In this document: in pieces, positions 1 through 64,000 of the stretch
Numbering within the stretch: the first letter of the stretch is position 1
Layout: every line of letters begins with the position of its first letter
Source: an uncultured Thermococci archaeon
GTDB taxonomy: Archaea; CAYQAE01; CAYVLA01
DNA: 64,000 bases
NCBI GenBank assembly: GCA_964549615.1
Contig: CAZJVP010000072.1
Span: 38,803-102,802, forward strand
Direction: 5' to 3'
Program-made: the position numbers and the translations under genes
Notes under the pieces: model-generated
Told to the model about the DNA's origin: nothing
Databases searched by the model: none
Seen by the model: the letters and a program-made list of their open reading frames with translations, nothing else

Positions 1-873
1 GCCATGTACGGATACAGAAGGGCCGCCGCCCTGTATCGTGAGATAGGGGACATGAAGGCGTTCGTGCAACAGTCCTTGAACTATGCCAAGGCAGCGGAGA
101 GGGTTCCGGAGTACGCCATCGCGGGCGATGGGTTCAGGGTCGCCGCGGAGTACGAGAAGGAGGGATCTGAACAGAACTATGCGAGGGCGGCAGACAACTA
201 CCGAAAGGCTGGGGAGAAGGCCGAGGCAGACAGGCACACCACCCTTGCATCCGACATGTATGCCGCTGCGGCCGACTGTTACGAGAGGGCCAAGGACTAC
301 CAGAAGGCGATCGAGAATCACCTGAAATCCACAGCGATAAGCGAGAGGAAGAAGCACCTCATCAGGGTCGCAAGGGACTACGGCAAGGTGGCCGAGAACT
401 ACCTCAGGCTCAAGGACTACGAGAAGTCAGCCGAGTTCTTTCTCAAGCACGCTGAGGCCGAGACGAGCAGGGCCAACGTCGCCTACTCGGACGGTTACTA
501 CCGAGCCGGCGCCACATATGTGAAGGCTGGCAAGCTGGACAAGGCAGCGGAAGCTTACCTGAAGCATGCGGAGTTCTCCAATGAGCCGGCGTACGGGTAC
601 AGGAACGCGGCACAATGCTACCAGAAGCTGGGCGACCCGGAGAAGGCGTTGGAGTACTACCTCAAGGCGGTGGACGACGACCTTGCCAAGGGGCGCACCT
701 TTGTGGCCGCGGAGGTGCTCAAACTAGCCAGGACGATCGCCAAGGATAAGTCGAAGATCGACGCAAAGCTTCAGGAGATAAGGGTTCCTGCAGGATTCGA
801 GAAGGCCTCCTTAGAATTCCGAAAGACGCTGGGGAGGGAGCTTCAGCGCAAGGGGCTTCCAGCCCTGACCTAG
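1..873 (+). CDS. TPR/alpha-SNAP-like helical repeat protein (probably 5'-truncated by the window edge)
   Basis: Frame is open from position 1. Repeated A-x-x-Y-x-x-A helices (AADNYRKAG, ASDMYAAAADCYER, AAEAYLKHAE, AAQCYQKLG). Confidence 0.75.
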   Translation, partial: AMYGYRRAAALYREIGDMKAFVQQSLNYAKAAERVPEYAIAGDGFRVAAEYEKEGSEQNYARAADNYRKAGEKAEADRHTTLASDMYAAAADCYERAKDYQKAIENHLKSTAISERKKHLIRVARDYGKVAENYLRLKDYEKSAEFFLKHAEAETSRANVAYSDGYYRAGATYVKAGKLDKAAEAYLKHAEFSNEPAYGYRNAAQCYQKLGDPEKALEYYLKAVDDDLAKGRTFVAAEVLKLARTIAKDKSKIDAKLQEIRVPAGFEKASLEFRKTLGRELQRKGLPALT

Positions 874-889
874 CCGCAAGCGGCCGCGC

Positions 890-2002
890 TTGGTGAAGTT
901 GGTGGATTTGGGGCTAGCGTGGGCGAGGTATCTTAGGCCAACCAAAGTATTCCTGACGGCGGTGGTGCTGGGAGTTGCGCTCGGGCTCGCGCTCTCGATC
1001 CTTGCCCCGCCGATTCTGACCGCGCTCGAGCACGCCCTTTATTTCAGGATCACGAAGCCCCTTGAGATCATACAGAAGCCCCTGTCAGGGATAGTTGGAA
1101 CTGAGGAAGTAACGGCCCTCTACCTGCTTGGGAACAATCTGATCGTGTCGTTCATCGCGGCCTTCGGCGGGGCCATCTTGATCCGATACACGGTGAAGCC
1201 GGGCCAGGAAACCTACACAAGGGAGGGGCGCATCACCAACCTCCTCTGGAGGCTGATAGGGGAGGGGGATGAGAAGTACAAGGAGCCAGCGGTGCTGGCA
1301 TTCCTCCTTCCCTTGGCCGTCGTCTTCGTCAACGGTGGCGTCTTCGGGCTCTTCTCGGTGAGCAATGGGCTGTCGTGGAAGGAACTCTACGTGTACTTGG
1401 CCTACGTGCTTCCACACGGTTCGGTTGAGTTGCCGGCCGTGATCCTCGCCGCAACCATTGGCTACGCCACCGCAGTGAAGCTGGACTCCTTTCTTAGGAA
1501 GGGCGACCTCGAAGCCTTCCTCACATACGCAGGCAGGAGCTTGAAATCCAGAAGGTCTTGGGGCCTTTTCTCCCTCGTCTGCGTCATGCTAGTCTTCGCG
1601 GCGGCCATCGAAGCTTACCTTACCCCCGCCATCGGAAGGACGGCTCTGCAGAACTCATACTTTGATCTTCGCGTGCTAAACGAGTCGGTCAGACAGGGAG
1701 AGCCAGCCTTCTTGGTCGTCCTGGCGTCGTTCGGCGCGACCGTGACCTTTCACAACGGCTCGCTCTCAGGGCCCCCTCTTGAGGTCGAGCTTTTCGGCAG
1801 CAAGCAATATCCCTTTGAGGTCGACGGGCGCAGGATTCAGGCATCGGAGGTCGTCAGCGGCCATCAGCTCCGCATCCCCCCTGACGTCGGTGCCCTCCTC
1901 CTCAAGTTCCGTGTCAGCAACTTGACGCGCACCACCGTGGTGCACATCCTGGCATCCTGTAAGAAGCTGACCCGCGAGTCCAGACTTGAGGTGCTCGCCT
2001 AG
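890..2002 (+). CDS. Stage II sporulation protein M (SpoIIM/DUF95)-like membrane protein with C-terminal soluble domain
   Basis: Several TM segments; family motifs NN (LGNNL), VNG and PHGxxELPA (LPHGSVELPA), and AAxIE (AAAIEAYLTP). Confidence 0.75.
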   Translation: MVKLVDLGLAWARYLRPTKVFLTAVVLGVALGLALSILAPPILTALEHALYFRITKPLEIIQKPLSGIVGTEEVTALYLLGNNLIVSFIAAFGGAILIRYTVKPGQETYTREGRITNLLWRLIGEGDEKYKEPAVLAFLLPLAVVFVNGGVFGLFSVSNGLSWKELYVYLAYVLPHGSVELPAVILAATIGYATAVKLDSFLRKGDLEAFLTYAGRSLKSRRSWGLFSLVCVMLVFAAAIEAYLTPAIGRTALQNSYFDLRVLNESVRQGEPAFLVVLASFGATVTFHNGSLSGPPLEVELFGSKQYPFEVDGRRIQASEVVSGHQLRIPPDVGALLLKFRVSNLTRTTVVHILASCKKLTRESRLEVLA

Positions 2003-2032
2003 CCGGCTCGACGGCAACGCCCAGCGCGCAAG

Positions 2033-2045
2033 TAAGACTTAATAG
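2033..2045 (+). promoter_or_regulatory. Putative BRE/TATA promoter for the SRP RNA-leuA-ilvB-ilvH transcript
   Basis: taagaCTTAATAg is the only AT-rich TATA-like element between the upstream gene and leuA. Implied TSS is about 2066-2070. Confidence 0.55.
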
Positions 2046-2094
2046 CTTGCACCCAGAGCAAGGCTTCTCGGCCAAGGCCTGTTCAGCAGGATCC

Positions 2095-2128
2095 GTGGCC
2101 GATGCACAGGAAGGCAGCTTGCGGCCAA
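2095..2128 (+). CDS. leuA: Predicted exon 1 of the leuA-like gene (MADAQEGSLRP, joined to 2449 after BHB splicing)
   Basis: GTG at 2095 and TTG at 2119 are in frame with the leuA ORF only if 2129-2448 is removed. join(2095..2128,2449..4058) is 1644 nt, or 547 aa plus stop. Confidence 0.45.
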
Positions 2129-2459
2129 CCCGGCGGACTAGGCGGGAGGCTAGGCGTCTCCTGTCACCCGAAATCGTCTATACGCGGGGCTGAATGCCGC
2201 GGGGCGGTTCGGCCGCGGGACGTTGGGCCCGGGTCCCGAACGTTGACTCTCCGTCCCTCAGGGTCGGTGGATGTGGGGCCCCCTTCGGAGGAAGGCGGCA
2301 ACCACATTTGCTTTCCGAACCCCACCAGGCCGGGAACGGAGCAGTGGTAGGAAAGACATGCGGCGCTTGAGGGGCAACGGGGACGAGGTAAGGCTCGACA
2401 AGCCCACGTCCCGCGACGGGCCCACCCGCGGATGTTCGGCGGGGTCGAAGCAGGCTGCC
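2113..2459 (+). other. Canonical bulge-helix-bulge (BHB) splicing-endonuclease motif enclosing the SRP RNA
   Basis: Outer 10-bp helix ggcagcttgc(2113-2122)/gcaggctgcc(2450-2459). Central 4-bp helix ggcc(2123-2126)/ggtc(2443-2446). 3-nt bulges aac(2127-2129) and gaa(2447-2449), each 3' of the central helix. Inner helix ccg(2130-2132)/cgg(2440-2442). Confidence 0.8.
2129..2448 (+). ncRNA. ffs: Archaeal signal recognition particle (7S/SRP) RNA
   Basis: Alu domain: helices 3 and 4, UGU motif, loop-loop complementarity taggcg/cgtcta. Long helix 5 (gcgggacgttgggc/gcccacgtcccgc). Helix 6 ccttc-GGAG-gaagg (2282-2295). Helix 8 SRP54 site ccaggccgGGAAcggagcag (2325-2344). Confidence 0.93.
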
Positions 2460-4058
2460 CGATGGACGGACGGATGGACATGGGAAGGGACGGAGTTCTA
2501 CGTCTCTGACTACAACGACATCGCCCTCGAAAGGGCAAGGCTGCCCGAGCGAGTAGCGATTTTTGACACGACGCTCAGGGACGGCGAGCAGACGCCGGGC
2601 GTCTCCCTGACCGTTGACGAGAAGATACGGATCGCTTGCGCGTTAAATGAACTGGGCGTGGACACCATAGAGGCCGGATTCCCAGCAACATCGGAGGGAG
2701 AACTGAAAGCCATATCCGAAATAGCCGGCCTTGGGCTGAAGAGCGAGATCTGCGCCCTGGCACGGTCCAACCAGAAGGACATCGACCTAGCGTTGAGCTC
2801 CGGGGTCAGCTGCATCCACACGTTCATCGCGACCTCGGACATACACCTGAAACACAAGTTGAAGATGACGAGGGATGAAGCCCTGCAGAAGGCTGTCGAG
2901 ACCATAACATACGCCAAGGAACACGGGGTCGTCGTTGAGTTCTCTGCCGAGGATGCGACGAGGACCGAGCTTGGGTACCTGCTCAGGGTCTACTCAGCTG
3001 CCCAGGACGCAGGCGCTGACAGGATAAACGTCCCGGACACGGTGGGCGCCATGATACCGAGGGCTATGGGGTATCTGGTTGGCAGGGTATGCGAGGCCGT
3101 GAAAGTTCCCGTCTCTGTGCACTGCCACAATGATTTCGGGATGGCCGAGGCGAACTCGCTGGCATCCGTGGAGAACGGCGCGACACAGGTTCACGTCACC
3201 GTCAACGGTCTGGGGGAGAGGGCGGGAAACGCCTCCCTGGAGGAGGTGGTGATGTCCCTGCACTCCTTCTATGGCATCAAGACCAGCATCGTGACCCAGA
3301 AGATCTGTCCGACGTCCCAGCTCGTCTCGCGCCTGACGGGCATTCCCGTGCAGCCCAACAAGGCAATCGTGGGCGAGAATGCCTTCGCGCACGAGTCCGG
3401 CATACACGTCCACGGGGTGCTCGAGTCCGCAGCGACCTATGAGCCGCTGATGCCCGAGATGGTCGGGAGCACCCGGCGGATCGTCCTAGGCAAACACACG
3501 GGAGCGCATGCCATATCGGCCAAGCTCGGCGAGATGGGCATCAAGGCCACGGAGGCGCAGGTATCCGAGATCGCCCAGCGGGTCAAGAAGATAGGCGACA
3601 TGGGCAAGGGGATCACCGACGCCGACCTCATGGCCATAGCGGAGGCCGTCATAGGCAAAGTCCCAGAGGGCAAGCGAACGCTGGAGCTGGTGAACCTGAC
3701 GGTGGTAACCGGCGACAGGACCATACCTACTGCATCACTGGCGCTCATCGTGGACGGCAAGCGAGTTGAAGGTGCCAGCATAGGGGACGGCCCTGTGGAC
3801 GCTGCGATAAAGACGATAAAAGATGTCATCAGGGATTTTGGCAAGGTCGAATTGAAAGAGTACCGGCTCGAAGCCATCACCGGAGGTAGCGATGCGGTTG
3901 CGGAGGTCACAGTCAAGGTGATTGACGATCTGGGCAACCTTGCGACGGCCCGGGGCGTTAGCACCGACATAGTCATGGCGAGCGTTGAGGCCATGATTGA
4001 AGCGGTCAATAGGCTGTTCGCCAAGAGAGGGAAGGAAGGAGGAAAGCCAAGTGGCTGA
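2449..4058 (+). CDS. leuA: 2-isopropylmalate synthase / citramalate synthase (LeuA/CimA family), main exon
   Basis: DTTLRDGEQ, HCHND, GLGERAGN and HESGIH motifs; C-terminal regulatory domain (GDGPVDA, EAITGGSDA); directly upstream of ilvB. Start codon unresolved (see findings). LeuA versus CimA is not distinguishable by eye. Confidence 0.85.
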
Positions 4059-5811
4059 GACCATCAGCGGAGCTGAGGCCCTCATCAGGGCCTTGGAGGC
4101 AGAGAAAGTCAAACACATATTCGGCTTGCCGGGCGGCGCCATCCTCGACGTCTACGACAAGCTCTATGACTCCAAGATCAGGCACATACTCGTAAGGCAC
4201 GAGCAGGTGGCAGCCCATGCCGCGGACGGCTATGCTAGGGCGAGCGGGGAGGTCGGAGTCTGCTTCACAACATCGGGGCCGGGCGCAACCAACCTCACGA
4301 CCGGGATCGCCAACGCCTTCTACGACTCCATCCCGGTCATCGCGGTGACGGGCCAGGTCCCCACTAGGTTGGTCGGCAACGACTCGTTCCAGGAGGCCGA
4401 CACCATCGGCATCTTCATGCCCATAACCAAGTACAACGTCATGGTCAAGTCCGGGTCCGAGATACCCCAGGTCGTGAGAAAGGCCTTCATCATTGCCACG
4501 AGCGGCCGCAAGGGGCCCGTTCACATCGACCTACCAAAGGACACGCAGCAGCAGAAGATAGAGTTCGAGTACCCCCCTGCGGTGAGGATGCTCAAGCGAC
4601 TCTCCAGCCCGCAGGGACACCCGGGCCAGATCAAGAAGGCGGCCCAGATGCTTGCAAATGCCGAGCGACCGGTCATAATCTCGGGAGGCGGGGTCATAGC
4701 CTCTAACGCGTCAAGAGAGCTGGTCAAGCTCGCCGAATCGCTGATGATTCCGGTTGGAGTCACTCTGATGGGAAAGGGATCTTTCCCTGACTCGCATCCG
4801 CTCTCGCTCGGCATGTTCGGAATGCACGGCAGGAAGATTGCCAACGACATACTAAGCGACGCGGACGTCGTGGTCGCCGTCGGGATGAGGTTTGCCGACC
4901 GCGTGACCGGCGACACGTCGACCTTCTGCGCGAACGCGAAGATCATACACATCGACATCGACGCTGCAGAGATCGGCAAGAACGTGAGGCCGGAGATCCC
5001 CATCGTCGGCGATGCCAAACAGGTGCTATCCAAGCTCAACTTGGAAATAGCCAAGCTAAAGCCCGCCAAAAAGGCTGCGTACGCAGAGAAGGTCAAGGAG
5101 TTCATCAAGGAATGCACCTGCTGCCAAGACTACGCCTACGATGAGAAGCCCATCAAGCCCCAGCGCGTAATGAAGGAGCTGAACAGGCTGATAGACCAGG
5201 ACACGATCGTGGTCACCGAGGTTGGCCAGTGCCAGATGTGGAGCGCCCACTACCTGAGAATCGACCGTCCCGGCCAGTGGATATCATCCGGCGGCCTCGG
5301 GACCATGGGTTTCGGCTTTCCCGCATCGATCGGGGCGAAGGTCGCCAGGCCCGAATGCAAGGTCATAGACGTTGCAGGGGATGGCAGCTTCCAGATGGTC
5401 CTGCAGGACCTGGCCACATGCATCATCGAGGACATACCCGTGGCCGTCTGCATCATGGACAACAGGACGCTAGGCATGGTCTACCAATGGCAGGACCTTT
5501 TCTACAACAAGAGGACGTCCGCGACGCTCCTTGACCACGCAGGCGTGGGGAAGGGGAGGGCCGTGCCGGAGGTGCCGGACTTCGTCAAGCTCGCCGAGGC
5601 GTACGGCGCCAAGGGGGTGAAGGTCGACTCGCCGGGAGAGCTCGGCCCAGCCCTCAAGGAGGCGCTCTCCAGCGACATCGTCACGGTCGTTGACGTGAAG
5701 ATAGACAAGGATGAGAAGATGCTTCCCATGGTCAGGGCCGGGGGGTCCATAACGAGCATGATCCTCTCGAGCAGATGCCGGCCCGAGCCCTACCGATTCA
5801 GGGGTGATTGA
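4051..5811 (+). CDS. ilvB: Acetolactate synthase large subunit
   Basis: [28 protein letters not shown] and TPP motif GDGSFQM...N. GTG start after ggagg. Confidence 0.95.
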
Positions 5812-6325
5812 ATTGGAACGAACCCGCATCATCGCAGCTTTGGTCGAGAACAAGCCAGGGGTGCTTCACAGGATCGCCGGGCTGTTCAGCAGGAGGGGTT
5901 TCAACATCGAGTCCATAGCCGTTGGGACCACCGAGAACGAGAGCATCTCCCGGATGACGATAGTCGTGCGAGGCGATGACAGGATCTTGGAACAAGTGGA
6001 GAAGCAGCTCAACAAGCAGGTCGACGTGATCAAGGTCTCCGACCTAGACAGGGACAACAGCGTCGTGAGGGAGCTCTGCCTAGTTAAGGTCAACGCCAAG
6101 AACGAACAGAGCAAGCTCCTATTGATGAATTATGCGGAGATCTTCAGAGCCAGGATAGTGGATGTCAATACCAGCACGCTGACCCTTGAGATCACCGGGG
6201 ACGAGGAGAAGGTCAACGCGCTCATCAACCTCCTCCGGCCCCATGGAATACGAGAGATGGCCAGAACCGGGACCGTGGCCATGGCACGCGGGCCCAAGTC
6301 CACCGAGATTCCCGAAGGGGGTTGA
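5804..6325 (+). CDS. ilvH: Acetolactate synthase small (regulatory) subunit
   Basis: ACT domain ([37 protein letters not shown]); overlaps the ilvB stop. Confidence 0.95.
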
Positions 6326-6475
6326 ACCGGAAGGGGCGTTGATGCGGACAGCGACGGATGCCGAGCCTGCTAAATGCCCTCCACCCCTTCTCGCAGTCGA
6401 CCTCGACACCCGCCTTCAAGGTCGGATGAGCTGGGGATCTGAATCCGCAGATGGCATGAGACCTATCCCCGGCCA

Positions 6476-7741
6476 TCAAGCGCCCGACATCCGCGTGACG
6501 GAAACCTCCCGATAGAGCCTTCTCCTCACCATTAGCGTCCACAGGGCAACGCCGGCGAGCATGAACGCGCCGCTGACGACGAGCCACTCGACAAGGTATA
6601 TCCAGAAAAGGGCACGTTCCTTCAGTCTCACTGCGATTTCGCCCAGCCGGCCGATCCGCTCCAAAGCCTCGCCCATCTTCTCCGACGAGGCTTGGTATTC
6701 CAGGGCCAAATACAAGCCCCTTGCCTCATCGACGATCTCCGATACCCCTTTCAGATCCTGCATGACTGGCGCTGCGTTTGCCCCGAACCGCTCTATGAAC
6801 TCGGCTAAGGATATCACATAGACCTGGGCCGAACCAAAGTCCGCGAACTTCCGCCGGAGCCAGTGCACGAGAACGACATCCTCTGGAAGCTTCCTGCCCG
6901 TACTGAAGAGCAGTTCCGCCACCAACATGTCCGGTGCAAAGGGGTTGTACGCAGTGTCCCAGTAACCCCCGATCATGTCCTGGTGGGTCCACGTCACGCC
7001 CTTGCCGTACGTCCAATACATAGTATGAGGGATCCATCCAGGGCTCTCGAATCGCGGGTCGGGATATATCCCCGAGTACCCATAGCGGTACGGGCCGACC
7101 GAGTAGGAGGTGACGATGGCGCCTGGTTTCGGGATTGCGAGGTTCGTCCCGTAGCCGACGAAGGAAGCCTCGACGCCGGAAAGCCCTATGTAGGGCTTTA
7201 GGATCGGCTCGACCTGCGGATGGGTGTTTATGACGACCCGCATGGGGCCGGACCAGGAGTAGTCTACCCTAACCACCGCGTCCGCATCATTCGGAAAGGC
7301 CTCCGACAGGATCGACTCGGCCCAGGCTGTTGACAGAGCGAGCGAGACGCTCATGACGCTCCTAGTCTGCATGCCCCCGAGCCCATCAAGATAGATCGAG
7401 TCGTGCAGCATCTTCTGCTGCTCGGGCGTCAGGACGATGATCTCCATGTTTAGCAGCATCATGTACTCGTACTCCAGAAGCTTGGCGTAAGACCGTGGGA
7501 AGTACAGCCTGACATACCTGTATAGCTCCTCGTACGTCCACCCCGCGTGCGCCCTCGCCGGTATCACGGTTGGATCGGTTAGGGGGTCTGCAACGAGCCA
7601 AGCTGAGACGATAGGCACAGAGCCAACGTGGCCCGCGACGATGACCTTGGCCGGCTTCGGATGGTCGCCGGATGCGATGCCCATCGCTTCCACGAAGGAC
7701 AGGATCGAAAGAAGGACGACAAGCCTGCGCTGCAATCGCAC
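6476..7741 (-). CDS. Uncharacterised membrane-anchored protein (paralog 1 of 4; GATase1/DUF1355-like ectodomain, helical stalk, C-terminal TM)
   Basis: Signal-peptide-like N-terminus, YFPRSY, FIERFGAN, C-terminal ALFWIYLVEW...LWTLMVRRRLYREV. Start chosen at the GTG about 25 nt after a tttatga element. Confidence 0.7.
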   Translation of the reverse strand: MRLQRRLVVLLSILSFVEAMGIASGDHPKPAKVIVAGHVGSVPIVSAWLVADPLTDPTVIPARAHAGWTYEELYRYVRLYFPRSYAKLLEYEYMMLLNMEIIVLTPEQQKMLHDSIYLDGLGGMQTRSVMSVSLALSTAWAESILSEAFPNDADAVVRVDYSWSGPMRVVINTHPQVEPILKPYIGLSGVEASFVGYGTNLAIPKPGAIVTSYSVGPYRYGYSGIYPDPRFESPGWIPHTMYWTYGKGVTWTHQDMIGGYWDTAYNPFAPDMLVAELLFSTGRKLPEDVVLVHWLRRKFADFGSAQVYVISLAEFIERFGANAAPVMQDLKGVSEIVDEARGLYLALEYQASSEKMGEALERIGRLGEIAVRLKERALFWIYLVEWLVVSGAFMLAGVALWTLMVRRRLYREVSVTRMSGA

Positions 7742-7901
7742 CGGCCACAGCCTGCCGTAGAACTCATAAATCTTCCGGGACCCGATCCAAAACACAGCCA
7801 GATATGACGCAGCAGCTTGGGTTTGCCCCTTCAAGTAGCCACGATCCCTGGCCGCATAGCAGACTGCAGCCCATGCCCGGGATGGATCTCCGCTCTGTCC
7901 C

Positions 7902-8897
7902 TTACTCCCTCAGCCAGGGCATCATCGCCCTGATCCGAGCGCCGACCTCCTCGATCGGGTGCTGCGCGCCGGCCCTCTCCAACGCCTTGAACCTGGGTCT
8001 TCCCGCCTGATTCTCAAGAATCCACTCGGTGGCGAACTCGCCCGACCGGATCTCGTCCAGGATCTTGCGCATCTCGTCCCTGACCCTTCCGTTTATGACC
8101 CGCTTACCCCTGGTGAGATCGCCGTATTCGGCGGTGTCGGAGACCCTTCTGCGCATCCCGGTTATGCCCTCAGCATGGATCATGTCCACGATCAGCTTCA
8201 GTTCGTGACAGACCTCCAGGTAGGCGCACTCCGGCTGGTAACCGGCCTCCACCAAGACGTCGAACCCCGCCTTGATCAACTCCGAGACGCCTCCGCAGAG
8301 CACGGTCTGCTCACCGAATAGATCGGTCTCTGTTTCCTCAGCGAAGGTGGTCTCCAAGACTCCGGCCCTCGTACAACCCAAGCCCTTGGCATAGGCCAAA
8401 GCCAGATCCAGGGCTTTCCCGCTTGGGTTCTGGTGCACGGCCACCAGGGCAGGCACCCCCTTGCCCTGCTCGAACATCCTTCGCACGAGGCTTCCGGGCC
8501 CCTTGGGCGCGACCATGAACACGTCAACGTCCTCAGGAGGTATGATCTGGTGGTAGTGGATGTTGAAGCCGTGGGCAAAAACCAGGGCTTTGCCCGCCGA
8601 AAGATGCTCGACTATCTGGTCCCTGTAGACCTTCGGTTGGATATCGTCTTGGGTCAGGATCGCGATCACGTCGGACGCCTCGGCCAGCCGGGGCGTGGTC
8701 ATGACGTTCCATCCAAGGTTCTCTGCCCTTCTCCAGGCCTCGCTCCCCGGCAGCTCGCTGACGATCACCTTCACGCCGCTATCCCTCAGGTTCATGGAAT
8801 GGGCGCTGCCCTGTATGCCGGCCCCGCCAACGATTCCCACGGTCTTCCCTCCGAGGTGGGAGAGATCCGCATCCTTATCGTAGTAGATGACGGCCAT
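7902..8897 (-). CDS. ilvC: Ketol-acid reductoisomerase
   Basis: [42 protein letters not shown]. Confidence 0.95.
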
Positions 8898-9086
8898 CTT
8901 GTGCCCCTCGCCTCTTCCCCCGAAGCAACAAAGCTTAAAACTATAACTTGTATCCTCCCCGGCCAAAGGAGTGCCTCCCCGGAACGCTCCTTGAACCGCA
9001 AGCTCACGCGATGACCATGACTTTCGAGAAGATGGCCGCAGGTCAGCAGTTCGCTGCATGAGCATCCGAAAGAGAAATCAACCACG

Positions 9087-9929
9087 GTGGCAAAGCTGAT
9101 CGACATGTTCGGCAAGATCGGCGCATCGACCTGGACGTTCGTCGCCCGGCCCATAGCCGATTGCCTCGAGCCAATCGAGCGAATCGGTTTCAGATCCATA
9201 GAGGTGTGGGCTGATCATGCCGCGCATTTTGACCTGGACGATTCGGACGACGTGAACCGATTGCGAGATCACCTATCCGCGTTCCGCATACGAGCCGAAT
9301 CTCTGCACATGCCCTTCGGTAGGACGCTCGACATCTCCAACCCCGATCCCAAGGTCAGGACGGAAGCCGTGAGGATGACGATTCGTCGCATCAGGGCAGC
9401 ATCGAAGATCCCCGTTGAAGAGGTGGTGATTCATCCCGGACACGCCCGGGAGGTCGGCGAGGAACCCAAGAGATACGAGATGGCGGCCGCAAGCCTTGAA
9501 CAGATCTGTTCGGCGGCCGATGACCTAGGGATTCGGGTGTGCGTGGAGAACCTCCACAGCGTCGGCCAACTTGCCTTCTGCGACACGTTGCCCAAGACGT
9601 TGCATCTTGTCAGATCGATCGAGGGTCATGCACCTGGCATCTGCGTCGATACCAGCCACGCCAACCTCATGGGCGGGCTTGCCGAAGAGATGGAGATCTG
9701 CGGGACCTCGGTACTCAGGACGCACATCTCCGACAACCTCGGCGCGAGCGACGATCATCTACCTCCAGGGGATGGCGAGATCAACTGGCAACAGGTTCTC
9801 ACCAGCCTAAGGCGGATCTCGTATCGGGGGTCCCTGATGCTGGAGATCGACGGCACCAAGGGACCGGAACGGATCCTCTCGAGGGCCCGCTCCAGGCTCA
9901 AGACGATCATCTCGAAATGGAGAGGATAG
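9087..9929 (+). CDS. Sugar phosphate isomerase/epimerase (xylose isomerase-like TIM barrel)
   Basis: SLHMP, VIHPG, CVEN, DTSH, HISDN, DHLPPGDGEI, LEI metal-ligand pattern. Confidence 0.85.
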   Translation: MAKLIDMFGKIGASTWTFVARPIADCLEPIERIGFRSIEVWADHAAHFDLDDSDDVNRLRDHLSAFRIRAESLHMPFGRTLDISNPDPKVRTEAVRMTIRRIRAASKIPVEEVVIHPGHAREVGEEPKRYEMAAASLEQICSAADDLGIRVCVENLHSVGQLAFCDTLPKTLHLVRSIEGHAPGICVDTSHANLMGGLAEEMEICGTSVLRTHISDNLGASDDHLPPGDGEINWQQVLTSLRRISYRGSLMLEIDGTKGPERILSRARSRLKTIISKWRG

Positions 9930-9978
9930 TACGGTTGCCAGCTGGATCCAACCCTACCTTGGGGGACGGGATGCGAGG

Positions 9979-10755
9979 ATAATCGACGCCCATGTGCACG
10001 TCTGGTCCGACCGAGACATCCCCATCGTCGTCGCAGAGGCGAGGAGATTGGGCATCGACCGGATATGCGTCTCGTGCCTAGCGGACTGGGACTGGACGTG
10101 CTCAGGCAACCCCGAGGCTGGCAACGCTATGGTCTTCAGAGCGGCGGACAGCCACCCCGAGATGCTTGGGTATGTCTACGTCGATCCGCGCGAGAAGCAG
10201 GAAGCGCTCAGGCAGATCAACGCGTATCTTGATCACCCCGCCATGATAGGCATTAAGCTGTGGATCTCGTGCCCTGCAAACGACCCCGTTGTGCGTCCGA
10301 TCGCCCAGGTGGCCGCTGAGGCCGGCCTAGTGATGCTTGTGCACTCCTGGCGAAGGGGCACCAAGTTATCCAAGGGCTACCAGACCCTGCCGCGGCAGGT
10401 CACGGACCTAGCCTTGCGCTTTCCAGATGTCCCCTTCATAATGGCCCACATGGGCGGGGACTGGGAGACCGGAATCCTTGAGGTGAAGAGGGCCGACAAC
10501 ATCCTCGTGGACACCAGCGGAAGCATAAACGAGGCAGGCATGATCGAGAAGGCCGTAGCCCTCTTGGGTGCCGACCGGGTGGTCTATGGCTCGGACGCCC
10601 CTGGATCCGCCTATTTGCCCAACCTCGGCAAGATCCTTTCGGCCGAGGTGGCCGAATCCGAGAAACTCAAGATACTCGCCGGAAACATGGAAGCCATTTT
10701 AACTCGCAGAAAGCGCGGGAGCCGGCCCACCATGCCGACAGACCCACTTACCTGA
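9979..10755 (+). CDS. Amidohydrolase family (Amidohydro_2) protein; start codon unresolved
   Basis: IIDAHVH, GIKL, VHS, AHMGG, DTSG, YGSDAP. The HxH motif lies upstream of the first in-frame GTG (9994). Confidence 0.8.
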   Translation: MIDAHVHVWSDRDIPIVVAEARRLGIDRICVSCLADWDWTCSGNPEAGNAMVFRAADSHPEMLGYVYVDPREKQEALRQINAYLDHPAMIGIKLWISCPANDPVVRPIAQVAAEAGLVMLVHSWRRGTKLSKGYQTLPRQVTDLALRFPDVPFIMAHMGGDWETGILEVKRADNILVDTSGSINEAGMIEKAVALLGADRVVYGSDAPGSAYLPNLGKILSAEVAESEKLKILAGNMEAILTRRKRGSRPTMPTDPLT

Positions 10756-10771
10756 ACACCGGAGGCATCAG

Positions 10772-11842
10772 ATGGACGTAAGGGAAAGAGTTCACGCTGT
10801 GCTCGAGGGTGAGATGCCCGATAGGCTGCCCCTCCTGATCTACTCAAACCACCTTCCGAGGGGCAGCTTCGAACGCAGGATGAGGAACATGGGGCTGGGA
10901 ATCGATGTCCGTTGCACGGTCTACAGATCCCATACGCCCAACGTGAGGACCGAGACCAGGACGGTGGGGGACTACACCGACACGGAGATCATCACGCCCG
11001 TGGGGAAACTGCACTCGAAAAGGCGGATCAATCTCAAGTTCCAACTCACCGGCGGAAGCTGGATTGTCAGGCACCCCGTCGCCACGATCGATGACCTAGA
11101 GATAATGGAATTCGTCATCCAGGACACCGTCTTTGAGCCACAGTACGACGACTACCTTCATCTCCAGGCCGAGCTGGAGGGCGACGGCGTGGTCACGGCC
11201 GGCGGCCCCTACACGCCTCTCATGCGGATGATGATAGACTTCATGGGATTCAGGAACTTCGCCTTTTCATACAAGCGCGACCCGAAAGCGATCGAGAGGA
11301 CCATGGACATATTGGACAAGAAGTACTTGGAGCTGTACAGAATAATTGCGGAGTCGCCAGCCGAGATAGTCAGGATAGGAGATAACATAGACGAGGTCAT
11401 CGTGCCAGCACGCCTTTTCGAGCGGTACTGCCTGCCCTACTACAACAAGTACGCGAGGATCCTGAAGAGGGCCGGAAAGAAGACGATTTCGCACATGGAC
11501 GGGAGGCTCAGATCGCTCAAGGAGCTGATCGGGGCAACCGAGCTCGACGCCATAGAGGCCTTCACGCCTCCGCCCACCGGAAACCTCCCGATATCAGAGG
11601 CGAGGGAGGCTTGGAAACCCAAGGCTCTCTGGTTGAACTTCCCGGAGACGGTCTTCCTTCTTTCAGCGGATGAGATACGGCGCTACACGCTTGGTCTCCT
11701 TCGCGAGATGGGCGAGGGGGCTGGGTACATAATCAGCATAACTGAGGACATCGAGCCCAGCCACTACAGGAAGGCGCTGGAAACACTCACGACGACCCTT
11801 CACGATCACGGCAAGCTCCCCCTGAGCCTCGGGTCCTCCTGA
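10772..11842 (+). CDS. Uroporphyrinogen decarboxylase (URO-D)/MtaA-like TIM-barrel protein
   Basis: N-terminal RERV...PDR, TPVG, GDN, LPYY, HMDG, EAFTP; C-terminal (beta/alpha) pattern. Confidence 0.75.
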   Translation: MDVRERVHAVLEGEMPDRLPLLIYSNHLPRGSFERRMRNMGLGIDVRCTVYRSHTPNVRTETRTVGDYTDTEIITPVGKLHSKRRINLKFQLTGGSWIVRHPVATIDDLEIMEFVIQDTVFEPQYDDYLHLQAELEGDGVVTAGGPYTPLMRMMIDFMGFRNFAFSYKRDPKAIERTMDILDKKYLELYRIIAESPAEIVRIGDNIDEVIVPARLFERYCLPYYNKYARILKRAGKKTISHMDGRLRSLKELIGATELDAIEAFTPPPTGNLPISEAREAWKPKALWLNFPETVFLLSADEIRRYTLGLLREMGEGAGYIISITEDIEPSHYRKALETLTTTLHDHGKLPLSLGSS

Positions 11843-12045
11843 CCGCCCGGTCATCGCAACCTTCCGGCTGATGCCCCGGGAGCCTTGAATGATCCCGTCA
11901 GACGAGACCACGTTGACGCCGCCCAAAAAATGAGGCAAGACGAGGAGATCGGGCTTGCGCGGTCGTCGGGGCAGGCGTCGGCCAAGCGTAGAGCATAGCT
12001 CTCATGAGCGGTCGGGCCCAGGATGGTGCGCCGCGTCAGAGGGGA

Positions 12046-13260
12046 TCAACCGCTCTGTATGAGCTTGGTAAGCCTGACCTCCTTGTACAGCCGGCGCCTG
12101 ACCATGACCAACCAAAGGACCGATCCACACAGGATGAATGTTCCGGTAACCGCGCACCATTCAACGACGAACATCCAGAACGTGGCGGCGTTTCTAGCCT
12201 TGATTGCCTGGGCCATTGCGGCCTCACAGAAGTCCAGCACCTCCGCATAGGCCTCCAGAGCCTGCTCCATTTGGCACTCAACGTAGAGATCGGCCGCCCT
12301 CTTCTTCTTCAGCTGGATTTCCCCGGCCAACTTTGTCAGCCCAACGCTGCTTCCCCCCATCCTCTCGACGAAGTCGATCATGTTGTAGAATGTGGTCAGC
12401 GCCAGCTCCGATTCCCTTATCCGTCGCCTGACAATGTAGACGCTGTCGAGGTCGTCGGGCAGACTGCGGCCCGCTAGGAAGAGCATCATGTTTATCGCGT
12501 AGTCTCCGTAGTACTTCCATCGCATGAAGATGCTCCCGCCCTCTGGCGTCCAGTCGGCGGACTGCCCCAACGTTCTCCCCTTGCCGATATCCCACCACAT
12601 CAGAAACGGCCCCTCGCCGAATGCGCCCTGCTCAAGCACCGCCAAGAGCTTAGCAGACATCCTAGGCTTGATGTTACAGCTCTTGTAGAAGAAGCCGTAG
12701 CTCTCGAGGGTATCGAAGGGCAGGCTTCTGATGAACTCGTCCTCCCAGTCGAGTATCTTGATCCTGCCGCTCGGTCGCGATGCCGGGTAGGCGATCATGT
12801 CGCAGGGCAGGACATCGGCGACGCTCGTGGGCTCCCAGGAAGGGTAGGACCCTCCGCCGCCAGCGAAGCTCTCCGCGCCCCCGATCATGACCAGGCCTAA
12901 CCCCTCTTCCACAACCCCTCTGGACATCCAAAGGAAGTGCTCGTCGCGAAATGCTTCCCTGTTTGCGTCGCTGAGCACGATGACATCGTTCTCAAGAAAC
13001 TTGGAATAGGTCCTGGGCATGTAGCTTCTCATGCTCTTCTTTATGATGTCTATGCCCTGGTGAACCGTACATGCGTAGACGGCGGAGCAGTCCAGGAGAG
13101 GGTCCGACTTGAGCATGGGAAATGGATTGGGAACCCCTATGGCATCCCCTGCGTAGAGGACCCTGATCCTTCCGGTCACGGGATCGGCCCTTATGTCGCG
13201 GGCCTCGACAACCGGGAGGACCAAGAGGACAAGCAGAGACGATAGCAGATCACACCTCAT
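12046..13260 (-). CDS. Uncharacterised membrane-anchored protein (paralog 2 of 4)
   Basis: Signal peptide, DPVTGRIRVLYAG, YMPRTY, GLGLVMIGG, WDIGKGR, C-terminal ATFWMFVVEW...LWLVMVRRRLYKEV. Confidence 0.7.
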   Translation of the reverse strand: MRCDLLSSLLVLLVLPVVEARDIRADPVTGRIRVLYAGDAIGVPNPFPMLKSDPLLDCSAVYACTVHQGIDIIKKSMRSYMPRTYSKFLENDVIVLSDANREAFRDEHFLWMSRGVVEEGLGLVMIGGAESFAGGGGSYPSWEPTSVADVLPCDMIAYPASRPSGRIKILDWEDEFIRSLPFDTLESYGFFYKSCNIKPRMSAKLLAVLEQGAFGEGPFLMWWDIGKGRTLGQSADWTPEGGSIFMRWKYYGDYAINMMLFLAGRSLPDDLDSVYIVRRRIRESELALTTFYNMIDFVERMGGSSVGLTKLAGEIQLKKKRAADLYVECQMEQALEAYAEVLDFCEAAMAQAIKARNAATFWMFVVEWCAVTGTFILCGSVLWLVMVRRRLYKEVRLTKLIQSG

Positions 13261-13491
13261 ACCGCGAGAGGGGTGACTTCCTCGCCCTAAAACTATTGCT
13301 TCCGTCCATCTCATCGTAGGCCCATCTCGCCGAGGAGCCTCCGGCTTTCGTCTTGCACCCCAACAGCAGAGGTGCGAGGAAAAAAAGGCCTGCCTTTCCA
13401 AAAACCGGTCAAGGCACGAAACCCCACACCCACACCCCACACCGTTACATATTCATGCCACACGTTGCATTCCCGAGGGGGCTAACAACCC

Positions 13492-14727
13492 ATGGCTTTT
13501 CTGCAGGTGGCGCTCGATCTTCTGGACCTAGACAAAGCCTTGGAGATGGCTAAGTTGACGGTCAAGGCCGGGGCGGACCTGATAGAGGCGGGCACCCCGC
13601 TTATCAAGTCACACGGGATGCCGGCCCTCAAGCGGCTGGCATCGGAGATCTCCGACAGCGCCAGGATCGTCGCCGACATGAAGATCATGGACGCGGGCTA
13701 CCTCGAGACCAAGATGGCCGCGGAGTCCGGCGCGGACATCGTGACCGTCCTCGGCGCCTCGACCGCGGCTACCGTGACCGAGGTGGTGAGGGCTGCTAGG
13801 GAGCAAGGCGTGGAGGTCATGGCCGATCTCATTGGTGTTGACAACAAACCGCGACGGGCCAGGGAACTGGAGTCGCTCGGGGTCAACTACATCTGCGTCC
13901 ACACGGGGATCGACGAAGTTGGGTCTTCGCCCAACCAGATGCTAGACCTCGAAGACGTAGTGAAAACGGTGAAGATACCAGTTGCGGCGGCTGGCGGCCT
14001 CGACAGCGACACCGTCGGCAGGGCCGTTGATCGCGGCGCGTCCATAGTCATCGTGGGTCGCGCCATCACAAACAGTAAGGATGTGGAGGGTGATACCCGC
14101 CGGATCAAGCAGGCCATCATGAGGGAGCTCGAAATCATGAACGTGAGGAAGGCCATGAGAATCCTCTCCAAACATATCCAGGATTCCTCGTATCATATTT
14201 CGCAGGACGAGGTGAACAGTTTGCTGGATAGGATCAACTCGGCTTCCAGGATATTCATATGTGGGTCTGGCCGGTCGGGGCTCGTTGGGAGGGCATTTGC
14301 CATGCGCTTAATGCACCTCGGATACCAAGTCTACGTGGTGGGGGAGACGATAACTCCTCCTGTCAGCCCGGAAGACCTCATAATCGCGGTATCAGGATCG
14401 GGACAAACCACGGTTCCCCTAACCATCGCCAGCATAGCCAAATCGAAGAAGGCCTCCGTCGTGGCAGTGACCAGCTTCCCGGATTCTCCCCTCGGTAGCC
14501 TTGCCGACCAGATCGTCACGATTCCGGGACGGACGAGGAAGGGGGAATCCGAACCATCTGACCATCTGGAGAGGGAAGCCAGGGGCGGGTATGCCCCGCT
14601 CACTCCCATGGGCACCCTGTTCGAGATCGGTGCCATGGCCTTTCTTGATGGGGCCGTGGCCGAACTAATCTCGCGAAAAGGGCTTGCCGAGAGAGGGCTC
14701 GAAGAGCGGCACACCGACTTGGAGTGA
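13492..14727 (+). CDS. hxlA-hxlB: Bifunctional 3-hexulose-6-phosphate synthase / 6-phospho-3-hexuloisomerase (HPS-PHI fusion)
   Basis: HPS half: LQVALD, EAGTPLI, DMKIMDAG, HTGID, IVGRAI. SIS half: GSGRSGLVG, RLMHLG, SGSG, PMGTLFE. Confidence 0.9.
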   Translation: MAFLQVALDLLDLDKALEMAKLTVKAGADLIEAGTPLIKSHGMPALKRLASEISDSARIVADMKIMDAGYLETKMAAESGADIVTVLGASTAATVTEVVRAAREQGVEVMADLIGVDNKPRRARELESLGVNYICVHTGIDEVGSSPNQMLDLEDVVKTVKIPVAAAGGLDSDTVGRAVDRGASIVIVGRAITNSKDVEGDTRRIKQAIMRELEIMNVRKAMRILSKHIQDSSYHISQDEVNSLLDRINSASRIFICGSGRSGLVGRAFAMRLMHLGYQVYVVGETITPPVSPEDLIIAVSGSGQTTVPLTIASIAKSKKASVVAVTSFPDSPLGSLADQIVTIPGRTRKGESEPSDHLEREARGGYAPLTPMGTLFEIGAMAFLDGAVAELISRKGLAERGLEERHTDLE

Positions 14728-14931
14728 AGGCGGAGAGCTCCATCTCTCAGGTACCGCCCATACCTGCGATGCCCCACGCCAACGGCTCTTCGCAAGCTTG
14801 CCATCTTGCGACCGCTGCGGGCGCCTAGCCACCATGAGAAAGACCTTCACGGTCGGGAAGCCCTCTGGCAAGAACCGGTTCGCAGGTGGTGGAAGAAGGC
14901 ACGCAACCCAACGAACGCCTCTTATCGCCGC

Positions 14932-15813
14932 TCATGTGGGAGCCGAGGGCGAACGGATCCTTGAAAAGAACTCCGGAAGGCCCCTCATGCCGGGCCTCAG
15001 GTGGAAAAGACCACCGGCCCCAGTTCCCTCAACATCCTTCCTGTCCCCACCGGCGGTCGTGACGTACATATCCTTGTAGTCCTTGCCGCCAAAAATCACG
15101 CTTGAGACCTTGCGCGCAGGGAAATCTATGCGCATGTCCTCCCTGCCGTCCGGGGTGAAGCGCACCAAGCAGCCCCCGTCCCATATCGCGGACCACACGT
15201 AGCCCTCGGAATCCACCGTCATCCCATCGGGAGTGCCGCCCCCCTCGGGCAGCTTGACGAATGAGCGACCGTTCCAGATCAGGCCCGTCCTTGGATCGTA
15301 GTCGTAGATGCGGATCTCCCGATTGCTCGAGTCGGTGTGGTACATATGACGGCGGTCCAGCGTGAAGCCCATCCCGTTCGAACATCCAACGCCTTCCAAG
15401 ATCTTGCTCAGTTTGCCGTCAGGGTCAAGCCTGTACAGGCTCCCAGGATGGTCCTTGCTCGACATGGTGCCGCAGAAGACCCGGCCCGCAGGATCCGCTA
15501 TCACATCGTTGAAGCGAGATCCCCTTTCGGCGGGGATTTCCTCGAGAACCGTGGTCAGCTCACCATCTTTCCAGATCATCACGGTCCCCTTGTCCATAAA
15601 CAGCAATAGCGACCCGTCCCACTGGATCGTGAAGCCGCCGACGATCCGTCCCTTGTAGAACTGCTCATGGCGGCCGGTGTCCGGTGCGTAGCGAAACATC
15701 CGGCCGGTCGGTATGTCGACCCAGTATAGCCGCTGCTCCATCGGATGCCATAGCGGCCCCTCTCCAGTCAAACATGCGTAGTCCGCCACCAGTTCCGGTT
15801 TCATGGCCGGCAT
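14932..15813 (-). CDS. SMP-30/gluconolactonase family protein
   Basis: GEGPLW, YWVDI, RFND, DPAGR, SNGMG, PDGMTVDSEG. GGTGA Shine-Dalgarno. Confidence 0.9.
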   Translation of the reverse strand: MPAMKPELVADYACLTGEGPLWHPMEQRLYWVDIPTGRMFRYAPDTGRHEQFYKGRIVGGFTIQWDGSLLLFMDKGTVMIWKDGELTTVLEEIPAERGSRFNDVIADPAGRVFCGTMSSKDHPGSLYRLDPDGKLSKILEGVGCSNGMGFTLDRRHMYHTDSSNREIRIYDYDPRTGLIWNGRSFVKLPEGGGTPDGMTVDSEGYVWSAIWDGGCLVRFTPDGREDMRIDFPARKVSSVIFGGKDYKDMYVTTAGGDRKDVEGTGAGGLFHLRPGMRGLPEFFSRIRSPSAPT

Positions 15814-16083
15814 TCGATCTCACCTGGCAATCCGTCCCGATCAACCGTATAAACGCTTGCGCACACCCTCTTAACCTGTACGGTGTTTGTCCCTGACCGA
15901 TCGACCGCGCATATCGTGACGAACCGCTCGTGTACCAACTCCGAAGATGTCCGGCTTGCCAACCACCGCCGTGGACGATCTGTGAAACGTCGGCCGCGAG
16001 AACGCGTTAAGTGGCGCTTGGAAAGTCTTTTCTTTCCTTTCCGCAGCAACCTTACACTCACCTCGAATGGTGGAGTCCTCGAG

Positions 16084-16866
16084 ATGCCGGATCTGCACGC
16101 ACGGCATAGGATCATCGATTCGAACTGCTATCTTGGCCACTGGCCAACGCGCAATGTGGGCCTCGGCACAGCGGAAAGCCTGGTCAAGCTTGCGCAGGAA
16201 AACGGCGTGGACCTGTGCCTTGTGTCGGCGTTTGATGCGATCTTCCACAAGGACTACTTGGCCGCAAACCAACGGATGATGAAGGAGTTGGAAGAATTCA
16301 GAGGCAAACTCCTAGGAGTGCCAATCGAAAACCCCCAATCCCCCGTCTCGGGAAGCCTCCCGCCAGCAGTGGTTAGGCTTGTGCCTTCCTACCATGGATA
16401 CACCGTTCTCAGCAAGAGGTGCCAGCGTTTCCTCAGGCAATGCGAGTCCTGTGGGACGACGGTCTTCGTATCCTTGAGGATGAGGGATGAGAGGCTCAGC
16501 CATCCCCTGCTCAGGCTGCGGCCCTCACGCGTCATGGATCTCGCCCATGTCCTTTCGAAGGTGCCCGGCCTTGACGTCGTCGTGAACAACGCTAAGTCAA
16601 ATGAGATCGATGAACTCCTCTCAAGGGGAATGGAGCGGGTCCGGGCTTCATGCGACTGGTCGTTTCCCATCGGGTTCATCGAGAAGATCGTCGACAGGTG
16701 TGGTGATGACAATCTGGTCTACGGCAGCAATGCGCCCCTCCACTACTACCGCAGCTCCCTGCTCCAAGTGCTCATGGCCGATATACCCGAGAAATCCAAG
16801 GCAAAGATCCTTGGCCACAATATCGGTCGGATTCTCCGAAGTTCGCACGCGTCTGTGTCTAGCTAG
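16084..16866 (+). CDS. Amidohydrolase-family protein (divergent metal site)
   Basis: IIDSNCYLGHWP, RLVPSYHGY, LVYGSNAP, KILGHN. Canonical HxH is replaced by NCY. Confidence 0.7.
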   Translation: MPDLHARHRIIDSNCYLGHWPTRNVGLGTAESLVKLAQENGVDLCLVSAFDAIFHKDYLAANQRMMKELEEFRGKLLGVPIENPQSPVSGSLPPAVVRLVPSYHGYTVLSKRCQRFLRQCESCGTTVFVSLRMRDERLSHPLLRLRPSRVMDLAHVLSKVPGLDVVVNNAKSNEIDELLSRGMERVRASCDWSFPIGFIEKIVDRCGDDNLVYGSNAPLHYYRSSLLQVLMADIPEKSKAKILGHNIGRILRSSHASVSS

Positions 16867-17099
16867 ACCGATGGCCATGAACCGACCCGTGGCGTCACGA
16901 CAGGCTCGCAGGAGCTAAACGGCGATCGGCACATCCGAGCAATCCGAAACGGGCCGGTTTGCGCACCGGCGACATGCGCCGCAGAACCACATCGTTCATG
17001 CATCGAAGGGAGCCCTGACCTTCTGCCCCGCGGCATGCACAAGGGACCGGCTTGTGGCATAGGATCTTCGTGACGGCGAGCCACGCCGCAGAACGGCCC

Positions 17100-18491
17100 T
17101 CAGATGGGCCCTCTCTTCCTGCTCGGAACGAACCACCTTGAGGTCCGCCTGAGTGGCTCGCTAAGCCTCCTTTCGCGGCGCGGCGGGAGTGCTGCAGCGA
17201 AGAGGAGTCCCAGGAAAACCACCAACGCGGCCCCGATCTCCATTTTTCCGGACAAGATCAGGCAATAAACGAGGAGCAGCGCAGCAAAAGGAAGAGCAAT
17301 GAACAAGACGAGCCTGCCCCTACCCGCCGTCCTTGCTGCCAAGAACAGGCTGGCTATCCCAAGCGCAACTAGGACCCAGAAGAAGTAGGCCGCCCAGCCG
17401 TACCCCAAGACCGAAGATAGCAGCATGAGCAATAGACAGCCGATCAGATCCAGCGCGGCCACCAGTCGTCGCACGCCTATCTTGAGCACCCCCAAGCTCA
17501 TGTGCCCGAGGATGAGGCCCAGTAGCACGCCCGCCACGACCCCCGCGATGAGCCAGAAGACCGCACTGGAGATCAACCTGTCTGCCAGCGGCGTCTGAAC
17601 CTGTGAAACCGAGAGATCGGCGTCCAGGTCCTTCAGCTCGCCCGAGAACTTGATCGCAGAAAGCCATGCATCGCCGGAGAAGAGGCTCGATATCATCGGG
17701 TGGATGGACTCAAGATCAGTTTTTGGGACCTTGAATCGAACGGGCCCGCCGAGGGCACCCGCAAACCTTGCGAGATTAAGCGCAGGCGGTATCTCCTCTT
17801 CGTAGACCGGCCCGCTGCTTATCGCGAAGATGGCGATCTCCGTGCTGCCTGAGGCGAGCGTCGAGATCCGCAGCGGAAAGTACAACGAGCTGGACTTGAA
17901 CTTGTAGAGAATCGGCTCGATGCTTCTTGGCTCAGGCGACAGCTCCACCAAGTCCAGAACGAAATAGGGAAACCTGTCGCGGATGTAGGAGTCCACCAAG
18001 CTGGCTAGCTTCTGCGAGGAAACCCTCTTTCCCATCCCCCGCTCCTCTAGGAAATCGTTTGCCCAATCCTCGAACTGCCGGGAATCGTCAACCCTTATGA
18101 CGGTGATGTCGTGTGAGCCGATCTTGTCGTGGAAGACGATCTCCACCCCGGTCTGCTTCCCGCCGCCCCTAAACTCCCCTAACGGGCTGTGATCGCGCAT
18201 CAGACTGTTGATAGCCACGAATGGAGCAAGATCGGTCTTTTCGATGACGTCGGGCTCAGAAGGAAGAGGCAAGACCTCCAAGACCGTCGTTGCTGCGTCG
18301 GCATACACGTCCGTGGAGAGTATCAGGATCTCCTCTAGGCCGTTCCAAGCAACGATTGCCTTCTGGCCTGGACCGAAGACGGAAACGTCGGCAAGGGGCA
18401 GCATTCCCCTGTCCGCCAAGCAGACCTGCACTGCCAAGCCCGCCAAGAGCAAACCAGCTACGAACAGGACCAGCATCCGAGTGCTGGACAC
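17100..18491 (-). CDS. DUF2330-like secreted domain protein with several C-terminal TM helices
   Basis: Signal peptide followed by DRG, QKAIVAWNG.EILILSTD, PLPSEP, IGSHDI, YFPLRIS; hydrophobic C-terminus. Confidence 0.65.
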   Translation of the reverse strand: MSSTRMLVLFVAGLLLAGLAVQVCLADRGMLPLADVSVFGPGQKAIVAWNGLEEILILSTDVYADAATTVLEVLPLPSEPDVIEKTDLAPFVAINSLMRDHSPLGEFRGGGKQTGVEIVFHDKIGSHDITVIRVDDSRQFEDWANDFLEERGMGKRVSSQKLASLVDSYIRDRFPYFVLDLVELSPEPRSIEPILYKFKSSSLYFPLRISTLASGSTEIAIFAISSGPVYEEEIPPALNLARFAGALGGPVRFKVPKTDLESIHPMISSLFSGDAWLSAIKFSGELKDLDADLSVSQVQTPLADRLISSAVFWLIAGVVAGVLLGLILGHMSLGVLKIGVRRLVAALDLIGCLLLMLLSSVLGYGWAAYFFWVLVALGIASLFLAARTAGRGRLVLFIALPFAALLLVYCLILSGKMEIGAALVVFLGLLFAAALPPRRERRLSEPLRRTSRWFVPSRKRGPI

Positions 18492-18672
18492 GAGGGCACC
18501 CCTCTCCGCGTAGTCGTCCGTTCTGATAAATCCTCCCCTGCCTGCGTACTGCAACAATCAACTCTCTCAGGATCCTGAGCCTCTTCTCAGCCGTCTCCCA
18601 CTTCTCCAACAAAAACACCAGCAAACCCACCCCACACAAAGTGTAACATATGTCGGTTTACCCAACAGTCGG

Positions 18673-19146
18673 TCAGCCCAGCGTCAAGCTTATCTCATCG
18701 CCTGGGGAAAGCCCCCGCCACAACTTCCCACCCGTGATGGTTATGACCAGATCATCCTTTCCGCTCACCGAATGCAACCTGACGAGCTTCCTCGAGCGAT
18801 CCACCTTCGTCACCTTGCATTCGATCTTCTCAAGCGATCCTGGTGCCAGTTTCGGTCCGGCCGCCTCGGCCCATCGGTACATCTCAAGAAGCCGTCTGCC
18901 CTCATCGCTGAGCCTTGAGCAGCCCCCCTTCGCGCCTCCGCGGGTTGAGATGACGACCGGCCTTCCCGCGGCTTCCCCGATCTTCGAAACGATCCCCCAA
19001 GCATGCCTGTAGGAAAGGCCAAGGTTGGAAGCAGCGTGTCTGATCGAGCCGGTCCTCTCGATCTCCTCCAACAGCTTCGCCCTTCCCTTCCCGATCAGGG
19101 GGCGTCCGTCCCTCTCGATCCAGATCTTGGACCTCGCCGTTGCCAT
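18673..19146 (-). CDS. ModE-like winged-helix regulator with C-terminal TOBE-like domain
   Basis: KIWIE...IGKGRAKLLEEIERTGSIRHAA..LGLSYRHAW...RGGAKGG; C-terminal LSPGDEI. Confidence 0.85.
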   Translation of the reverse strand: MATARSKIWIERDGRPLIGKGRAKLLEEIERTGSIRHAASNLGLSYRHAWGIVSKIGEAAGRPVVISTRGGAKGGCSRLSDEGRRLLEMYRWAEAAGPKLAPGSLEKIECKVTKVDRSRKLVRLHSVSGKDDLVITITGGKLWRGLSPGDEISLTLG

Positions 19147-19148
19147 CC

Positions 19149-19868
19149 CTATCGACCACGGAGCATCTCGTACCTTCGGATGATCTGCCCGATCACGGTT
19201 CCATCCTCCAAACGTGCAGCGAGATCTTTGAGGACGGCCGGGGAATAGGTCCATGCCCCCTTCTCATTGAAGGAGACGCACCGCAGATATTCAATCCTCA
19301 AGGTGGGGTAGCAGGACTCCAACAGATAGCAGTAGACGGCCACCTGAGGCATGGAGTACAGAAACCTGCCCTCAGGCTTGTAGTCTATCACCTCGATGCA
19401 GTCGGGGCAGATCCGCATCAGATCGATGTGGCCCGTTAGCCTCAGAAAACCCGACCACACGGGCACCTCCATGGCCACCATGCCGGGGTCGTTCTTCAGC
19501 AGGTAGTCTTGAACCTGGAAGTGTCTGTCACGAACCTTCCTCATCCGGGCGATCGAGCCGCATATGGACTCGTATTCGCCCTCGGATGCCCTAGTGTCCA
19601 GAAGTCCCCGCTCCTCCAGATGGGACACGAACCACGCATCCGAAGGCCTCGCCGGCAACCTGAGTTGGGACGCGCGTTCGTACTTCTCGTCCTCGAAAAC
19701 GTTCAGGGGGATTCGTCCCTGTGCAACCGTCGAGAGGGCATGCCACAGATCCTTGCTGTGCTTCTGGTTGAAAGCCCTGTGATGCCTCAGGTTCCACTGG
19801 AAGAGGTAGCCCACACCAGTATGTCGAAGCCTCCTGCGAACGATGAGCCCGTATTCTTCCTCCGACAA
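19149..19868 (-). CDS. PD-(D/E)XK nuclease family protein
   Basis: EVPV...TGHIDL...VIDYKP...QVAVY (RecB/Cas4-like motif order). 3-nt spacer from the upstream gene and 2-nt spacer to the downstream gene. Confidence 0.75.
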   Translation of the reverse strand: MSEEEYGLIVRRRLRHTGVGYLFQWNLRHHRAFNQKHSKDLWHALSTVAQGRIPLNVFEDEKYERASQLRLPARPSDAWFVSHLEERGLLDTRASEGEYESICGSIARMRKVRDRHFQVQDYLLKNDPGMVAMEVPVWSGFLRLTGHIDLMRICPDCIEVIDYKPEGRFLYSMPQVAVYCYLLESCYPTLRIEYLRCVSFNEKGAWTYSPAVLKDLAARLEDGTVIGQIIRRYEMLRGR

Positions 19869-19871
19869 GCA

Positions 19872-20267
19872 CTACTGCTCCGTCATGATGTACCGGGTCT
19901 GCTCGATTCCCCTGATACCCCTGATCCTTGAGGTCATGATCCTGATTTCATCACTCTTGCCCTTTGCCAGGAAAACGGTGATGTTGCGGCCTCCGCCGAT
20001 CTTGAACGATGCCTCTGCCTCGATGAGCCTGGAAAACTGCGACCTCACCCTGTCTATGCGACCCCTCTCGCTTTCACCCTCCCTGTAAAGGAACATGAAT
20101 GCGTTGAAGACGTCCTCCTTCACCTTGCCGTACATCCGCTGCTCCGATATGTGGCTCCTGATTGCGTCCCTAATCGCCTCGCTCCTTGAGGAGTACCCCA
20201 CGATGCCCATCATGAGGTCCAGCTCCTTCATCAAAGCATCGGGAATGTTGAGACTAACGATCGGCAT
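19872..20267 (-). CDS. NikR-like CopG ribbon-helix-helix regulator
   Basis: RHH N-terminus (IVSLNIP...ELD...GYSSRSEAIRDAIR) and NikR-like C-terminal ACT fold without the His/Cys ligands. Confidence 0.8.
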   Translation of the reverse strand: MPIVSLNIPDALMKELDLMMGIVGYSSRSEAIRDAIRSHISEQRMYGKVKEDVFNAFMFLYREGESERGRIDRVRSQFSRLIEAEASFKIGGGRNITVFLAKGKSDEIRIMTSRIRGIRGIEQTRYIMTEQ

Positions 20268-20670
20268 CTGCCTTCCCCGCTGCCGGTCCTCAGCGGATCA
20301 CCTTAAATCTTGTGCATATATGTTGAACGTCTCGTATGGCAAGAGGCGGGGGAACCACAAAAGGGGCCGCCGTGTGGGGCCCCTCCCATCGGACAATCGA
20401 TGAAAAGCCCGGATCCGGTGGAAGTGATAAGACCGCCATTTGTGTCCACATCCCTACTCTCGGATCGCGCGCTCGTGCCCAAGCCGTTTCCATACACTTT
20501 CGGCGGACGTCGGAATGAATGCAATGGAAGGACGGCGACTGGGCCGAGGATTCTCAACGGTCACCAGATGACCAGCAAGACTCCGCCAGCGAACCTCCTG
20601 CCATGGAGCCCGAGGCATGCTATGCCCAACAACAGTCTTTATCAACTCGGACGCCAACGTATGTGGGGGA

Positions 20671-20919
20671 ATGAACCTGCAGTGGATCAAGTGCCCAGGC
20701 TGCGGCAACGACCTCTTCAGGATAAGGCTCGACGGGTTGGCCCAGTGCTCCCGGTGTGGAAGGCCCCTTGAGATTCCGACAAGGGAGAGGCGCCCCCGGA
20801 TCCCCAGCCCTTACCCGGAGCAGCCGCCCGAGTACCCCGAGCCCTACCATCCTGACATCAAGGGTCCGACCTGGATCTCCGCCGAGGGCAGGACGCACGG
20901 GGACAGGAACGCCTCGTGA
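20671..20919 (+). CDS. Small zinc-ribbon protein with Pro-rich tail
   Basis: CPGC-x14-CSRC; gggga SD-like element; TATA-like ctttatca about 30 nt upstream. Confidence 0.6.
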   Translation: MNLQWIKCPGCGNDLFRIRLDGLAQCSRCGRPLEIPTRERRPRIPSPYPEQPPEYPEPYHPDIKGPTWISAEGRTHGDRNAS

Positions 20920-20961
20920 TTCCTCTCGACCATCCGGTAGCGCCCCCGAGATGATCGGTCT

Positions 20962-22032
20962 ATGGGCAGGGCCAGGAACGAACCATTTGCACCTTCGGCC
21001 AGAAGAGAGGCGAAGCTCTACTCGCGCCTACGCGGAGGGAGGGTGAGGTGCGACCTCTGTTGCAGAAGGTGCGTCATTGCCGATGGCGAGAAGGGCTACT
21101 GCAGGACGAGGCAGAACCTCGGAGGAACGCTCTACACGCTCGTCTACGGGGATCTGAGCGCCTTGGAAAGCCGGCCAATCGAGATCAAGCCCTTCTTCCA
21201 CTACTGGCCGGGATCCACGGCCCTGACCTTCTCCACGTGGTCCTGCAACTTCGACTGTCCGTGGTGCCAGAACCATCACCTGTCCAGGACGCCTCCGGGC
21301 GAATCCGATCCTTCACGTAGCCCGCAGGAGATATTGGCCATCGCGGAACGCAACGGCGACCAAGGGCTGTGCGCTTCATTCCAAGAGCCTACCCTCGGGA
21401 CCGAGTTCGCCCTCGACCTTTTCGCGCTGGCCCGCTGCAGGGGCCTGTATGCATGCTACGTCTCCAACGGTTACATGACCCAGCAGGCCTTGGCCCTCCT
21501 TGCGGAGTCAGGCCTTGACGGACTGAAGATCGACCTCAAGGGGCCGCCCGAGGTGTACAGGAAGTACTGCGGTGGCGTCGATGTCGACCACGTGCTGAGG
21601 AACGCCCGTGCCGCAAGAAGGCTCGGAATCCATGTTGAGATCGTGAATCTTGTGATCCCCGGGGTCAATGACGACCAGTCCTCCGTCGAATGGGTCGTGG
21701 ACCAACATCTGCGATGCTTGGGCCAGGATGCGCCGCTCCACTTCACGAGATACTACCCGGCCCACCACTATTCAATGCCCCCTACCCCGGTTAGGCGGCT
21801 AGAGGATGCGGTCAGGACCGCAACGGAGAAGGGCGTCAAGTTTGCCTACGTGGGCAACGTCCCGGGGCACCGGTTCGAAAACACACACTGCCCCGAATGT
21901 GGATCCCTCGCGATCGCAAGGCAGGGATACAGGGTCACCTCATTTCATCTGGATCCGGGTTTTCGCTGCCGAAAGTGCGGAACGGCCCTGCCAATCAAAG
22001 GTAGATACGTTGAGGGCCGATTTGCCCGCTAG
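20962..22032 (+). CDS. amrS: AmmeMemoRadiSam system radical SAM enzyme (PflA-like)
   Basis: N-terminal CDLCCRRC...GYC, PIEIKPFFH, CNFDCPWCQN, HFTRYYP, YVGNVPG, C-terminal CPECG/CRKCG. Confidence 0.85.
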   Translation: MGRARNEPFAPSARREAKLYSRLRGGRVRCDLCCRRCVIADGEKGYCRTRQNLGGTLYTLVYGDLSALESRPIEIKPFFHYWPGSTALTFSTWSCNFDCPWCQNHHLSRTPPGESDPSRSPQEILAIAERNGDQGLCASFQEPTLGTEFALDLFALARCRGLYACYVSNGYMTQQALALLAESGLDGLKIDLKGPPEVYRKYCGGVDVDHVLRNARAARRLGIHVEIVNLVIPGVNDDQSSVEWVVDQHLRCLGQDAPLHFTRYYPAHHYSMPPTPVRRLEDAVRTATEKGVKFAYVGNVPGHRFENTHCPECGSLAIARQGYRVTSFHLDPGFRCRKCGTALPIKGRYVEGRFAR

Positions 22033-22051
22033 GCCGTGCCCCAACGTTGGG

Positions 22052-24355
22052 CTAATGTCCCATCTCCCTTCTCGCTGCGGCGACCTGACCCAGGCTTATG
22101 CAACCATCGCCGGGGGGCAGGAAAACGTGCCTGAGGAGCTTTCGGTCCAGGTTCTTCTCCATGACCGAGACGATATGCTCGTTGTACATGACGCCCCCCG
22201 AGCATGCCACGGCGTCCGGACCGAGGTCCTGGATGCAGAGGTTTGCCATCTCCGCGATGCCCCTCGCTATGGCGGCCTGGGACCCGGCCGCAATATCTTC
22301 CTTGGAGCGCCGTTTCTCCAAGGCCTCCACAACGCCCATCAAGAGCTTCGTTGTGTCCAGGATGTATCTACCCTCCTTCCTATAGACCTCGACCGGTAGA
22401 TCCACAACATCTGGGTCGCCTCGGGAGGCGAAACCCTCCAGCCTCATCGCGCCCTCTCCCTCATACGTGCGTTCGTAGCTTATGCCAAGAAGGATCGAGA
22501 TGGCGTCGAGCACCCTCCCCGTGCTCGTCGTCCAAGATACGTTGAAACCCGTATCAAGCTGGCGGATGATGAGGTCAAGCTCTTTTTCACCCTTCCTGAG
22601 GCCGTCGTAGCAGAACCTGCGCACGATCCTCCTGAGCCTTTCCTCCTCGTAAACGGGTGCAAGAATCCCTATCACCATGCGGACGGGGTAGATCGCCGCA
22701 AGGTCGCCGCCTATCAGGGGTTGCGGCTGGAGGGAACCCATTCGGACATTTCTCTCGCCAACGGCCAGGATCTCGCCGCCCCAGGCCTCCTTCTCGTTGC
22801 CGTACCCAACTCCGTCGCAGATGATGCCGATCACGGTTTGGCCTGGATCGATCCCGTTCTCGGCGATGACGCTGTGAAGATGTGCGTAGTGGTGTTGCAC
22901 CGCGAAGCTCGGACAGCCCCATTTCTCGGCAAGGGAATGTGCAAGCCTGGTTGAGAGGAACGACGGATGCAGATCATGCGCCACAGCGTCTAGGCTCAGC
23001 GTGTTGGTGTCCTTCATCAGGCACGCGATGGCTTCTTTCAGGTAATTGAATGTGTCGAAGTTAGAGGTGTTGCCGATATGCTGGGTCAGGAATGCCAACC
23101 CGTCCTTTGCTATGCATGCGGTCGAGGAGAGCTCAGGCCCCACGCCCAGCACGGCCTCCTTGCCCTCCCATTCCAGCTTCAGAGGGTAGGGAGCATACCC
23201 GCGGGACCGCCTGATCATGACCGGACGTTTCCCATGGAACCTGACCACGCTGTCGTCACACCTGTTGACTATCTCCCTGTCGTGCCAAAGGAGGTAGTCT
23301 ATATGCTTGAGCCTCTCCTTCAGCTTCTCCGCCTCAAGCGCCATAGGCTCGTCGTGAACGTTGGCCGATGTCATCACCAGCGCCGGCTGCTCCGTCTCGC
23401 TCAACAGCAGGTGGTGCAAAGGACTGTAGGGCAGCATGACCCCGATGTTGCCTAGGTCGGGCGAGAGCAGATCGGAGAGAGGAAAGGGGTCCAACTTTTT
23501 CAGGACTACGATCGGCCGCTTCCAGTCCGTGAGCGCCTTCTCCTCCTCGGCCCCGACGCATGCAAATCGCCTGACCTGCTCGACGGATCTTGCCATCAGC
23601 GCGAAGGGTTGGTAGGGCCTCTTGAGGATCGCCCTCAGCCTTCGGATCGCCTTGTCGTCGGTCACGCTGCATGCGAGGTGGGTGCCCCCCACCCCCTTGA
23701 CGGCAACCACCATGCCATCGTCCAACAGGTGCGCCGCCCTCGCTATCGGATCTTTGCACCTCACCTTCCTACCGTTGGAGTCGGCCAGCCAGACCTTGGG
23801 ACCACAGATGGGACAGGCGATGGTCTGAGCATGGTATCTCCTGTCCCCGGGGTTGGTGTACTCGCTGCGACACTGGGGGCACATCTTGAAGGGTTTCATC
23901 GAAGTGTTCTCCCTGTCAAAGGGGGGCCCCCGAGATATGGTGAACCTGGGTCCGCAGTCCGTGCAAGTTATGAACGGGTACCGATACCGCCTGTCCCTAG
24001 GATCCCACATCTCGGCCAGACACCCTTCGCACGTCGCCACGTCCTGGGGTATGAAGGAGTTGGACGATGGCTCGGCGTCGCTCACGCTCTCCTGTATCTT
24101 GAAGCCCTCTTGCGGGGGCAGGCTGACCTCCTCGGTACTCAGCGAGAGAATCTCGGCAAGGGGCGGAAGAGATCCGCGAAGATCGCTGAGGAAGCGCTCC
24201 ACCGCGCCCTTGCCTCCGTCCAGGAGGATCTCGACGCTCCCGTTTCCCACATTTCGGACGTACCCGGAGAGCCCAAGCCGCTTTGCAAGGCGGTAGACCG
24301 AGGGTCGGAAGCCCACCCCCTGGACCCTGCCCTGGACCAAGATCCTCAGCTGCAT
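22052..24355 (-). CDS. hypF: Hydrogenase maturation carbamoyltransferase HypF
   Basis: VQGVGFRP acylphosphatase domain, two zinc fingers (CTDCGPR, CPICGP), KGVGG, HDLHP, QHHYAH, DGVGYG, GDG. Confidence 0.95.
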   Translation of the reverse strand: MQLRILVQGRVQGVGFRPSVYRLAKRLGLSGYVRNVGNGSVEILLDGGKGAVERFLSDLRGSLPPLAEILSLSTEEVSLPPQEGFKIQESVSDAEPSSNSFIPQDVATCEGCLAEMWDPRDRRYRYPFITCTDCGPRFTISRGPPFDRENTSMKPFKMCPQCRSEYTNPGDRRYHAQTIACPICGPKVWLADSNGRKVRCKDPIARAAHLLDDGMVVAVKGVGGTHLACSVTDDKAIRRLRAILKRPYQPFALMARSVEQVRRFACVGAEEEKALTDWKRPIVVLKKLDPFPLSDLLSPDLGNIGVMLPYSPLHHLLLSETEQPALVMTSANVHDEPMALEAEKLKERLKHIDYLLWHDREIVNRCDDSVVRFHGKRPVMIRRSRGYAPYPLKLEWEGKEAVLGVGPELSSTACIAKDGLAFLTQHIGNTSNFDTFNYLKEAIACLMKDTNTLSLDAVAHDLHPSFLSTRLAHSLAEKWGCPSFAVQHHYAHLHSVIAENGIDPGQTVIGIICDGVGYGNEKEAWGGEILAVGERNVRMGSLQPQPLIGGDLAAIYPVRMVIGILAPVYEEERLRRIVRRFCYDGLRKGEKELDLIIRQLDTGFNVSWTTSTGRVLDAISILLGISYERTYEGEGAMRLEGFASRGDPDVVDLPVEVYRKEGRYILDTTKLLMGVVEALEKRRSKEDIAAGSQAAIARGIAEMANLCIQDLGPDAVACSGGVMYNEHIVSVMEKNLDRKLLRHVFLPPGDGCISLGQVAAARREMGH

Positions 24356-24443
24356 TCGCCGGGATGGGCGTCAGCAAGATCAAAAATCTATCTAGGAGCT
24401 ATCCGACGCGACGCTTCCAGACCCTAGGAGAAGTCCGATGGCT

Positions 24444-24460
24444 AAACAAAGATTTAATTT
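24444..24460 (+). promoter_or_regulatory. Putative BRE/TATA promoter of hypCDE
   Basis: aaacaaagaTTTAAttt, about 35 nt before the hypC TTG. Confidence 0.5.
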
Positions 24461-24492
24461 GTGCGTCTCGGAGGAGGTCCAGGTCCTTGCAG

Positions 24493-24714
24493 TTGTGTCT
24501 GGCGATACCCGGGAGGCTGGAGGAGATTCGCGGCAAGAGCGGCATCGTTGACTTCGGGGGAGTCCGCCGCACGGTCGATCTCTCCCTCCTTGAGAAGTGC
24601 AAGGTCGGGGACTACGTCATCGTGCACGCCGGCTTTGCGATCCAGATCCTGAGCGAGGAGGAAGCCAAATCGACGCTGGACCTCTTGAGGCAGCTTGAGG
24701 CGGCTACGGACTGA
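24493..24714 (+). CDS. hypC: Hydrogenase assembly chaperone HypC
   Basis: TTG start giving MCLAIPG; VGDYVIVHAGFAI. Confidence 0.93.
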   Translation: MCLAIPGRLEEIRGKSGIVDFGGVRRTVDLSLLEKCKVGDYVIVHAGFAIQILSEEEAKSTLDLLRQLEAATD

Positions 24715-25804
24715 GGAGAGGATTTCCCTGGACCTGTCGCCTTTCCAGAGCAGAGAACTCGTTGAACGAGCAGCGGCGCTGCTGCGCAGGATCGCACCGA
24801 AAGAGGAACTGAGGTTCATGCACGTGTGCGGAACCCACGAAAACGTCGTGACCCGGTACGGCATCAGATCGCTCCTGCCCCCGCAGATCAGGGTCGTTGC
24901 CGGCCCAGGCTGTCCGGTGTGCGTCACTTGCCCCGCCGAGATCGACTCGGCAATCCAGATAGCCCGAAAGCACGCGACCCTATTCACCTACGGCGACATG
25001 TTCGGCGTTCCCGGAAGCAGCATATCGCTGCGCGACGCGAGAGGGGAAGGGGCCAGGGTGAAGGTGGTCTACAGCATGGCCGACGCCATCGGCATGGCCA
25101 ACCCGGTGGCCGGGCCCTCCGTATTCTTCTCCATAGGCTTTGAGACCACGGCCCCCATAACCGCCTCTGTGATACGCTCGGGGGTGCCCAAGGATTTCGC
25201 CTTCATCGTGTCCCATCGACTCATACCCCCCGCCCTCGTCGCGCTGCTGGATTCAGGGAAGGTGGAGATGGACGGCGTGATCTGTCCCGGCCACGTGTCA
25301 ACCATAATCGGGACACACCCCTACGACGTTCTGGCCAAGGAGTTCGGCGTGCCCGTTGTGATCTCCGGCTTCGAGCCGCTGGACATAGTCCTCAGCCTGG
25401 TTGAGCTTGTCAAGCAGCACAAGCGAGGCGCGCGGGTTTTCAACGAGTACTCGCGATCGGTGAAACCCGAGGGCAACCCGCGGGCCAGGCGTCTCATCGA
25501 TGAGGTCTTCGAGACCTGCGATATGGACTGGCGCGGAATAGGAACTCTTCCATCATCCGGACTCCGCTTGAGGGAGGAGTTCTCCGACCTAGACGCCCTC
25601 AAGAAGTATCGCATACGGGTGCGCAGGGACGACAGGATGCCCACGGGGTGCAAGTGCTCGGACGTCCTCCTTGGATCGCTGTCGCCGACACAATGCCCCC
25701 TTTTCGGCTCGCGATGCACCCCGGACTCCCCGGTCGGGCCTTGCATGGTGTCCAGCGAGGGGACCTGCCGCACATGGTTCTTGCATGGGGGTCAGGATTC
25801 TTGA
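24695..25804 (+). CDS. hypD: Hydrogenase formation protein HypD
   Basis: MHVCGTH, GPGCPVC, GFETT, PGHVST, GPCMVSSEG. Real start may be CTG at 24728 after gaggag. Confidence 0.95.
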   Translation: MRRLRTEERISLDLSPFQSRELVERAAALLRRIAPKEELRFMHVCGTHENVVTRYGIRSLLPPQIRVVAGPGCPVCVTCPAEIDSAIQIARKHATLFTYGDMFGVPGSSISLRDARGEGARVKVVYSMADAIGMANPVAGPSVFFSIGFETTAPITASVIRSGVPKDFAFIVSHRLIPPALVALLDSGKVEMDGVICPGHVSTIIGTHPYDVLAKEFGVPVVISGFEPLDIVLSLVELVKQHKRGARVFNEYSRSVKPEGNPRARRLIDEVFETCDMDWRGIGTLPSSGLRLREEFSDLDALKKYRIRVRRDDRMPTGCKCSDVLLGSLSPTQCPLFGSRCTPDSPVGPCMVSSEGTCRTWFLHGGQDS

Positions 25805-26838
25805 AGACGAGACAGCCAAAAAGGGACACGGTGACCATAGAACAGGGGTCCGGCGGATCGGCGATGATGAAGCTGATATCCGACGTCGTGCTCAAGAACG
25901 TCACCAGATGGGGAAGGGGCGGCGTGACGCTCAGGGACCTTGACGACTCCGGATCGATCGTCTCCGGGGACCTCGAGATAGTGCTGACCACAGACGCGCA
26001 CACCGTGAAGCCACCCTTCTTTCCTGGAGGCAACATAGGCACGCTCGCTGCCGCGGGCACGATAAACGATATTGCGGTCATGGGGGTCAGGCCTCTTGCA
26101 ATCAGCTCCTCCCTGGTGATCGAGGAAGGTTTCAAGCGAGCTGACCTCTCGGCGATCATCTCCTCCATGAACGAGGTCCTAGAAGAGGTGGGAGCCGACC
26201 TCATAACCGGCGACACCAAGGTTGTGGAGAAGGGCGATCTGGACGGAATCATAATCACCACCTCGGGGATCGGCGTGACCCCTAGGGGGAAGATCGTCCG
26301 CGACAGCGGCCTGCGTCCCGGGGACAAGATCATCCTATCGGGATCGGTGGGCGATCATGGCATGGCCGTCCTCTCGGTCAGGGAGGGACTTGACTTCGAG
26401 CTGAAGACCAAGTCGGACGTCGGACCGGTGTGGGAGGTCGTCAGCGCAGCGATGTCGGTTGGCCGCGTCACGGCAATGAAGGACCCCACAAGGGGCGGCC
26501 TTGCCAACACGCTGAACGAGCTCGCAACGAAGTCTGGGGTGGGGATCGAGATCGTCGAGGAGCAGATACCGGTCAAGCCGGACGTGGCATCCGCCGCGGA
26601 GATGCTAGGCGTCGACCCGTACGCCGTCACCAACGAGGGCAAGGTAGTCATGGGGGTGAGAAGCCGGGATGCGGAGGACGTGCTGTCAAGCGTGAGAGCG
26701 ACGCGGCGTGGACGGGAGGCGGTGGTGATCGGGACGGTCGTTAAAGAGCATCCAGGCGAGGTGGTGCTGCACACCCGGGTGGGGGGAAGGAGACTGATGG
26801 AGCCCCCCATAGGGGATCCGGCACCCAGAATCTGCTAG
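25801..26838 (+). CDS. hypE: Hydrogenase maturation protein HypE
   Basis: GSGG, TTDAH, FPGGNIG, GDTKVV, DPTRGG, C-terminal PRIC. Confidence 0.95.
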   Translation: MKTRQPKRDTVTIEQGSGGSAMMKLISDVVLKNVTRWGRGGVTLRDLDDSGSIVSGDLEIVLTTDAHTVKPPFFPGGNIGTLAAAGTINDIAVMGVRPLAISSSLVIEEGFKRADLSAIISSMNEVLEEVGADLITGDTKVVEKGDLDGIIITTSGIGVTPRGKIVRDSGLRPGDKIILSGSVGDHGMAVLSVREGLDFELKTKSDVGPVWEVVSAAMSVGRVTAMKDPTRGGLANTLNELATKSGVGIEIVEEQIPVKPDVASAAEMLGVDPYAVTNEGKVVMGVRSRDAEDVLSSVRATRRGREAVVIGTVVKEHPGEVVLHTRVGGRRLMEPPIGDPAPRIC

Positions 26839-26904
26839 GCCTGCTTGGCCGGAGGAGGCAGGAAGGGAAACCTTATGAACTTCGCGGCATCTCGTACCAG
26901 TTCC

Positions 26905-29013
26905 ATGGGCCGAGGGAGAGTGAGGCCTCTCGGTGTGATCGCCATCTGGCTGCTAGCTTGGACCATGCCGGTCGCCTGCAAGGGTAGCCCCCTTCTCGGC
27001 CGCGAGGACGTCATCACGCTGGTCTCACGGTTGACCCTCGAAACACAGCAACTCTACGACAGCATCCTAGCCGAAACGCCGTATCACCCATCCCTCATGG
27101 CCTGGGGGATGCACTACCTAGCCCGGGCTTGCCTCGCCATGTATGCGGTCACAAACGAGAGGGCTTGGTTGGACAGAGCGATCAACATCACGGACTACTT
27201 CGTCGAGTACTCGGATGTGAACGGGGATGACGAGCCCTCATGGGGAGCCTACAACGAGACCTTTGGCGGCTCGCACTACGGGTTCGCAGAATGGACGGTC
27301 TGGGACGGGGTGATCAGCCTTGCCATAATAGAGGTGGCCAAGACGATCAGGTCGGATCCTGTCCTGTCGTCCGACCAGGACCTAGCCTCAAAGGCAGATG
27401 CGTATGTCCAGTTGACGGAGAAGGTCGTCACACGCCACTGGGCATCATGGACCGAGGTGGGACCCGGGCAGGGGTACTACTGGGATGAGCCTACCAAAGA
27501 CCTCGGCCCATACGTCAACGGATTCGCGGCCCTAGGCGAGGTCGAATTGATCCTTGCCCAGCTCACGGGGAACCGGTCGTTCCTCGAGCGCCCAGCCCAG
27601 ATGGCCAGCTACCTCATAGGCAGCATGAGGTACGACCCTGTGGATGATCTCTACGTCTGGGACTACAAGATCGGGAGCGCGCCAGCAGAGGACATCAGCC
27701 ATGGAGCGATTGACCTTGAGTTCCTGCTAGTCGCAAACCAAATGGGGCTAGTGGACGACGTCCACATCCGCCGCATCTGCAACACCTACGCAAAGAGGAT
27801 CTGGCAGGTGCCGAACATCCTGAACAAGACGCACCCACTGGCAATGAGAGTCGACGGGTCGGGCGAGGAGGACTACACGATCTTCTCTCGCGCCTGGATA
27901 CGCCTATCGACCTATGATCCCTACATATACGAACGGCAAAGGACTGCTCTGGGCATAGAGCACGAAAGGTTTGGCCTCCATCCCGCGGGATACGTAGTGC
28001 TTGCCGCCGCCGAGGTAGCGTTGCTGTCCAAGAGGCTCGGGTCGATGGGTATTGACACTAGCCAGCTGAGGGTCCTCAGCCTGAGCCAGATCGAAGCACT
28101 CCTTCGACAGGCCCAGTCAAGGCTCGAGGAATACGAATCACTCGGCACCCAGATGGAGCGGGCAAGATCGATGTTGAAAGAAGCATCCAGCTATCTGAAC
28201 GAGGCGTCTTTGGCGAATTGCTCCGTACCCATCGCAATGATCTGGGAAGTCTATGATATCCTCGTTGGCGCAAAGAAGACGGCTGAGAAGCTCCAAGCAC
28301 TTGAGGCGCGCATCGCCGAAGCTGAGGCGGCGGGGATGAACGTCTCTGCGCTCTGGACGCGGTTTGCAAAGCTCAAACCCGAGCTTGCTCTGGCTGACAC
28401 GATGGCCGGCCTCAATGCCGTGAACGCGCGGATCGATGTGCTCGGCCGTGGGCTGGATGATCTCAAGAGGTTGCAGGGAATAGAGGCTCTAGCCCGGAGG
28501 GCACTGGAGGCCGGCGGAGAACTGTCCGCGATCTGGCCAAGGCTTTCGACGCTGAGGGAGAGAGTCTTTCTCGCTGAGACGAAGACCGCACTGGACGATC
28601 TGCGTAAAGAGATCGACGCCCTCTCCGCCGATGTCGAGAAGGTATCCGCTGAAGCACTCATCCGACTCGCAGACGAAGTCGTCAGGAGAGCCAAGGATGC
28701 GGGCATCGACACGAGCAGGCATGAGATCTTCCTGCAAAGGGCGAAGGAGGAGTTCTCCAAGGGACGGTATGGGCCAGCCATCCAGTTCACCAACTACCCG
28801 CTGGGCTTGATGGAGCAACTCTCCGAAGGACGGGAAGCCATGGCCTTGGCCCTGATCTTCCTGCTCGGCCTCGCACTTCGCAAACGCGAGGAAGAGATAT
28901 CTGGGGGGCTCCCCGCGCGAGCGGTTGATATCGCCCGGGCAACGCCGACAAAATGCATCAGTCCGCGGAGGCAGGGACGGGAAGGGAAGATGCCATGGTC
29001 AACATCGTGCTGA
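26905..29013 (+). CDS. Secreted (alpha/alpha)-barrel glycoside hydrolase/epimerase-like protein with coiled-coil stalk and C-terminal TM anchor
   Basis: Signal peptide; aromatic-rich helical domain (WLDRA, EDISHG); repeated helical stalk; ALALIFLLGLALRKR. Start uncertain (26845/26875/26905). Confidence 0.6.
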   Translation: MGRGRVRPLGVIAIWLLAWTMPVACKGSPLLGREDVITLVSRLTLETQQLYDSILAETPYHPSLMAWGMHYLARACLAMYAVTNERAWLDRAINITDYFVEYSDVNGDDEPSWGAYNETFGGSHYGFAEWTVWDGVISLAIIEVAKTIRSDPVLSSDQDLASKADAYVQLTEKVVTRHWASWTEVGPGQGYYWDEPTKDLGPYVNGFAALGEVELILAQLTGNRSFLERPAQMASYLIGSMRYDPVDDLYVWDYKIGSAPAEDISHGAIDLEFLLVANQMGLVDDVHIRRICNTYAKRIWQVPNILNKTHPLAMRVDGSGEEDYTIFSRAWIRLSTYDPYIYERQRTALGIEHERFGLHPAGYVVLAAAEVALLSKRLGSMGIDTSQLRVLSLSQIEALLRQAQSRLEEYESLGTQMERARSMLKEASSYLNEASLANCSVPIAMIWEVYDILVGAKKTAEKLQALEARIAEAEAAGMNVSALWTRFAKLKPELALADTMAGLNAVNARIDVLGRGLDDLKRLQGIEALARRALEAGGELSAIWPRLSTLRERVFLAETKTALDDLRKEIDALSADVEKVSAEALIRLADEVVRRAKDAGIDTSRHEIFLQRAKEEFSKGRYGPAIQFTNYPLGLMEQLSEGREAMALALIFLLGLALRKREEEISGGLPARAVDIARATPTKCISPRRQGREGKMPWSTSC

Positions 29014-30278
29014 TTGCGGTGGATACCCTAAGGGCAGATGCACTATCATGTTACGGGAACCCGAAACCTACCAGCCCCAACATCGACCGCCTGGCTCGGC
29101 GTGGCTTTCTGTTCGAGAACTTCTACTCGGTCGGCAACTGCACCCACCCGGGGTTCACGTCCCTCCTCTCGGGGATGTATCCGGAATCAACCGGCGTTGT
29201 CAGCCACTGGACCAGGGTGTCCCCGCCCGATGAGCTGCCCATGATGGCACAGCACTTCGCTAGCGCGGGCTTCAACACGGCGGCCGTCGACAATCTCTAC
29301 GATGGGTGGAGGCCTAGGCACCCGTTCTATCCATGGTTCAGGAGGGGCTTCTCCACATACGGCTATCCCCCGGGGCAGGGACATTACAGGCCCGGCGCCG
29401 ACGTATCGAAGATGGCCTGCCGATGGCTTTCCTCAAGGCCCTCCCAACCTTTCTTCCTCTTCGTTCACTACTGGGACACCCACGCACCGTACAACAAGGC
29501 GCCCAGCCGGTTCTACCGCTTCTACGACGGCGATGACCCGTGCGATCCCCGCCTCGACTATATGCCGCCCGAGGTCAGGGAAAGACAGAGGCGGGTCTTC
29601 GGCAAGCCGATAACCGATCCGGCATACGTGGTGGCCTCGTACCACGCCGAGACAGCATACGTCGACGAGTGCATAGGCGCTCTCCTCTTAAGACTGGAGA
29701 AACTCCGCCTCATCGACGAGACGATAGTCGTCCTGACTTCGGATCACGGTGACATCATGGCAATGCCGAGGGCCGCCCTGGGCCGGCTGTGGTGCTTTTG
29801 CCACATAGGGCTGAACGAGGACTGCCTGAGAATACCGTTGATCCTAGCAGGCCCAGGGATCGCGGAGGCGGCAAGGTCAAGACAGGCGTTCCAGCTGGTG
29901 GACATTCTGCCAACGCTGCTCGACCTCGCCGGGATAGCGAAACGAATCGATCTCGATGGACGGAGCTTCTCGGCTGGGCTTTGCGGAGGCAGAATGGAGG
30001 GCAGGAGCGAGCTCTACTTCAGCGAGAATACGTACCAGAAGCAAAGGGCTGTGCTAGCGTGGCCGTGGAAGTACATGAGGATGGAGGCACACTACAATTC
30101 CATGGCGCCAATGTGTCTGTACAACCTTGAAAGCGACCCGGTGGAGACGGTGAACCTGTCGGACGCGGAGCCCGAGGTCGTCGAGCGGATGGACGGGCTC
30201 CTACGGGATCACGTTTCTCGGACGACGCGCGGCTCGCCGGACCCGTTGGTGGTCCAGGACGTGACATCGACCATCTAG
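28995..30278 (+). CDS. Sulfatase / alkaline-phosphatase superfamily protein
   Basis: NIVLIAVDTLRAD, SPNID, HYWDTHAPY, TSDHG, YNLESDP.E. Confidence 0.85.
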   Translation: MVNIVLIAVDTLRADALSCYGNPKPTSPNIDRLARRGFLFENFYSVGNCTHPGFTSLLSGMYPESTGVVSHWTRVSPPDELPMMAQHFASAGFNTAAVDNLYDGWRPRHPFYPWFRRGFSTYGYPPGQGHYRPGADVSKMACRWLSSRPSQPFFLFVHYWDTHAPYNKAPSRFYRFYDGDDPCDPRLDYMPPEVRERQRRVFGKPITDPAYVVASYHAETAYVDECIGALLLRLEKLRLIDETIVVLTSDHGDIMAMPRAALGRLWCFCHIGLNEDCLRIPLILAGPGIAEAARSRQAFQLVDILPTLLDLAGIAKRIDLDGRSFSAGLCGGRMEGRSELYFSENTYQKQRAVLAWPWKYMRMEAHYNSMAPMCLYNLESDPVETVNLSDAEPEVVERMDGLLRDHVSRTTRGSPDPLVVQDVTSTI

Positions 30279-30350
30279 GTCCTCGGCTCCAAGCCGCTGC
30301 TGAGCCCCCACTGAGATGGACGTTAGGATGCACTTTTCAGGAATCCCGGG

Positions 30351-30806
30351 ATGCTGCCACCGGTGCGATCCTTCGCGCTGAAGGCCATCCTGTTAACCTC
30401 GATACTCGGTCTCTGCCTCTACTCCGATCGCGAGTATGGCAGGATGCATTCCTCCATTCCCGAGATAAAAGAGGAACCAGAAAGGTTTGAGAACGTGTCC
30501 TTCAGGTCAGAGGGCACGGCTCGCAACGTCAGCGTGTCCGCGGCAACGACCTTCACGCTCGTCGTCATGGGGGACAGGATCCAAGCCTTCTACGACAGGC
30601 CGTTCAAGCTCAGGGAAGGCGACCACGTCATCGTATACGGAGTGCTTCACATGACGGAGGGCTACCTTCGTGTGACCCGGCTTCACGTCTACAAGAACAT
30701 CCCAAGGCTGTATGCGCTTTCCGTCGCGGGACTTTTCGTCGTTATTTGGCTCTTCTTCAGGGATTGGCGACTGCAGCGCTTGGAATGGAGGAGGAGACAT
30801 GCCTGA
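30351..30806 (+). CDS. Membrane protein with a single OB-fold-like domain
   Basis: N- and C-terminal TM segments flanking G-x-x...EGDHVIVYG; overlaps the next gene. Confidence 0.6.
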   Translation: MLPPVRSFALKAILLTSILGLCLYSDREYGRMHSSIPEIKEEPERFENVSFRSEGTARNVSVSAATTFTLVVMGDRIQAFYDRPFKLREGDHVIVYGVLHMTEGYLRVTRLHVYKNIPRLYALSVAGLFVVIWLFFRDWRLQRLEWRRRHA

Positions 30807-31302
30807 CTGGCTAACGTACGTCCTCTCAGCCTGGGTCGCATGCGAGGCCGCAGCCCTGTTGGGGATCCGCGGAGCTAGGCGGTATGTCGGTGTGGCGGCT
30901 GTGGGCAGTGTCCTTCCTGACCTCATCAAGATATCATACGTCCTGAAGACATACGCCGACGTCGACCTGATCCCGCTGGCCTTGCCCCTAGGGACGCCCG
31001 CCGGTGCCATCTTGGTGGCAGGGCTCTTTTCGTCTTTCTTCGAAAGATCTGAGTCAAGATCGGTGTTTGCCTACACAGCCTTGGGCGTGGCCATACACAT
31101 CGGCTGGGATTACACGCTCCATCCCTACGGCGGCGGGCAGCCCCTCCTGTTCCCCTTGAGTTTCGAACAATATGCGCTCGGTTGGATCTGGTCGGACAGC
31201 ATCCTTCCGCTGATCATCGTCGGCGTTTTGGCCTTGATCCTCTTCTTCATCAGGCTAACCAATCCGGCTGCCGATATGCGTCGTACGCGCCGGGGACTCT
31301 AG
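30799..31302 (+). CDS. Membrane-bound metal-dependent hydrolase (YdjM-like)
   Basis: MPDWLT, GSVLPDL, HIGWD, LLFPLS; strong ggaggag SD. Confidence 0.7.
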   Translation: MPDWLTYVLSAWVACEAAALLGIRGARRYVGVAAVGSVLPDLIKISYVLKTYADVDLIPLALPLGTPAGAILVAGLFSSFFERSESRSVFAYTALGVAIHIGWDYTLHPYGGGQPLLFPLSFEQYALGWIWSDSILPLIIVGVLALILFFIRLTNPAADMRRTRRGL

Positions 31303-31326
31303 ACCGCCCGCCCAGAGGCAGGACCC

Positions 31327-31707
31327 TCAGTCAGGTTCGGTCGTCGGTTTGGAGATGGCAGGATGGACAACCTCCCAGTCGAAATCGATCGGCAGGGTCT
31401 TCTCAATGACGACCGTGACGATCCTTTCCTCTCCCGAGTCCAAGTGAAAAGTCTCCTGCTTCGTCGCCAGCGTATTTCCTTCATCATCCAGCATCTTGAC
31501 GACCAATGTAACGTTGCCGGGGTCGCCCGAGTTCTTTGCCGAGATGTTCACGGTCATCCTGACGTTGCGGTCCTGGTCCAGCGTCTCGGCATCCAGCTTG
31601 AACCGTATCAGCCCCAGTTCGACCTCCATTGCCTTTGGCTTGCTGGATATGCACCCCAAGATCAAAGCCACGACGAGCAACGGTCCGATGACCAAAGTCT
31701 TCCTCAT
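31327..31707 (-). CDS. Small lipoprotein with Ig-like (FxLYD-like) domain
   Basis: Basic N-terminus, hydrophobic stretch and ILGC lipobox; beta-rich KNSG...DDEGN.L pattern. Confidence 0.65.
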   Translation of the reverse strand: MRKTLVIGPLLVVALILGCISSKPKAMEVELGLIRFKLDAETLDQDRNVRMTVNISAKNSGDPGNVTLVVKMLDDEGNTLATKQETFHLDSGEERIVTVVIEKTLPIDFDWEVVHPAISKPTTEPD

Positions 31708-31889
31708 GCCGGCCCTTAGCTGCAAAGAGCTTCCTTATGTGTTTCCTTCCCACATGCTGCACGTTTTGAGTTCGGAGGAGCTTTGCCGGACCCGCGTTGA
31801 CTGGCCAGTGTATGGCGCACCAAGGTCCGGGACTGGAACATATTTAGAAGGAGCCGGCACGACGAATGCCAAGAGCGGCTTCGGGCGGC

Positions 31890-32159
31890 ATGTCCTTGAG
31901 AGTGATACTCTATGGCATCCTAAGGTCGATCGCGGGAACGAAGGAGCTTCGCCTGGATTCGTCGACCGTTTCCGAGGCGGAAGAGGAGCTGTCCCGTCGC
32001 TTCGGACCGAGAATGCGCGAGTATCTGTACGACCAGGATGCGGTCGAGTCGCTCACGGTCGTCCTCAATGGCAGGGTTCTGTCCAAGGACGAGGCACGAG
32101 CCGCCAGGTTGCAGGGCGAGGACGTACTCGAGCTCCTTTCGCCCATCGGCGGAGGATGA
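31890..32159 (+). CDS. moaD: MoaD/ThiS/SAMP ubiquitin-like sulfur carrier
   Basis: Beta-grasp pattern (VVLNG, LQGED) ending PIGGG; directly upstream of the AOR gene. Confidence 0.85.
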   Translation: MSLRVILYGILRSIAGTKELRLDSSTVSEAEEELSRRFGPRMREYLYDQDAVESLTVVLNGRVLSKDEARAARLQGEDVLELLSPIGGG

Positions 32160-32165
32160 GATGCC

Positions 32166-33968
32166 ATGACCATAAGCGGCGAACTCTTGAGGTATGACCT
32201 TCGGAAGGAGACCTACGAGTTCATCAACTGGATGGAGGAAGACCGGCAGAGAGATAGAGTCAGCCTGAGAAGGATGATCGGGGGAATAGGCTTTGCCTTC
32301 GACGAGTTCCTGTCAGCGAAGCCGTGCAGGGATCCCTCTGCGAAGTTCGTGATCAACACCGGCTTCCTCACCGGCCTTCCGAGACACGGCGTGCCGAACG
32401 GATGCACCAGGACCTACGTGACCTTCCACTCCCCGGTCAAGGAAAAGAACGGGAGTTACGGCATAGCCTACGCGGCAGCAGGGGGCCTCTGCGGGCCGCA
32501 CATCAAGTCCTGCGGCGTCGACGCCGTCATCCTCGTGGGCAAGGCCAACAGGCCCGTTGGGGTGATGCTTGACGCATCGTCCGATGAAAGGGAGGTCTGC
32601 CTGATAGACATGGACCCGTGGGTCACGACGAAGGAAACCGTGGACATGTGCTTCAAGCTCGGATACAGGGGCAGCGTCGTCGTGGGGCCGGCCGGCTTCA
32701 GGGGCGTGAGATTCGCGAGCGCCCACGTGAGCTACATGCCCCACGACCACGTCAGGGCTGCCGCCCGAGGTGGGCCTGGCCTTGCCCTGGCGGGAATGAA
32801 CGTGAAAGCCGTTGGGTTCAACGGAGGAAAGGACAGGACGCCCTCCCCCAGGAACTGGACCCCCGAAGTGGAGAAGTGGATGAGAAGCATCAACCTCGAA
32901 CTCGCATCGGGATCCGGCACCGAGAAATACAAGCAGCACGGGACATGGGGAGGGAACTGGTCCTATCTCGTGCCGCTTAAGGCGCTGCCCGCAGAGAACT
33001 TCGGCAACCTTGACCCGAAGGACGCCTACAAGCTGGATCCCGAATACCTGAAGTCCCAGGGCTGGTCCGTTTCGCAGAAAGGGTGCGCCTGCCCGATAAT
33101 GTGCTGGAAGATACCCAAGGATCCCTCCGGCAGAAGCCTGTGGAAGATCGATTACGAGAACATAGACCTGCTCGGCCCCAACTGCGGCATATACGACATC
33201 TACACGGTGTCTCAAGCCATAGAGATGTGCGACATGCAGGGGATCGACGCAATGTCCACGGGCGGCGTGATCGCCTGGTTCTTCGAGCATAACAAGCGGC
33301 TAGGCAAGGGGCCCACCTTCGGCGACGGGCAAGCTCTCCTGGATCTGATCCAGAAGATTGCCGAGAAAAGGGATGAGGGAGGAATACTGGCGGAGGGGGT
33401 GAAGAAGGCGAGCGAGATCATGGGCGACGCGGACATCGCGATGCATGTCAAGGGACTCGAGGGCGCTGCATATCCGTTCTGGAGCAACCTCGGCTACGCC
33501 TTTGCGTTGAGAGGCGCCTGCCACACCTCGCTCGGCACCTACACCATAGGCCTGGCCAACCCGAGTGGAGTCTCAAACCCCCGATGGTGGTCGGATGAGA
33601 TCGTCAAGGCGATACCTCCGAGCATGATCTGCCAGATGAGCGGTGCATGCTACTTCACCCGCAAGGTCATCATCCCCGAGCTTCCAAGGTTGGTGAAGAA
33701 CCTGATCGGGGTCGAGGCGACCCGGGAGGAGATCGAACGGAGCGCCATGCAGACCTACGTGATCGCGAGAATGATTGACTGCAAGAACGGGTTCTCCTCC
33801 GCCGACGATTCCCTACCGGAAAGGGCGTTCAGAAATACCACCACGAAGGAGCTCTTGGCCGAAACCAAACTGCTCTTCTACGAGAAGATGGGATTTGACC
33901 GGAACGGAACCGTGACGGAGGAAACCCTGCAAAAGCACGGACTCGAAAATCTATCGGCATACATTTGA
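32166..33968 (+). CDS. Aldehyde:ferredoxin oxidoreductase (tungsten AOR/WOR family)
   Basis: SPVK, AAARGG, CPIMC, DYE, CDxxGID, VKGLE, RGACH, DDSLPER. Confidence 0.85.
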   Translation: MTISGELLRYDLRKETYEFINWMEEDRQRDRVSLRRMIGGIGFAFDEFLSAKPCRDPSAKFVINTGFLTGLPRHGVPNGCTRTYVTFHSPVKEKNGSYGIAYAAAGGLCGPHIKSCGVDAVILVGKANRPVGVMLDASSDEREVCLIDMDPWVTTKETVDMCFKLGYRGSVVVGPAGFRGVRFASAHVSYMPHDHVRAAARGGPGLALAGMNVKAVGFNGGKDRTPSPRNWTPEVEKWMRSINLELASGSGTEKYKQHGTWGGNWSYLVPLKALPAENFGNLDPKDAYKLDPEYLKSQGWSVSQKGCACPIMCWKIPKDPSGRSLWKIDYENIDLLGPNCGIYDIYTVSQAIEMCDMQGIDAMSTGGVIAWFFEHNKRLGKGPTFGDGQALLDLIQKIAEKRDEGGILAEGVKKASEIMGDADIAMHVKGLEGAAYPFWSNLGYAFALRGACHTSLGTYTIGLANPSGVSNPRWWSDEIVKAIPPSMICQMSGACYFTRKVIIPELPRLVKNLIGVEATREEIERSAMQTYVIARMIDCKNGFSSADDSLPERAFRNTTTKELLAETKLLFYEKMGFDRNGTVTEETLQKHGLENLSAYI

Positions 33969-34137
33969 GCTGGAACGCGCAGCAAGCCCAGGGACGATCA
34001 CGCCTGTGGTTCGGCGAAAAGCGCGACCGGCATATGGGCGCCATCCTCGCCGAACGATCTGCCTGGGGGCATATTATCCACTTTTTCACCGGAGGCGCGA
34101 TCATCTTGATCGATATTTTCGGGCCCGGAAAGCTCGT

Positions 34138-35526
34138 ATGGGCCGCCCCGGCCTCATCAGGACCAGCATCGCATGTGCCGTTCTAGGCCTCGTCCTGATG
34201 TACGCCTTCTCTTGCATGGTCGAGCCTAAAGGAATCAGCATAAACCTTCTCGACCGATACATGGGCCGGATCGTGCGGGTGACGGGAACGATAGTTGATC
34301 TGCGGACGCACGAGGCAGGCCATATGTTCGTCAAGATCAAGGATGAGTCAGGCGTGTGTGAGATCCCCCTCTTCAGGGATCTCGCTGCGAAGGTGCCCAG
34401 GCTGACGCTCGGCGATGCGCTGCAGGTCGTAGGGACCGTCGAAGAATACCTGGATTCCCTGCAAGTGGTGCCACGGAGCGAGAAGGACGTCAAGCTCGCG
34501 ATTACGCCGCCCGTTCCCGTCGCGGAGGCGGTGAAGATGATCGGCGACACGATCAAGCTGGAGGGCATTGCCTTCGCCGTCAAGGATTCGGACAAGGGAC
34601 AGGGCTTCTACCTCACCGACGGCAATGCACAGGTCTACGTCTCGACGAAGGTGCGGCGACTGGTCTCAAGCGGATGTAAGGTGACGCTCTCAGGGATCAT
34701 GAAGACGGGCGCGCAAGGCCCGTATCTTGCGGCATCAGAGATCCTGAGCCTTGTCGAAGACGGCGCCGAGAGAGTCGCGATCCGCGATCTTTCCTCAAAG
34801 ATCGGGGTGATGCTGATTCGAGGCAGCCTCAAAGCGACGGAGTCGGGTTGGGAGATCGACGACGGCACGGACAGGCTGGCCGTGAAGCTTGCCTTCCCGG
34901 ACGTGATGGCCGAGGGCGACATAGTCGATGCCATCGTGGTGAAAAACGGTGATGGGATGAACGTGTTGGAGGTAGAACTGAACAAAGCGAACATACTGCC
35001 CCTGGAAAGGCTGGGCAACGATCTCATCGGAAAGAACGTGAGGATCAAGGGGACGGTCGTGAACAAGTTCGTCTCCGGCAACAACGCATTCCTCACGCTC
35101 CACAATGCAACCGATGTCGAGGTTCCGATCTTCGGCGTTGGACCGGAGCTAAATGTGCAGCTCGGCGACGTACTGACCGTGTCAGGGAGGGTGGGCGTCT
35201 ACAGAGAGAAGCTTCAGGTAGTGCCCCGAGACCTTTCGGACGTGAGCGTTGAACCGGGACGGATCTTGGACAAGGAGCTGGACCAGCTTTCCATGGATGA
35301 TCTTTACTCGCTCGTCAGGGTGAGGGGAAGGATCTCCTCAATCAAGCGATATTCGAAGTCCTGCTCGGTCTGGATCAAGGGCCAAAGCAAGAAGGTCAGG
35401 GTCTATCTCACTTTCGACCCGGGCGCCAACGCGACGGTTGGCACGGAGGTCGAGGTCATCGGGCTTGTCAAGTCCTACGAGGATGAAATCGAGATCGTTC
35501 CGAGGGGCGAGGAGGACTTCGGCTAG
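34138..35526 (+). CDS. Membrane-anchored multi-OB-fold protein
   Basis: N-terminal TM followed by about five OB-fold-like units (GRIVRVTGTIV...DESG...GDALQVVGTVEEY...LQVVPR; similar units end LQVVPR and IEIVPR). Confidence 0.7.
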   Translation: MGRPGLIRTSIACAVLGLVLMYAFSCMVEPKGISINLLDRYMGRIVRVTGTIVDLRTHEAGHMFVKIKDESGVCEIPLFRDLAAKVPRLTLGDALQVVGTVEEYLDSLQVVPRSEKDVKLAITPPVPVAEAVKMIGDTIKLEGIAFAVKDSDKGQGFYLTDGNAQVYVSTKVRRLVSSGCKVTLSGIMKTGAQGPYLAASEILSLVEDGAERVAIRDLSSKIGVMLIRGSLKATESGWEIDDGTDRLAVKLAFPDVMAEGDIVDAIVVKNGDGMNVLEVELNKANILPLERLGNDLIGKNVRIKGTVVNKFVSGNNAFLTLHNATDVEVPIFGVGPELNVQLGDVLTVSGRVGVYREKLQVVPRDLSDVSVEPGRILDKELDQLSMDDLYSLVRVRGRISSIKRYSKSCSVWIKGQSKKVRVYLTFDPGANATVGTEVEVIGLVKSYEDEIEIVPRGEEDFG

Positions 35527-35547
35527 ATCGGGCTGCCGAGCTCTTCA

Positions 35548-36441
35548 TCAAAGCAGCGAACACAGATAATCCACGGCCGCCTCGGCTATGCTGCGATCCG
35601 TCACCTCTTGCAGTCCCTGCCAGCCTGGGAAGGCGTTGACTTCCAGCACGTAGTAGTCTCCCTCTACGGAGGGCAGAATGTCCACCCCAACGATCTCGCC
35701 GCCAACGGCCTCGGCGGCCTGCAATGCGATCTCATCCACATCGTCTTGGGAAGGGAGGGGCTGCGCCCCGGCAGATATGTTGGTCCTCCAGCCTTGGGGA
35801 TTGAACCTCCTCATCTTCGAAACGACCTCGCCACCTATCACGAGCGCCCTGATGTCGTACTGTGGATGTTCGATGAACCTCTGAACGTAGATGACGTCCT
35901 TACCGTACTTAGCCTGGAACCATGAGACGTAGTCAACGATGTCCCCCTCCCTCATCTCCTCTGGGATCATTATGATTCCCCTGCCTTGCAGCCCCGTTAT
36001 CGGCTTCAGAACGCAGGGCCTGTTGGACCTGATGAAATCAACGGCAAGATGAACGCTCTCGGTGATCAGAGTCGTGGGCATCCTCACTCCTCTTGAGACC
36101 ATCCTCAGCGTCATGCTCACCTTGTTTCTGCAGGTCTCTATCGTCTCGATCGAGTTCACGATCCTCGTGCCCCGTGAGCGGAGCTGCCTTAGGAACTCGA
36201 GTTTGTAGAGCGCCTCGGGCAACTGGTCGAAGCCCAATGAGATCACGTATATCAGGTCGTAGAAGAGCTCATCCCCAGCCATCCTGAGCGAGTCGTACGA
36301 GCATTCAACCGTCCCGTCCCGAACCTCTGTTGCAAAAAGCCATGGAAAGATTGCCTGGTGCGGGATGCGCCTGCCGGACAGTATCGGCTCCAGTTGACGG
36401 AGCCTCCAGCTCTCAGGGTTGACTCCCAGTAGACCGATCAA
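35548..36441 (-). CDS. RimK/MptN/CofF-family ATP-grasp alpha-L-glutamate ligase
   Basis: VLKP..G.QGRG, YVQRFI, DIRALV, WRTNISAGA, GVDI, LEVNAFPGW. TTG start after aggggc. Confidence 0.85.
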   Translation of the reverse strand: MIGLLGVNPESWRLRQLEPILSGRRIPHQAIFPWLFATEVRDGTVECSYDSLRMAGDELFYDLIYVISLGFDQLPEALYKLEFLRQLRSRGTRIVNSIETIETCRNKVSMTLRMVSRGVRMPTTLITESVHLAVDFIRSNRPCVLKPITGLQGRGIIMIPEEMREGDIVDYVSWFQAKYGKDVIYVQRFIEHPQYDIRALVIGGEVVSKMRRFNPQGWRTNISAGAQPLPSQDDVDEIALQAAEAVGGEIVGVDILPSVEGDYYVLEVNAFPGWQGLQEVTDRSIAEAAVDYLCSLL

Positions 36442-36499
36442 GGTGAAGCCCCTATCCAACCCCGAAGCGAGCGAACGATTTAACACTTAGCCAACGGAC

Positions 36500-38254
36500 C
36501 TATTTCGCGCCCCCCACCATCGTGAGCTCCGATAGATGCTCCAAGAAGAGGTTGTACCGCAGATAGTCATTGAGCTTCACGAAATCCTCATCGTGGACCC
36601 TCGTGCCAAGCATTATGTGGGAGAGCTCGTGGGCGACCGGGTCCACAAGGAAGAGCGGCACAAGCTGCCTCGGTGCATCGAAGACCTTCTCGACGAACTC
36701 GTTGTTCGTGTTGAGGTAAATCTCGGACGAAGATGAGAACGAGGGCTCGGCCTTGTTGCTGTATTCGACGAAGGATATCTTGATCCCCCTAGCCGTTATC
36801 GTGTTGCTCGCAAGCCTAGTCCCCCGCGCCGCCGCCCTGCCGGGTTGCCGCGGAGCCCCGCTGCCGCCAAGCCCCTTCTCGGGTCGCCCTGAGGCCTCGA
36901 CGACGCTCGCCGCGACCGAGTCGGCATCGAGCTTTGGCATCTTTATCACGACCCCCGTGGATTCGTAGATACGGGATGGATCGATGAGCTTGAATGCTTG
37001 GCGCACAAGCCTCCCGGCCGAGCTCAGCAGAACCCTGCTCCTCTCCGACGTTACGGACGATTCCGCCCTTCCGCCGACATCCACATCGAGGATGGATTTC
37101 GCATCGGGATGAACCATCTTGATCAGGTGCGGCAGGTACTCGTCGGCCGCGAGGACGACGGTGTACCCGTTGAGAACGGCCATCTCCGCCCTGTCGTCAT
37201 GAGCGTTGGTGAAGATGATGTCACCCTTCAGGTCGCCTATGCGCTTCTCCCCGATTCCTATGATCTCCACCGGTATCTTGGACGCTATCGCCGCGACGCG
37301 GTTCGTCCGGGCGAAGTGCTTGAAGGTCTCAACGTAGGACCTGAGAACCTGATCATCCTCGCTCAGGGCGACCATCTGCTTTCTCAGGCACGACCGCAAG
37401 CCCTTGACGAACGCATCGTAGTCCTCGTTCTCGATTATGTTGTTGCGGTCGCTCGTCTCTTTCAAGAAATTGGCGTTGACGAACCCGCCCACCCCTCCGA
37501 AGACGCGGTCCACGACCTTGACGTAGTTGACGCAGATGCTCAGGCGCTCGACCTTTCCAGTCACCACGCCTACGCCTTTAACCTCCCTGTTGTCCTTGAG
37601 GGAGAACGAAATGTCAAAGCTCTTTCCCTCGGGGAGCTGCTCGCGCAGCGATAGCCCATTTACCCTGACGTCGAAGTCCTCAAAGAATATCGTCAGCAGG
37701 CCGCCGGTGTCGCAAAGGTAGCTGTAAACCTCCCTTGGGCGAATCTTCCTGTGAAGCTCGGTGATCGTCCACTTGGTTCCGTTATGATCCCACAGAGGGG
37801 CAACCTGGTGCACCTTCACCGACCTGGATCCCCGGATCATCTCGATGAAATGGGCATCCTGGTTCGACTGGGTGTAGATCACGGCCTTGTTGCCGAGCTG
37901 CGCCCATGAGAGGCGCCCGATGCCCTTGCCGCCGATCATGGGGCGACCGCCACTCGTCTGCTTCTTCTCCTCCTTCACATCGGAACCGATGACCAAGAAC
38001 TCCTCTATCAGCTTCCGATCCATCCCGGTCCCGTCATCCTCTATCGTTATGACGTCGGACCCCATGTTCACCTCCACCTTCTTGGCGTCGGCATCGAACG
38101 GGTTCTGGATGATGAGCTCGCGGAAGGCCTCAAGATACGATGTGTAGAGCCTTTCGCTAAGCTCCTCGAAAATCCGGTCCTGGTCGACCCTGAGCTCTAA
38201 GCTAGTGCCCTCGACAGGCCGCTTCTTCAATAGGGGAGCCTCCCAAGCGAGCAT
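36500..38254 (-). CDS. GHKL (Hsp90/MORC-like) ATPase with C-terminal HExxH metallopeptidase-like motif
   Basis: ELIIQNPFDADA, EDDGTGM, IGGKGIG, GT motifs; C-terminal VAHELSH-x7-HDEDF. Confidence 0.75.
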   Translation of the reverse strand: MLAWEAPLLKKRPVEGTSLELRVDQDRIFEELSERLYTSYLEAFRELIIQNPFDADAKKVEVNMGSDVITIEDDGTGMDRKLIEEFLVIGSDVKEEKKQTSGGRPMIGGKGIGRLSWAQLGNKAVIYTQSNQDAHFIEMIRGSRSVKVHQVAPLWDHNGTKWTITELHRKIRPREVYSYLCDTGGLLTIFFEDFDVRVNGLSLREQLPEGKSFDISFSLKDNREVKGVGVVTGKVERLSICVNYVKVVDRVFGGVGGFVNANFLKETSDRNNIIENEDYDAFVKGLRSCLRKQMVALSEDDQVLRSYVETFKHFARTNRVAAIASKIPVEIIGIGEKRIGDLKGDIIFTNAHDDRAEMAVLNGYTVVLAADEYLPHLIKMVHPDAKSILDVDVGGRAESSVTSERSRVLLSSAGRLVRQAFKLIDPSRIYESTGVVIKMPKLDADSVAASVVEASGRPEKGLGGSGAPRQPGRAAARGTRLASNTITARGIKISFVEYSNKAEPSFSSSSEIYLNTNNEFVEKVFDAPRQLVPLFLVDPVAHELSHIMLGTRVHDEDFVKLNDYLRYNLFLEHLSELTMVGGAK

Positions 38255-38411
38255 CTCCTCCCCAGCGCGGTTCTCTTAAATGGTACGTGCCCCCGTTCCG
38301 GGCCTCGGGTCCGTCCCGCAATCACCGCCGGTTCGGATGGTGGGCGCATCCGAGATCGGGCAAACCGAGTATGTGAGGAGCCGGGTAGTTGATGTCGGGC
38401 CCCTCCTTCGA

Positions 38412-39506
38412 TCAGATGTTCGTCCGGATTCCTGCAAGGGATGTCCTGCATCGGTTGTAATGACAGAAGTTTTGCCAGGATACATCAGGCGGGATCCAGT
38501 GATCGGCGTGCGGAATGTACCCCCCACTCTCCACGACCGGCCAGACTCTCTTTACCTCCTTCTCGATCTCGCACTTGCCCTTTGACAGTGCGCGCTTGTC
38601 GATGCCTCCCATCATCACCAGTCTCTTTCCGTACTGCTTTCGAAGCGAGCAAACGTCCATGTTTGCCTGGACCTCGAGCGGCCAGATCCCGTTCAGGCCC
38701 GCCCGCAGCCAGTACGGTATGAGCGCACGGACGTCGCCATCGCTGTCGACGCATATCAGGTCCACGCCCCTGGAGCGCAGGTACTCGCACACGATCTCGT
38801 AGCGCGGAACCATGAATTCCTTGAACAGCTCGATGCTGATCAGCGGCCCGTTCCTGTATGCCATGTCCTCCCAGAAGCCGAAGGCGTCCAGGTCGATGTC
38901 GTCCAAGACCTTCTTGAGGATCGCGATGATGACCTCGACTCGCTGATCCATCATCCTCTCCACGAACTCCGGCTTCTCGTAGAAGGCCCTGCAGAGGTTC
39001 TTCAGCCCAAGCAGGTTGCGAAGCGGTCCGAAGAATCCACCCCACCTGCCTTGGAAGTACATCAATGGCGCCTTCCTATGTTTCCAGTCCTTGACCATTG
39101 AGTCCCAGTTTGGTGGAAACCTTTGCTTGAGCTTCGGGGCCAACCTCTTTCTAACGAGACGATCGAAGTCCTCCTCGGTCTCCACCGGAAACTTCACGAA
39201 CTGGGGCATGCTCGACTGCTCCCTGCCGCCCTTGAACTCCCTCCTAACCACCCCGTCGGGGTCGACGTACAGCAGAGTCTCCCCGTCATCCTGGATTACC
39301 TCGCGCGCGAACGGAGGACAGGGACCCGCGGAAACCGGAACTCCGAGGATAGGATCGAGACAAAAGATCTCGCCGATCGGCTTGCCGTCCCATCCTTCAC
39401 GACGCCATCTCTCAGCGGTCTCTGGCCACATCCCTTCGTCCGAGATGAAAGGGCGATCGGGCTTCTCGAAGTGCGTGACAGCACGATATCTCTCTCGCGC
39501 GTCCAT
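38412..39506 (-). CDS. Uroporphyrinogen decarboxylase (URO-D)-like protein
   Basis: RER...KPDRP, WPETAERW, WEDMAYRNGPLIS, VDSDG, PLEVQA, GGIDKR, GGYIPHADH. Confidence 0.8.
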   Translation of the reverse strand: MDARERYRAVTHFEKPDRPFISDEGMWPETAERWRREGWDGKPIGEIFCLDPILGVPVSAGPCPPFAREVIQDDGETLLYVDPDGVVRREFKGGREQSSMPQFVKFPVETEEDFDRLVRKRLAPKLKQRFPPNWDSMVKDWKHRKAPLMYFQGRWGGFFGPLRNLLGLKNLCRAFYEKPEFVERMMDQRVEVIIAILKKVLDDIDLDAFGFWEDMAYRNGPLISIELFKEFMVPRYEIVCEYLRSRGVDLICVDSDGDVRALIPYWLRAGLNGIWPLEVQANMDVCSLRKQYGKRLVMMGGIDKRALSKGKCEIEKEVKRVWPVVESGGYIPHADHWIPPDVSWQNFCHYNRCRTSLAGIRTNI

Positions 39507-39585
39507 CCGGGCTAGACATGACAACGCTGCGAGTTAAATGGATCCATACCCGTCCTGATTCCAGCTGGCCCCGGGCATGTAGGTT

Positions 39586-40845
39586 TCAGCTCCTTCGCGT
39601 GGTGCCCACTGCCCTGTAGAGCCTGCGCCGCACCATTAGAGACCAGATGGCGACGCCGGCGACCATGAGGGCCCCAGAGACGGACATATACTCTATGAGA
39701 TACACCCAGAGGAGGGCCCTCGACTTCGCCTCCATCGCCGCTCGCTCGGCCGCGCTGAACTCTTCCTCGAGCTTCTCAATCCACTCGAGAGCGCCGGGAT
39801 AGTCCTCCTGCAAATACCTCGAGTCAACCTCCTTCTTGGCGGCCTTCACGGCCTTGAGCTTCTCATCGACCTCCTTCGTGCTTGCCCCGAAGTTCTCGAT
39901 GAAACTCAGGAAGTCTCCGATCAAGGCGAGACGAGTTGAATAACTCTGAAAGCTCGCCCTGATGGTGTGCATCATTACCGGGTCATCTGGGCACTCCATG
40001 CCAACGACGAAATAGTCTAGGTTCAGGACGAAATCGATCCAGTAGGTCCAGCGGTCCTGCCAGATCCCGGATCCCTTGTAGAAGCCGTGGAGGTCGCAGG
40101 TGAACGAGAGCGCCCGGCCATTACCCACATCCCAGTAGGCAAGGAGGGGCTCTTTCTGCGGCCGCACCTCCATGACTAGCTTGCACCCTTCTTTCAGGGT
40201 CACTTGGTTTATCTCCATCAGGGGAGGCGCAGACTCGAAGGGCAGAGACCTCGTCAGAGTGTTTTCCTCAAGAACCCTCACCCACATCGGACCCGTGACG
40301 AATTTCTGGGTGAGCGAATTGGTCGGGAGGAGGTTCACGTCCAGGTAGCTGCCCTCCCACGTGGAGTGGGCCTGTGGCCCTCCGCCGAAGCCGCGGTAGC
40401 CGTCGGTCATGGCCAACCCCATGCCGCCCTCCTTGACCGCCCTCGTGAAGTGTACCTGCCAGGCACCGGAGATCACGTTCTCGTCGCATCCCGAGAGTTG
40501 AACCATGTCGTAGCGGGACACAAGCTCATCATAGGTTCGCGGGAAGTAAACGCGCATGGCGCGATCGATATCCTCCTGCGTGTTTCCGTACATCCCGCCC
40601 TCCCCCCACCAGACGGTTATCGCGGGTATCAGCGTCGGCTTGATCTTCGGGTCCGAAAGGAAGATCAAACCGGGCTTGGTGCCCCAGAACGGCGAGCCGA
40701 TGTAGAGAAGCCTGAGCCTTCCCGTCTCCGGGTCCAACCTCTTCTGCATGCCAGAGACCATCCCACCTGCGAGGAGCAGCACGGCGACGATGATCCCTAT
40801 GATCCGATGACAAATGAGATTGGATTTAGGCTGCAACGCTCCCAC
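39586..40845 (-). CDS. Uncharacterised membrane-anchored protein (paralog 3 of 4)
   Basis: DPETGRLRLLYIG, YFPRTY, GGMGLAM, WDVGNGR, FIENFGAS, ALLWVYLIEY...IWSLMVRRRLYRAV. Confidence 0.7.
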   Translation of the reverse strand: MGALQPKSNLICHRIIGIIVAVLLLAGGMVSGMQKRLDPETGRLRLLYIGSPFWGTKPGLIFLSDPKIKPTLIPAITVWWGEGGMYGNTQEDIDRAMRVYFPRTYDELVSRYDMVQLSGCDENVISGAWQVHFTRAVKEGGMGLAMTDGYRGFGGGPQAHSTWEGSYLDVNLLPTNSLTQKFVTGPMWVRVLEENTLTRSLPFESAPPLMEINQVTLKEGCKLVMEVRPQKEPLLAYWDVGNGRALSFTCDLHGFYKGSGIWQDRWTYWIDFVLNLDYFVVGMECPDDPVMMHTIRASFQSYSTRLALIGDFLSFIENFGASTKEVDEKLKAVKAAKKEVDSRYLQEDYPGALEWIEKLEEEFSAAERAAMEAKSRALLWVYLIEYMSVSGALMVAGVAIWSLMVRRRLYRAVGTTRRS

Positions 40846-41027
40846 TTGTTGATCCTTAAGCTGAAAAAACTTCCGAGATCAACGCGATGCGTCATCGCTG
40901 GAAGGGCAGGTAGCTGCTAGAGCCGCGAGCCTTTTCTCGGCCTGCGCAAGGCCTCGGATGGGCGATGCCGGGAAACGGTTAAGAGCCTTAGGCCGTGCGG
41001 AGGCGTAAGGTGAATCGCACGTCACCC

Positions 41028-42671
41028 ATGGCAGGTCAGCAAATGAAATCGAAGGATCTCTCGGCATCCTGGGGAGTGCAGCTCCATAAGCCCCGGGAGG
41101 TCGATCGCACCTACGTCGCCGTTAGGGACGGCACCAAGTTGTACGTCGAGGTCTATCGGCCCGATTCACCGGGTAGGTTCCCGGCAATACTTCTCATGAA
41201 CCCGTACCATAACGTCAGCGTGCCGCCGCATTCCAGGACGAAGTCCAACCACATCGAGTTCACCTCCAGGGGATACGCCGTGGTAGAGTCGGAGGTGAGA
41301 GGAACCGGCATCTCCGAGGGGAAGTTCTTCTTCCTTCGCAATGACGGAAAGGACGGATACGACATCATTCGTTGGATCAGGGATCAGCCTTGGTGCGACG
41401 GTAACGTTGGCCTGATGGGCGCCTCCTACCTCGGAATGGACCAGTTCCCGATCGCCGCCCGCAATCCGCCAGGCCTGAAGGCGATGTTTGTGGGCGTCGC
41501 CGGCGCCGACCTTTATGGCGATATGGTGTACCCCGGAGGCATATTGAACACGATGATACTCAGGTGGGCGGTCAATCACGCAGCGCACCTCCTGCCGCCT
41601 TGGGTTCCGCAGCTCTTCGATATGCCTCAGGAGATAGACCCTAGGATCTACGAGATGCAGGAGAAGATCCATTGCCAAAGGACGCAGCTCATGATCAAAC
41701 AAGCGCTCGAAGGGGGCGGGCTCTACGACAACGACTTCCTCAAGGAATGGATTTCGCATCCCACCGACGGCCCGTTCTGGAGGCAGGACTCCCCATACAA
41801 CTTCTTCAAGAGCATCCGCACCCCGGTATACTGCCAGGGGGGCTGGTTCGACTTTTTCATAGCAGGAACGATAAGGAGCTTCGTCGAGATCGATGCACCG
41901 AAGAAGCTCCTCATCGGCCCATGGTTCCACGGCGGAAAGGAAGGGTGCGACCTACTGGGGGTTCAGCTTCGATGGTTTGACTACTGGTTGAAGGGAATCC
42001 AGAACGGCATCATGGAGGAGCCGCCCGTGCGAGTCTTCGTCATGGGCAAGGACGAATGGAGATTCGAGGATGGTTGGCCTCCAAAGTCTCGGACAATGCG
42101 CCTATACCTGAGGCGTGGAGAGCCGAATCCACGTCATAGCTTGAACGACGGCCTTCTGTCCACGAAGCCCGCGGCTGCGGACGAGGAGCCGGACAGAATC
42201 TCGCACGACCCAGCAAATCTTGTTCCGAGCGTTGCGTTCAGGAATGCGGACATAAGACGAGCGGAGAGGGCCTGCCTCACCTACACCACCGAGCCCCTCA
42301 GCAAGGACATCGAGCTGAACGGTAACGTCGAGCTCCTGCTGAACGCATCGACAAACGCGTTCGATGTCGATTGGTTCGCGAAGCTGACCCGCGTGATCCC
42401 TGAAGGAGATTCGATCGTGATTTCATCTGGAGTCCTGAGAGCTTCCCACCGCCGATCGCACGAGCATCCGCAGAAACTGGTTCCCGGACGCGTCTATGCC
42501 ATGAGGATCGTGATGTCCCCTCTCTGCATTCTGATTCCGAAGGGACATCGCTTGAGATTGGACTTGGCCAACAGCGACTTTCCCCACTTCGCGCCGAACC
42601 TTGTTGCCTCTGATAACGAAGTGTATCACGACGCAAGGCATCGGTCTTGCCTGATCTTGAGCGTGAGATAG
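41028..42671 (+). CDS. CocE/NonD family (S15) serine hydrolase
   Basis: RDGTKL, RGTG.SEG, nucleophile GASYLG, GGWFD, IGPWFH; C-terminal jelly-roll (GHRLRL). Confidence 0.9.
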   Translation: MAGQQMKSKDLSASWGVQLHKPREVDRTYVAVRDGTKLYVEVYRPDSPGRFPAILLMNPYHNVSVPPHSRTKSNHIEFTSRGYAVVESEVRGTGISEGKFFFLRNDGKDGYDIIRWIRDQPWCDGNVGLMGASYLGMDQFPIAARNPPGLKAMFVGVAGADLYGDMVYPGGILNTMILRWAVNHAAHLLPPWVPQLFDMPQEIDPRIYEMQEKIHCQRTQLMIKQALEGGGLYDNDFLKEWISHPTDGPFWRQDSPYNFFKSIRTPVYCQGGWFDFFIAGTIRSFVEIDAPKKLLIGPWFHGGKEGCDLLGVQLRWFDYWLKGIQNGIMEEPPVRVFVMGKDEWRFEDGWPPKSRTMRLYLRRGEPNPRHSLNDGLLSTKPAAADEEPDRISHDPANLVPSVAFRNADIRRAERACLTYTTEPLSKDIELNGNVELLLNASTNAFDVDWFAKLTRVIPEGDSIVISSGVLRASHRRSHEHPQKLVPGRVYAMRIVMSPLCILIPKGHRLRLDLANSDFPHFAPNLVASDNEVYHDARHRSCLILSVR

Positions 42672-42730
42672 AATCGATTCTGAGCGGCGCGACGGCATAG
42701 AAAGGAAAACATCACGGTCGAGAAGAAAAG

Positions 42731-42745
42731 GGAACAATTTTATAG
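42731..42745 (+). promoter_or_regulatory. Putative BRE/TATA promoter upstream of the KamA fusion gene
   Basis: ggaacaaTTTTATAg, about 395 nt before the ATG at 43139. Confidence 0.45.
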
Positions 42746-43138
42746 CGAGGCGCGCACAAGTTGGCCCGTAACTCGAATGCAAACAGGGAGAGATGCGTGA
42801 GACCTCACAGCAGAGAATGCGCGAAGGTCGTCATCATTCTCATCCAAGAGGCAGATGATAGCAGGCGAGTATGCATTCCCAATTTGGGCGGTCGATGAAC
42901 TTCTTACTGACGACCACGCCCAATCAGATCACGCAGAGCCAAAGGCTCCTGATGAGCATGTCCTACCACACGCGCTCGGCAGGGCGCGGCAGGCGCCACA
43001 TCTTCGATTCTCGGACTGCCTTGCACCGCTCGCCGGACCAGGTCGCTCGTCCGATTCCTGCCGCTAGGCGCGGTTCGCATCTGGAAGGTATCACGCTAAC
43101 TGGGTGTTTGATGGGAGACCCAGGGAAGGGTTGGAAAG

Positions 43139-45334
43139 ATGGAAGGAAGTGAAGACGATTCCGATCCGGGCAGTAGTCTTGGTAGCGGGAGCGTTAACAG
43201 CAAAAGTAATGGGGAAAACAACGGGAACGGTTCGGTGTATGAGAGGCTGAGGCAGCTCGGCGCAAACATGGACGAGATAGATCGGGTGAAAAGGAAATAC
43301 CCGATGAAGATCACGAGGTACTACCTCAGCCTCATAGAGCACAAGGGCGATCCCATATGGAAGCAGGCGGTGCCTGCCGCTGAGGAACTCGAGGACAATT
43401 TCAACGTAGAAGATCCTCTCAGGGAGGAGGTGCATACCCCTGTCCCCTGCCTTGTGCACAAGTACCCTGACAGGGTGCTCTTACTGGCAAGCAGCTTGTG
43501 TGCGATGTACTGCAGGTTCTGCACCAGGAAGAGGAAGGTAGGCAGGATACAGCAGATTCCGATGGAGGACATCTTCCGCGCGATAGATTACATCAAGGAG
43601 CACAAGGAGGTGAGGGACGTCATCGTGTCGGGCGGCGATCCGCTCATGAGGCCCGACGACGAGATAGAGGAGATACTCAAGAGATTGAGGCAGATCCCGC
43701 ACGTCGAGATCATCAGGATAGGGACGAGGATGCCGTGTGTTGCGCCCCAGAGAATCACCCCCCGGCTGGTGGGCATGCTCAAGAAGTACCATCCACTTTT
43801 CGTGAACGTTCACTTCAACCATCCGAGGGAGATCACCCCGGAATCATCGGCGGCCTTGAACCTGCTTGCGGACGCAGGCATACCACTGGGCAGTCAGACG
43901 GTATTGCTGAGGGGCGTCAACGACGATCCACATGTCATGATGGAACTCATGCACCGGTTGATCAAAAACCGCGTCAAGCCCTATTACATCTACCAGTGTG
44001 ACCTCGTGAAGGGCGTCGAACACTTCAGGACGCCTGTCCAGACGGGCATCGAGATAATCAGAAGCCTCCAAGGCTTCACGTCGGGTCTCTGCGTTCCCCA
44101 CTTCGTGATAGACGGGCCGGGAGGCAAGGTGCCGGTTTCGCCCCAGTACGTCAAAGAGATAACGCCCGACCAGATAGTGGTCACCAACTTCATGAACAAC
44201 CTCTATACCTACCCGGGGCTGGTACGAAATCAGGAGAAGCAACTGGCGAACAAGAAGGTGAAGAGGATCGGGATCGCGTTCAACCTGAAGAAGGAGTTGG
44301 GCAAGACGGACAGGTTCGACAAGTACTCGGAATTCGATGACCTCGAAACCATAAACGCGATAAGGTTGGCCATCGAGAAGGCTGGGTACGACGTGGTCCT
44401 GCTAGAGGCCGACCGGGACTTCACGTTCAACCTCAGGGAGGCTAACGTCGACTTCGTTTTCAACATCGCCGAGGGCATTCAGGGGGAGTGCAGGGAATCC
44501 CATGTCCCCGCCATACTCGAGATGTTCAACATCCCGTACACCGGGTCGGGCGTCCTGACGCAGGCGATAACGCTCAACAAGAGCAGGAAGAAGGAGATAC
44601 TCAGCTACTACGGCATACCGACCCCGAGGTGGCAGATATTCAGGAATACCAACCAGAAGCTCGATCCACTGCTTTCATTTCCGCTCATAGTGAAGCCCGA
44701 TGCGGAGGGCTCGAGCGTAGGCATAACGAACGACAGCCTAGTCTTCGATGCAATATCGCTGAAGAAGCAGGTCAGCAAGATACTCAGGGAGTACAAGCAA
44801 CCGGCGCTCGTTGAGGAGTATGTCGATGGCAGGGAGTTCACGGTGTCGCTCCTTGGCAACCCCCCCAAGGTCCTGCCCATCATCGAGATAAACTTTGACC
44901 ATCTCCCGGATGGCCTGCACAAGTTCGATTCCTGGGAGGCGAAATGGATATACGATAATCCCAGCAGCCCCATCGATCCCTTGATCGTCCCGGCTGACCT
45001 GAAGCCCAAGCTGAAGGCGCAGATCGAAAGGGTCGCCAAGCAGACGTTCGAGAAGCTCGGGTGCGTCGACCTAGCGAGAATAGACATACGGCTGAACCGC
45101 GAAGGAGTGCCTTACGTCCTGGATGTGAACGCCCTCCCGGGACTCATGCCAGATCCGAAGAAGAACTCCAGATTCCCAAGGTCCTGCTATGCTGCGGGGA
45201 TGACGTACGACGACATCATACTTGCCATCCTCCATTCCGCAATGAAGAGGTATAACCTGCTTCTTGAGCCCGTGAGGGAGCCTGCCAGCGCCAGGAACGG
45301 GAAGACGGCGCCCCTAGAGGGTGAGGCCGGCTGA
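43139..45334 (+). CDS. KamA-family radical SAM aminomutase fused to a D-Ala-D-Ala-ligase-like ATP-grasp domain
   Basis: EDPL.E, HKYPDR, CAMYCRFCTR, SGGDPL, HFNHP, VLLRGVND, GGKVP (PLP Lys). Then FNIAEG, PYTGS, FPLIVKP.EGSS.GI, EEYVDGRE, ARID.R, DVNALPG. Confidence 0.9.
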   Translation: MEGSEDDSDPGSSLGSGSVNSKSNGENNGNGSVYERLRQLGANMDEIDRVKRKYPMKITRYYLSLIEHKGDPIWKQAVPAAEELEDNFNVEDPLREEVHTPVPCLVHKYPDRVLLLASSLCAMYCRFCTRKRKVGRIQQIPMEDIFRAIDYIKEHKEVRDVIVSGGDPLMRPDDEIEEILKRLRQIPHVEIIRIGTRMPCVAPQRITPRLVGMLKKYHPLFVNVHFNHPREITPESSAALNLLADAGIPLGSQTVLLRGVNDDPHVMMELMHRLIKNRVKPYYIYQCDLVKGVEHFRTPVQTGIEIIRSLQGFTSGLCVPHFVIDGPGGKVPVSPQYVKEITPDQIVVTNFMNNLYTYPGLVRNQEKQLANKKVKRIGIAFNLKKELGKTDRFDKYSEFDDLETINAIRLAIEKAGYDVVLLEADRDFTFNLREANVDFVFNIAEGIQGECRESHVPAILEMFNIPYTGSGVLTQAITLNKSRKKEILSYYGIPTPRWQIFRNTNQKLDPLLSFPLIVKPDAEGSSVGITNDSLVFDAISLKKQVSKILREYKQPALVEEYVDGREFTVSLLGNPPKVLPIIEINFDHLPDGLHKFDSWEAKWIYDNPSSPIDPLIVPADLKPKLKAQIERVAKQTFEKLGCVDLARIDIRLNREGVPYVLDVNALPGLMPDPKKNSRFPRSCYAAGMTYDDIILAILHSAMKRYNLLLEPVREPASARNGKTAPLEGEAG

Positions 45335-45355
45335 GCCTGGCCTCAGCCTTCTCGT

Positions 45356-45370
45356 GAAGATTCTTATATC
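45356..45370 (+). promoter_or_regulatory. Putative internal TATA promoter for the ATP-grasp::GNAT gene
   Basis: gaagattcTTATATc, about 30 nt before the ATG at 45399. Confidence 0.4.
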
Positions 45371-45398
45371 CCCCGGGCCAAATCAGGGGCGACCAGGG

Positions 45399-47009
45399 AT
45401 GAAGGTAGGTATCCTCTACAACGTGGTTGAGACCGTGGAGAGGGGCCTGGACAGCGACAAACAGTCGGATAATGAGATACTGGAGGTTCAACAGCACGTG
45501 CGGGCAGCCCTCCAGGACGATCATGATGTTATCCCCGTCAAGGTCACTAGGACCATCTTCACGCGGTTGGACAAGGAAAGCTTCGATATCATATTCAACC
45601 TATGTGAAGGGTACATGGGAAACGTCCATGGAGAATCATGGATAGCCGGGTTCCTTGACCTTCTGGGAATACCCTACACTGGCTCGGACGCGTTCACCCT
45701 GGGGCTCTGCCTTGACAAGGCGAGAACGAAGGACGTCCTCCGGGCGAACGGGATTCCGACCCCTAGCTACCAGGTCTTTCAGCAGGCAGAGGATCCCCTC
45801 CAACAGGACATGAAGTTCCCCCTGATTGTCAAGCCGCTCCACGAGGACGGGAGCGTCGGCATAGACCAAGACTCCGTCGTGCTGAACGAGGAGAAGCTGA
45901 GGGCCCGGGTCGCCTACGTGATCAAGACCTACCGGCAGCCCGCTCTCGTTGAGGAGTTCGTGGATGGTAGAGAGCTAAACGTCGCGATAATGGGCAATCC
46001 GCCCGACTTGGAGGTTCTCCCGATATCTGAGATAATCTTCAACATGAAGGAAGGGAACCACAAGATAGTGGATTTCAACGCCAAGTGGGTTGCGACATCG
46101 GAAACCTACAAGTCGACCGTGGGAGTTTGCCCCGCTGAGCTGGACAAGGATCTGGAGCAGAGGGTCAAGGACATTGCAGTGAGGGCCTACATTCTAACGA
46201 GGTGCAGGGACTACGCAAGGGTAGATTTGAGGGTTAGGGATGGCGTCCCTTACGTATTGGAGGTGAATCCGAACCCTGGGTTGGACCATGACGGCGGGTT
46301 CGCAAGGAGCGCGAGGGCAAGCGGATTGGACTACAACCAGATGATAAAGAAGATACTGCAATTGGCAGTCGTTCGAACGAAGGCACGCTCCAAAGAACGA
46401 TCCCGCAAGAAAAGGTTCGAAACGGACACGCTGAGGGCGCGGGAGGTCCGCCTCGAGGACATCCCCGTGCTCCTCCAGTGGTTCAACGACACGGTCATAT
46501 CGAAGTTCATGGACGACCCCGGCTCGATCGAGACGGAGGAAAGCCTCATAGAGAAGTTCTTCGTGAAGATTCCCAACGACATAGACCTGCTGGTAGAGGC
46601 GAAGGCGACGGGCAAACCACTCGGGTACTGCTCTATCTATGACATAGACAGGGTGAACGACAGCGCGGAGATATCGTTTCTCATAGGTGATGGCGAGCAA
46701 CGTGGGAGAGGCTACGGCAACGAGATCGTCAGACTTATAGTCCGCATCTGCTTTGAGAGCCTCGGTCTCAACAGGGTCATAGCGTCGGCCACCACGGAGA
46801 ACATTATGTCGATCAAGGCACTTCAGGCAGCAGGGTTCAGGAGGGTGGGCCTCCTCAGGGAATACCAGGTGGTGGACGGGAAGAGGTATGACGAGGTGCT
46901 TTTTGAGATGCTCAAGGAGGACTATCTGAAGCTCCAACCGACAGCCCAACCCTCGACACAAACCCCGACACAAACCCCGACACAGGTCCCCCAAGCAACA
47001 GTCCGGTGA
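45399..47009 (+). CDS. D-Ala-D-Ala-ligase-like ATP-grasp protein fused to a RimJ/RimL-type GNAT acetyltransferase
   Basis: FNLCEG, PYTGSD, FPLIVKP.EDGS.GI, EEFVDGRE, YARVDLR, EVNPNP. C-terminal AEIS..IG...RGRGYG, N..S.K...AGF..G.LRE. Confidence 0.88.
   Translation: MKVGILYNVVETVERGLDSDKQSDNEILEVQQHVRAALQDDHDVIPVKVTRTIFTRLDKESFDIIFNLCEGYMGNVHGESWIAGFLDLLGIPYTGSDAFTLGLCLDKARTKDVLRANGIPTPSYQVFQQAEDPLQQDMKFPLIVKPLHEDGSVGIDQDSVVLNEEKLRARVAYVIKTYRQPALVEEFVDGRELNVAIMGNPPDLEVLPISEIIFNMKEGNHKIVDFNAKWVATSETYKSTVGVCPAELDKDLEQRVKDIAVRAYILTRCRDYARVDLRVRDGVPYVLEVNPNPGLDHDGGFARSARASGLDYNQMIKKILQLAVVRTKARSKERSRKKRFETDTLRAREVRLEDIPVLLQWFNDTVISKFMDDPGSIETEESLIEKFFVKIPNDIDLLVEAKATGKPLGYCSIYDIDRVNDSAEISFLIGDGEQRGRGYGNEIVRLIVRICFESLGLNRVIASATTENIMSIKALQAAGFRRVGLLREYQVVDGKRYDEVLFEMLKEDYLKLQPTAQPSTQTPTQTPTQVPQATVR
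46955..46990 (+). repeat. 12-bp coding tandem repeat (gacacaaacccc x2 plus one degenerate copy), encoding TQTP-TQTP-TQVP
   Basis: Directly visible in the sequence at the 3' end of the GNAT fusion gene. Confidence 0.7.
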
Positions 47010-47188
47010 AAAGAGTAGCGGGAATGTCCTTGGATCGGTCTACCGACCCTGGGCAATGGGGGGCCGTTCGTGAGATCGCGTGTCGGGGTTAGCACGCAAC
47101 CACGGGGGCGAGGCCCTGCAAAGCAAGGACGCGGGACGCAGCGAGGAAACGTTTTAAGTCGGCGGCCTTTGCGTACCTCGAACGAAGG

Positions 47189-48403
47189 ATGAGAACATTG
47201 GGCTGCTTCTGTTCCGCCAAGCATGTTTGGATCCTGGTAGCCTTACTTCTTGTGATCTGGCTGGCCCCTGCGGTCCCGGGCGCCAAGGAGGATCTGAGGA
47301 TCAACTGTTTCCTGCTGGGCTCGGTCTTGCGGGGAATCTGTCCCCTTCCAGAGTATTTCTCTGAGGACCCCCTCTTCACGTACGAATCCGACCCTCAACA
47401 GGCCGGTCTCTCACTAGAGGAGAGGAAGAGGCTCGATCGCCTTTACTTCCCGCGCAACAAGCAGACCCTGATCACCAAGTTTGACATGTACTTCGTCTAC
47501 GACCCCCGCCTTGACCATTTCACGCCGAGACAGTTCATGGACCTCTATGAAGCATCTGTCGAGGAGGGGATGCCCTCGCTTTGGGCCTTCGGGCCTTCAT
47601 ATGGCTACATCTGCCAGACCATCCTTAACGACGTCCTGCCCATATCAGCCTACGATGGCTACTACCACAAACCTTGGCACGTGGTATTCCGCAGGAATTT
47701 GGAGCCCGTTTTCACGCCTTTCATCGAGCTCGGGATGGAGAGAGTGCCAGGGGAGGCCTACGGTCGGATGCAGCCGCGCCAGGGCACGGTCACCTGGGCG
47801 GACATGAAGCCCTTCGATCTCCCTTGGATGGTTTCCTGGAGGCCCGGGCCAAAGGGAGGGCTGTCGTGGGTCTGCGCCGACGAGTTCAACGTGGTTTGGT
47901 GGGCCCTGACCTTGGAGACTAGGGGTATGAATCCCTACGCCATAGACCTCATGACCAACTTGGTCCTTTACTCCCTGAACAGGCCGTTGATAAGTGACAT
48001 CCAGCTCAGGCGTAACGCTAGGGCGAGGCTTTCGAGCTTCAGGTCCGAGGTGATCGGCATACTCTCGATGTTGGAGTTCGCGGACAAGTTCGGAGCCAAC
48101 ACCATCCCGCTATCAAAGAGGATCGCGGAGTTGGAATCCGACGTTCAGGATGCGCGGGACAGGTACCTCGAGCAGGACTACGCGAATTCGATAAGCCTCA
48201 CCGAGGCAGCATCACAGACCCTCGCGAAGATAGGAACCGATGCTGTGCGCCTGAAGGATCAGGCGCTCTTCTGGGTTTTCGTGTCCGAGTGGCTTACCGT
48301 AACCGCGGCATCCTTGTTCGGCGGAGCAGTAGTGTGGACGCTGATGATCCGCAGAAAGATGTACAGAGCCGTCAAGGTAACTAGGGTCAAGCCAAGCTAC
48401 TGA
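47189..48403 (+). CDS. Uncharacterised membrane-anchored protein (paralog 4 of 4)
   Basis: Signal peptide, DPLF, LYFPRN, FADKFGANT, YLEQDY, ALFWVFVSEW...VWTLMIRRKMYRAV. TATA gaaacgTTTTAAg at about 47146-47158. Confidence 0.7.
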   Translation: MRTLGCFCSAKHVWILVALLLVIWLAPAVPGAKEDLRINCFLLGSVLRGICPLPEYFSEDPLFTYESDPQQAGLSLEERKRLDRLYFPRNKQTLITKFDMYFVYDPRLDHFTPRQFMDLYEASVEEGMPSLWAFGPSYGYICQTILNDVLPISAYDGYYHKPWHVVFRRNLEPVFTPFIELGMERVPGEAYGRMQPRQGTVTWADMKPFDLPWMVSWRPGPKGGLSWVCADEFNVVWWALTLETRGMNPYAIDLMTNLVLYSLNRPLISDIQLRRNARARLSSFRSEVIGILSMLEFADKFGANTIPLSKRIAELESDVQDARDRYLEQDYANSISLTEAASQTLAKIGTDAVRLKDQALFWVFVSEWLTVTAASLFGGAVVWTLMIRRKMYRAVKVTRVKPSY

Positions 48404-48476
48404 GGCTAGCGCTGCCAACTGGCAGATAGAGGGCCGGTCCTGCCGCGAGCAGCCCCGGTTGACGAAGCCCCTCGAC

Positions 48477-49673
48477 CTACAATTCCCTGGGATCAACGAT
48501 CATCAGGGACGCCTCGTGGACCCACTTAGGGTCTGTGTCGGACTTCAACAGGCCACCGAAGTAGAGCCTCCCATCCTTCCCCGTGCAGGCAGCAAAGACA
48601 GCAAACGCGTATACGCCCTCGATTCCGGACCACATCTCGCCGCAGTCCCGCTTCTCAGACTTCTTGGGATCGTAGCAGATAAGGTGAGCGGGTTTGCCTT
48701 TCACTGGAGCTATGTAATAGACCTTTCCGTCCTTGCCGTAAGTGATGGCATGGTAGAGTTCTGACTCGGACGTAGAGGTTTCCTCCACCACGCCGCCCCT
48801 GCCAAGGTCCCTGAGCCGTCCCTCACCGCGCGAACCTGCGACGTACTCGAAGAGATAACCTCCGAGACGAACCATCTTCTCGCCCTGATCAAGCAAGGTG
48901 GAAAGCCCGTAGAGCCTTCCCCGAGCCGGGTCGGTGCAGAGGGCAAAGACGCTAATCAGGTCGGCCTCATGGCCACCATTTGGCACCCTCAGCCCAAGCT
49001 TTTCGATCCGCTTCTCTTCTGGGTCGTAGCGAAGGAGATAGCCCTTGTCGTCGAAGGTGTACGCGCGGCCATCCGAGAGATAGGCCACGGTCCGGGTTGG
49101 GTACTTTCCGATGCTCCCCTTCACCTCGGTCACCCGGGTGGCGATGTCGTACTCTATAAGCATTGCCCCCTTGTGGGTCGTTGCACAGAGCTTCGTGCCC
49201 TCCGGGTCAACGGCCAGGCCCATCAGGGACTCGCCAGGAACCGCTATCCCCAAGTCCTCCATCCTGTCCGCGGATGGGTCGTAACTCACCCAGTGACCCC
49301 CCGGGTAGCCCTCCGAAAACCTGTCCTTGTACTCGGGAGGAACGTAGTCCCTCTCCACGCTATGGGTGCCAAAATAGGCCTTGCCGTCCCGGCAGAAAAC
49401 GATTGGGGTGTGTATCTTTGACTGGGCACATACCCTATCCATGCCCCGCTGGCCCGTTACATCCTGCATATCGCCGAGATCATACATCTTGTCCTCATCC
49501 GGATCGTAGCGGACGAGATGAGCGCCTCCCGGTTTGTCGGCGAGCTTGAACGCGAAGGCGTAGTCGCAGACCCCAGTGTAGATGTCCCCATCTGGTGAAG
49601 TGCCCATGGCACTGTAGATGTGCCAGGACCCGGGTCCGAGCCCAAACGAGCGGACCTCCACATGCACCGTCAA
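48477..49673 (-). CDS. Beta-propeller repeat protein
   Basis: Repeated DG.(I/L)Y.G and YDP...DLG units; SKIH motif. Confidence 0.65.
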   Translation of the reverse strand: MTVHVEVRSFGLGPGSWHIYSAMGTSPDGDIYTGVCDYAFAFKLADKPGGAHLVRYDPDEDKMYDLGDMQDVTGQRGMDRVCAQSKIHTPIVFCRDGKAYFGTHSVERDYVPPEYKDRFSEGYPGGHWVSYDPSADRMEDLGIAVPGESLMGLAVDPEGTKLCATTHKGAMLIEYDIATRVTEVKGSIGKYPTRTVAYLSDGRAYTFDDKGYLLRYDPEEKRIEKLGLRVPNGGHEADLISVFALCTDPARGRLYGLSTLLDQGEKMVRLGGYLFEYVAGSRGEGRLRDLGRGGVVEETSTSESELYHAITYGKDGKVYYIAPVKGKPAHLICYDPKKSEKRDCGEMWSGIEGVYAFAVFAACTGKDGRLYFGGLLKSDTDPKWVHEASLMIVDPREL

Positions 49674-49759
49674 GGAAGCCCTCCAGCGCCCCACCTCATC
49701 CGGGATCATTTTTAAATCTGCACTTTTGGTGGAGGCGGCAACCGAAGGAGGAAGGCGCT

Positions 49760-50569
49760 GTGGTTTTCATGATAGCTCACAGGGGGGCAAACAAGTTCGC
49801 GCCCGAGAATACGATTCCCGCCTACGAGAAGGCAATCGAGATGGGCATGGACTACATAGAGATGGATGTCCATTCCACCAAGGATGGGTACCTAGTCATG
49901 TCACACGACTGGACCGTTGACAGGATGACGAATGGGCATGGCAGGATCGGCGAGATGACGCTGGAGCAGATCAAGAGCCTCGATGCCGGGGTCAAATTTA
50001 GCCCCGAGTTCAAGGGCACCAGGATTCCCACACTGGACGAAGCTCTCGAGACATGCAAAGGCAGGATCAAGGTCTACCTGGATCTAAAGGGAGCGCCGGT
50101 GCCCGCCGTAATCGAGGCGCTTGACAGGCACGGAATGATACCGGACACCGTTGTCTATTCATCGATCCGGGTCCTGGTGGAGATCAAGAAGCTACGGCCG
50201 GATCTGGCGGTGATGCCGGGGCCGGACGGTTGGCTTCGCCTGCCGGGCCTCGCGGCCCTGGTCGTCAAGACGCTCCCCGCCGAGGTCATGGACTCAAACC
50301 TCGTTGAGTGGACCAAGGAGAGGGTCGATGAGGTGCACGCAGCGGGCGGACTCGTCTTCGTCGACACCTTAGGGATCAAAGACAACAAAGAGGGGATGAT
50401 GGAGGCCATAGAGATGGGCGTCGATGGGATAGACACGGATCACCCCGATGTTTTGCTCCAAGTCGTGGATGAGCTTGGGCTTCGACGGCCGAGAGGCCGC
50501 GGGCGGGAGGGTGGCCTCCGATCGCAAGCCCAAGCCGCGCCCAAGAGCGGGGGGCGATCAAGAACCTAA
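49760..50569 (+). CDS. Glycerophosphodiester phosphodiesterase
   Basis: AHRGA...PENT, EMDVH.TKDG, HD.TVDR.T, IPTLDE, GVDGI.TD.P. Confidence 0.9.
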   Translation: MVFMIAHRGANKFAPENTIPAYEKAIEMGMDYIEMDVHSTKDGYLVMSHDWTVDRMTNGHGRIGEMTLEQIKSLDAGVKFSPEFKGTRIPTLDEALETCKGRIKVYLDLKGAPVPAVIEALDRHGMIPDTVVYSSIRVLVEIKKLRPDLAVMPGPDGWLRLPGLAALVVKTLPAEVMDSNLVEWTKERVDEVHAAGGLVFVDTLGIKDNKEGMMEAIEMGVDGIDTDHPDVLLQVVDELGLRRPRGRGREGGLRSQAQAAPKSGGRSRT

Positions 50570-50597
50570 TAAGCGAGCTCGTTGGTTGGGCCCTCCC

Positions 50598-53465
50598 ATG
50601 GTGCGGGAAAAGGCTGCATCGAAAGGCCCCATCATCGTAGCTCCGAGGCAAGCTAGCTGGCGTACGGTCTATGCGGCGAGGCAATTCGCCAAGTACGCCT
50701 CAAGGATGCTGGGGCGCAGCGTCCGGGTCGTGAGATCGAACAGGACGAGAAAGAGGGGGGACAAGGTATTCATCGGACTTATGAGGGACTCCGAGATCTC
50801 GCAGGCCCTCGATTCCGCGGCGATCCGCGTTGATAGAACCCGACTTGGGCGCGAAGGCTTCGTCATCCAGTCGTTCCGGCAGCCCGAGGGGCGCCAACTT
50901 GTCATTGCGGCGGAAGGCGACGTCGGCGTTCTCTACGGCGTATACCACTACCTAGAACATTGTTGCAAGGTAGGTTTCTTCTGGAGCGACGAGCACGTGC
51001 CCCGGCTGAGGCGGCTGCCCATGCAGGACATTCATTTCGTCGAGAACCCGAGATTCACTGAGCGCTACATGACCAGCCCCGGCGGCTACAGCTTCTCGGA
51101 ATACTGGACATGGTCTGACTGGAAGAAGGACCTCGAATACAGGGTGAAGAAGAAGCATAACCTGATCAGCCTGTTCCTTGGGTACGACCTTGTCTGGAGG
51201 GAAGTCCTCGGCCGCCACGGGGTTACGCCCAAGCCGCTTACGAGGTCAGACATCTTCAGAGACCAGCTGGCGAAGCGGGTCTACAACTACGCTCGAAAGC
51301 TGGGACTCAGAACGATAACGCCCGCGTTCATGGGGGACGTTCCGGCCGAGTTCGCGGCGGCGAACCCCCAAGTGAGATATGTTGAGATGAAGAAATGGGA
51401 CCTCAGCGCTCCTAGGAGTAGACACATCTACCCGACCGATCCGATGTTCAAGGCCCTGGGAGAGGAATTCCTCAGGGCATACGCGGCCAGATACGGGACC
51501 GACCACTACTACTTCGTGTCGCCGTACCCAGAAGCCTATCCCGGCGCGACCGCGGAAGAGAAGCGGAGCATAAAGTTGGACTTCGCCAAAGCGGTCCAAG
51601 AGTACATGGCTTCCGCTGATCCCGAGTGGAGGTGGCTGGCCGACAGCTGGACTTTCTTCACAGCTGAATTCTGGCCGCCGGAGGAAGTCAAGGCATTCTG
51701 TCTGGCGACGAATCCGGAGAGATTCGCGATCTACGACACCTGGGGTGAGGAGCGGCCGTTATACCGCATCCACAACTACTACTACGGGAGATCCTGGGCT
51801 CTGGGGATTCTCCATTGCTTCGGAGGCAATACCACGCTGAGGGGCAACCTTCAGGGTTTGATCGATTCCGTGCAGTCCGTGGATAGGGACCCCAACGCTG
51901 GCCGGTGCAGGGGCATCTTCCTCGTGCCGGAGGTAATCCACCATAACGATCTCTACTTCGACCTAATCATGAGGCTATGGTGGAACCCGGCATCCGTGAC
52001 CCTGGAAGAGTTCATCAAGGACTACGCTGAGAGAAGGTATGGATCACGCTCCGCGCCACTGATGGCCCGCGTCTTGGGAAAGCTCGCAGCCAGCGTATAC
52101 GGCGACAGCGACCTGACCCAACCGCTCTTCCTTCGGAGGCTTTTCAGTGGATTCGACACCCCCAACACGGAACACTACGTGCCGCCCGTCCATGCGACCT
52201 ATGCGCTTCGCGTTGGCGAGGCCATTTCGCTTGCGCTGAAGTCTAGCGGGGCACAGAGACGCAACACTCTGTACCTGCGGGACCTTGTTGACATGGCCCG
52301 TCGATACTATGGGGACATATTCAACCAGTGGATACCCAGGCTGTATTACGCCTTCGACGCCGGGGATGGAGAGGCTTTCCGCAAGTATAGGGGCCGGATC
52401 GAAACATGTCTGGATGCCATCGAGGAAATCCTATGGAGCTGGAAGCCGTACAGCCTGAAGTACTTCTTCTCCAAGATTCGAAAGACACCAGCTTATGATC
52501 CTTCAAGGGAGAAGGCGACCAGGGATATGCTTTCGCTGTGGGAGTCGGAGAACCTTCTGGACTACGAAAGGCGGGATGATCTAGCTGAACTATTCACAAA
52601 CTACTACCGACCCAGGGTCCGCGCATATCTGGACCACCTTCAAACGCGTCTCGGGCGGCCGCAGCCCGGCGTCGACTCGACTTTCCTGGAGGCCGCATAC
52701 GTGGCGGCCGGAAGGGCATGGATCGACGGACCGTGGGTCAGGCCACGGATCAAGCACCGCGAGGACCCCGTGGGCGCCGTCAAAGCAGCTTTCAGGAAAC
52801 TGAGGCCCTCCACAGACGAGCTCCTGCCCACCTGCCGTGACGATCTTCGCAACCCATCCTTCGCGGATGGCTTCGCCGGGTGGCATGTTGCGCGAAGCAG
52901 GATCGAAGCAAGGGTGGAAGGGGAAGCGGGCCCGGGAAGGTCTCCAGCCTTGCTCTTTGAGGGCCGAACCCAAGAGATGATGAAGTATCTGACAGTCTGG
53001 CAGGACATCAGTGCGCGGGACGATCTTTCGTTCGAACTTGACTGGCTGTTGCAAGCATTCGGGCCCAGCGCCCGCGCCGGATTCAGGGTGGAGTCGTTCG
53101 ACTCCTCCCTTCGCAAGAAGGCTGAGATTACACACCAGTTCGGGGAGGGACGCGACTACTGGCCTGACAGGACGCGGCCCGACATAGCGGGCCCCGACTG
53201 GGCCATAGGCGTTGACGCGAGGCTTGAATGGTGGACCGGCTTCTACGCCGTCAAGCGCCGGATAGGAAAGCAGCTGAACACGTGGACGCATCTTAGCGTG
53301 ACACCCAAGGACGAACTGGACCGTGCCCACGGCAAGGGCACCTGGGAGAAGCTGGCGCCAGCGCGCCTGAGAATATCCCTGATAGCGTCGAGCCGCCTGC
53401 CGGAGGATCCGATAGCCGGCGGGTTTGCGAACCTTCGTGTTTCACGCAGCAATGAAATCGAGTGA
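50598..53465 (+). CDS. GH89 alpha-N-acetylglucosaminidase (NAGLU)-like protein with C-terminal CBM-like domain
   Basis: N-terminal GH20-like domain (EGFVI, G.LYGVY.YL); YS...WTW.DW, PAF.G.VP, PYPE, SWTF, LHCFGG, PEV; C-terminal NPSF..G..GW. Confidence 0.75.
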   Translation: MVREKAASKGPIIVAPRQASWRTVYAARQFAKYASRMLGRSVRVVRSNRTRKRGDKVFIGLMRDSEISQALDSAAIRVDRTRLGREGFVIQSFRQPEGRQLVIAAEGDVGVLYGVYHYLEHCCKVGFFWSDEHVPRLRRLPMQDIHFVENPRFTERYMTSPGGYSFSEYWTWSDWKKDLEYRVKKKHNLISLFLGYDLVWREVLGRHGVTPKPLTRSDIFRDQLAKRVYNYARKLGLRTITPAFMGDVPAEFAAANPQVRYVEMKKWDLSAPRSRHIYPTDPMFKALGEEFLRAYAARYGTDHYYFVSPYPEAYPGATAEEKRSIKLDFAKAVQEYMASADPEWRWLADSWTFFTAEFWPPEEVKAFCLATNPERFAIYDTWGEERPLYRIHNYYYGRSWALGILHCFGGNTTLRGNLQGLIDSVQSVDRDPNAGRCRGIFLVPEVIHHNDLYFDLIMRLWWNPASVTLEEFIKDYAERRYGSRSAPLMARVLGKLAASVYGDSDLTQPLFLRRLFSGFDTPNTEHYVPPVHATYALRVGEAISLALKSSGAQRRNTLYLRDLVDMARRYYGDIFNQWIPRLYYAFDAGDGEAFRKYRGRIETCLDAIEEILWSWKPYSLKYFFSKIRKTPAYDPSREKATRDMLSLWESENLLDYERRDDLAELFTNYYRPRVRAYLDHLQTRLGRPQPGVDSTFLEAAYVAAGRAWIDGPWVRPRIKHREDPVGAVKAAFRKLRPSTDELLPTCRDDLRNPSFADGFAGWHVARSRIEARVEGEAGPGRSPALLFEGRTQEMMKYLTVWQDISARDDLSFELDWLLQAFGPSARAGFRVESFDSSLRKKAEITHQFGEGRDYWPDRTRPDIAGPDWAIGVDARLEWWTGFYAVKRRIGKQLNTWTHLSVTPKDELDRAHGKGTWEKLAPARLRISLIASSRLPEDPIAGGFANLRVSRSNEIE

Positions 53466-53567
53466 TGCGCAGGCGCATGCCCAGCGAGTCGGCCGGTGAG
53501 CGTCGATTGCGAGTCAGAAACAGATAAATCGCCCGATCGCTTCCCGCCGTCGACTGGAGGACCGTGC

Positions 53568-54452
53568 TTGCGCAATTCTCCTTTCAGACTTGGCGTCATA
53601 AGCGACGAGATATCACAGGACTTGGACGTCGTGATCAAGACCGCGGAGGACTACAACCTCGATTCCGTCGAGATAAGGTCCGTCTGGGATGTCAAGGTCC
53701 AAGATCTACGAAATGACCATCTTAGAAGGCTTCGCGAAGACCTAGGCGCAGCCGGCCTCACTGTGGCAAGCATCGCTTCGCCGTTCCTGAAGTGTGAGAT
53801 CGACAGCCCGAAGGAGTATCGGGACCACATCTCGATCTTCAAGAGGTGCATACAGATTGCCCGGGCTCTCGATACCCAGATAGTCAGAGGTTTCACCTTC
53901 TGGCGAAAGGGCGGATTAGAAGGCTTGGCCAAGTACTGGGACACCATAGTCGAGAAGTTCGCCGAGCCGACCGAGATCGCGGAGAGCGAGGACATCATAC
54001 TTGCAGTGGAGAACGAGCAAAGCTGCTTCGTCGGCACCGGGGTTGACCTTGCGCGTTTTCTCTCGGAGATCGACTCCAAGCATGTCAGGGCCATCTGGGA
54101 CCCGGGCAATGCCTACTACGACGATGCCCGTGAACGAGCCTACCCGGATGGCTACCGGGCCGTCAAGGACTGGATCGTGCACGTCCATCTGAAGGACGTC
54201 GTGATCAACCGTCAGACCGGGAAGCCCGAGTGCGTGCCCGTGGGAACCGGCGAGGTCGACATCGAGGGACAACTGAAAGCCCTCAAACAAGACTGCTACT
54301 CTGGGTGCGTCTCCCTGGAGACCCACTGGCGGCCGAAGGCGCTGGACGAGGAACTCCTCGCGAGGCCGGGTGGCAGGGAATTCTCCTCGTCCGGGGAGTA
54401 CGCTTCCAGGGTGTGCCTCGAGAACATCCGAAGGATCCTGGACAGGATATAG
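53568..54452 (+). CDS. Sugar phosphate isomerase/epimerase (xylose isomerase-like)
   Basis: GVISDEISQD, VEIR, SPFLK, VENE, WDPGN, HVHLKD, SLETH. Confidence 0.85.
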   Translation: MRNSPFRLGVISDEISQDLDVVIKTAEDYNLDSVEIRSVWDVKVQDLRNDHLRRLREDLGAAGLTVASIASPFLKCEIDSPKEYRDHISIFKRCIQIARALDTQIVRGFTFWRKGGLEGLAKYWDTIVEKFAEPTEIAESEDIILAVENEQSCFVGTGVDLARFLSEIDSKHVRAIWDPGNAYYDDARERAYPDGYRAVKDWIVHVHLKDVVINRQTGKPECVPVGTGEVDIEGQLKALKQDCYSGCVSLETHWRPKALDEELLARPGGREFSSSGEYASRVCLENIRRILDRI

Positions 54453-54523
54453 ACCCAGCATTCTGCAATGATTCCAAAGGATGGGCGGAAACGAATAAGA
54501 GCTTCGCCCTGCACTGGGGAAGC

Positions 54524-55183
54524 ATGATTCAGGGCATCCTTTTCGACCTAGGCGGCACCCTTGTCGAGGGGAGCGATCCGACCGAGATCATCGAGTCATT
54601 TCTCCTCGAGGAAGGCATCACGAAGACCCGACAGGAGATCGCGAGCGCGGTCTATCAGGCCGAGCGTTCCTTTTCGGAGGATGACTTCGTCGGCAGCGGC
54701 TTCTGGAGGGAGTGGAACGTTCGAGTCCTCACGGCCTTGGGCGTCGTGTCCGATCGCGAGCGACTCGCATCCAAGATCGACTCCCAGTGGTTCCAACGGG
54801 CGAAGATCAGGCCCTATCCGGAGGTCACGGAAGTCCTCAGGCAACTAAAAATGAAAGGCTTCAGGCTCGGAGCTGTCACCAACGGAATGAGGACGGACAT
54901 TCCGTACCTCGTAGACGGGGCGGGCCTGGGCGACCTGTTGGAGGTCAGGATATCAGCGGACGCTGCAGGTAGGAGGAAGCCGAACCCACGCATATTCCTC
55001 TATGGCGCCAGAGCAATGGGCCTTCACCCCTCAAGCATCGTCTTTGTCGGAGATGATCCGGATCTGGACTATCTTCCATCGCAGTCGGTCGGGATGATGC
55101 CGGTCCTCGTGAACCGCAAGGGGACACAGACGCTCGTCAAGAACGTGATCAGCGATCTCACGGGGATTTGGCGCTTCCTATGA
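54524..55183 (+). CDS. HAD-superfamily hydrolase
   Basis: FDLGGTL, VTN, KPNPRIF, VGDD...D. Confidence 0.88.
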   Translation: MIQGILFDLGGTLVEGSDPTEIIESFLLEEGITKTRQEIASAVYQAERSFSEDDFVGSGFWREWNVRVLTALGVVSDRERLASKIDSQWFQRAKIRPYPEVTEVLRQLKMKGFRLGAVTNGMRTDIPYLVDGAGLGDLLEVRISADAAGRRKPNPRIFLYGARAMGLHPSSIVFVGDDPDLDYLPSQSVGMMPVLVNRKGTQTLVKNVISDLTGIWRFL

Positions 55184-56284
55184 GCCTTCCATGCCCGCCC
55201 GGACGTCACCGTTTATCGTCGTCGCCTCAACTGTGATCTTGACGAGCTTTTGCTCGAACCCGGTCGACCTGGCTTCCTTTTTGTTTGACCTGTCGACCAT
55301 GTAATCGAGAGCCGGCGCTTCCAGCCGGACCGCCCCATTGACCGTGCTCGCCTTCAGGGAGTACCCGATTTCCTCAGCCTGGGGCAGGACGACCACCAGG
55401 TTGCCGTTGGTGGCCTTGAATCGATATGCTCCGGTGCGCGCGCCCAACTCAAGGTCCATCCTCCCGTTCAAGGTCGAGACGTTCGCGCTGCCGAAGGCCA
55501 ACGTGCCGCTGATCGCGCCGTCTACCGTGGATATGCTCAGGTGATCGCCCTCCACATTGGAGAGCTCAAAGTCACCGTTCACGGTCTCGAGATCGGCTTT
55601 CCCCAGTCGAAGATTGCGAACGCTGTAACGCCCGCTAACCGATTTGCACTCGAGATCGATGATGGCTTCTTGCGGAACGCGGACGGTGAGGCTGAGCTTG
55701 CAGCCTCGCCGGCCGAACAGGGACTTCGGCTTCGGCGCCGAGACCGAGATCCGGAACGCGGGGCGGCCTGACTCCGTGTCGCGGGTCATGCTTACATCCG
55801 TTTGGCCGAGAAGCTCCTTGGCCCGTTCAGCGTTTTCTGCGAAAACCTTGACCGAGCCGTTGACCGCGAGCTCCGCGTTTCCCCAGCCCACGACCGTCAG
55901 ATCCAGCATACTGGCATCTACCGTCAGCGAAGCGGTCCTGTCGGTCAGGACTTGCGTCTCCAGTTCGATGTCCCTCGATGCTGACGGGCCGAATCCCTCT
56001 TCATCCAACAGGCCCCAAAATGGCCCTCCCAACGAGGCAAAAAAGCTTCCCAGGATTATCGCTGCACCCACCCCGCTCGCCACCTGGTGCGCGACCTCAG
56101 CGCCCACCTCCACCTCTAGGCTGGAGGAGCCCCGCGAGGTGAAGAACGCGGCAATGCAGACCATCCCCATGCCGAGGACGGCGTAGGCCCTCACTAGGAC
56201 GGGAATATCGCCCCAGCCGACGTTCAGTAGGAGCAGCAGGAACACGCCCAAACCCGCAATGAACGCACCGGTCTTGGGGTTCAC
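55178..56284 (-). CDS. DUF4097 (adhesin-like beta-repeat) membrane protein
   Basis: N-terminal TM helices, then repeated (S/T)-x-(N/S)-G units (KSVSG, ETVNG, STVDG, STLNG, ATNG, TTING). The GTG start overlaps the upstream stop (GTGA). Confidence 0.75.
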   Translation of the reverse strand: MNPKTGAFIAGLGVFLLLLLNVGWGDIPVLVRAYAVLGMGMVCIAAFFTSRGSSSLEVEVGAEVAHQVASGVGAAIILGSFFASLGGPFWGLLDEEGFGPSASRDIELETQVLTDRTASLTVDASMLDLTVVGWGNAELAVNGSVKVFAENAERAKELLGQTDVSMTRDTESGRPAFRISVSAPKPKSLFGRRGCKLSLTVRVPQEAIIDLECKSVSGRYSVRNLRLGKADLETVNGDFELSNVEGDHLSISTVDGAISGTLAFGSANVSTLNGRMDLELGARTGAYRFKATNGNLVVVLPQAEEIGYSLKASTVNGAVRLEAPALDYMVDRSNKKEARSTGFEQKLVKITVEATTINGDVRAGMEGS

Positions 56285-56481
56285 CGAGAGACCCCCTGTC
56301 TTTCCTGCGCCCCGGCCAGAAGATGGGTCCCAACGATCCCGATGCCGTAGAGGATCAGGAAAGTCCCGATCAGCTGAAGCACGTTGTCGATGCTCCCCAG
56401 CTCCCAAAGAATCCAGAGAACCGACACGATGACGAAGAAGAGGCCGTGATACACGTAGCCCAGGTTTCTCGGTGTAGCCAA
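56281..56481 (-). CDS. Small two-TM membrane protein
   Basis: TTG start after gagggg; two hydrophobic helices; translationally coupled to the DUF4097 gene. Confidence 0.55.
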   Translation of the reverse strand: MATPRNLGYVYHGLFFVIVSVLWILWELGSIDNVLQLIGTFLILYGIGIVGTHLLAGAQERQGVSR

Positions 56482-56547
56482 ATGGACCCCTCTGCGATCG
56501 AAGAATACCTGCGAGTTGAAAACCTTTTTTCCGATTCGATTCCCTGA

Positions 56548-57252
56548 TCAAGTCCGCCCAACCGGGTCCGTGACGCCGCCGCGCAGGATCTTGACGATGC
56601 CCCAGAGATCGGTCACGACGGGACAGTCGAACTCCCCCTGCCCAAGCCTATCCAACAGCACGGCGCATAAGCCGGCGTTCTTGGCGCCCAGATAGTCAGC
56701 TCCCAGCGAGTCGCCGACGTGGAGGCATCTCTCCCTCGGTACTCCGGCCTCCTCGACCGCCAGATCGAAGATCACCCGATCGGGCTTGTGGGACCTGACA
56801 AGATCCGAGGCAAGGATGAACTGAAACCAGTCCGCTATCCCCAGCTCGGCACATGACTGTTCCAGCATGCAGTTGTAGTTGGACACGACTCCAAGCGTCA
56901 CCCCGAAACCTGCGATCTCAGGCAGGCATTCCTTGACCTCAGCGTAGAGCCGGATCTTGCTCTCGTTGACCACCCTCGTGTGTATCTCCTCTGAAAGGTC
57001 CGTTGCGTCGCGAACGCCCAGGTTCACTAGGATGAGGCGAAAATACTCCCGCCAGAAGTAATCCATCAGCTCCCGAGTTTGAAACTGCTCGCTCCTGTGG
57101 GTTCGATCCGCCATTGCCCTTGCCCTGTCCACGTCGGCCCGGCTGACGCTGAGCCCGTGAGCGGAGCAGACATCTAGGAAGATGTCCCAAACCTCGGGCT
57201 CCCTGTAGGCCAACGTTCCACCGAAGTCCAAGAAGACAGCTGCAAGCTCCAA
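56548..57252 (-). CDS. HAD-superfamily hydrolase
   Basis: FLDFGGTL, VSN, KPD..IF, HVGDS...D..GA..AG. Confidence 0.88.
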   Translation of the reverse strand: MELAAVFLDFGGTLAYREPEVWDIFLDVCSAHGLSVSRADVDRARAMADRTHRSEQFQTRELMDYFWREYFRLILVNLGVRDATDLSEEIHTRVVNESKIRLYAEVKECLPEIAGFGVTLGVVSNYNCMLEQSCAELGIADWFQFILASDLVRSHKPDRVIFDLAVEEAGVPRERCLHVGDSLGADYLGAKNAGLCAVLLDRLGQGEFDCPVVTDLWGIVKILRGGVTDPVGRT

Positions 57253-57419
57253 GTTCGGTCAAGCCCCCACATTGATCTCGACCATAAATGTATGCGCTCC
57301 GCCAGGGGTGTAGGATCCCGCAGATCGAACGCGTCTGAGGTGGTGTGAGGCACTGCAGGCATGCATTTCAAACACAGTTAAATTCACAGCGTGGCACAGA
57401 GATCCAGGAAGGCGCCCAG

Positions 57420-57809
57420 ATGAAGACTCCTTGTGAACTGGTTGTAAGAACGGTCCTCCCAACGGTGCGTGCCTCAATCGCCAGGGAGCTTGTGAAGGAA
57501 CACGGCATGAAGCAGAAGGAGGCAGCGCGGATACTTGGGATCACGGACGCAGCCGTAAGCCAATATCTCTCAGACAAGAGGGCGGTCAAGCGTGGCCTCC
57601 ATGCCTTCAGGTCCAAACAGTTCGATGAGCTGGTCAAACAGGCCGCCCGGGTCATCGCTTCTTCACCCGGCGAGGTGGAAACCATGAGGGCGATGTGCCT
57701 GTGCTGCTCCAGCATCAGGGCCAGCAGGCTCCTTTGCCCCCTGCACGAGGAGATTGCCCCTCAGCTCCGCAACTGCAAATACTGTCTCGAGCCACTGCCG
57801 CGCGGGTAG
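57420..57809 (+). CDS. Archaeal HTH transcriptional regulator with Cys-rich C-terminus
   Basis: MKTPCE...LP.VR..IA..L...GMKQ.EAA..LGIT.AAVSQY...KR; C-terminal CxxC...CxxH...CxxC. Confidence 0.85.
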   Translation: MKTPCELVVRTVLPTVRASIARELVKEHGMKQKEAARILGITDAAVSQYLSDKRAVKRGLHAFRSKQFDELVKQAARVIASSPGEVETMRAMCLCCSSIRASRLLCPLHEEIAPQLRNCKYCLEPLPRG

Positions 57810-57897
57810 CGTTGACGCCGAGGCGCCCGGAAATCGGAGATGGAAACGGGAAACGGAGACGAAAAGAGTTATATTGAGTTTGCCGGGAGCCGCAGCT

Positions 57898-58599
57898 ATG
57901 GAAGAGGTCCTTGTTGAGACGGCCGGCCTCTTTAAGACATACATAGAGGGGGAGAGGGGAGAGATCGTTTTCAACGCTTTGCAGAACATCACGCTCAAGA
58001 TCAAGAGGGGGGAGTTCACGAGCGTGATGGGTCCATCCGGAAGCGGGAAGACGACCCTCCTGAACATGATGAGTGGGCTGGACAGGCCCACCCAGGGAAG
58101 GGTGTGGCTCGTGGGCATCGAGACCACCAACATGCCACAGGCTGAGAAATCCAAGCTCAGGCAGAAATACTGCGGCTTCATCTTCCAGATCTACAACTTG
58201 ATTCCTATCATGAGCGCGATTGAGAACGTTGAGCTGCCACTCGTCTTCCAGAAGGTTCCCGAGGAGGAGAGGAGGAAGCGGGCGGAGGCGGTGCTTGCCA
58301 GGGTTGGCCTTGAGAAGAGAATGCATCACAGGCCAACGGAGCTGAGCGGCGGAGAACAGCAGAGGGTGGCCATCGCCCGGGCACTGGTCGTCTCACCTAA
58401 GATCATCTTCGCCGACGAGGTCACCGGGAACCTGGATACCAAAACGGGCCTTGAGATAATCGATCTTCTCTACTCCCTAAACCAGGAACAGGGGGTCACC
58501 GTCATCTTCGCCACGCACGACCCGAAGGTTCAGGACAAGTCGACGCGAACGATTTACTTGAGGGACGGAACCGTCGTTGCAGACGAGGTCAGAAAATAA
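57898..58599 (+). CDS. LolD/MacB-type ABC transporter ATP-binding protein
   Basis: Walker [42 protein letters not shown]. Confidence 0.92.
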
Positions 58600-58666
58600 G
58601 ACTTCTTGATCCGCTTAACTTATCGCGCGAGAATAGAAGGTTACCGCTACTGCTTAGCACGATCCT

Positions 58667-58680
58667 CAAATTTATATAAG
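58667..58680 (+). promoter_or_regulatory. TATA promoter of the oapABC operon
   Basis: caaaTTTATATAag, implying a leader of about 100 nt before oapA. Confidence 0.55.
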
Positions 58681-58802
58681 AAAGGACCGACCGACGTCAG
58701 GAGGCCGTCTGCGAGTGCACCCCAAGCCCGCTGTTGGGTGGCTAGTGTCGCTTCCCAGCACCCGGGTCGCATCAGAGCAAGGGTCGACATGAGGGTTGAT
58801 CG

Positions 58803-59432
58803 ATGGGAATCGCCCAAAGCTTCAAACTTGCGTTCTACCGGCTGCTGAAGAAGAAGATCGAGGTAAGGCTCGGGATATACGGCCCGACGAACGTTGGGAA
58901 GACCACCCTCGCAAACAGGTTGACCCAGGACTGGGTCGGCGAAGACATGGGGCCGGTGTCCGAGATCCCCCACGAGACGAGGGAAATCCTGAAGATGGAG
59001 AGGATGCAGGTCACAAATGGTTGGAAGAAGTTCAGCGTCGATCTCATCGACACCCCGGGAATCGAGACCAAAGTTGATTTTCGAGAGTTCATGAAATACG
59101 GCCTGAGCGAGGCACAGGCAAAGAAAAGGGCTAAGGAAGCCACCCAGGGCGTCTTGGATTCCATAAGGTGGCTCGCAAACCTAGATGCGGTCGTCGTCGT
59201 AATGGATTCAACCGTGGATCCCTACACCCAAGTGAACATCACCATTCTAGGCAACTTGGAGGCCCGGAAGATACCCACGCTGATCGTCGCTAACAAGATA
59301 GACCTTCCGACCTCCTCCCCCGAAAGGATCAGGAAGGCCTTTCCCAACAAGAGGTTCGTTGCCATATCGGCGAAGAATGGGCAGAACATGGACAAGCTCT
59401 ATGAAAGCTTGTTCGACATGGTGATGCAATGA
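58803..59432 (+). CDS. oapA: Era-like small GTPase OapA/ArvA
   Basis: GIYGPTNVGKTTLANR, PHETR, DTPG, A..RAKEAT.GV, DPYTQVN, GNLEAR, ANKIDL, ISA. Confidence 0.88.
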   Translation: MGIAQSFKLAFYRLLKKKIEVRLGIYGPTNVGKTTLANRLTQDWVGEDMGPVSEIPHETREILKMERMQVTNGWKKFSVDLIDTPGIETKVDFREFMKYGLSEAQAKKRAKEATQGVLDSIRWLANLDAVVVVMDSTVDPYTQVNITILGNLEARKIPTLIVANKIDLPTSSPERIRKAFPNKRFVAISAKNGQNMDKLYESLFDMVMQ

Positions 59433-59800
59433 AGCTGAAGGTTGACTTCATCCCTTTCTCGAGCATCAGCGAGAGGGGCCCTGAGGAGAAGGTCCGGTTC
59501 CTGTTGGAGAGGGTGACGGCGGGCCGGCTAGTGGTCATCGAGGGGACGTTGGACCCTGAAGAGGAAGCCATGCTCATCGAATCCACCATGAAATCGATAA
59601 GCGACGACTTCCCGGGCATAGAGCTCTGCACCCTGACCGGCGACGAGTACAGGAAGATAGGGATGATCGAGGGATTCAAGAATCGGCTCATGAGGACGCT
59701 GGGCCACAGGAAGGGAATCGTCGTGATTGGCCCTGCTGCGCTTATCAAGGAAATCAGAAGGAGTCCCGGCATACTCTCGATGTACATGGAGACGGAGTAG
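59429..59800 (+). CDS. oapB: OapB/ArvB (DUF2073) protein
   Basis: VVIEG.L.PEEEA.LIE.TM..I..DF.GIE, G..VIGPA; ATGA overlap with oapA. Confidence 0.85.
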   Translation: MKLKVDFIPFSSISERGPEEKVRFLLERVTAGRLVVIEGTLDPEEEAMLIESTMKSISDDFPGIELCTLTGDEYRKIGMIEGFKNRLMRTLGHRKGIVVIGPAALIKEIRRSPGILSMYMETE

Positions 59801-60172
59801 ATGCGGCATCAGTGCGTTAAGTGCGGCAGGATCTACCGGAGCGAATCCAAGAACTTAATGGACGGCTGCGTCTGCGGGAGCAAGCTTTTCCTCTACCTGA
59901 GGACCCCGAAGTTAGAGGTCAAGAGAAGCCAGCTGCCCAAGAATCTTAACGGCCTGGAAGCCGAGATAAGGAAGATCCTCGGTGAGAGGATGAGCCCGGA
60001 TCAGCCGATATCCATATCCATCGAGAACCTCAGGCTCGGCAGGGACGGGGTTTACACAATTGACCTGGACTCCGTATTGAGGGGCGACCCGATCATCCTG
60101 AAGGATGGGATGGGAGTTTACTTCATCGATCTCAAGACCGTCCTCAAGAGTCCAGAGGCTGAGGCGGCTTGA
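59801..60172 (+). CDS. oapC: OapC/ArvC (DUF2072) zinc-ribbon protein
   Basis: HQCVKCG...GCVCGSKLF.Y, IEN.R...G.Y.IDL, G.Y.IDL. Confidence 0.85.
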   Translation: MRHQCVKCGRIYRSESKNLMDGCVCGSKLFLYLRTPKLEVKRSQLPKNLNGLEAEIRKILGERMSPDQPISISIENLRLGRDGVYTIDLDSVLRGDPIILKDGMGVYFIDLKTVLKSPEAEAA

Positions 60173-61881
60173 AGGTCAACAAGGTCGTCGTCGTGGATGG
60201 CTTCAGCGATCTGCCCTTCAGCCTAGGTACGCCTCCGCTCATGGGCGCGGAGGTGAGGTACCTCGCCGGGGCTTGCTGGGACCGGGACGAGAACGCAAGG
60301 GTCATCTACGTTACCTTGGACGACCTCAAGACCGGAAGGAAATCCTCCCTGTTGGACGGAGCGGACTTGGTTTTCGCGTACGCGGGCGTAAGGCAAGCGT
60401 CCCCGCTGGTGCAGCCGTCCAACGTGGTGGAGACGGGCCAGGTCTCCGACATCAGGGAGATCGCGGATTACGTCGCGTACCTTAAATGCCCAAAGATCCT
60501 GGGCGGGCCGTATGTCCTGGCCAACAATGGAAAGGTCGACGACCGGCTGGGCTTCGATGTGGTCGTGACAGGGGATCTCTCGAAGTACGCGCACGAGCTC
60601 CTTGCGGAGGGCGGCCGGATCGACAGCGTGGATCCATCGCTTCAGAGGACCAACCAGGACCTAGCAACCTACTCCCTGCATGGGGCGGGACTGGCCATCC
60701 AGAGCGCGGGATACCCCTCCTTTCTTTCGTGCGTGGTCGAGCTGTACAGGGGTTGTCCAAGCGCCTCACTGGGGGGCTGCTCATTCTGCCACGAGACGCG
60801 GTTCACGACCGTGGACTACAGGCCGGTCCAGGATGTCCTGGCGGAGATCTCCAAGCTTTCGGAACTTGGCTGCGAAAATGTCGTGCTCGAATGTCCATGT
60901 TTCTTCTCCTATTTCTCCTCCCCGACTGAGGATGGGCAGGTCAAGCTCGACCATGCTGCGATCGAGAAGCTTCTCGAGGGCGCAAGGACGGTCGCTCCGG
61001 ACCTGAAAGGCCTGCACATCGCGAACGCCAACCCAAGGACCATAGTCGAAGACCCGGAGGAGTCGGTCAAGATCCTGAAGGCGATCGTCGCGAACTGCTC
61101 GGATGCCAACTTCATCAACCTAAGGGTCATCACGTTCGACGAAGAGGTTCAGCTTCAGAACAATACGCCTGCGTCAGCGGACCAGTCTAGGAGAGCGGTC
61201 GAGATGCTGGCGGAACAGGGAAGGCCAACGGGGCCGAGCGGCCTTCCCCGCATCCTGCCCACGATCGAGTTAGTCTACGGGCTGCCGGGGGAGAGACAAA
61301 GAAGTCTCGACGTCAACCTTCGCAACCTGAGGGAGCTCGCGGATGCCGGACTCATTCGAGGCGTGATAGCTAGGCCGCTTTTTCCCATTCCGGGAACGCC
61401 GGTTTCTAAGAGGGAAGACCTGCCAAAGACCGAAGGCCTCGAAAGCCATCTGAAGGAACTGCAGGCAGTCAACCGAGCTGCCGAGGCAAGACTGATCCAG
61501 CCGGGGCAGCTGGTGAGGGAGGTCTACACCTACAGGATCCTTGGTGGCTTAGCCATGGCGAAGAAGGTCGGCGTGAACGGCCTGGAAGTACGCATCCACG
61601 GATCGTCGCAGGCGAACATCGTCCAGGACGTCCGCATCACCTCTGCGATGAGCGCCGGATTGGAAGCATTGACACAGCCACTCACGCCCAAGACGGTCTC
61701 AAGGGAGCTGCTCAGACTCATACCGGAGATGACGGACGACCGCATTGATCGGTTCATGCGGTCAAGGCCGGAGCAATCTGAGCAGTTCTACCAGCTCTTT
61801 GACGACCCGGCAGCCGCTAGGAGGGCAGCCTCCTTTTTCGAGTTCAAAGAAGATCACGCCCTAAGGGCCGAGCCCAGTTAG
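60169..61881 (+). CDS. Radical SAM protein, COG1031-like (CX7CX2C)
   Basis: VVDG..D.P..LG.PP, ELYRGC-x7-CSFC, LHIANANP, GLPGE, HhH-like C-terminus. The TTG start overlaps the oapC stop. Confidence 0.7.
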   Translation: MKVNKVVVVDGFSDLPFSLGTPPLMGAEVRYLAGACWDRDENARVIYVTLDDLKTGRKSSLLDGADLVFAYAGVRQASPLVQPSNVVETGQVSDIREIADYVAYLKCPKILGGPYVLANNGKVDDRLGFDVVVTGDLSKYAHELLAEGGRIDSVDPSLQRTNQDLATYSLHGAGLAIQSAGYPSFLSCVVELYRGCPSASLGGCSFCHETRFTTVDYRPVQDVLAEISKLSELGCENVVLECPCFFSYFSSPTEDGQVKLDHAAIEKLLEGARTVAPDLKGLHIANANPRTIVEDPEESVKILKAIVANCSDANFINLRVITFDEEVQLQNNTPASADQSRRAVEMLAEQGRPTGPSGLPRILPTIELVYGLPGERQRSLDVNLRNLRELADAGLIRGVIARPLFPIPGTPVSKREDLPKTEGLESHLKELQAVNRAAEARLIQPGQLVREVYTYRILGGLAMAKKVGVNGLEVRIHGSSQANIVQDVRITSAMSAGLEALTQPLTPKTVSRELLRLIPEMTDDRIDRFMRSRPEQSEQFYQLFDDPAAARRAASFFEFKEDHALRAEPS

Positions 61882-61889
61882 GCCGGGAG

Positions 61890-62978
61890 GTGGCTTGCGT
61901 GAGAAGAATCGGGATCGGGATGTTGGGACATAGCTGGATGGGGCGAACCCATACGCAGGCGTTCAAGGACCATGGACTGTTCTTCGAGACGGAAGTCGTG
62001 CCACGATTCGTCGGGATCTACGGTCGCGATGCCAAGTCGGTTGAACGCGACGCAAGACGCTGGGGCTACGAGTATGCCACAACGGACATCGACAAGATAC
62101 TCTCGGACGACTCGATCGACCTCGTGGTCAATGCCCTGCCGAACCACATGCACATGGAGCCCTGCATAGCAGCGGCGAAGGCCGGCAAGGACGTCGTGTG
62201 CGAGAAGCCGCTTGCGCTTAATCCGGAGCAATCCAGCAAGATGGTGGCGGCCGCCGAGAGCGCGGGCATCAAGGACCTCATGGTCTTCAACTACAGGTGG
62301 CTGCCCGCCATTCAACTCGCTAAGAGGATGATCGAGGAGGGCAAGCTCGGGAGGATACTTCAGTACAGAGGACTCTACGGGCAGTCCTGGTTGACCAGGC
62401 CAGATGCCCCGGCGGGTTGGAAGGTGCTCAGGGCATTCTCGGGAGCCGGGGTCGTTTTCGACCTCGGTTCGCACGCAGTCGATCTGGCCTTACATCTCGT
62501 GGGACCCGTAGAGGAATTGGTCGCCACGACGGAACTGTTCGTGGATGGAAGGATGAAGCCGGACGGAACACGCGCGACCCGGGAAGAGTTGGGCGAGGAG
62601 CTTGCAATGTGCATGCTCAAGTTCCAAAACGGAGCTCGTGGCACGATCGAGGTGAGCAGGGTCGCCTCAGGATTCATGAATAAGAACAGGATCGAGATAC
62701 ACGGGACCAAGGGCGCGCTCATCTTCGATCTTGAGAACCTGAATGCCCTCCAGATCTATGACTCCTCTCAGGAGAACGGCGGATTCCGGAACTACGTGGT
62801 CGATTCCCACAACGTTGGCTGGTCCCACGCGTTCATGCTGCAGGCCCATCACATGCTTGAGTGCATTCTCGAAGGAAAGCGGCCGAACCCCAACTGGTCC
62901 CACGGCCATACCGTTCAGGTCGTTATGGACAACATCCTGAAGTCGGCAAAGACCGGGCGTTGGGTCCGTGCAATGTAG
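61890..62978 (+). CDS. Gfo/Idh/MocA family oxidoreductase
   Basis: G.G.MG..H, PN..H, CEKPLA, FNYR, G.LG.I, DLGSH.VD, EIHGTKG. Confidence 0.92.
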   Translation: MACVRRIGIGMLGHSWMGRTHTQAFKDHGLFFETEVVPRFVGIYGRDAKSVERDARRWGYEYATTDIDKILSDDSIDLVVNALPNHMHMEPCIAAAKAGKDVVCEKPLALNPEQSSKMVAAAESAGIKDLMVFNYRWLPAIQLAKRMIEEGKLGRILQYRGLYGQSWLTRPDAPAGWKVLRAFSGAGVVFDLGSHAVDLALHLVGPVEELVATTELFVDGRMKPDGTRATREELGEELAMCMLKFQNGARGTIEVSRVASGFMNKNRIEIHGTKGALIFDLENLNALQIYDSSQENGGFRNYVVDSHNVGWSHAFMLQAHHMLECILEGKRPNPNWSHGHTVQVVMDNILKSAKTGRWVRAM

Positions 62979-63251
62979 ACGAGACCCACCACGTACCTGT
63001 GGTTGGAGTGGCCCCTTTGTTCGACCGCGTCCACCGAGAGGAACGAGATCCTTTTCGATGGAATGCCCAAAACGCTTGATTGGACGGAACGCACGTCCTA
63101 GTGTTCATCGTGCGTAAGGGGGCCTAGCGACTGGGAATCTAGAATTGCCGCTTCTGTGCCCGGCCGGAAAAAAGTGGATCGCTTATGCCGAATACATTTT
63201 AGAGAGTTGGTCAGGCGTGACCGTCGGGAGGAAGCGCAGACGAAACATATC

Positions 63252-64000
63252 ATGAACGTAGTCACGGGCAAGCCGATGCCCGAGTTCCTAACAGGGGTAA
63301 TCACCCCCATGTTCACGGCCTGCCACGAGGATGGGTCGCTGGACGAGGAGGGCATAAGATCCCATGTTCAGTGGCTGAAGAGATCCAAAGCCGTCACGTC
63401 CCTCTTCGTTAGGAGCGGGGTCGGCAAGATGTTCACCTTTACCCCTGAGGAGACGAGGCAGATGACCGAGATCGTCTTGGATGAGGCGGCTGGCGACATG
63501 TACGTCCTCGTGGGCTCATCGGGCGACTTCTCGAAAGGAAGGCCGAGGGAGGAGCAGTACATCCAGCAGACCATTGAGCTCAGCGAGTTTGCGCAGGAAA
63601 AAGGCGCGACGGCAGTGGTCGTGGTGTGCTTCGGGCTAGATCCGTCAGGAGACCTCGATGAGAAGATATTCAGATTCTATGAACGCCTCAACGATGCACT
63701 CAGCATCCCGATCGTGATCTACCAGCCAGGCATCACCCCTCCGCCCTTCATGATCAAGCCGAAGGTATTGAGTCGGATCGCGGAGCTTTCGAACCTCAAG
63801 GGCATGAAGTTCTCGACGAACGACATGAAGAGCTTCGGCGACATGTGCGCGGCGACGGCCGACAAGGATTTCACAATGGTCTGCGGCGCGGAAACCGCGT
63901 TCTTGCCAAGCCTCGCCCTCGGTGCTGGCGGCGTGATAGGGGAGGGCTGCAACACCTACCCGGAGCTGCTGCGCGCCATTTTTGACTTCTTCATGAGCGG
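63252..64000 (+). CDS. DapA/NanA-family class I aldolase (3'-truncated; missing from the ORF track)
   Basis: Translated by hand: GVITPMFT...DGSLDEEG...HVQWL...GA.AV...IPIVIYQ...NLKGMKFS...LGAGGVIG. The catalytic Tyr and Schiff-base Lys are present. Confidence 0.85.
   Translation, partial: MNVVTGKPMPEFLTGVITPMFTACHEDGSLDEEGIRSHVQWLKRSKAVTSLFVRSGVGKMFTFTPEETRQMTEIVLDEAAGDMYVLVGSSGDFSKGRPREEQYIQQTIELSEFAQEKGATAVVVVCFGLDPSGDLDEKIFRFYERLNDALSIPIVIYQPGITPPPFMIKPKVLSRIAELSNLKGMKFSTNDMKSFGDMCAATADKDFTMVCGAETAFLPSLALGAGGVIGEGCNTYPELLRAIFDFFMS

Follow-up and report, generated by a model that had tools for sequence, protein, structure and literature searches.

The window (the whole 64-kb stretch of DNA that was analysed) carries an SRP RNA gene directly ahead of the leuA-ilvB-ilvH genes, and the SRP RNA was found in RNA libraries as a circle joined at a motif of the bulge-helix-bulge (BHB) kind. 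The leuA frame that follows has no canonical start codon of its own. We consider it probable, though well short of certain, that the precursor with the SRP RNA as BHB intron runs on into the operon, and that leuA is read by +1 recoding at its 5' end, independently of the BHB. The family comparison covered a set of seven sequences from independent assemblies, representing three genera and including M037, M038, G000, G001, G002 and G003. All genomes compared are metagenome bins.

A full-length match to RF01857, the Rfam model of archaeal SRP RNA, was found by cmscan at 2131-2441 (+), scoring 186.1 bits where the gathering score is 96.5 and covering model positions 1-317. It is the sole SRP RNA match in the genome, so the gene is single copy. 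The 5' half of the BHB (2113-2129, +) consists of outer helix 2113-2122, central helix 2123-2126 and the bulge AAC at 2127-2129, and the 3' half (2443-2459, +) of central helix 2443-2446, the bulge GAA at 2447-2449 and outer helix 2450-2459, as defined by sequence, fold, alignment and the circular joint. The outer helix has 10 bp, including one G-U, and is present in the MFE fold of 2085-2485; the inner helix starts from 2130/2442. The motif thus has the two 3-nt bulges on opposite strands, the 4-bp spacer helix and the flanking helices of a BHB substrate. It is found at the identical place in all seven family sequences, with the central helix paired in each, and two-sided changes occur at outer pairs 4 (G-C/A-U/G-U), 5 (C-G/U-A) and 6 (U-G/C-G/U-A). 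RNAalifold detected two-sided changes in 20 of 116 pairs across the whole precursor, in an alignment of only seven related sequences. The canonical BHB closing the SRP RNA that a preliminary description of this DNA had reported is thereby borne out, and so is the covariation in relatives that it had suggested looking for. When 26 SRP loci outside the family, from other archaeal families, were scanned strictly for a BHB, none had a similar motif at the SRP termini. In other archaea the SRP RNA gene has unrelated neighbours, for instance tRNA-Ser.

RNA-library contigs were examined for 4 of the 11 listed RNA runs; such contigs give neither RNA ends nor levels. All four runs contained circular RNA contigs over 2127/2128-2448, with the joint within the two bulges. 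In three runs this was a 352-nt contig whose joint goes back 322 nt, from 2448 to 2127 (shorter sides 150, 31 and 28 nt). The fourth run gave a 350-nt contig made up of 2421-2447 followed by 2128-2448, which, read with a period of 320 nt, is the exact canonical cut between 2128 and 2129 and between 2448 and 2449. The length of each contig equals that of the circle plus 30. Three of the four circles exceed the canonical cleavage prediction by 2 nt, and one fits the canonical sites exactly. The canonical 320-nt product, defined by the RF01857 match and the circular contigs, spans 2129-2448 (+). As the contigs are circular and joined inside both bulges, the SRP RNA is cut out and closed into a circle in vivo. 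Apart from a 46-nt piece of leuA of other organisms, the contigs of the four runs match 2127-2448 only, and no exon-exon ("skip") joint was present among them. The genome encodes EndA domains (PF01974, three matches of 99, 66.9 and 43.4 bits) and RtcB (PF01139, one match of 607 bits). On the basis of the BHB motif and these genes, EndA and RtcB would be the enzymes making the circle, in line with the processing by the tRNA-splicing machinery that had been proposed.

A promoter-like BRE/TATA element (AAGTAAGACTTAATAGC, 2030-2046, +) precedes the 5' BHB cut by 81-91 nt and is kept in 7/7 family sequences; across the 64-kb window the degenerate promoter motif has a single match, where 0.01 would be expected. 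Judged from the sequence and a leader alignment, the 5' leader ("exon 1", 2070-2128, +), whose start is a prediction, includes a hairpin as well as the processing stem's 5' strand. At the would-be leuA promoter position, no 8-mer with six or more A/T was found in any of the seven family sequences, and the longest T run in their 27-31-nt SRP-leuA spacers is 1-2. This agrees with the earlier statement that neither a promoter nor a U-tract separates the SRP RNA from leuA. The order SRP RNA then leuA, a synteny that had been proposed as a check, is present in 7/7 family sequences versus 0/26 SRP loci of other families, and is conserved over three genera and three metagenome contigs. Because the order, the promoter and the absence of an intervening signal are conserved in all seven, co-transcription with leuA-ilvB-ilvH is plausible. 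With no separating promoter or terminator and a conserved order, the precursor most likely extends into the operon, and the SRP RNA and leuA-ilvB-ilvH are thus likely to share a common precursor. The SRP RNA would then formally be the BHB "intron" of the operon 5' leader.

The leuA frame (2-isopropylmalate synthase, 2496-4058, +) runs from the FYVSDYN segment to the stop TGA at 4056-4058. The product matches NF002085 with 717.6 bits (curated cut-off 517) over residues 16-514, C-terminal regulatory domain included, and NF002086 with 579.4 bits (against 532). LeuA homologues carry PF00682, PF22617 and PF08502, and the N-terminal motif is homologous to that of other archaeal LeuA. Genes ilvB (acetolactate synthase large subunit, 4051-5811, +) and ilvH/ilvN (small subunit, 5804-6325, +) were assigned by profile matches. 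With its GTG start at 4051, ilvB has an 8-nt overlap with the leuA stop, and GGAGG stands 8 nt upstream of this start; the GTG start of ilvH/ilvN (5804) overlaps the stop of ilvB.

No ATG, GTG or TTG is present in the leuA frame from the 3' cut to RDGEQ, and the preliminary description had read the frame ahead of DTTLRDGEQ in the same way. The nearest in-frame starts, a TTG at -82 nt and an ATG at -91 nt, lie inside the SRP RNA. An in-frame start is missing in five of the seven family sequences, and among 14 family N-termini a canonical one is absent from seven, the other seven having some. All seven family sequences have an ATG (2480 in the window) one base out of the leuA frame, in the -1 frame. 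It opens ORF0 (2480-2509, +), which has nine sense codons (MGRDGVLRL) and then TGA and is conserved as M-x-RDGVLRL-stop in 7/7; further ATGs in the ORF0 frame are at 2474 and 2462. The base preceding the TG of the ORF0 start is always A, while the overlapping leuA-frame codon varies.

Positions 2486-2509 (+) form a 24-nt block that is invariant in the alignment, with 2494 as sole variable site. It holds the G-run AGGGAC, an ACG (2490-2492), CTA CGT C and CTC TGA C. Variable leuA-frame third positions were found in none of 8 codons in the block, versus 47 of 55 downstream (four independent genomes), which marks the block as more constrained than the rest. The Ser codon TCT is kept in it despite a share of 7% among Ser codons, and CTA (6% of Leu) and CGT (5% of Arg) are also rare. 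A hairpin predicted within the block (2486-2492/2501-2507; -9.2 kcal/mol at 37 C, -0.8 at 75 C) could alone explain much of the invariance.

For comparison, 19 loci were picked by the LeuA N-terminal motif. At 18 of these, which are of Bathyarchaeia type, an ATG (14) or GTG (4) is set off from the conserved leuA-frame codons downstream by exactly one base, and 11 of the 18 have no in-frame start whatever. All columns upstream of the ATG/GTG vary, and conservation starts at this triplet. Just downstream, the sites that vary (offsets 6 and 9) fall on third positions of the leuA frame, whereas those in the block of the hot-spring family are second positions. The Bathyarchaeia-type start region reads ATG GGG T/A, and its zero-frame stop is not conserved. 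In one Methanoperedens locus, ATG-A-ATA GAA GGG comes immediately after TAA TGA. No SRP RNA was found near leuA at the 18 Bathyarchaeia-type loci or the Methanoperedens locus, and no good slippery site common to the three lineages (hot-spring family, Bathyarchaeia and Methanoperedens) was found.

It had been proposed that splicing supplies the leuA start, i.e. that ligation of the exons by EndA and RtcB opens a 547-codon leuA ORF from GTG 2095 and makes leuA translation splice-dependent. The arithmetic is correct for this window, where alone the joined frame is open, with GTG (-34) and TTG (-10) before the junction, and the BHB is used in vivo. However, after the canonical cut a TGA or TAG between the junction and FYVSDY closes the frame in M037, M038, G001 and G003 (4/7), G002 has no start ahead of an upstream TAG, and a GTG or TTG start in the spliced leuA frame was seen in G000 only. 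The intron measures 320 nt in five family sequences and 319 in two, and the 3' spacer 31 or 27 nt; therefore the junction frame is not conserved, contrary to what the proposal led one to look for in relatives. In addition, the nearest relatives M037 and M038 have a TGA overlapping the ATG, exon 1 shows no coding conservation, and startless leuA with the same out-of-frame ATG is found without SRP RNA. We regard a splice-made start as highly improbable. A frame-restoring mRNA intron of the cbf5 type was also rejected, the frame being closed or startless in 5/7 and the intron length 319 or 320. Hardly credible at all is a mistake in assembly or sequencing, or a pseudogene in decay, with the true leuA having an ordinary in-frame ATG. 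The sources are all metagenome assemblies and a G-run stands beside the ATG, where an over-called ggg (near 2481-2483) had been feared. The identical ATG-plus-one-base spacing in 7/7 independent assemblies from three genera excludes this over-call, and an analogous layout is present at 18 Bathyarchaeia-type loci from many projects. The remaining leuA is intact and varies chiefly at third positions, and besides its product the genome has no full-length close IPMS, the paralogs being 45%, 32% and 27% identical.

Two other explanations, each of which we consider rather unlikely, concern separate parts of the preferred reading. The SRP RNA may be its own transcription unit and no mRNA intron, with a precursor that ends a short way past the stem, a BHB for maturation only, like that of pre-rRNA, and an unrecognised promoter or TSS proper to leuA. 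Such a unit would suit the circle being alone among the RNA contigs and the unrelated neighbours of other archaeal SRP RNA genes; promoters in archaea may be weak or atypical, and a T5 tract at 2560-2564 (G000 group) could terminate many precursors. This tract is missing in 4/7, however, the stem-to-ATG distance is just 27-31 nt, and both the lack of an AT-rich element at promoter distance in 7/7 and the SRP-leuA order held over three genera and three contigs argue for a shared transcript. The second explanation is a near-cognate in-frame leuA start (ACG 2490-2492), with ORF0 as a regulatory upstream ORF, overlapping this weak start and gating it, and no frameshift. Near-cognate codons occupy the homologous leuA position in all three lineages (ACG here, ATT/ATC in Bathyarchaeia and Methanoperedens). 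Two family proteins, represented by protein sequences alone, start exactly at that codon (MEFYVS and MGFYVS), so near-cognate initiation is possible, and G003 has a GTG one codon later. About 30% of the putative alternative initiation sites described for Haloferax are near-cognate (Gelsinger 2020, PMC7261190), and ORF0 ends in Val-Leu-Arg-Leu, with the rare CTA and CGT, ahead of a branched-chain amino-acid operon. Against this, conservation in Bathyarchaeia begins at the ATG/GTG and not at ATT, the triplet there switches only between two canonical starts, and the ORF0 stop is not conserved. There is also no SD at a usable distance from the ACG, as GGAGG is 1 nt away, versus 8 nt for ilvB.

Under the preferred reading, transcription of the single SRP RNA gene would start from the conserved promoter, which lies about 90 nt upstream. 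The precursor would carry a 3' extension and a structured 5' leader, and these would pair into the 10-bp processing stem and expose the canonical BHB. The tRNA-splicing endonuclease would cut both bulges and RtcB would seal the product into an SRP RNA circle of 320-322 nt. The precursor would continue into leuA-ilvB-ilvH, the SRP RNA being the putative BHB "intron" of the operon 5' leader. The leuA start would be ATG 2480, followed by one extra base and then the leuA frame, and the splice would play no part in the frame; this one-base offset of the start codon would be why leuA has no canonical start in its own frame. Ribosomes would most likely begin at this ATG and enter the leuA frame by +1 recoding in the first ORF0 codons, candidate shift sites being AGG-G (2486-2489), CTA-CGT-C and CTC-TGA-C. 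Translation of ilvB and ilvH would be coupled to that of the upstream gene.

Several known systems resemble parts of this arrangement. Plagens et al. 2015 (PMC4731332) describe a permuted SRP RNA in Thermoproteus tenax, with a tRNA-splicing endonuclease site and ends ligated into a circle. The SRP RNA here is also excised at a BHB and ligated into a circle, but the gene is non-permuted and it is the natural 5'/3' terminal helix that the joint closes. Leader and trailer together form the processing stem, the trailer probably running into the operon. Haloferax volcanii HVO_1309 is described as having a 46-nt BHB intron in its 5' UTR; this intron has no known function and occurs in circular form (Schwarz et al. 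2020, PMC7714728). In both cases a BHB-flanked segment of a putative mRNA leader, outside the coding frame, is excised and circular; unlike these 46 nt, the excised RNA here is the 320-nt essential SRP RNA, and the shared transcript and exon ligation are putative. The account of Danan 2012 (PMC3326292) includes BHBs in pre-rRNA processing stems with circular pre-16S/23S intermediates, and for Sulfolobus and Halobacterium it reports only circular segments of 7S RNA. As in pre-rRNA, the flanks form a long helix with a BHB at its base and a structural RNA is excised and circularised; the cargo, however, is SRP RNA. In the cbf5 mRNA of Crenarchaeota, as referred to in PMC7714728, a BHB intron breaks up the coding frame, which splicing makes whole again. 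The likeness lies in EndA-type splicing of a putative protein-coding transcript; the splice here does not restore the leuA frame.

Programmed +1 sites include CUU UGA C of bacterial prfB, UCC UGA U of antizyme and CUU AGG C of yeast Ty1. These share with the present locus a short zero-frame ORF with the sole start, a startless +1 main ORF, an invariant cassette and a zero-frame stop soon after, and their sites are similar to CTC TGA C and to CTA CGT C (a Leu codon and a rare Arg codon, then C). Unlike them, the locus is archaeal, and the shift, as predicted from DNA, would take place in the first 2-9 codons. It has no known autoregulatory logic, and in Bathyarchaeia conservation does not extend to the zero-frame stop. 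Antizyme is treated as a case of +1 PRF in a 2021 review (PMC8211752), whose account of Archaea gives only one demonstrated case, a -1 frameshift.

That the SRP RNA is a true BHB intron in the leuA-ilvB-ilvH leader, and that leuA uses a conserved programmed +1 frameshift, a few codons into the ORF opened by the out-of-frame start, in at least three archaeal lineages, is a tentative proposal, doubtful as a whole but worth stating. If true, each leuA-ilvB-ilvH transcript would give one circular SRP RNA, and with the leuA shift Archaea would have their first conserved cellular +1 frameshift. The frameshift could then hold down translation of an mRNA whose transcription is driven by a strong ncRNA promoter, or it could sense the supply of branched-chain aminoacyl-tRNA by way of the Val/Leu or Phe/Ile codons of ORF0.

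A full-length match to the archaeal SRP RNA family (RF01857) lies on the + strand at 2131-2441 (cmscan 186.1 bits, gathering score 96.5) and is the single SRP RNA match in the genome (3.2 Mb, 104 contigs). The flanks of this RNA pair into a bulge-helix-bulge (BHB), made up of an outer helix of 10 bp (2113-2122 with 2450-2459), a central helix of 4 bp (2123-2126 with 2443-2446), the bulges AAC (2127-2129) and GAA (2447-2449), and an inner helix running inward from 2130/2442. The outer helix was present in the minimum-energy fold of 2085-2485.

The phylum is sampled by five species genomes. Apart from the genome of the window (G000), the arrangement of SRP RNA followed by leuA was found in G001 (same genus) and in G002 and G003 (same family); in the fifth, AT-rich genome (G004, same class) leuA does not lie 3' of the SRP RNA. 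Three more contigs, M037, M038 and M039, came from scanning metagenomes with a 21-letter motif, and all three have an SRP RNA immediately upstream; two other motif matches (L035 and L036) were discarded as unrelated chance matches. Among the 33 SRP loci examined, leuA lies 3' of the SRP RNA only in these seven family sequences. All seven have a paired central helix, and the outer helix ends at 10 bp. Two-sided changes were seen at outer pairs 4, 5 and 6 (U-G/C-G/U-A, C-G/U-G/U-A and G-C/A-U/G-U), and RNAalifold recovered the outer and inner helices from the seven sequences. The BHB that the preliminary description had drawn around the SRP RNA, with the same flank pairing, is thus upheld by the conserved central helix and the covariation in the outer helix, and the comparison with related genomes that it had proposed showed both the gene order and the BHB to be kept in all seven.

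A strict scan of 26 SRP loci of other families, which relaxed motifs would escape, detected no comparable BHB at the SRP termini. In two loci (L007 and L024) a BHB-like arrangement was seen within the terminal helices of the SRP RNA, +4 / -7 from the ends and with outer runs of 9 and 5 bp, which may be ordinary SRP structure. In five of the 26 (L001, L003, L004, L011 and L022) a tRNA-Ser(GCU) begins 1-8 nt after the SRP RNA. The genome of the window encodes RtcB ligase and EndA-type (tRNA-splicing endonuclease) domains (3 matches), with EndA on contigs C88 and C90. Its 16S rRNA is split across two short contigs (C46 and C78). An aragorn census detected no more than 25 tRNA genes; many contain introns, several of them implausibly long, and the tRNA set is therefore either incomplete or intron-rich.

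Of 24 sequencing runs listed, 11 were RNA libraries, and four of these were examined as Logan contigs rather than reads. Each of the four gave one contig, covering only 2127/2128-2448. In X3, X5 and X7 this contig measured 352 nt and contained a joint from 2448 to 2127 (a backward step of 322, with an ambiguity of one letter); in X4 it measured 350 nt and consisted of 2421-2447 followed by 2128-2448, which reads as a circle of 320 nt closed at the canonical junction (A2448 to C2129). The lengths equal that of the circle plus 30, as expected when a circle is assembled with 31-mers. The strain in the RNA contigs differs from the window by C2403T and G2408A. Because the contigs of all four runs carry a circular joint inside the bulges, the SRP RNA is excised within both bulges and circularised in vivo, so that the BHB excision proposed from the motif is confirmed by RNA. 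Three of the four circles were 322 nt, with two extra A at the joint, 2 nt above the canonical prediction, and one was the canonical 320 nt; non-canonical cleavage, strain differences or end modification may account for the two extra nucleotides. Outside 2127-2448 the RNA contigs of the four runs yielded only a 46-nt piece (2565-2610), the loose ends of which belong to leuA of other organisms. The leader, the exon junction and leuA lie outside the cover of the RNA contigs, a gap which says nothing about absence.

In Haloferax, a BHB intron of 46 nt has been described from the HVO_1309 5' UTR (PMC7714728), and the permuted SRP RNA gene of Thermoproteus is BHB-processed and yields a circular product (PMC4731332). 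For 7S RNA, the accessible text of Danan et al. gives only circular segments (PMC3326292). The SRP gene is permuted in Thermoproteus, whereas it is non-permuted in the window; BHB excision and circularisation occur in both. To our knowledge, SRP RNA made by EndA and RtcB has so far been known only from the permuted gene, and the circles extend BHB excision and circularisation to a non-permuted one.

Downstream of the SRP RNA, leuA (+ strand; NF002085, 717.6 bits) is the 5' gene of an operon with ilvB and ilvH. The GTG of ilvB (4051), with a GGAGG 8 nt upstream, overlaps the leuA stop by 8 nt (4039-4058 region), and the GTG of ilvH (5804) overlaps the ilvB stop by 8 nt (5800-5811 region). Since both overlap the preceding stops, the three genes are arranged for translational coupling, and a gate on leuA translation would probably act on the whole operon. 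A promoter-like element, AAGTAAGACTTAATAGC or a near variant, is found 81-91 nt before the 5' cut in all seven sequences; its degenerate form has one match in the window (0.01 expected). From the stem to the first ATG there are only 27-31 nt, in which the longest T run is 1-2, and an 8-mer with at least six A/T at the position of a leuA promoter was found in none of the seven, in agreement with the preliminary description, which had seen neither a TATA box nor a U-tract there. Since the SRP RNA ends before the 3' strand of the stem, every precursor must reach at least 2459. Given this reach and the short, signal-free spacer, a shared SRP-leuA transcript is the simplest reading, and the SRP RNA is likely an intron in the leuA pre-mRNA; co-transcription and exon ligation are what we infer from this layout. 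A T5 tract (2560-2564) lies within the leuA codons ATT TTT of G000, M037 and M038, not in the other four; some of the SRP precursors could terminate early there.

It had been suggested that splicing also supplies the start codon of leuA. The canonical cut (2128|2129 and 2448|2449 in the window) was applied to each of the seven sequences and the joined leuA frame was read. G000 has an open joined frame, which holds GTG at -34 and TTG at -10. In M037 and M038 it is closed by a TGA that overlaps the ATG, 32 nt past the junction, in G001 by TGA at +22 and in G003 by TAG at +13. In G002 an upstream TAG is reached without any start, and M039, with an in-frame ATG of its own at +16, needs no splice. 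With four joined frames stopped, one startless and one independent of the splice, this role of splicing had to be given up. The intron is 320 nt in five sequences and 319 nt in two, and the spacer 31 nt in three and 27 nt in four; because these lengths vary, the junction region is not coding, and the frame is not conserved across it. Read-through of the in-frame TGA of M037 and M038 was also rejected, as it cannot rescue G000, G001 and G002, which are without an upstream in-frame ATG; across the family this position reads TGG, TGA, TGT or TGC. A second, BHB-like micro-intron of 19 nt with an ATG in its 5' bulge would bring ATG 2474 in frame in five of the seven. It was dismissed: its 4-bp helices have G-U pairs, the inner helix is absent, such matches number 9-21 per 175 nt, and it fits none of G002, M039 and G003.

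Frame reading confirmed that the leuA frame is without ATG, GTG or TTG from the SRP RNA to DTTLRDGEQ. In all seven sequences an ATG (2480 in the window) is followed by one base and then, in the leuA frame, by GGA or GAA, GGG, ACG and onward. The recurrence of this spacing excludes an over-called G near 2481-2483, which the preliminary description had named as a possible refutation. The ATG opens a short ORF (ORF0) in the -1 frame relative to leuA, with 10 codons (M-x-RDGVLRL-stop) in all seven. The base before TG is always A, while the overlapping leuA-frame codon varies (ACA, ATA, GTA, GCA, ATA, CTA, AGA), indicating that ATG 2480 itself is under selection.

The 5' end of leuA overlaps ORF0 in an invariant block (2484-2507), in which none of the 8 leuA-frame third positions varies, against 47 of 55 downstream, in the four independently found genomes; M037-M039 were found by means of this block and are not independent evidence for it. 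The block keeps TCT for Ser, although 7% of Ser codons are TCT; in its ORF0 frame stand CTA (6% of Leu codons) and CGT (5% of Arg codons). The block can fold as a 7-bp hairpin (-9.2 kcal/mol at 37 C, -0.8 at 75 C). Over 10 nt, its part 2486-2495 is perfectly complementary to the strand CTCCGTCCCT of SRP helix 5 (2249-2258) in G000 and G001, with one position switching from A-U to G-C between the two. The duplex energy was reached by 5-17 of 200 shuffles in five sequences and by 57-68 of 200 in two, a modest excess only. A C/D-box or K-turn reading of GATGA...CTGA was dropped, the full C box being present in G002 only.

Other archaeal LeuA proteins have a homologous N-terminal motif (aromatic/aliphatic, V/I/T, S/T, D/E, F/Y) 16 residues from 'LP', as here, so the leuA frame is read from about FYVS or VS onward. 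Among 14 distinct N-termini of the family (seven from DNA, seven from proteins only), seven have a canonical in-frame start (MDExCGGTG in four, M[EG]FYVS in two, MFYVS in one) and seven have none. Family leuA genes have been called from inside the SRP RNA gene (e.g. MKGHGDEVRL...; proteins P0004-P0007) or past the FYVSDY motif (P0012), and for this reason the database N-termini of these proteins are wrong.

The same layout was found elsewhere. Among the best 80 of 554 leuA relatives, selection for [WEG]G[IV][AT]L within 30 residues of DTTLRDGEQ gave 19 loci, 18 of Bathyarchaeia type (L103-L129) and one of Methanoperedens (L125). In 14 of the 18 an ATG, and in the other 4 a GTG, stands one base before the conserved leuA-frame codons. 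All columns vary upstream of this triplet, and over offsets 1-16 variation is confined to 6 and 9, which are leuA-frame third positions, and 10. Eleven of the 18 are without an in-frame ATG, GTG or TTG back to the upstream stop. The stop of ORF0 is not conserved in them (MGYCFI-stop, VGYCFIQPLP-stop, MGYRFIQP-stop). In Methanoperedens the leuA frame holds TAA TGA, an ATG overlaps both stops, and one base later ATA GAA GGG ATC follows. The leaders of both groups have their own TATA-like element and are without SRP RNA. With Rfam, SRP RNA was detected in only the three family loci among 18 tested, and in none of 16 further loci. As the layout recurs at loci without SRP RNA, the startless leuA is independent of the SRP RNA and the BHB, and is a separate, wider and probably new phenomenon. 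In another Bathyarchaeota leuA locus (L063) the frame reads GTG ATG TAG, an in-frame start-stop, ~35-45 nt before the DTT codons; the conserved N-terminus comes directly after it, and no other start follows.

The start is conserved in three lineages, is ATG or GTG only, and conservation begins there, which argues for initiation at the -1-frame codon and a subsequent +1 event. We lean slightly towards expression of leuA by +1 recoding. All three lineages have a G-run after the start (AGGGA in the window and Methanoperedens, ATGGGG in Bathyarchaeia). In the window the shift could occur at AGG-G, with tRNA-Arg re-pairing on GGG, at CTA-CGT-C, where a Leu codon and a rare Arg codon precede a C, or at CTC-TGA-C; it could be a ribosomal slip or the loss of one G in the transcript. 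For Archaea, the accessible text of a 2021 review (PMC8211752) gives a single -1 frameshift as demonstrated and +1 events as no more than suggested. The main rival, which we regard as rather unlikely, is near-cognate initiation at the homologous codon (ACG in the window, ATT/ATC elsewhere), gated by ORF0; in ribosome profiling of Haloferax, near-cognate codons reportedly form ~30% of putative alternative starts (PMC7261190). The 16S rRNA ends in ...GGATCACCTCCT and an AGGA lies 6-11 nt before ATG 2480, which does not tell the start models apart. C-to-U editing of the ACG to AUG was set aside, the ACG lying outside the RNA-contig cover. Whatever likelihood is left falls to some mechanism other than +1 recoding or near-cognate initiation.

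In the literature searched, with subscription journals outside the search, no paper was found in which archaeal SRP RNA is connected to isopropylmalate synthase, or archaeal leuA to frameshifting. The puzzling start of leuA is both conserved and widespread. Such genes are truncated or given wrong starts by gene callers, and their layout offers a candidate for archaeal +1 recoding that can be tested directly. If the SRP precursor runs into leuA, this would be the first essential ncRNA hosted in an archaeal mRNA leader, and the output of an amino-acid operon would be tied to the promoter of an abundant ncRNA.

Follow-up and report, generated by a model that had tools for sequence, protein, structure and literature searches.

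Circular SRP RNA made at a BHB motif has previously been described only in Thermoproteus tenax and Thermoproteus uzoniensis, two species in which the SRP RNA gene is permuted and the ring repairs it (Plagens et al. 2015, PMC4731332). In archaeal pre-16S and pre-23S rRNA, BHB processing stems give rise to circular pre-rRNAs (PMC7714728), and circular 23S rRNA is present in ribosomes according to PMC12918454, a paper that makes no mention of SRP RNA. A 46-nt BHB intron lies in the 5' UTR of the Haloferax volcanii HVO_1309 mRNA (Schwarz et al. 2020, PMC7714728), and a box C/D guide RNA is nested in the intron of archaeal pre-tRNA-Trp (Yoshihisa 2014, PMC4090602). Circular segments of 7S RNA have been reported as minor species (Danan et al. 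2012, PMC3326292), and SRP-associated junctions or circRNAs are noted 'to a lesser extent' in PMC12558985 and in a preprint on Thermococcus barophilus (10.64898/2026.03.23.713588). Searches of the literature outside subscription journals and supplementary circRNA tables gave no description of a colinear SRP RNA that is freed and closed at a BHB.

The DNA under study is a stretch of 64,000 nucleotides, hereafter the window, from the genome of an uncultured Thermococci archaeon (GTDB lineage Archaea; CAYQAE01; CAYVLA01; assembly GCA_964549615.1, contig CAZJVP010000072.1, forward-strand positions 38,803 to 102,802), and the window features described here all lie on its + strand. The SRP RNA proper, comprising the Alu domain and helices 5, 6 and 8, was located at 2131-2441 by an untruncated match to RF01857 (Archaea_SRP) of 186.1 bits, compared with a gathering score of 96.5. 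Model positions 1-317 of 317 align colinearly over this interval, so the domain order is normal and the gene is non-permuted; a Thermoproteus-type permutation, in which the 3' part is encoded before the 5' part, is not found in it. A first-pass annotation made from the letters of the window had read the order as Alu, helix 5, 6, 8 and had placed a circular RNA at 2129-2448; the colinear match bears out that order, and its full-length boundaries fall inside the proposed interval. The whole 3.21-Mb genome (99.46% complete) contains one copy of the gene. The family considered below consists of four genomes (G000-G003) and two metagenome contigs (L035 and L036) retrieved with a 25-base SRP RNA word, giving six loci that were aligned; each carries a single, non-permuted SRP RNA copy, and the genes of G001-G003 are colinear in the same way as that of the window.

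Read from the sequence, the leader and trailer of the SRP RNA form a canonical helix-bulge-helix-bulge-helix (BHB) layout. The outer helix is 10 bp long, with its 5' strand at 2113-2122 and its 3' strand at 2450-2459, and the core occupies 2122-2129 (5' half) and 2443-2450 (3' half). The locus has the canonical hBHBh' form, with a 4-bp central helix and two 3-nt bulges on opposite strands, and this form can be drawn in two registers. In register 1 the central helix is 2123-2126/2443-2446, the bulges are AAC at 2127-2129 and GAA at 2447-2449, and the inner helix pairs from 2130/2442 inwards and runs into SRP helix 1. In register 2, which lies one base over and was also returned by the strict BHB scan, the 5' strand of the outer helix is 2113-2121, the central helix is 2122-2125/2444-2447, the bulges are 2126-2128 and 2448-2450, and the inner helix is 2129-2132/2440-2443. 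Three central base pairs are common to both registers. The first two anticodon bases sit within the central 4-bp helix in the account of Yoshihisa (2014, PMC4090602), and this placement together with the canonical 37/38 splice site sets the cut after the second base of each bulge. Register 1 is thus predicted to be cut after 2128 and 2448, releasing a piece of 320 nt (2129-2448), and register 2 after 2127 and 2449, releasing a piece of 322 nt (2128-2449). The cut sites proposed in the first-pass annotation, at 2129 and 2448, are the canonical cuts of register 1; its length of 320 nt holds for that register, while the second and equally possible register predicts 322 nt.

Folding of the natural precursor with each register enforced gave -197.0 and -196.0 kcal/mol, compared with -198.9 kcal/mol for the unconstrained fold, and an unconstrained fold of 2095-2475 regains the 10-bp outer helix. 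As a control for chance, both 60-nt flanks were subjected to dinucleotide shuffling; a strict BHB with an outer helix of at least 10 bp arose in 2 of 5000 shuffles.

The BHB motif is present at the SRP RNA flanks of all six family loci, with compensatory changes. The strict scan finds the same register in G000, G001 and G003, with cuts at -2/+7 of the Rfam match and a piece of 320 nt; G002 has the same motif with one extra base, that is, a 4-nt 5' bulge, and L035 and L036 show the same flanks in an alignment made by eye. Across the six-sequence alignment, 95.7% of the 138 cells are paired in register 1, and offsetting the 3' partner by 1-3 columns lowers this proportion to 24-48%. Paired cells make up 100% of the central helix (register 1), 93.3% of the outer helix and 96.3% of the inner helix/SRP helix 1. 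Both bases have changed at 4 of 23 pairs; two of these belong to helix 1 and two to the outer helix, where L035 has A-U for G-C and G003 has U-A for C-G. The observed covariation score was attained by none of 500 shuffles, counts that are indicative rather than probabilities given six related sequences. The G at 2447 on which register 2 depends is found in three of the six sequences.

To place the motif among other archaea, the same strict scanner was applied to SRP RNA loci with 90- or 100-nt flanks from more than 100 families (86 non-family loci and 28 further ones, 114 together, three of them with N or incomplete flanks). None of the 114 showed a convincing BHB, although the strict scan would miss relaxed forms such as that of G002. 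In the genome set used, the class and phylum of the window organism comprise five genomes only, namely the four of the family and G004 of the sister family, and the SRP RNA of G004, the one genome of that family, has no such motif. The best candidate in the survey, in the AT-rich small-genome archaeon G046 (L042/L101), combines an 8-bp A/T outer helix with a predicted 305-nt piece and is probably due to chance: its inner helix stands 15 unpaired bases away from helix 1, its free fold lacks the motif, and the remaining 29 loci of that order offer no counterpart. A GGGC/TAG/GC pattern (cut +10/-2; L008, L028, L024, L009, L006 and L052) marks a set of strict-scan hits that fall within the SRP Alu domain and result artefactually from the GC-rich helix 1, and the hits at L017/L099 (cut +9/+46) are at positions internal to the SRP RNA. 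In the course of the survey, SRP RNA matches were missing from 4 of 151 archaeal genomes (G021, G087, G115 and G149; 91-99% complete) in a search that permuted or unusual genes would escape. Two matches were unusually long and may contain insertions (G045:C44:48745-49128, L099, 384 nt; G004:C15:932-1275, L023, 344 nt), and G064 has two SRP RNA copies with equal scores on contigs C8 and C9.

RNA from the locus was sought in 24 public runs, among which 11 microbial-mat metatranscriptomes contained 0.24-0.42 of the sampled words. Four of the runs (X1-X4) were analysed; they represent four samples of one habitat and year and may belong to one campaign. The evidence consists of assembled contigs rather than reads, and so shows that junction words exist and not the share of closed versus linear molecules. 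In all four runs, contig cover is confined to about 2127-2448. Each contig aligns to the window as two pieces that overlap by 30 nt, which corresponds to once round a circle plus 30 nt. The contigs of X1, X3 and X4 are 352 nt long with a period of 322 nt, and their joint is tabulated as '2448 to 2127, goes back 322, both = 1', with 150, 31 and 82 letters on the shorter side, respectively. One ambiguous A makes this joint equivalent to 2449-to-2128, the canonical product of register 2. The contig of X2 is 350 nt long with a period of 320 nt, which corresponds to the 2448-to-2129 junction of the first-pass annotation; this junction has 27 aligned letters on its short side as against the 31-letter bridging rule, and is absent from the joint table.

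The two junctions seen in RNA, 2449-to-2128 and 2448-to-2129, therefore coincide with the predicted BHB cut sites, and the part of EndA in making them is inferred. A back-splice junction had been named in the first-pass annotation as the test of circularity, and a closed junction with at least 31 letters on each side is present in the contigs of X1, X3 and X4. Its central proposal, a covalently closed ring excised at a BHB, is thus supported by wrap-around contigs whose joint lies at the canonical cut sites. The proposed size fared less well: 320 nt agrees with the period of X2, weakly supported as that is, and 322 nt is the commoner size, found in three of the four runs. The excised and circularised RNA is accordingly given here as 2128-2449 (322 nt) or 2129-2448 (320 nt). 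The two sizes may reflect alternative cutting of one precursor or differences between strains. In circular folds both rings retain the SRP fold, and the junction lies in a loop of 5 nt (320-nt ring) or 7 nt (322-nt ring) on a 4-bp stem that caps helix 1. For the 320-nt ring, the hairpin that the first-pass annotation had described at the joined ends, a stem of 2129-2132/2440-2443 with loop 2444-2448, is visible both in the sequence and in the circular fold.

The contigs match the window at 95-99%, and C2403T and G2408A occur in all four runs; one or two further differences in the mat SRP RNA lie close to its 3' end. Its source is a distinct close relative that is absent from the six genomic loci and known from the ring sequence alone. 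A ring of SRP RNA exists, then, in the RNA of a close relative of the window organism. No contig of X1-X4 falls on the flanks at 1950-2126 or 2449-2564, which is uninformative on co-transcription or exon ligation. Contig matches at 2565-2610 in X1-X3 were set aside as a conserved leuA stretch from other organisms, whose contigs diverge from the window on both sides of it.

Upstream of the SRP RNA, the alignment of the six loci contains a single conserved block, a 17-nt island resembling BRE/TATA at 2030-2046, that is, at -101 to -85 from the SRP RNA, which by its form would serve as a promoter. Nothing promoter-like abuts the SRP RNA 5' end or lies between the SRP RNA and the leuA-type gene that follows it, and no conserved terminator separates the two. 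A scan for sigma-70 promoters gave no result, that model not being applicable to archaea. A terminator-like site at 2540-2557 was rejected; it lies within the leuA reading frame, and its T-run is missing in G001 and G002. The interval 2047-2112, poorly conserved, would form the leader or 5' exon, its existence as RNA following from the position of the promoter-like box. By eye, the leader contains a 7-bp hairpin (2068-2074/2095-2101), with counterparts of different sequence at other loci. Since the promoter-like box lies about 100 nt upstream and no terminator precedes leuA, the arrangement suggests a leuA-type mRNA whose leader gives up the SRP RNA by excision, and the simplest reading is a single transcript of leader, SRP RNA and leuA.

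The leuA-type synthase gene has a putative start at 2490 and extends to 4058 (Pfam HMGL-like, HCS_D2 and LeuA_dimer). It lies directly 3' of the SRP RNA at all six loci, with its conserved N-terminal region starting about 40 nt downstream. The same arrangement is implied by three further database proteins (P0002, P0005 and P0010), whose annotated N-termini arise by reading through the 3' part of the SRP RNA. Mechanical and public gene calls in this family extend the LeuA frame upstream over the 3' third of the SRP RNA (2271-2490 in the window), an extension that amounts to a false N-terminus and a hidden RNA gene. From the nearest in-frame stop to the catalytic motif, the leuA-type frame contains no ATG, GTG or TTG at five of the six loci. 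A short ORF of nine codons (M-x-RDGVLRL-stop; 2480-2509), conserved at all six loci, lies one base out of the leuA frame and overlaps the leuA N-terminal coding region (window 2480-2560; L015, L011, L013, L035, L036 and L133). A single internal site varies in it; the change is silent in the short frame and gives E, G or V in the leuA frame. The G004 orthologue keeps the overlapping short ORF and has an in-frame GTG where the family has GGG, and homologues elsewhere start 3-5 residues ahead of a conserved hexapeptide, in one frame. Programmed +1 frameshifting and non-AUG initiation are candidate explanations for a leuA gene lacking a start codon.

Enzymes of the kind needed for excision and closure are encoded in the genome. 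Two proteins with an EndA domain were found, a 393-aa paralogue with two catalytic-domain stretches and an N-terminal domain, and a 403-aa paralogue with one catalytic domain; they lie on other contigs of the same genome (L031:1456-2637 (-) and L032:1195-2406 (-)). A full-length RtcB is also encoded (607 bits).

We consider it probable, at roughly 75%, that the SRP RNA ring is produced by BHB excision from a transcript running towards leuA, with EndA cutting and RtcB closing in two registers. On this reading the SRP RNA gene would have neither a promoter at its own 5' end nor a terminator of its own; transcription would begin at the box about 100 nt upstream and continue towards the leuA-type gene. 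Pairing of the leader (2113-2126) with the trailer (2443-2459) would form a BHB continuous with SRP helix 1. The tRNA-splicing endonuclease, presumably EndA, would cleave after the second base of each 3-nt bulge, and a ligase, presumably RtcB, would seal the ends of the excised piece into a closed ring in which helix 1 is capped by a loop of 5 or 7 nt. Registers one base apart would yield rings of 320 nt (2129-2448) and 322 nt (2128-2449), the two sizes following from two near-isoenergetic BHB registers. The flanks would be rejoined into the leader of the leuA mRNA.

The ring could instead be a processing intermediate or a minor by-product, with EndA trimming the ends and the working SRP RNA remaining linear, either unligated or reopened. 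We regard this as unlikely, although it has points in its favour: contigs give no proportions of closed to linear RNA, minor circular SRP/7S RNAs of no known function occur in several archaea (PMC3326292, PMC12558985 and the T. barophilus preprint), a non-permuted SRP RNA with its ends in helix 1 would also be workable as a linear molecule, and the reopening of archaeal 16S rRNA rings indicates that a ring need not be an end product. At this locus, however, the assembler closed the circle in four of four runs, with no flank tip or alternative end surviving, the junction falls in a hairpin loop where it should do no harm, there is no sign of a reopening site, and the BHB-made ring is the functional form in Thermoproteus as described in PMC4731332.

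Two other readings have far less in their favour. That there is no ring at all, and that the contigs stem from template switching, misassembly or a tandem or permuted DNA copy in a mat organism, is a thought raised by the nature of the data, which are contigs from mixed-community metatranscriptomes and from RNA libraries that can contain DNA. We consider it very improbable, given a joint that lies exactly at both canonical BHB cuts in three runs and whose shorter side reaches as many as 150 letters, a complete lack of flank cover that argues against DNA, single and non-permuted copies at six of six genomic loci, and the absence of any 30-nt repeat common to the two ends that could close the graph by chance. 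An exact joint at the predicted cuts with no cover of the flanks is hard to explain by DNA, a tandem copy or template switching. Least probable of all, to the point of being nearly negligible, is that the SRP RNA is a coding-sequence intron whose loss would bring a start codon located upstream into frame with the leuA-type gene. G001 and G003 have stops in frame after the predicted exon junction and ahead of the conserved N-terminus, and these rule out a splice of the cbf5 type, in which one frame is joined in all members; a leuA-frame stop, TGA, sits across the conserved ATG of L035 and L036 (by eye), and homologues elsewhere begin 3-5 residues before the hexapeptide. What speaks for such a splice is that the frame is open across the predicted junction in G000 and G002, and that five of the six loci offer the leuA frame no ATG, GTG or TTG 3' of the SRP RNA.

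With BHB excision of a closed ring as the preferred reading, we infer that the ring is the mature form of the SRP RNA. A further step, that it is the only working SRP RNA of the lineage and arises as an intron of tRNA type within the leader of the leuA mRNA, is put forward tentatively, at somewhat under even odds. If this is true, a single promoter serves both a protein-coding mRNA and the essential housekeeping RNA carried within it, a situation comparable to that of snoRNAs housed in eukaryotic introns; the data point towards such sharing of a transcription unit with a gene of amino-acid biosynthesis. The tentative step would also make the colinear ring gene the intermediate expected before a Thermoproteus-type permutation, since the gene is still colinear, with circularisation coming first and permutation later. 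An essential and abundant RNA would join the short list of archaeal splicing-enzyme substrates that are neither tRNA nor rRNA. Contigs that wrap around, with a length equal to the circumference plus 30, offer an inexpensive way of spotting RNA rings in public assemblies.

Compared with the systems described at the outset, the minor SRP/7S circles of Sulfolobus, Halobacterium, Haloferax and Thermococcus resemble the present case in having closed junctions in or around the SRP RNA in RNA-seq, and differ in that the published descriptions tie no BHB to them and describe no dependence on a longer precursor (PMC3326292, PMC12558985 and the T. barophilus preprint, as far as their accessible text goes). 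The pre-tRNA-Trp intron likewise delivers a functional non-coding RNA as a BHB intron of a host transcript, but there the host is a tRNA and the cargo a small guide RNA (PMC4090602). In HVO_1309, as proposed here, a BHB-bounded piece leaves an mRNA leader rather than coding sequence, and it is found as a ring; it is, however, a short intron with no known function as opposed to an essential housekeeping RNA, and the exon side of the window locus is known from DNA alone (PMC7714728). Pre-rRNA processing shares with the pathway proposed here the release of a stable RNA with paired ends by EndA at a leader-trailer BHB, followed by closure, whereas rRNA rings are mostly reopened and no reopening is evident for the SRP RNA of the window (PMC7714728).

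The closest likeness is to Thermoproteus, in which leader and trailer of the SRP RNA precursor also form a BHB, endonuclease and RtcB are also invoked and the product is a closed ring (PMC4731332). There the gene is permuted, its ends lie near an S-domain loop and the ring restores the molecule; the gene of the window has the normal order with its ends within helix 1, and its connectivity therefore does not depend on a ring. The leader measures 23 nt in Thermoproteus and presumably about 60 nt in the window; in the latter the trailer leads on into a protein-coding gene, and the two lineages are different. With RNA support, the same machinery appears to act in an unrelated and uncultured lineage whose SRP RNA gene keeps the normal, colinear order; this suggests that circularisation of SRP RNA can precede and permit permutation of its gene and need not be a repair device.
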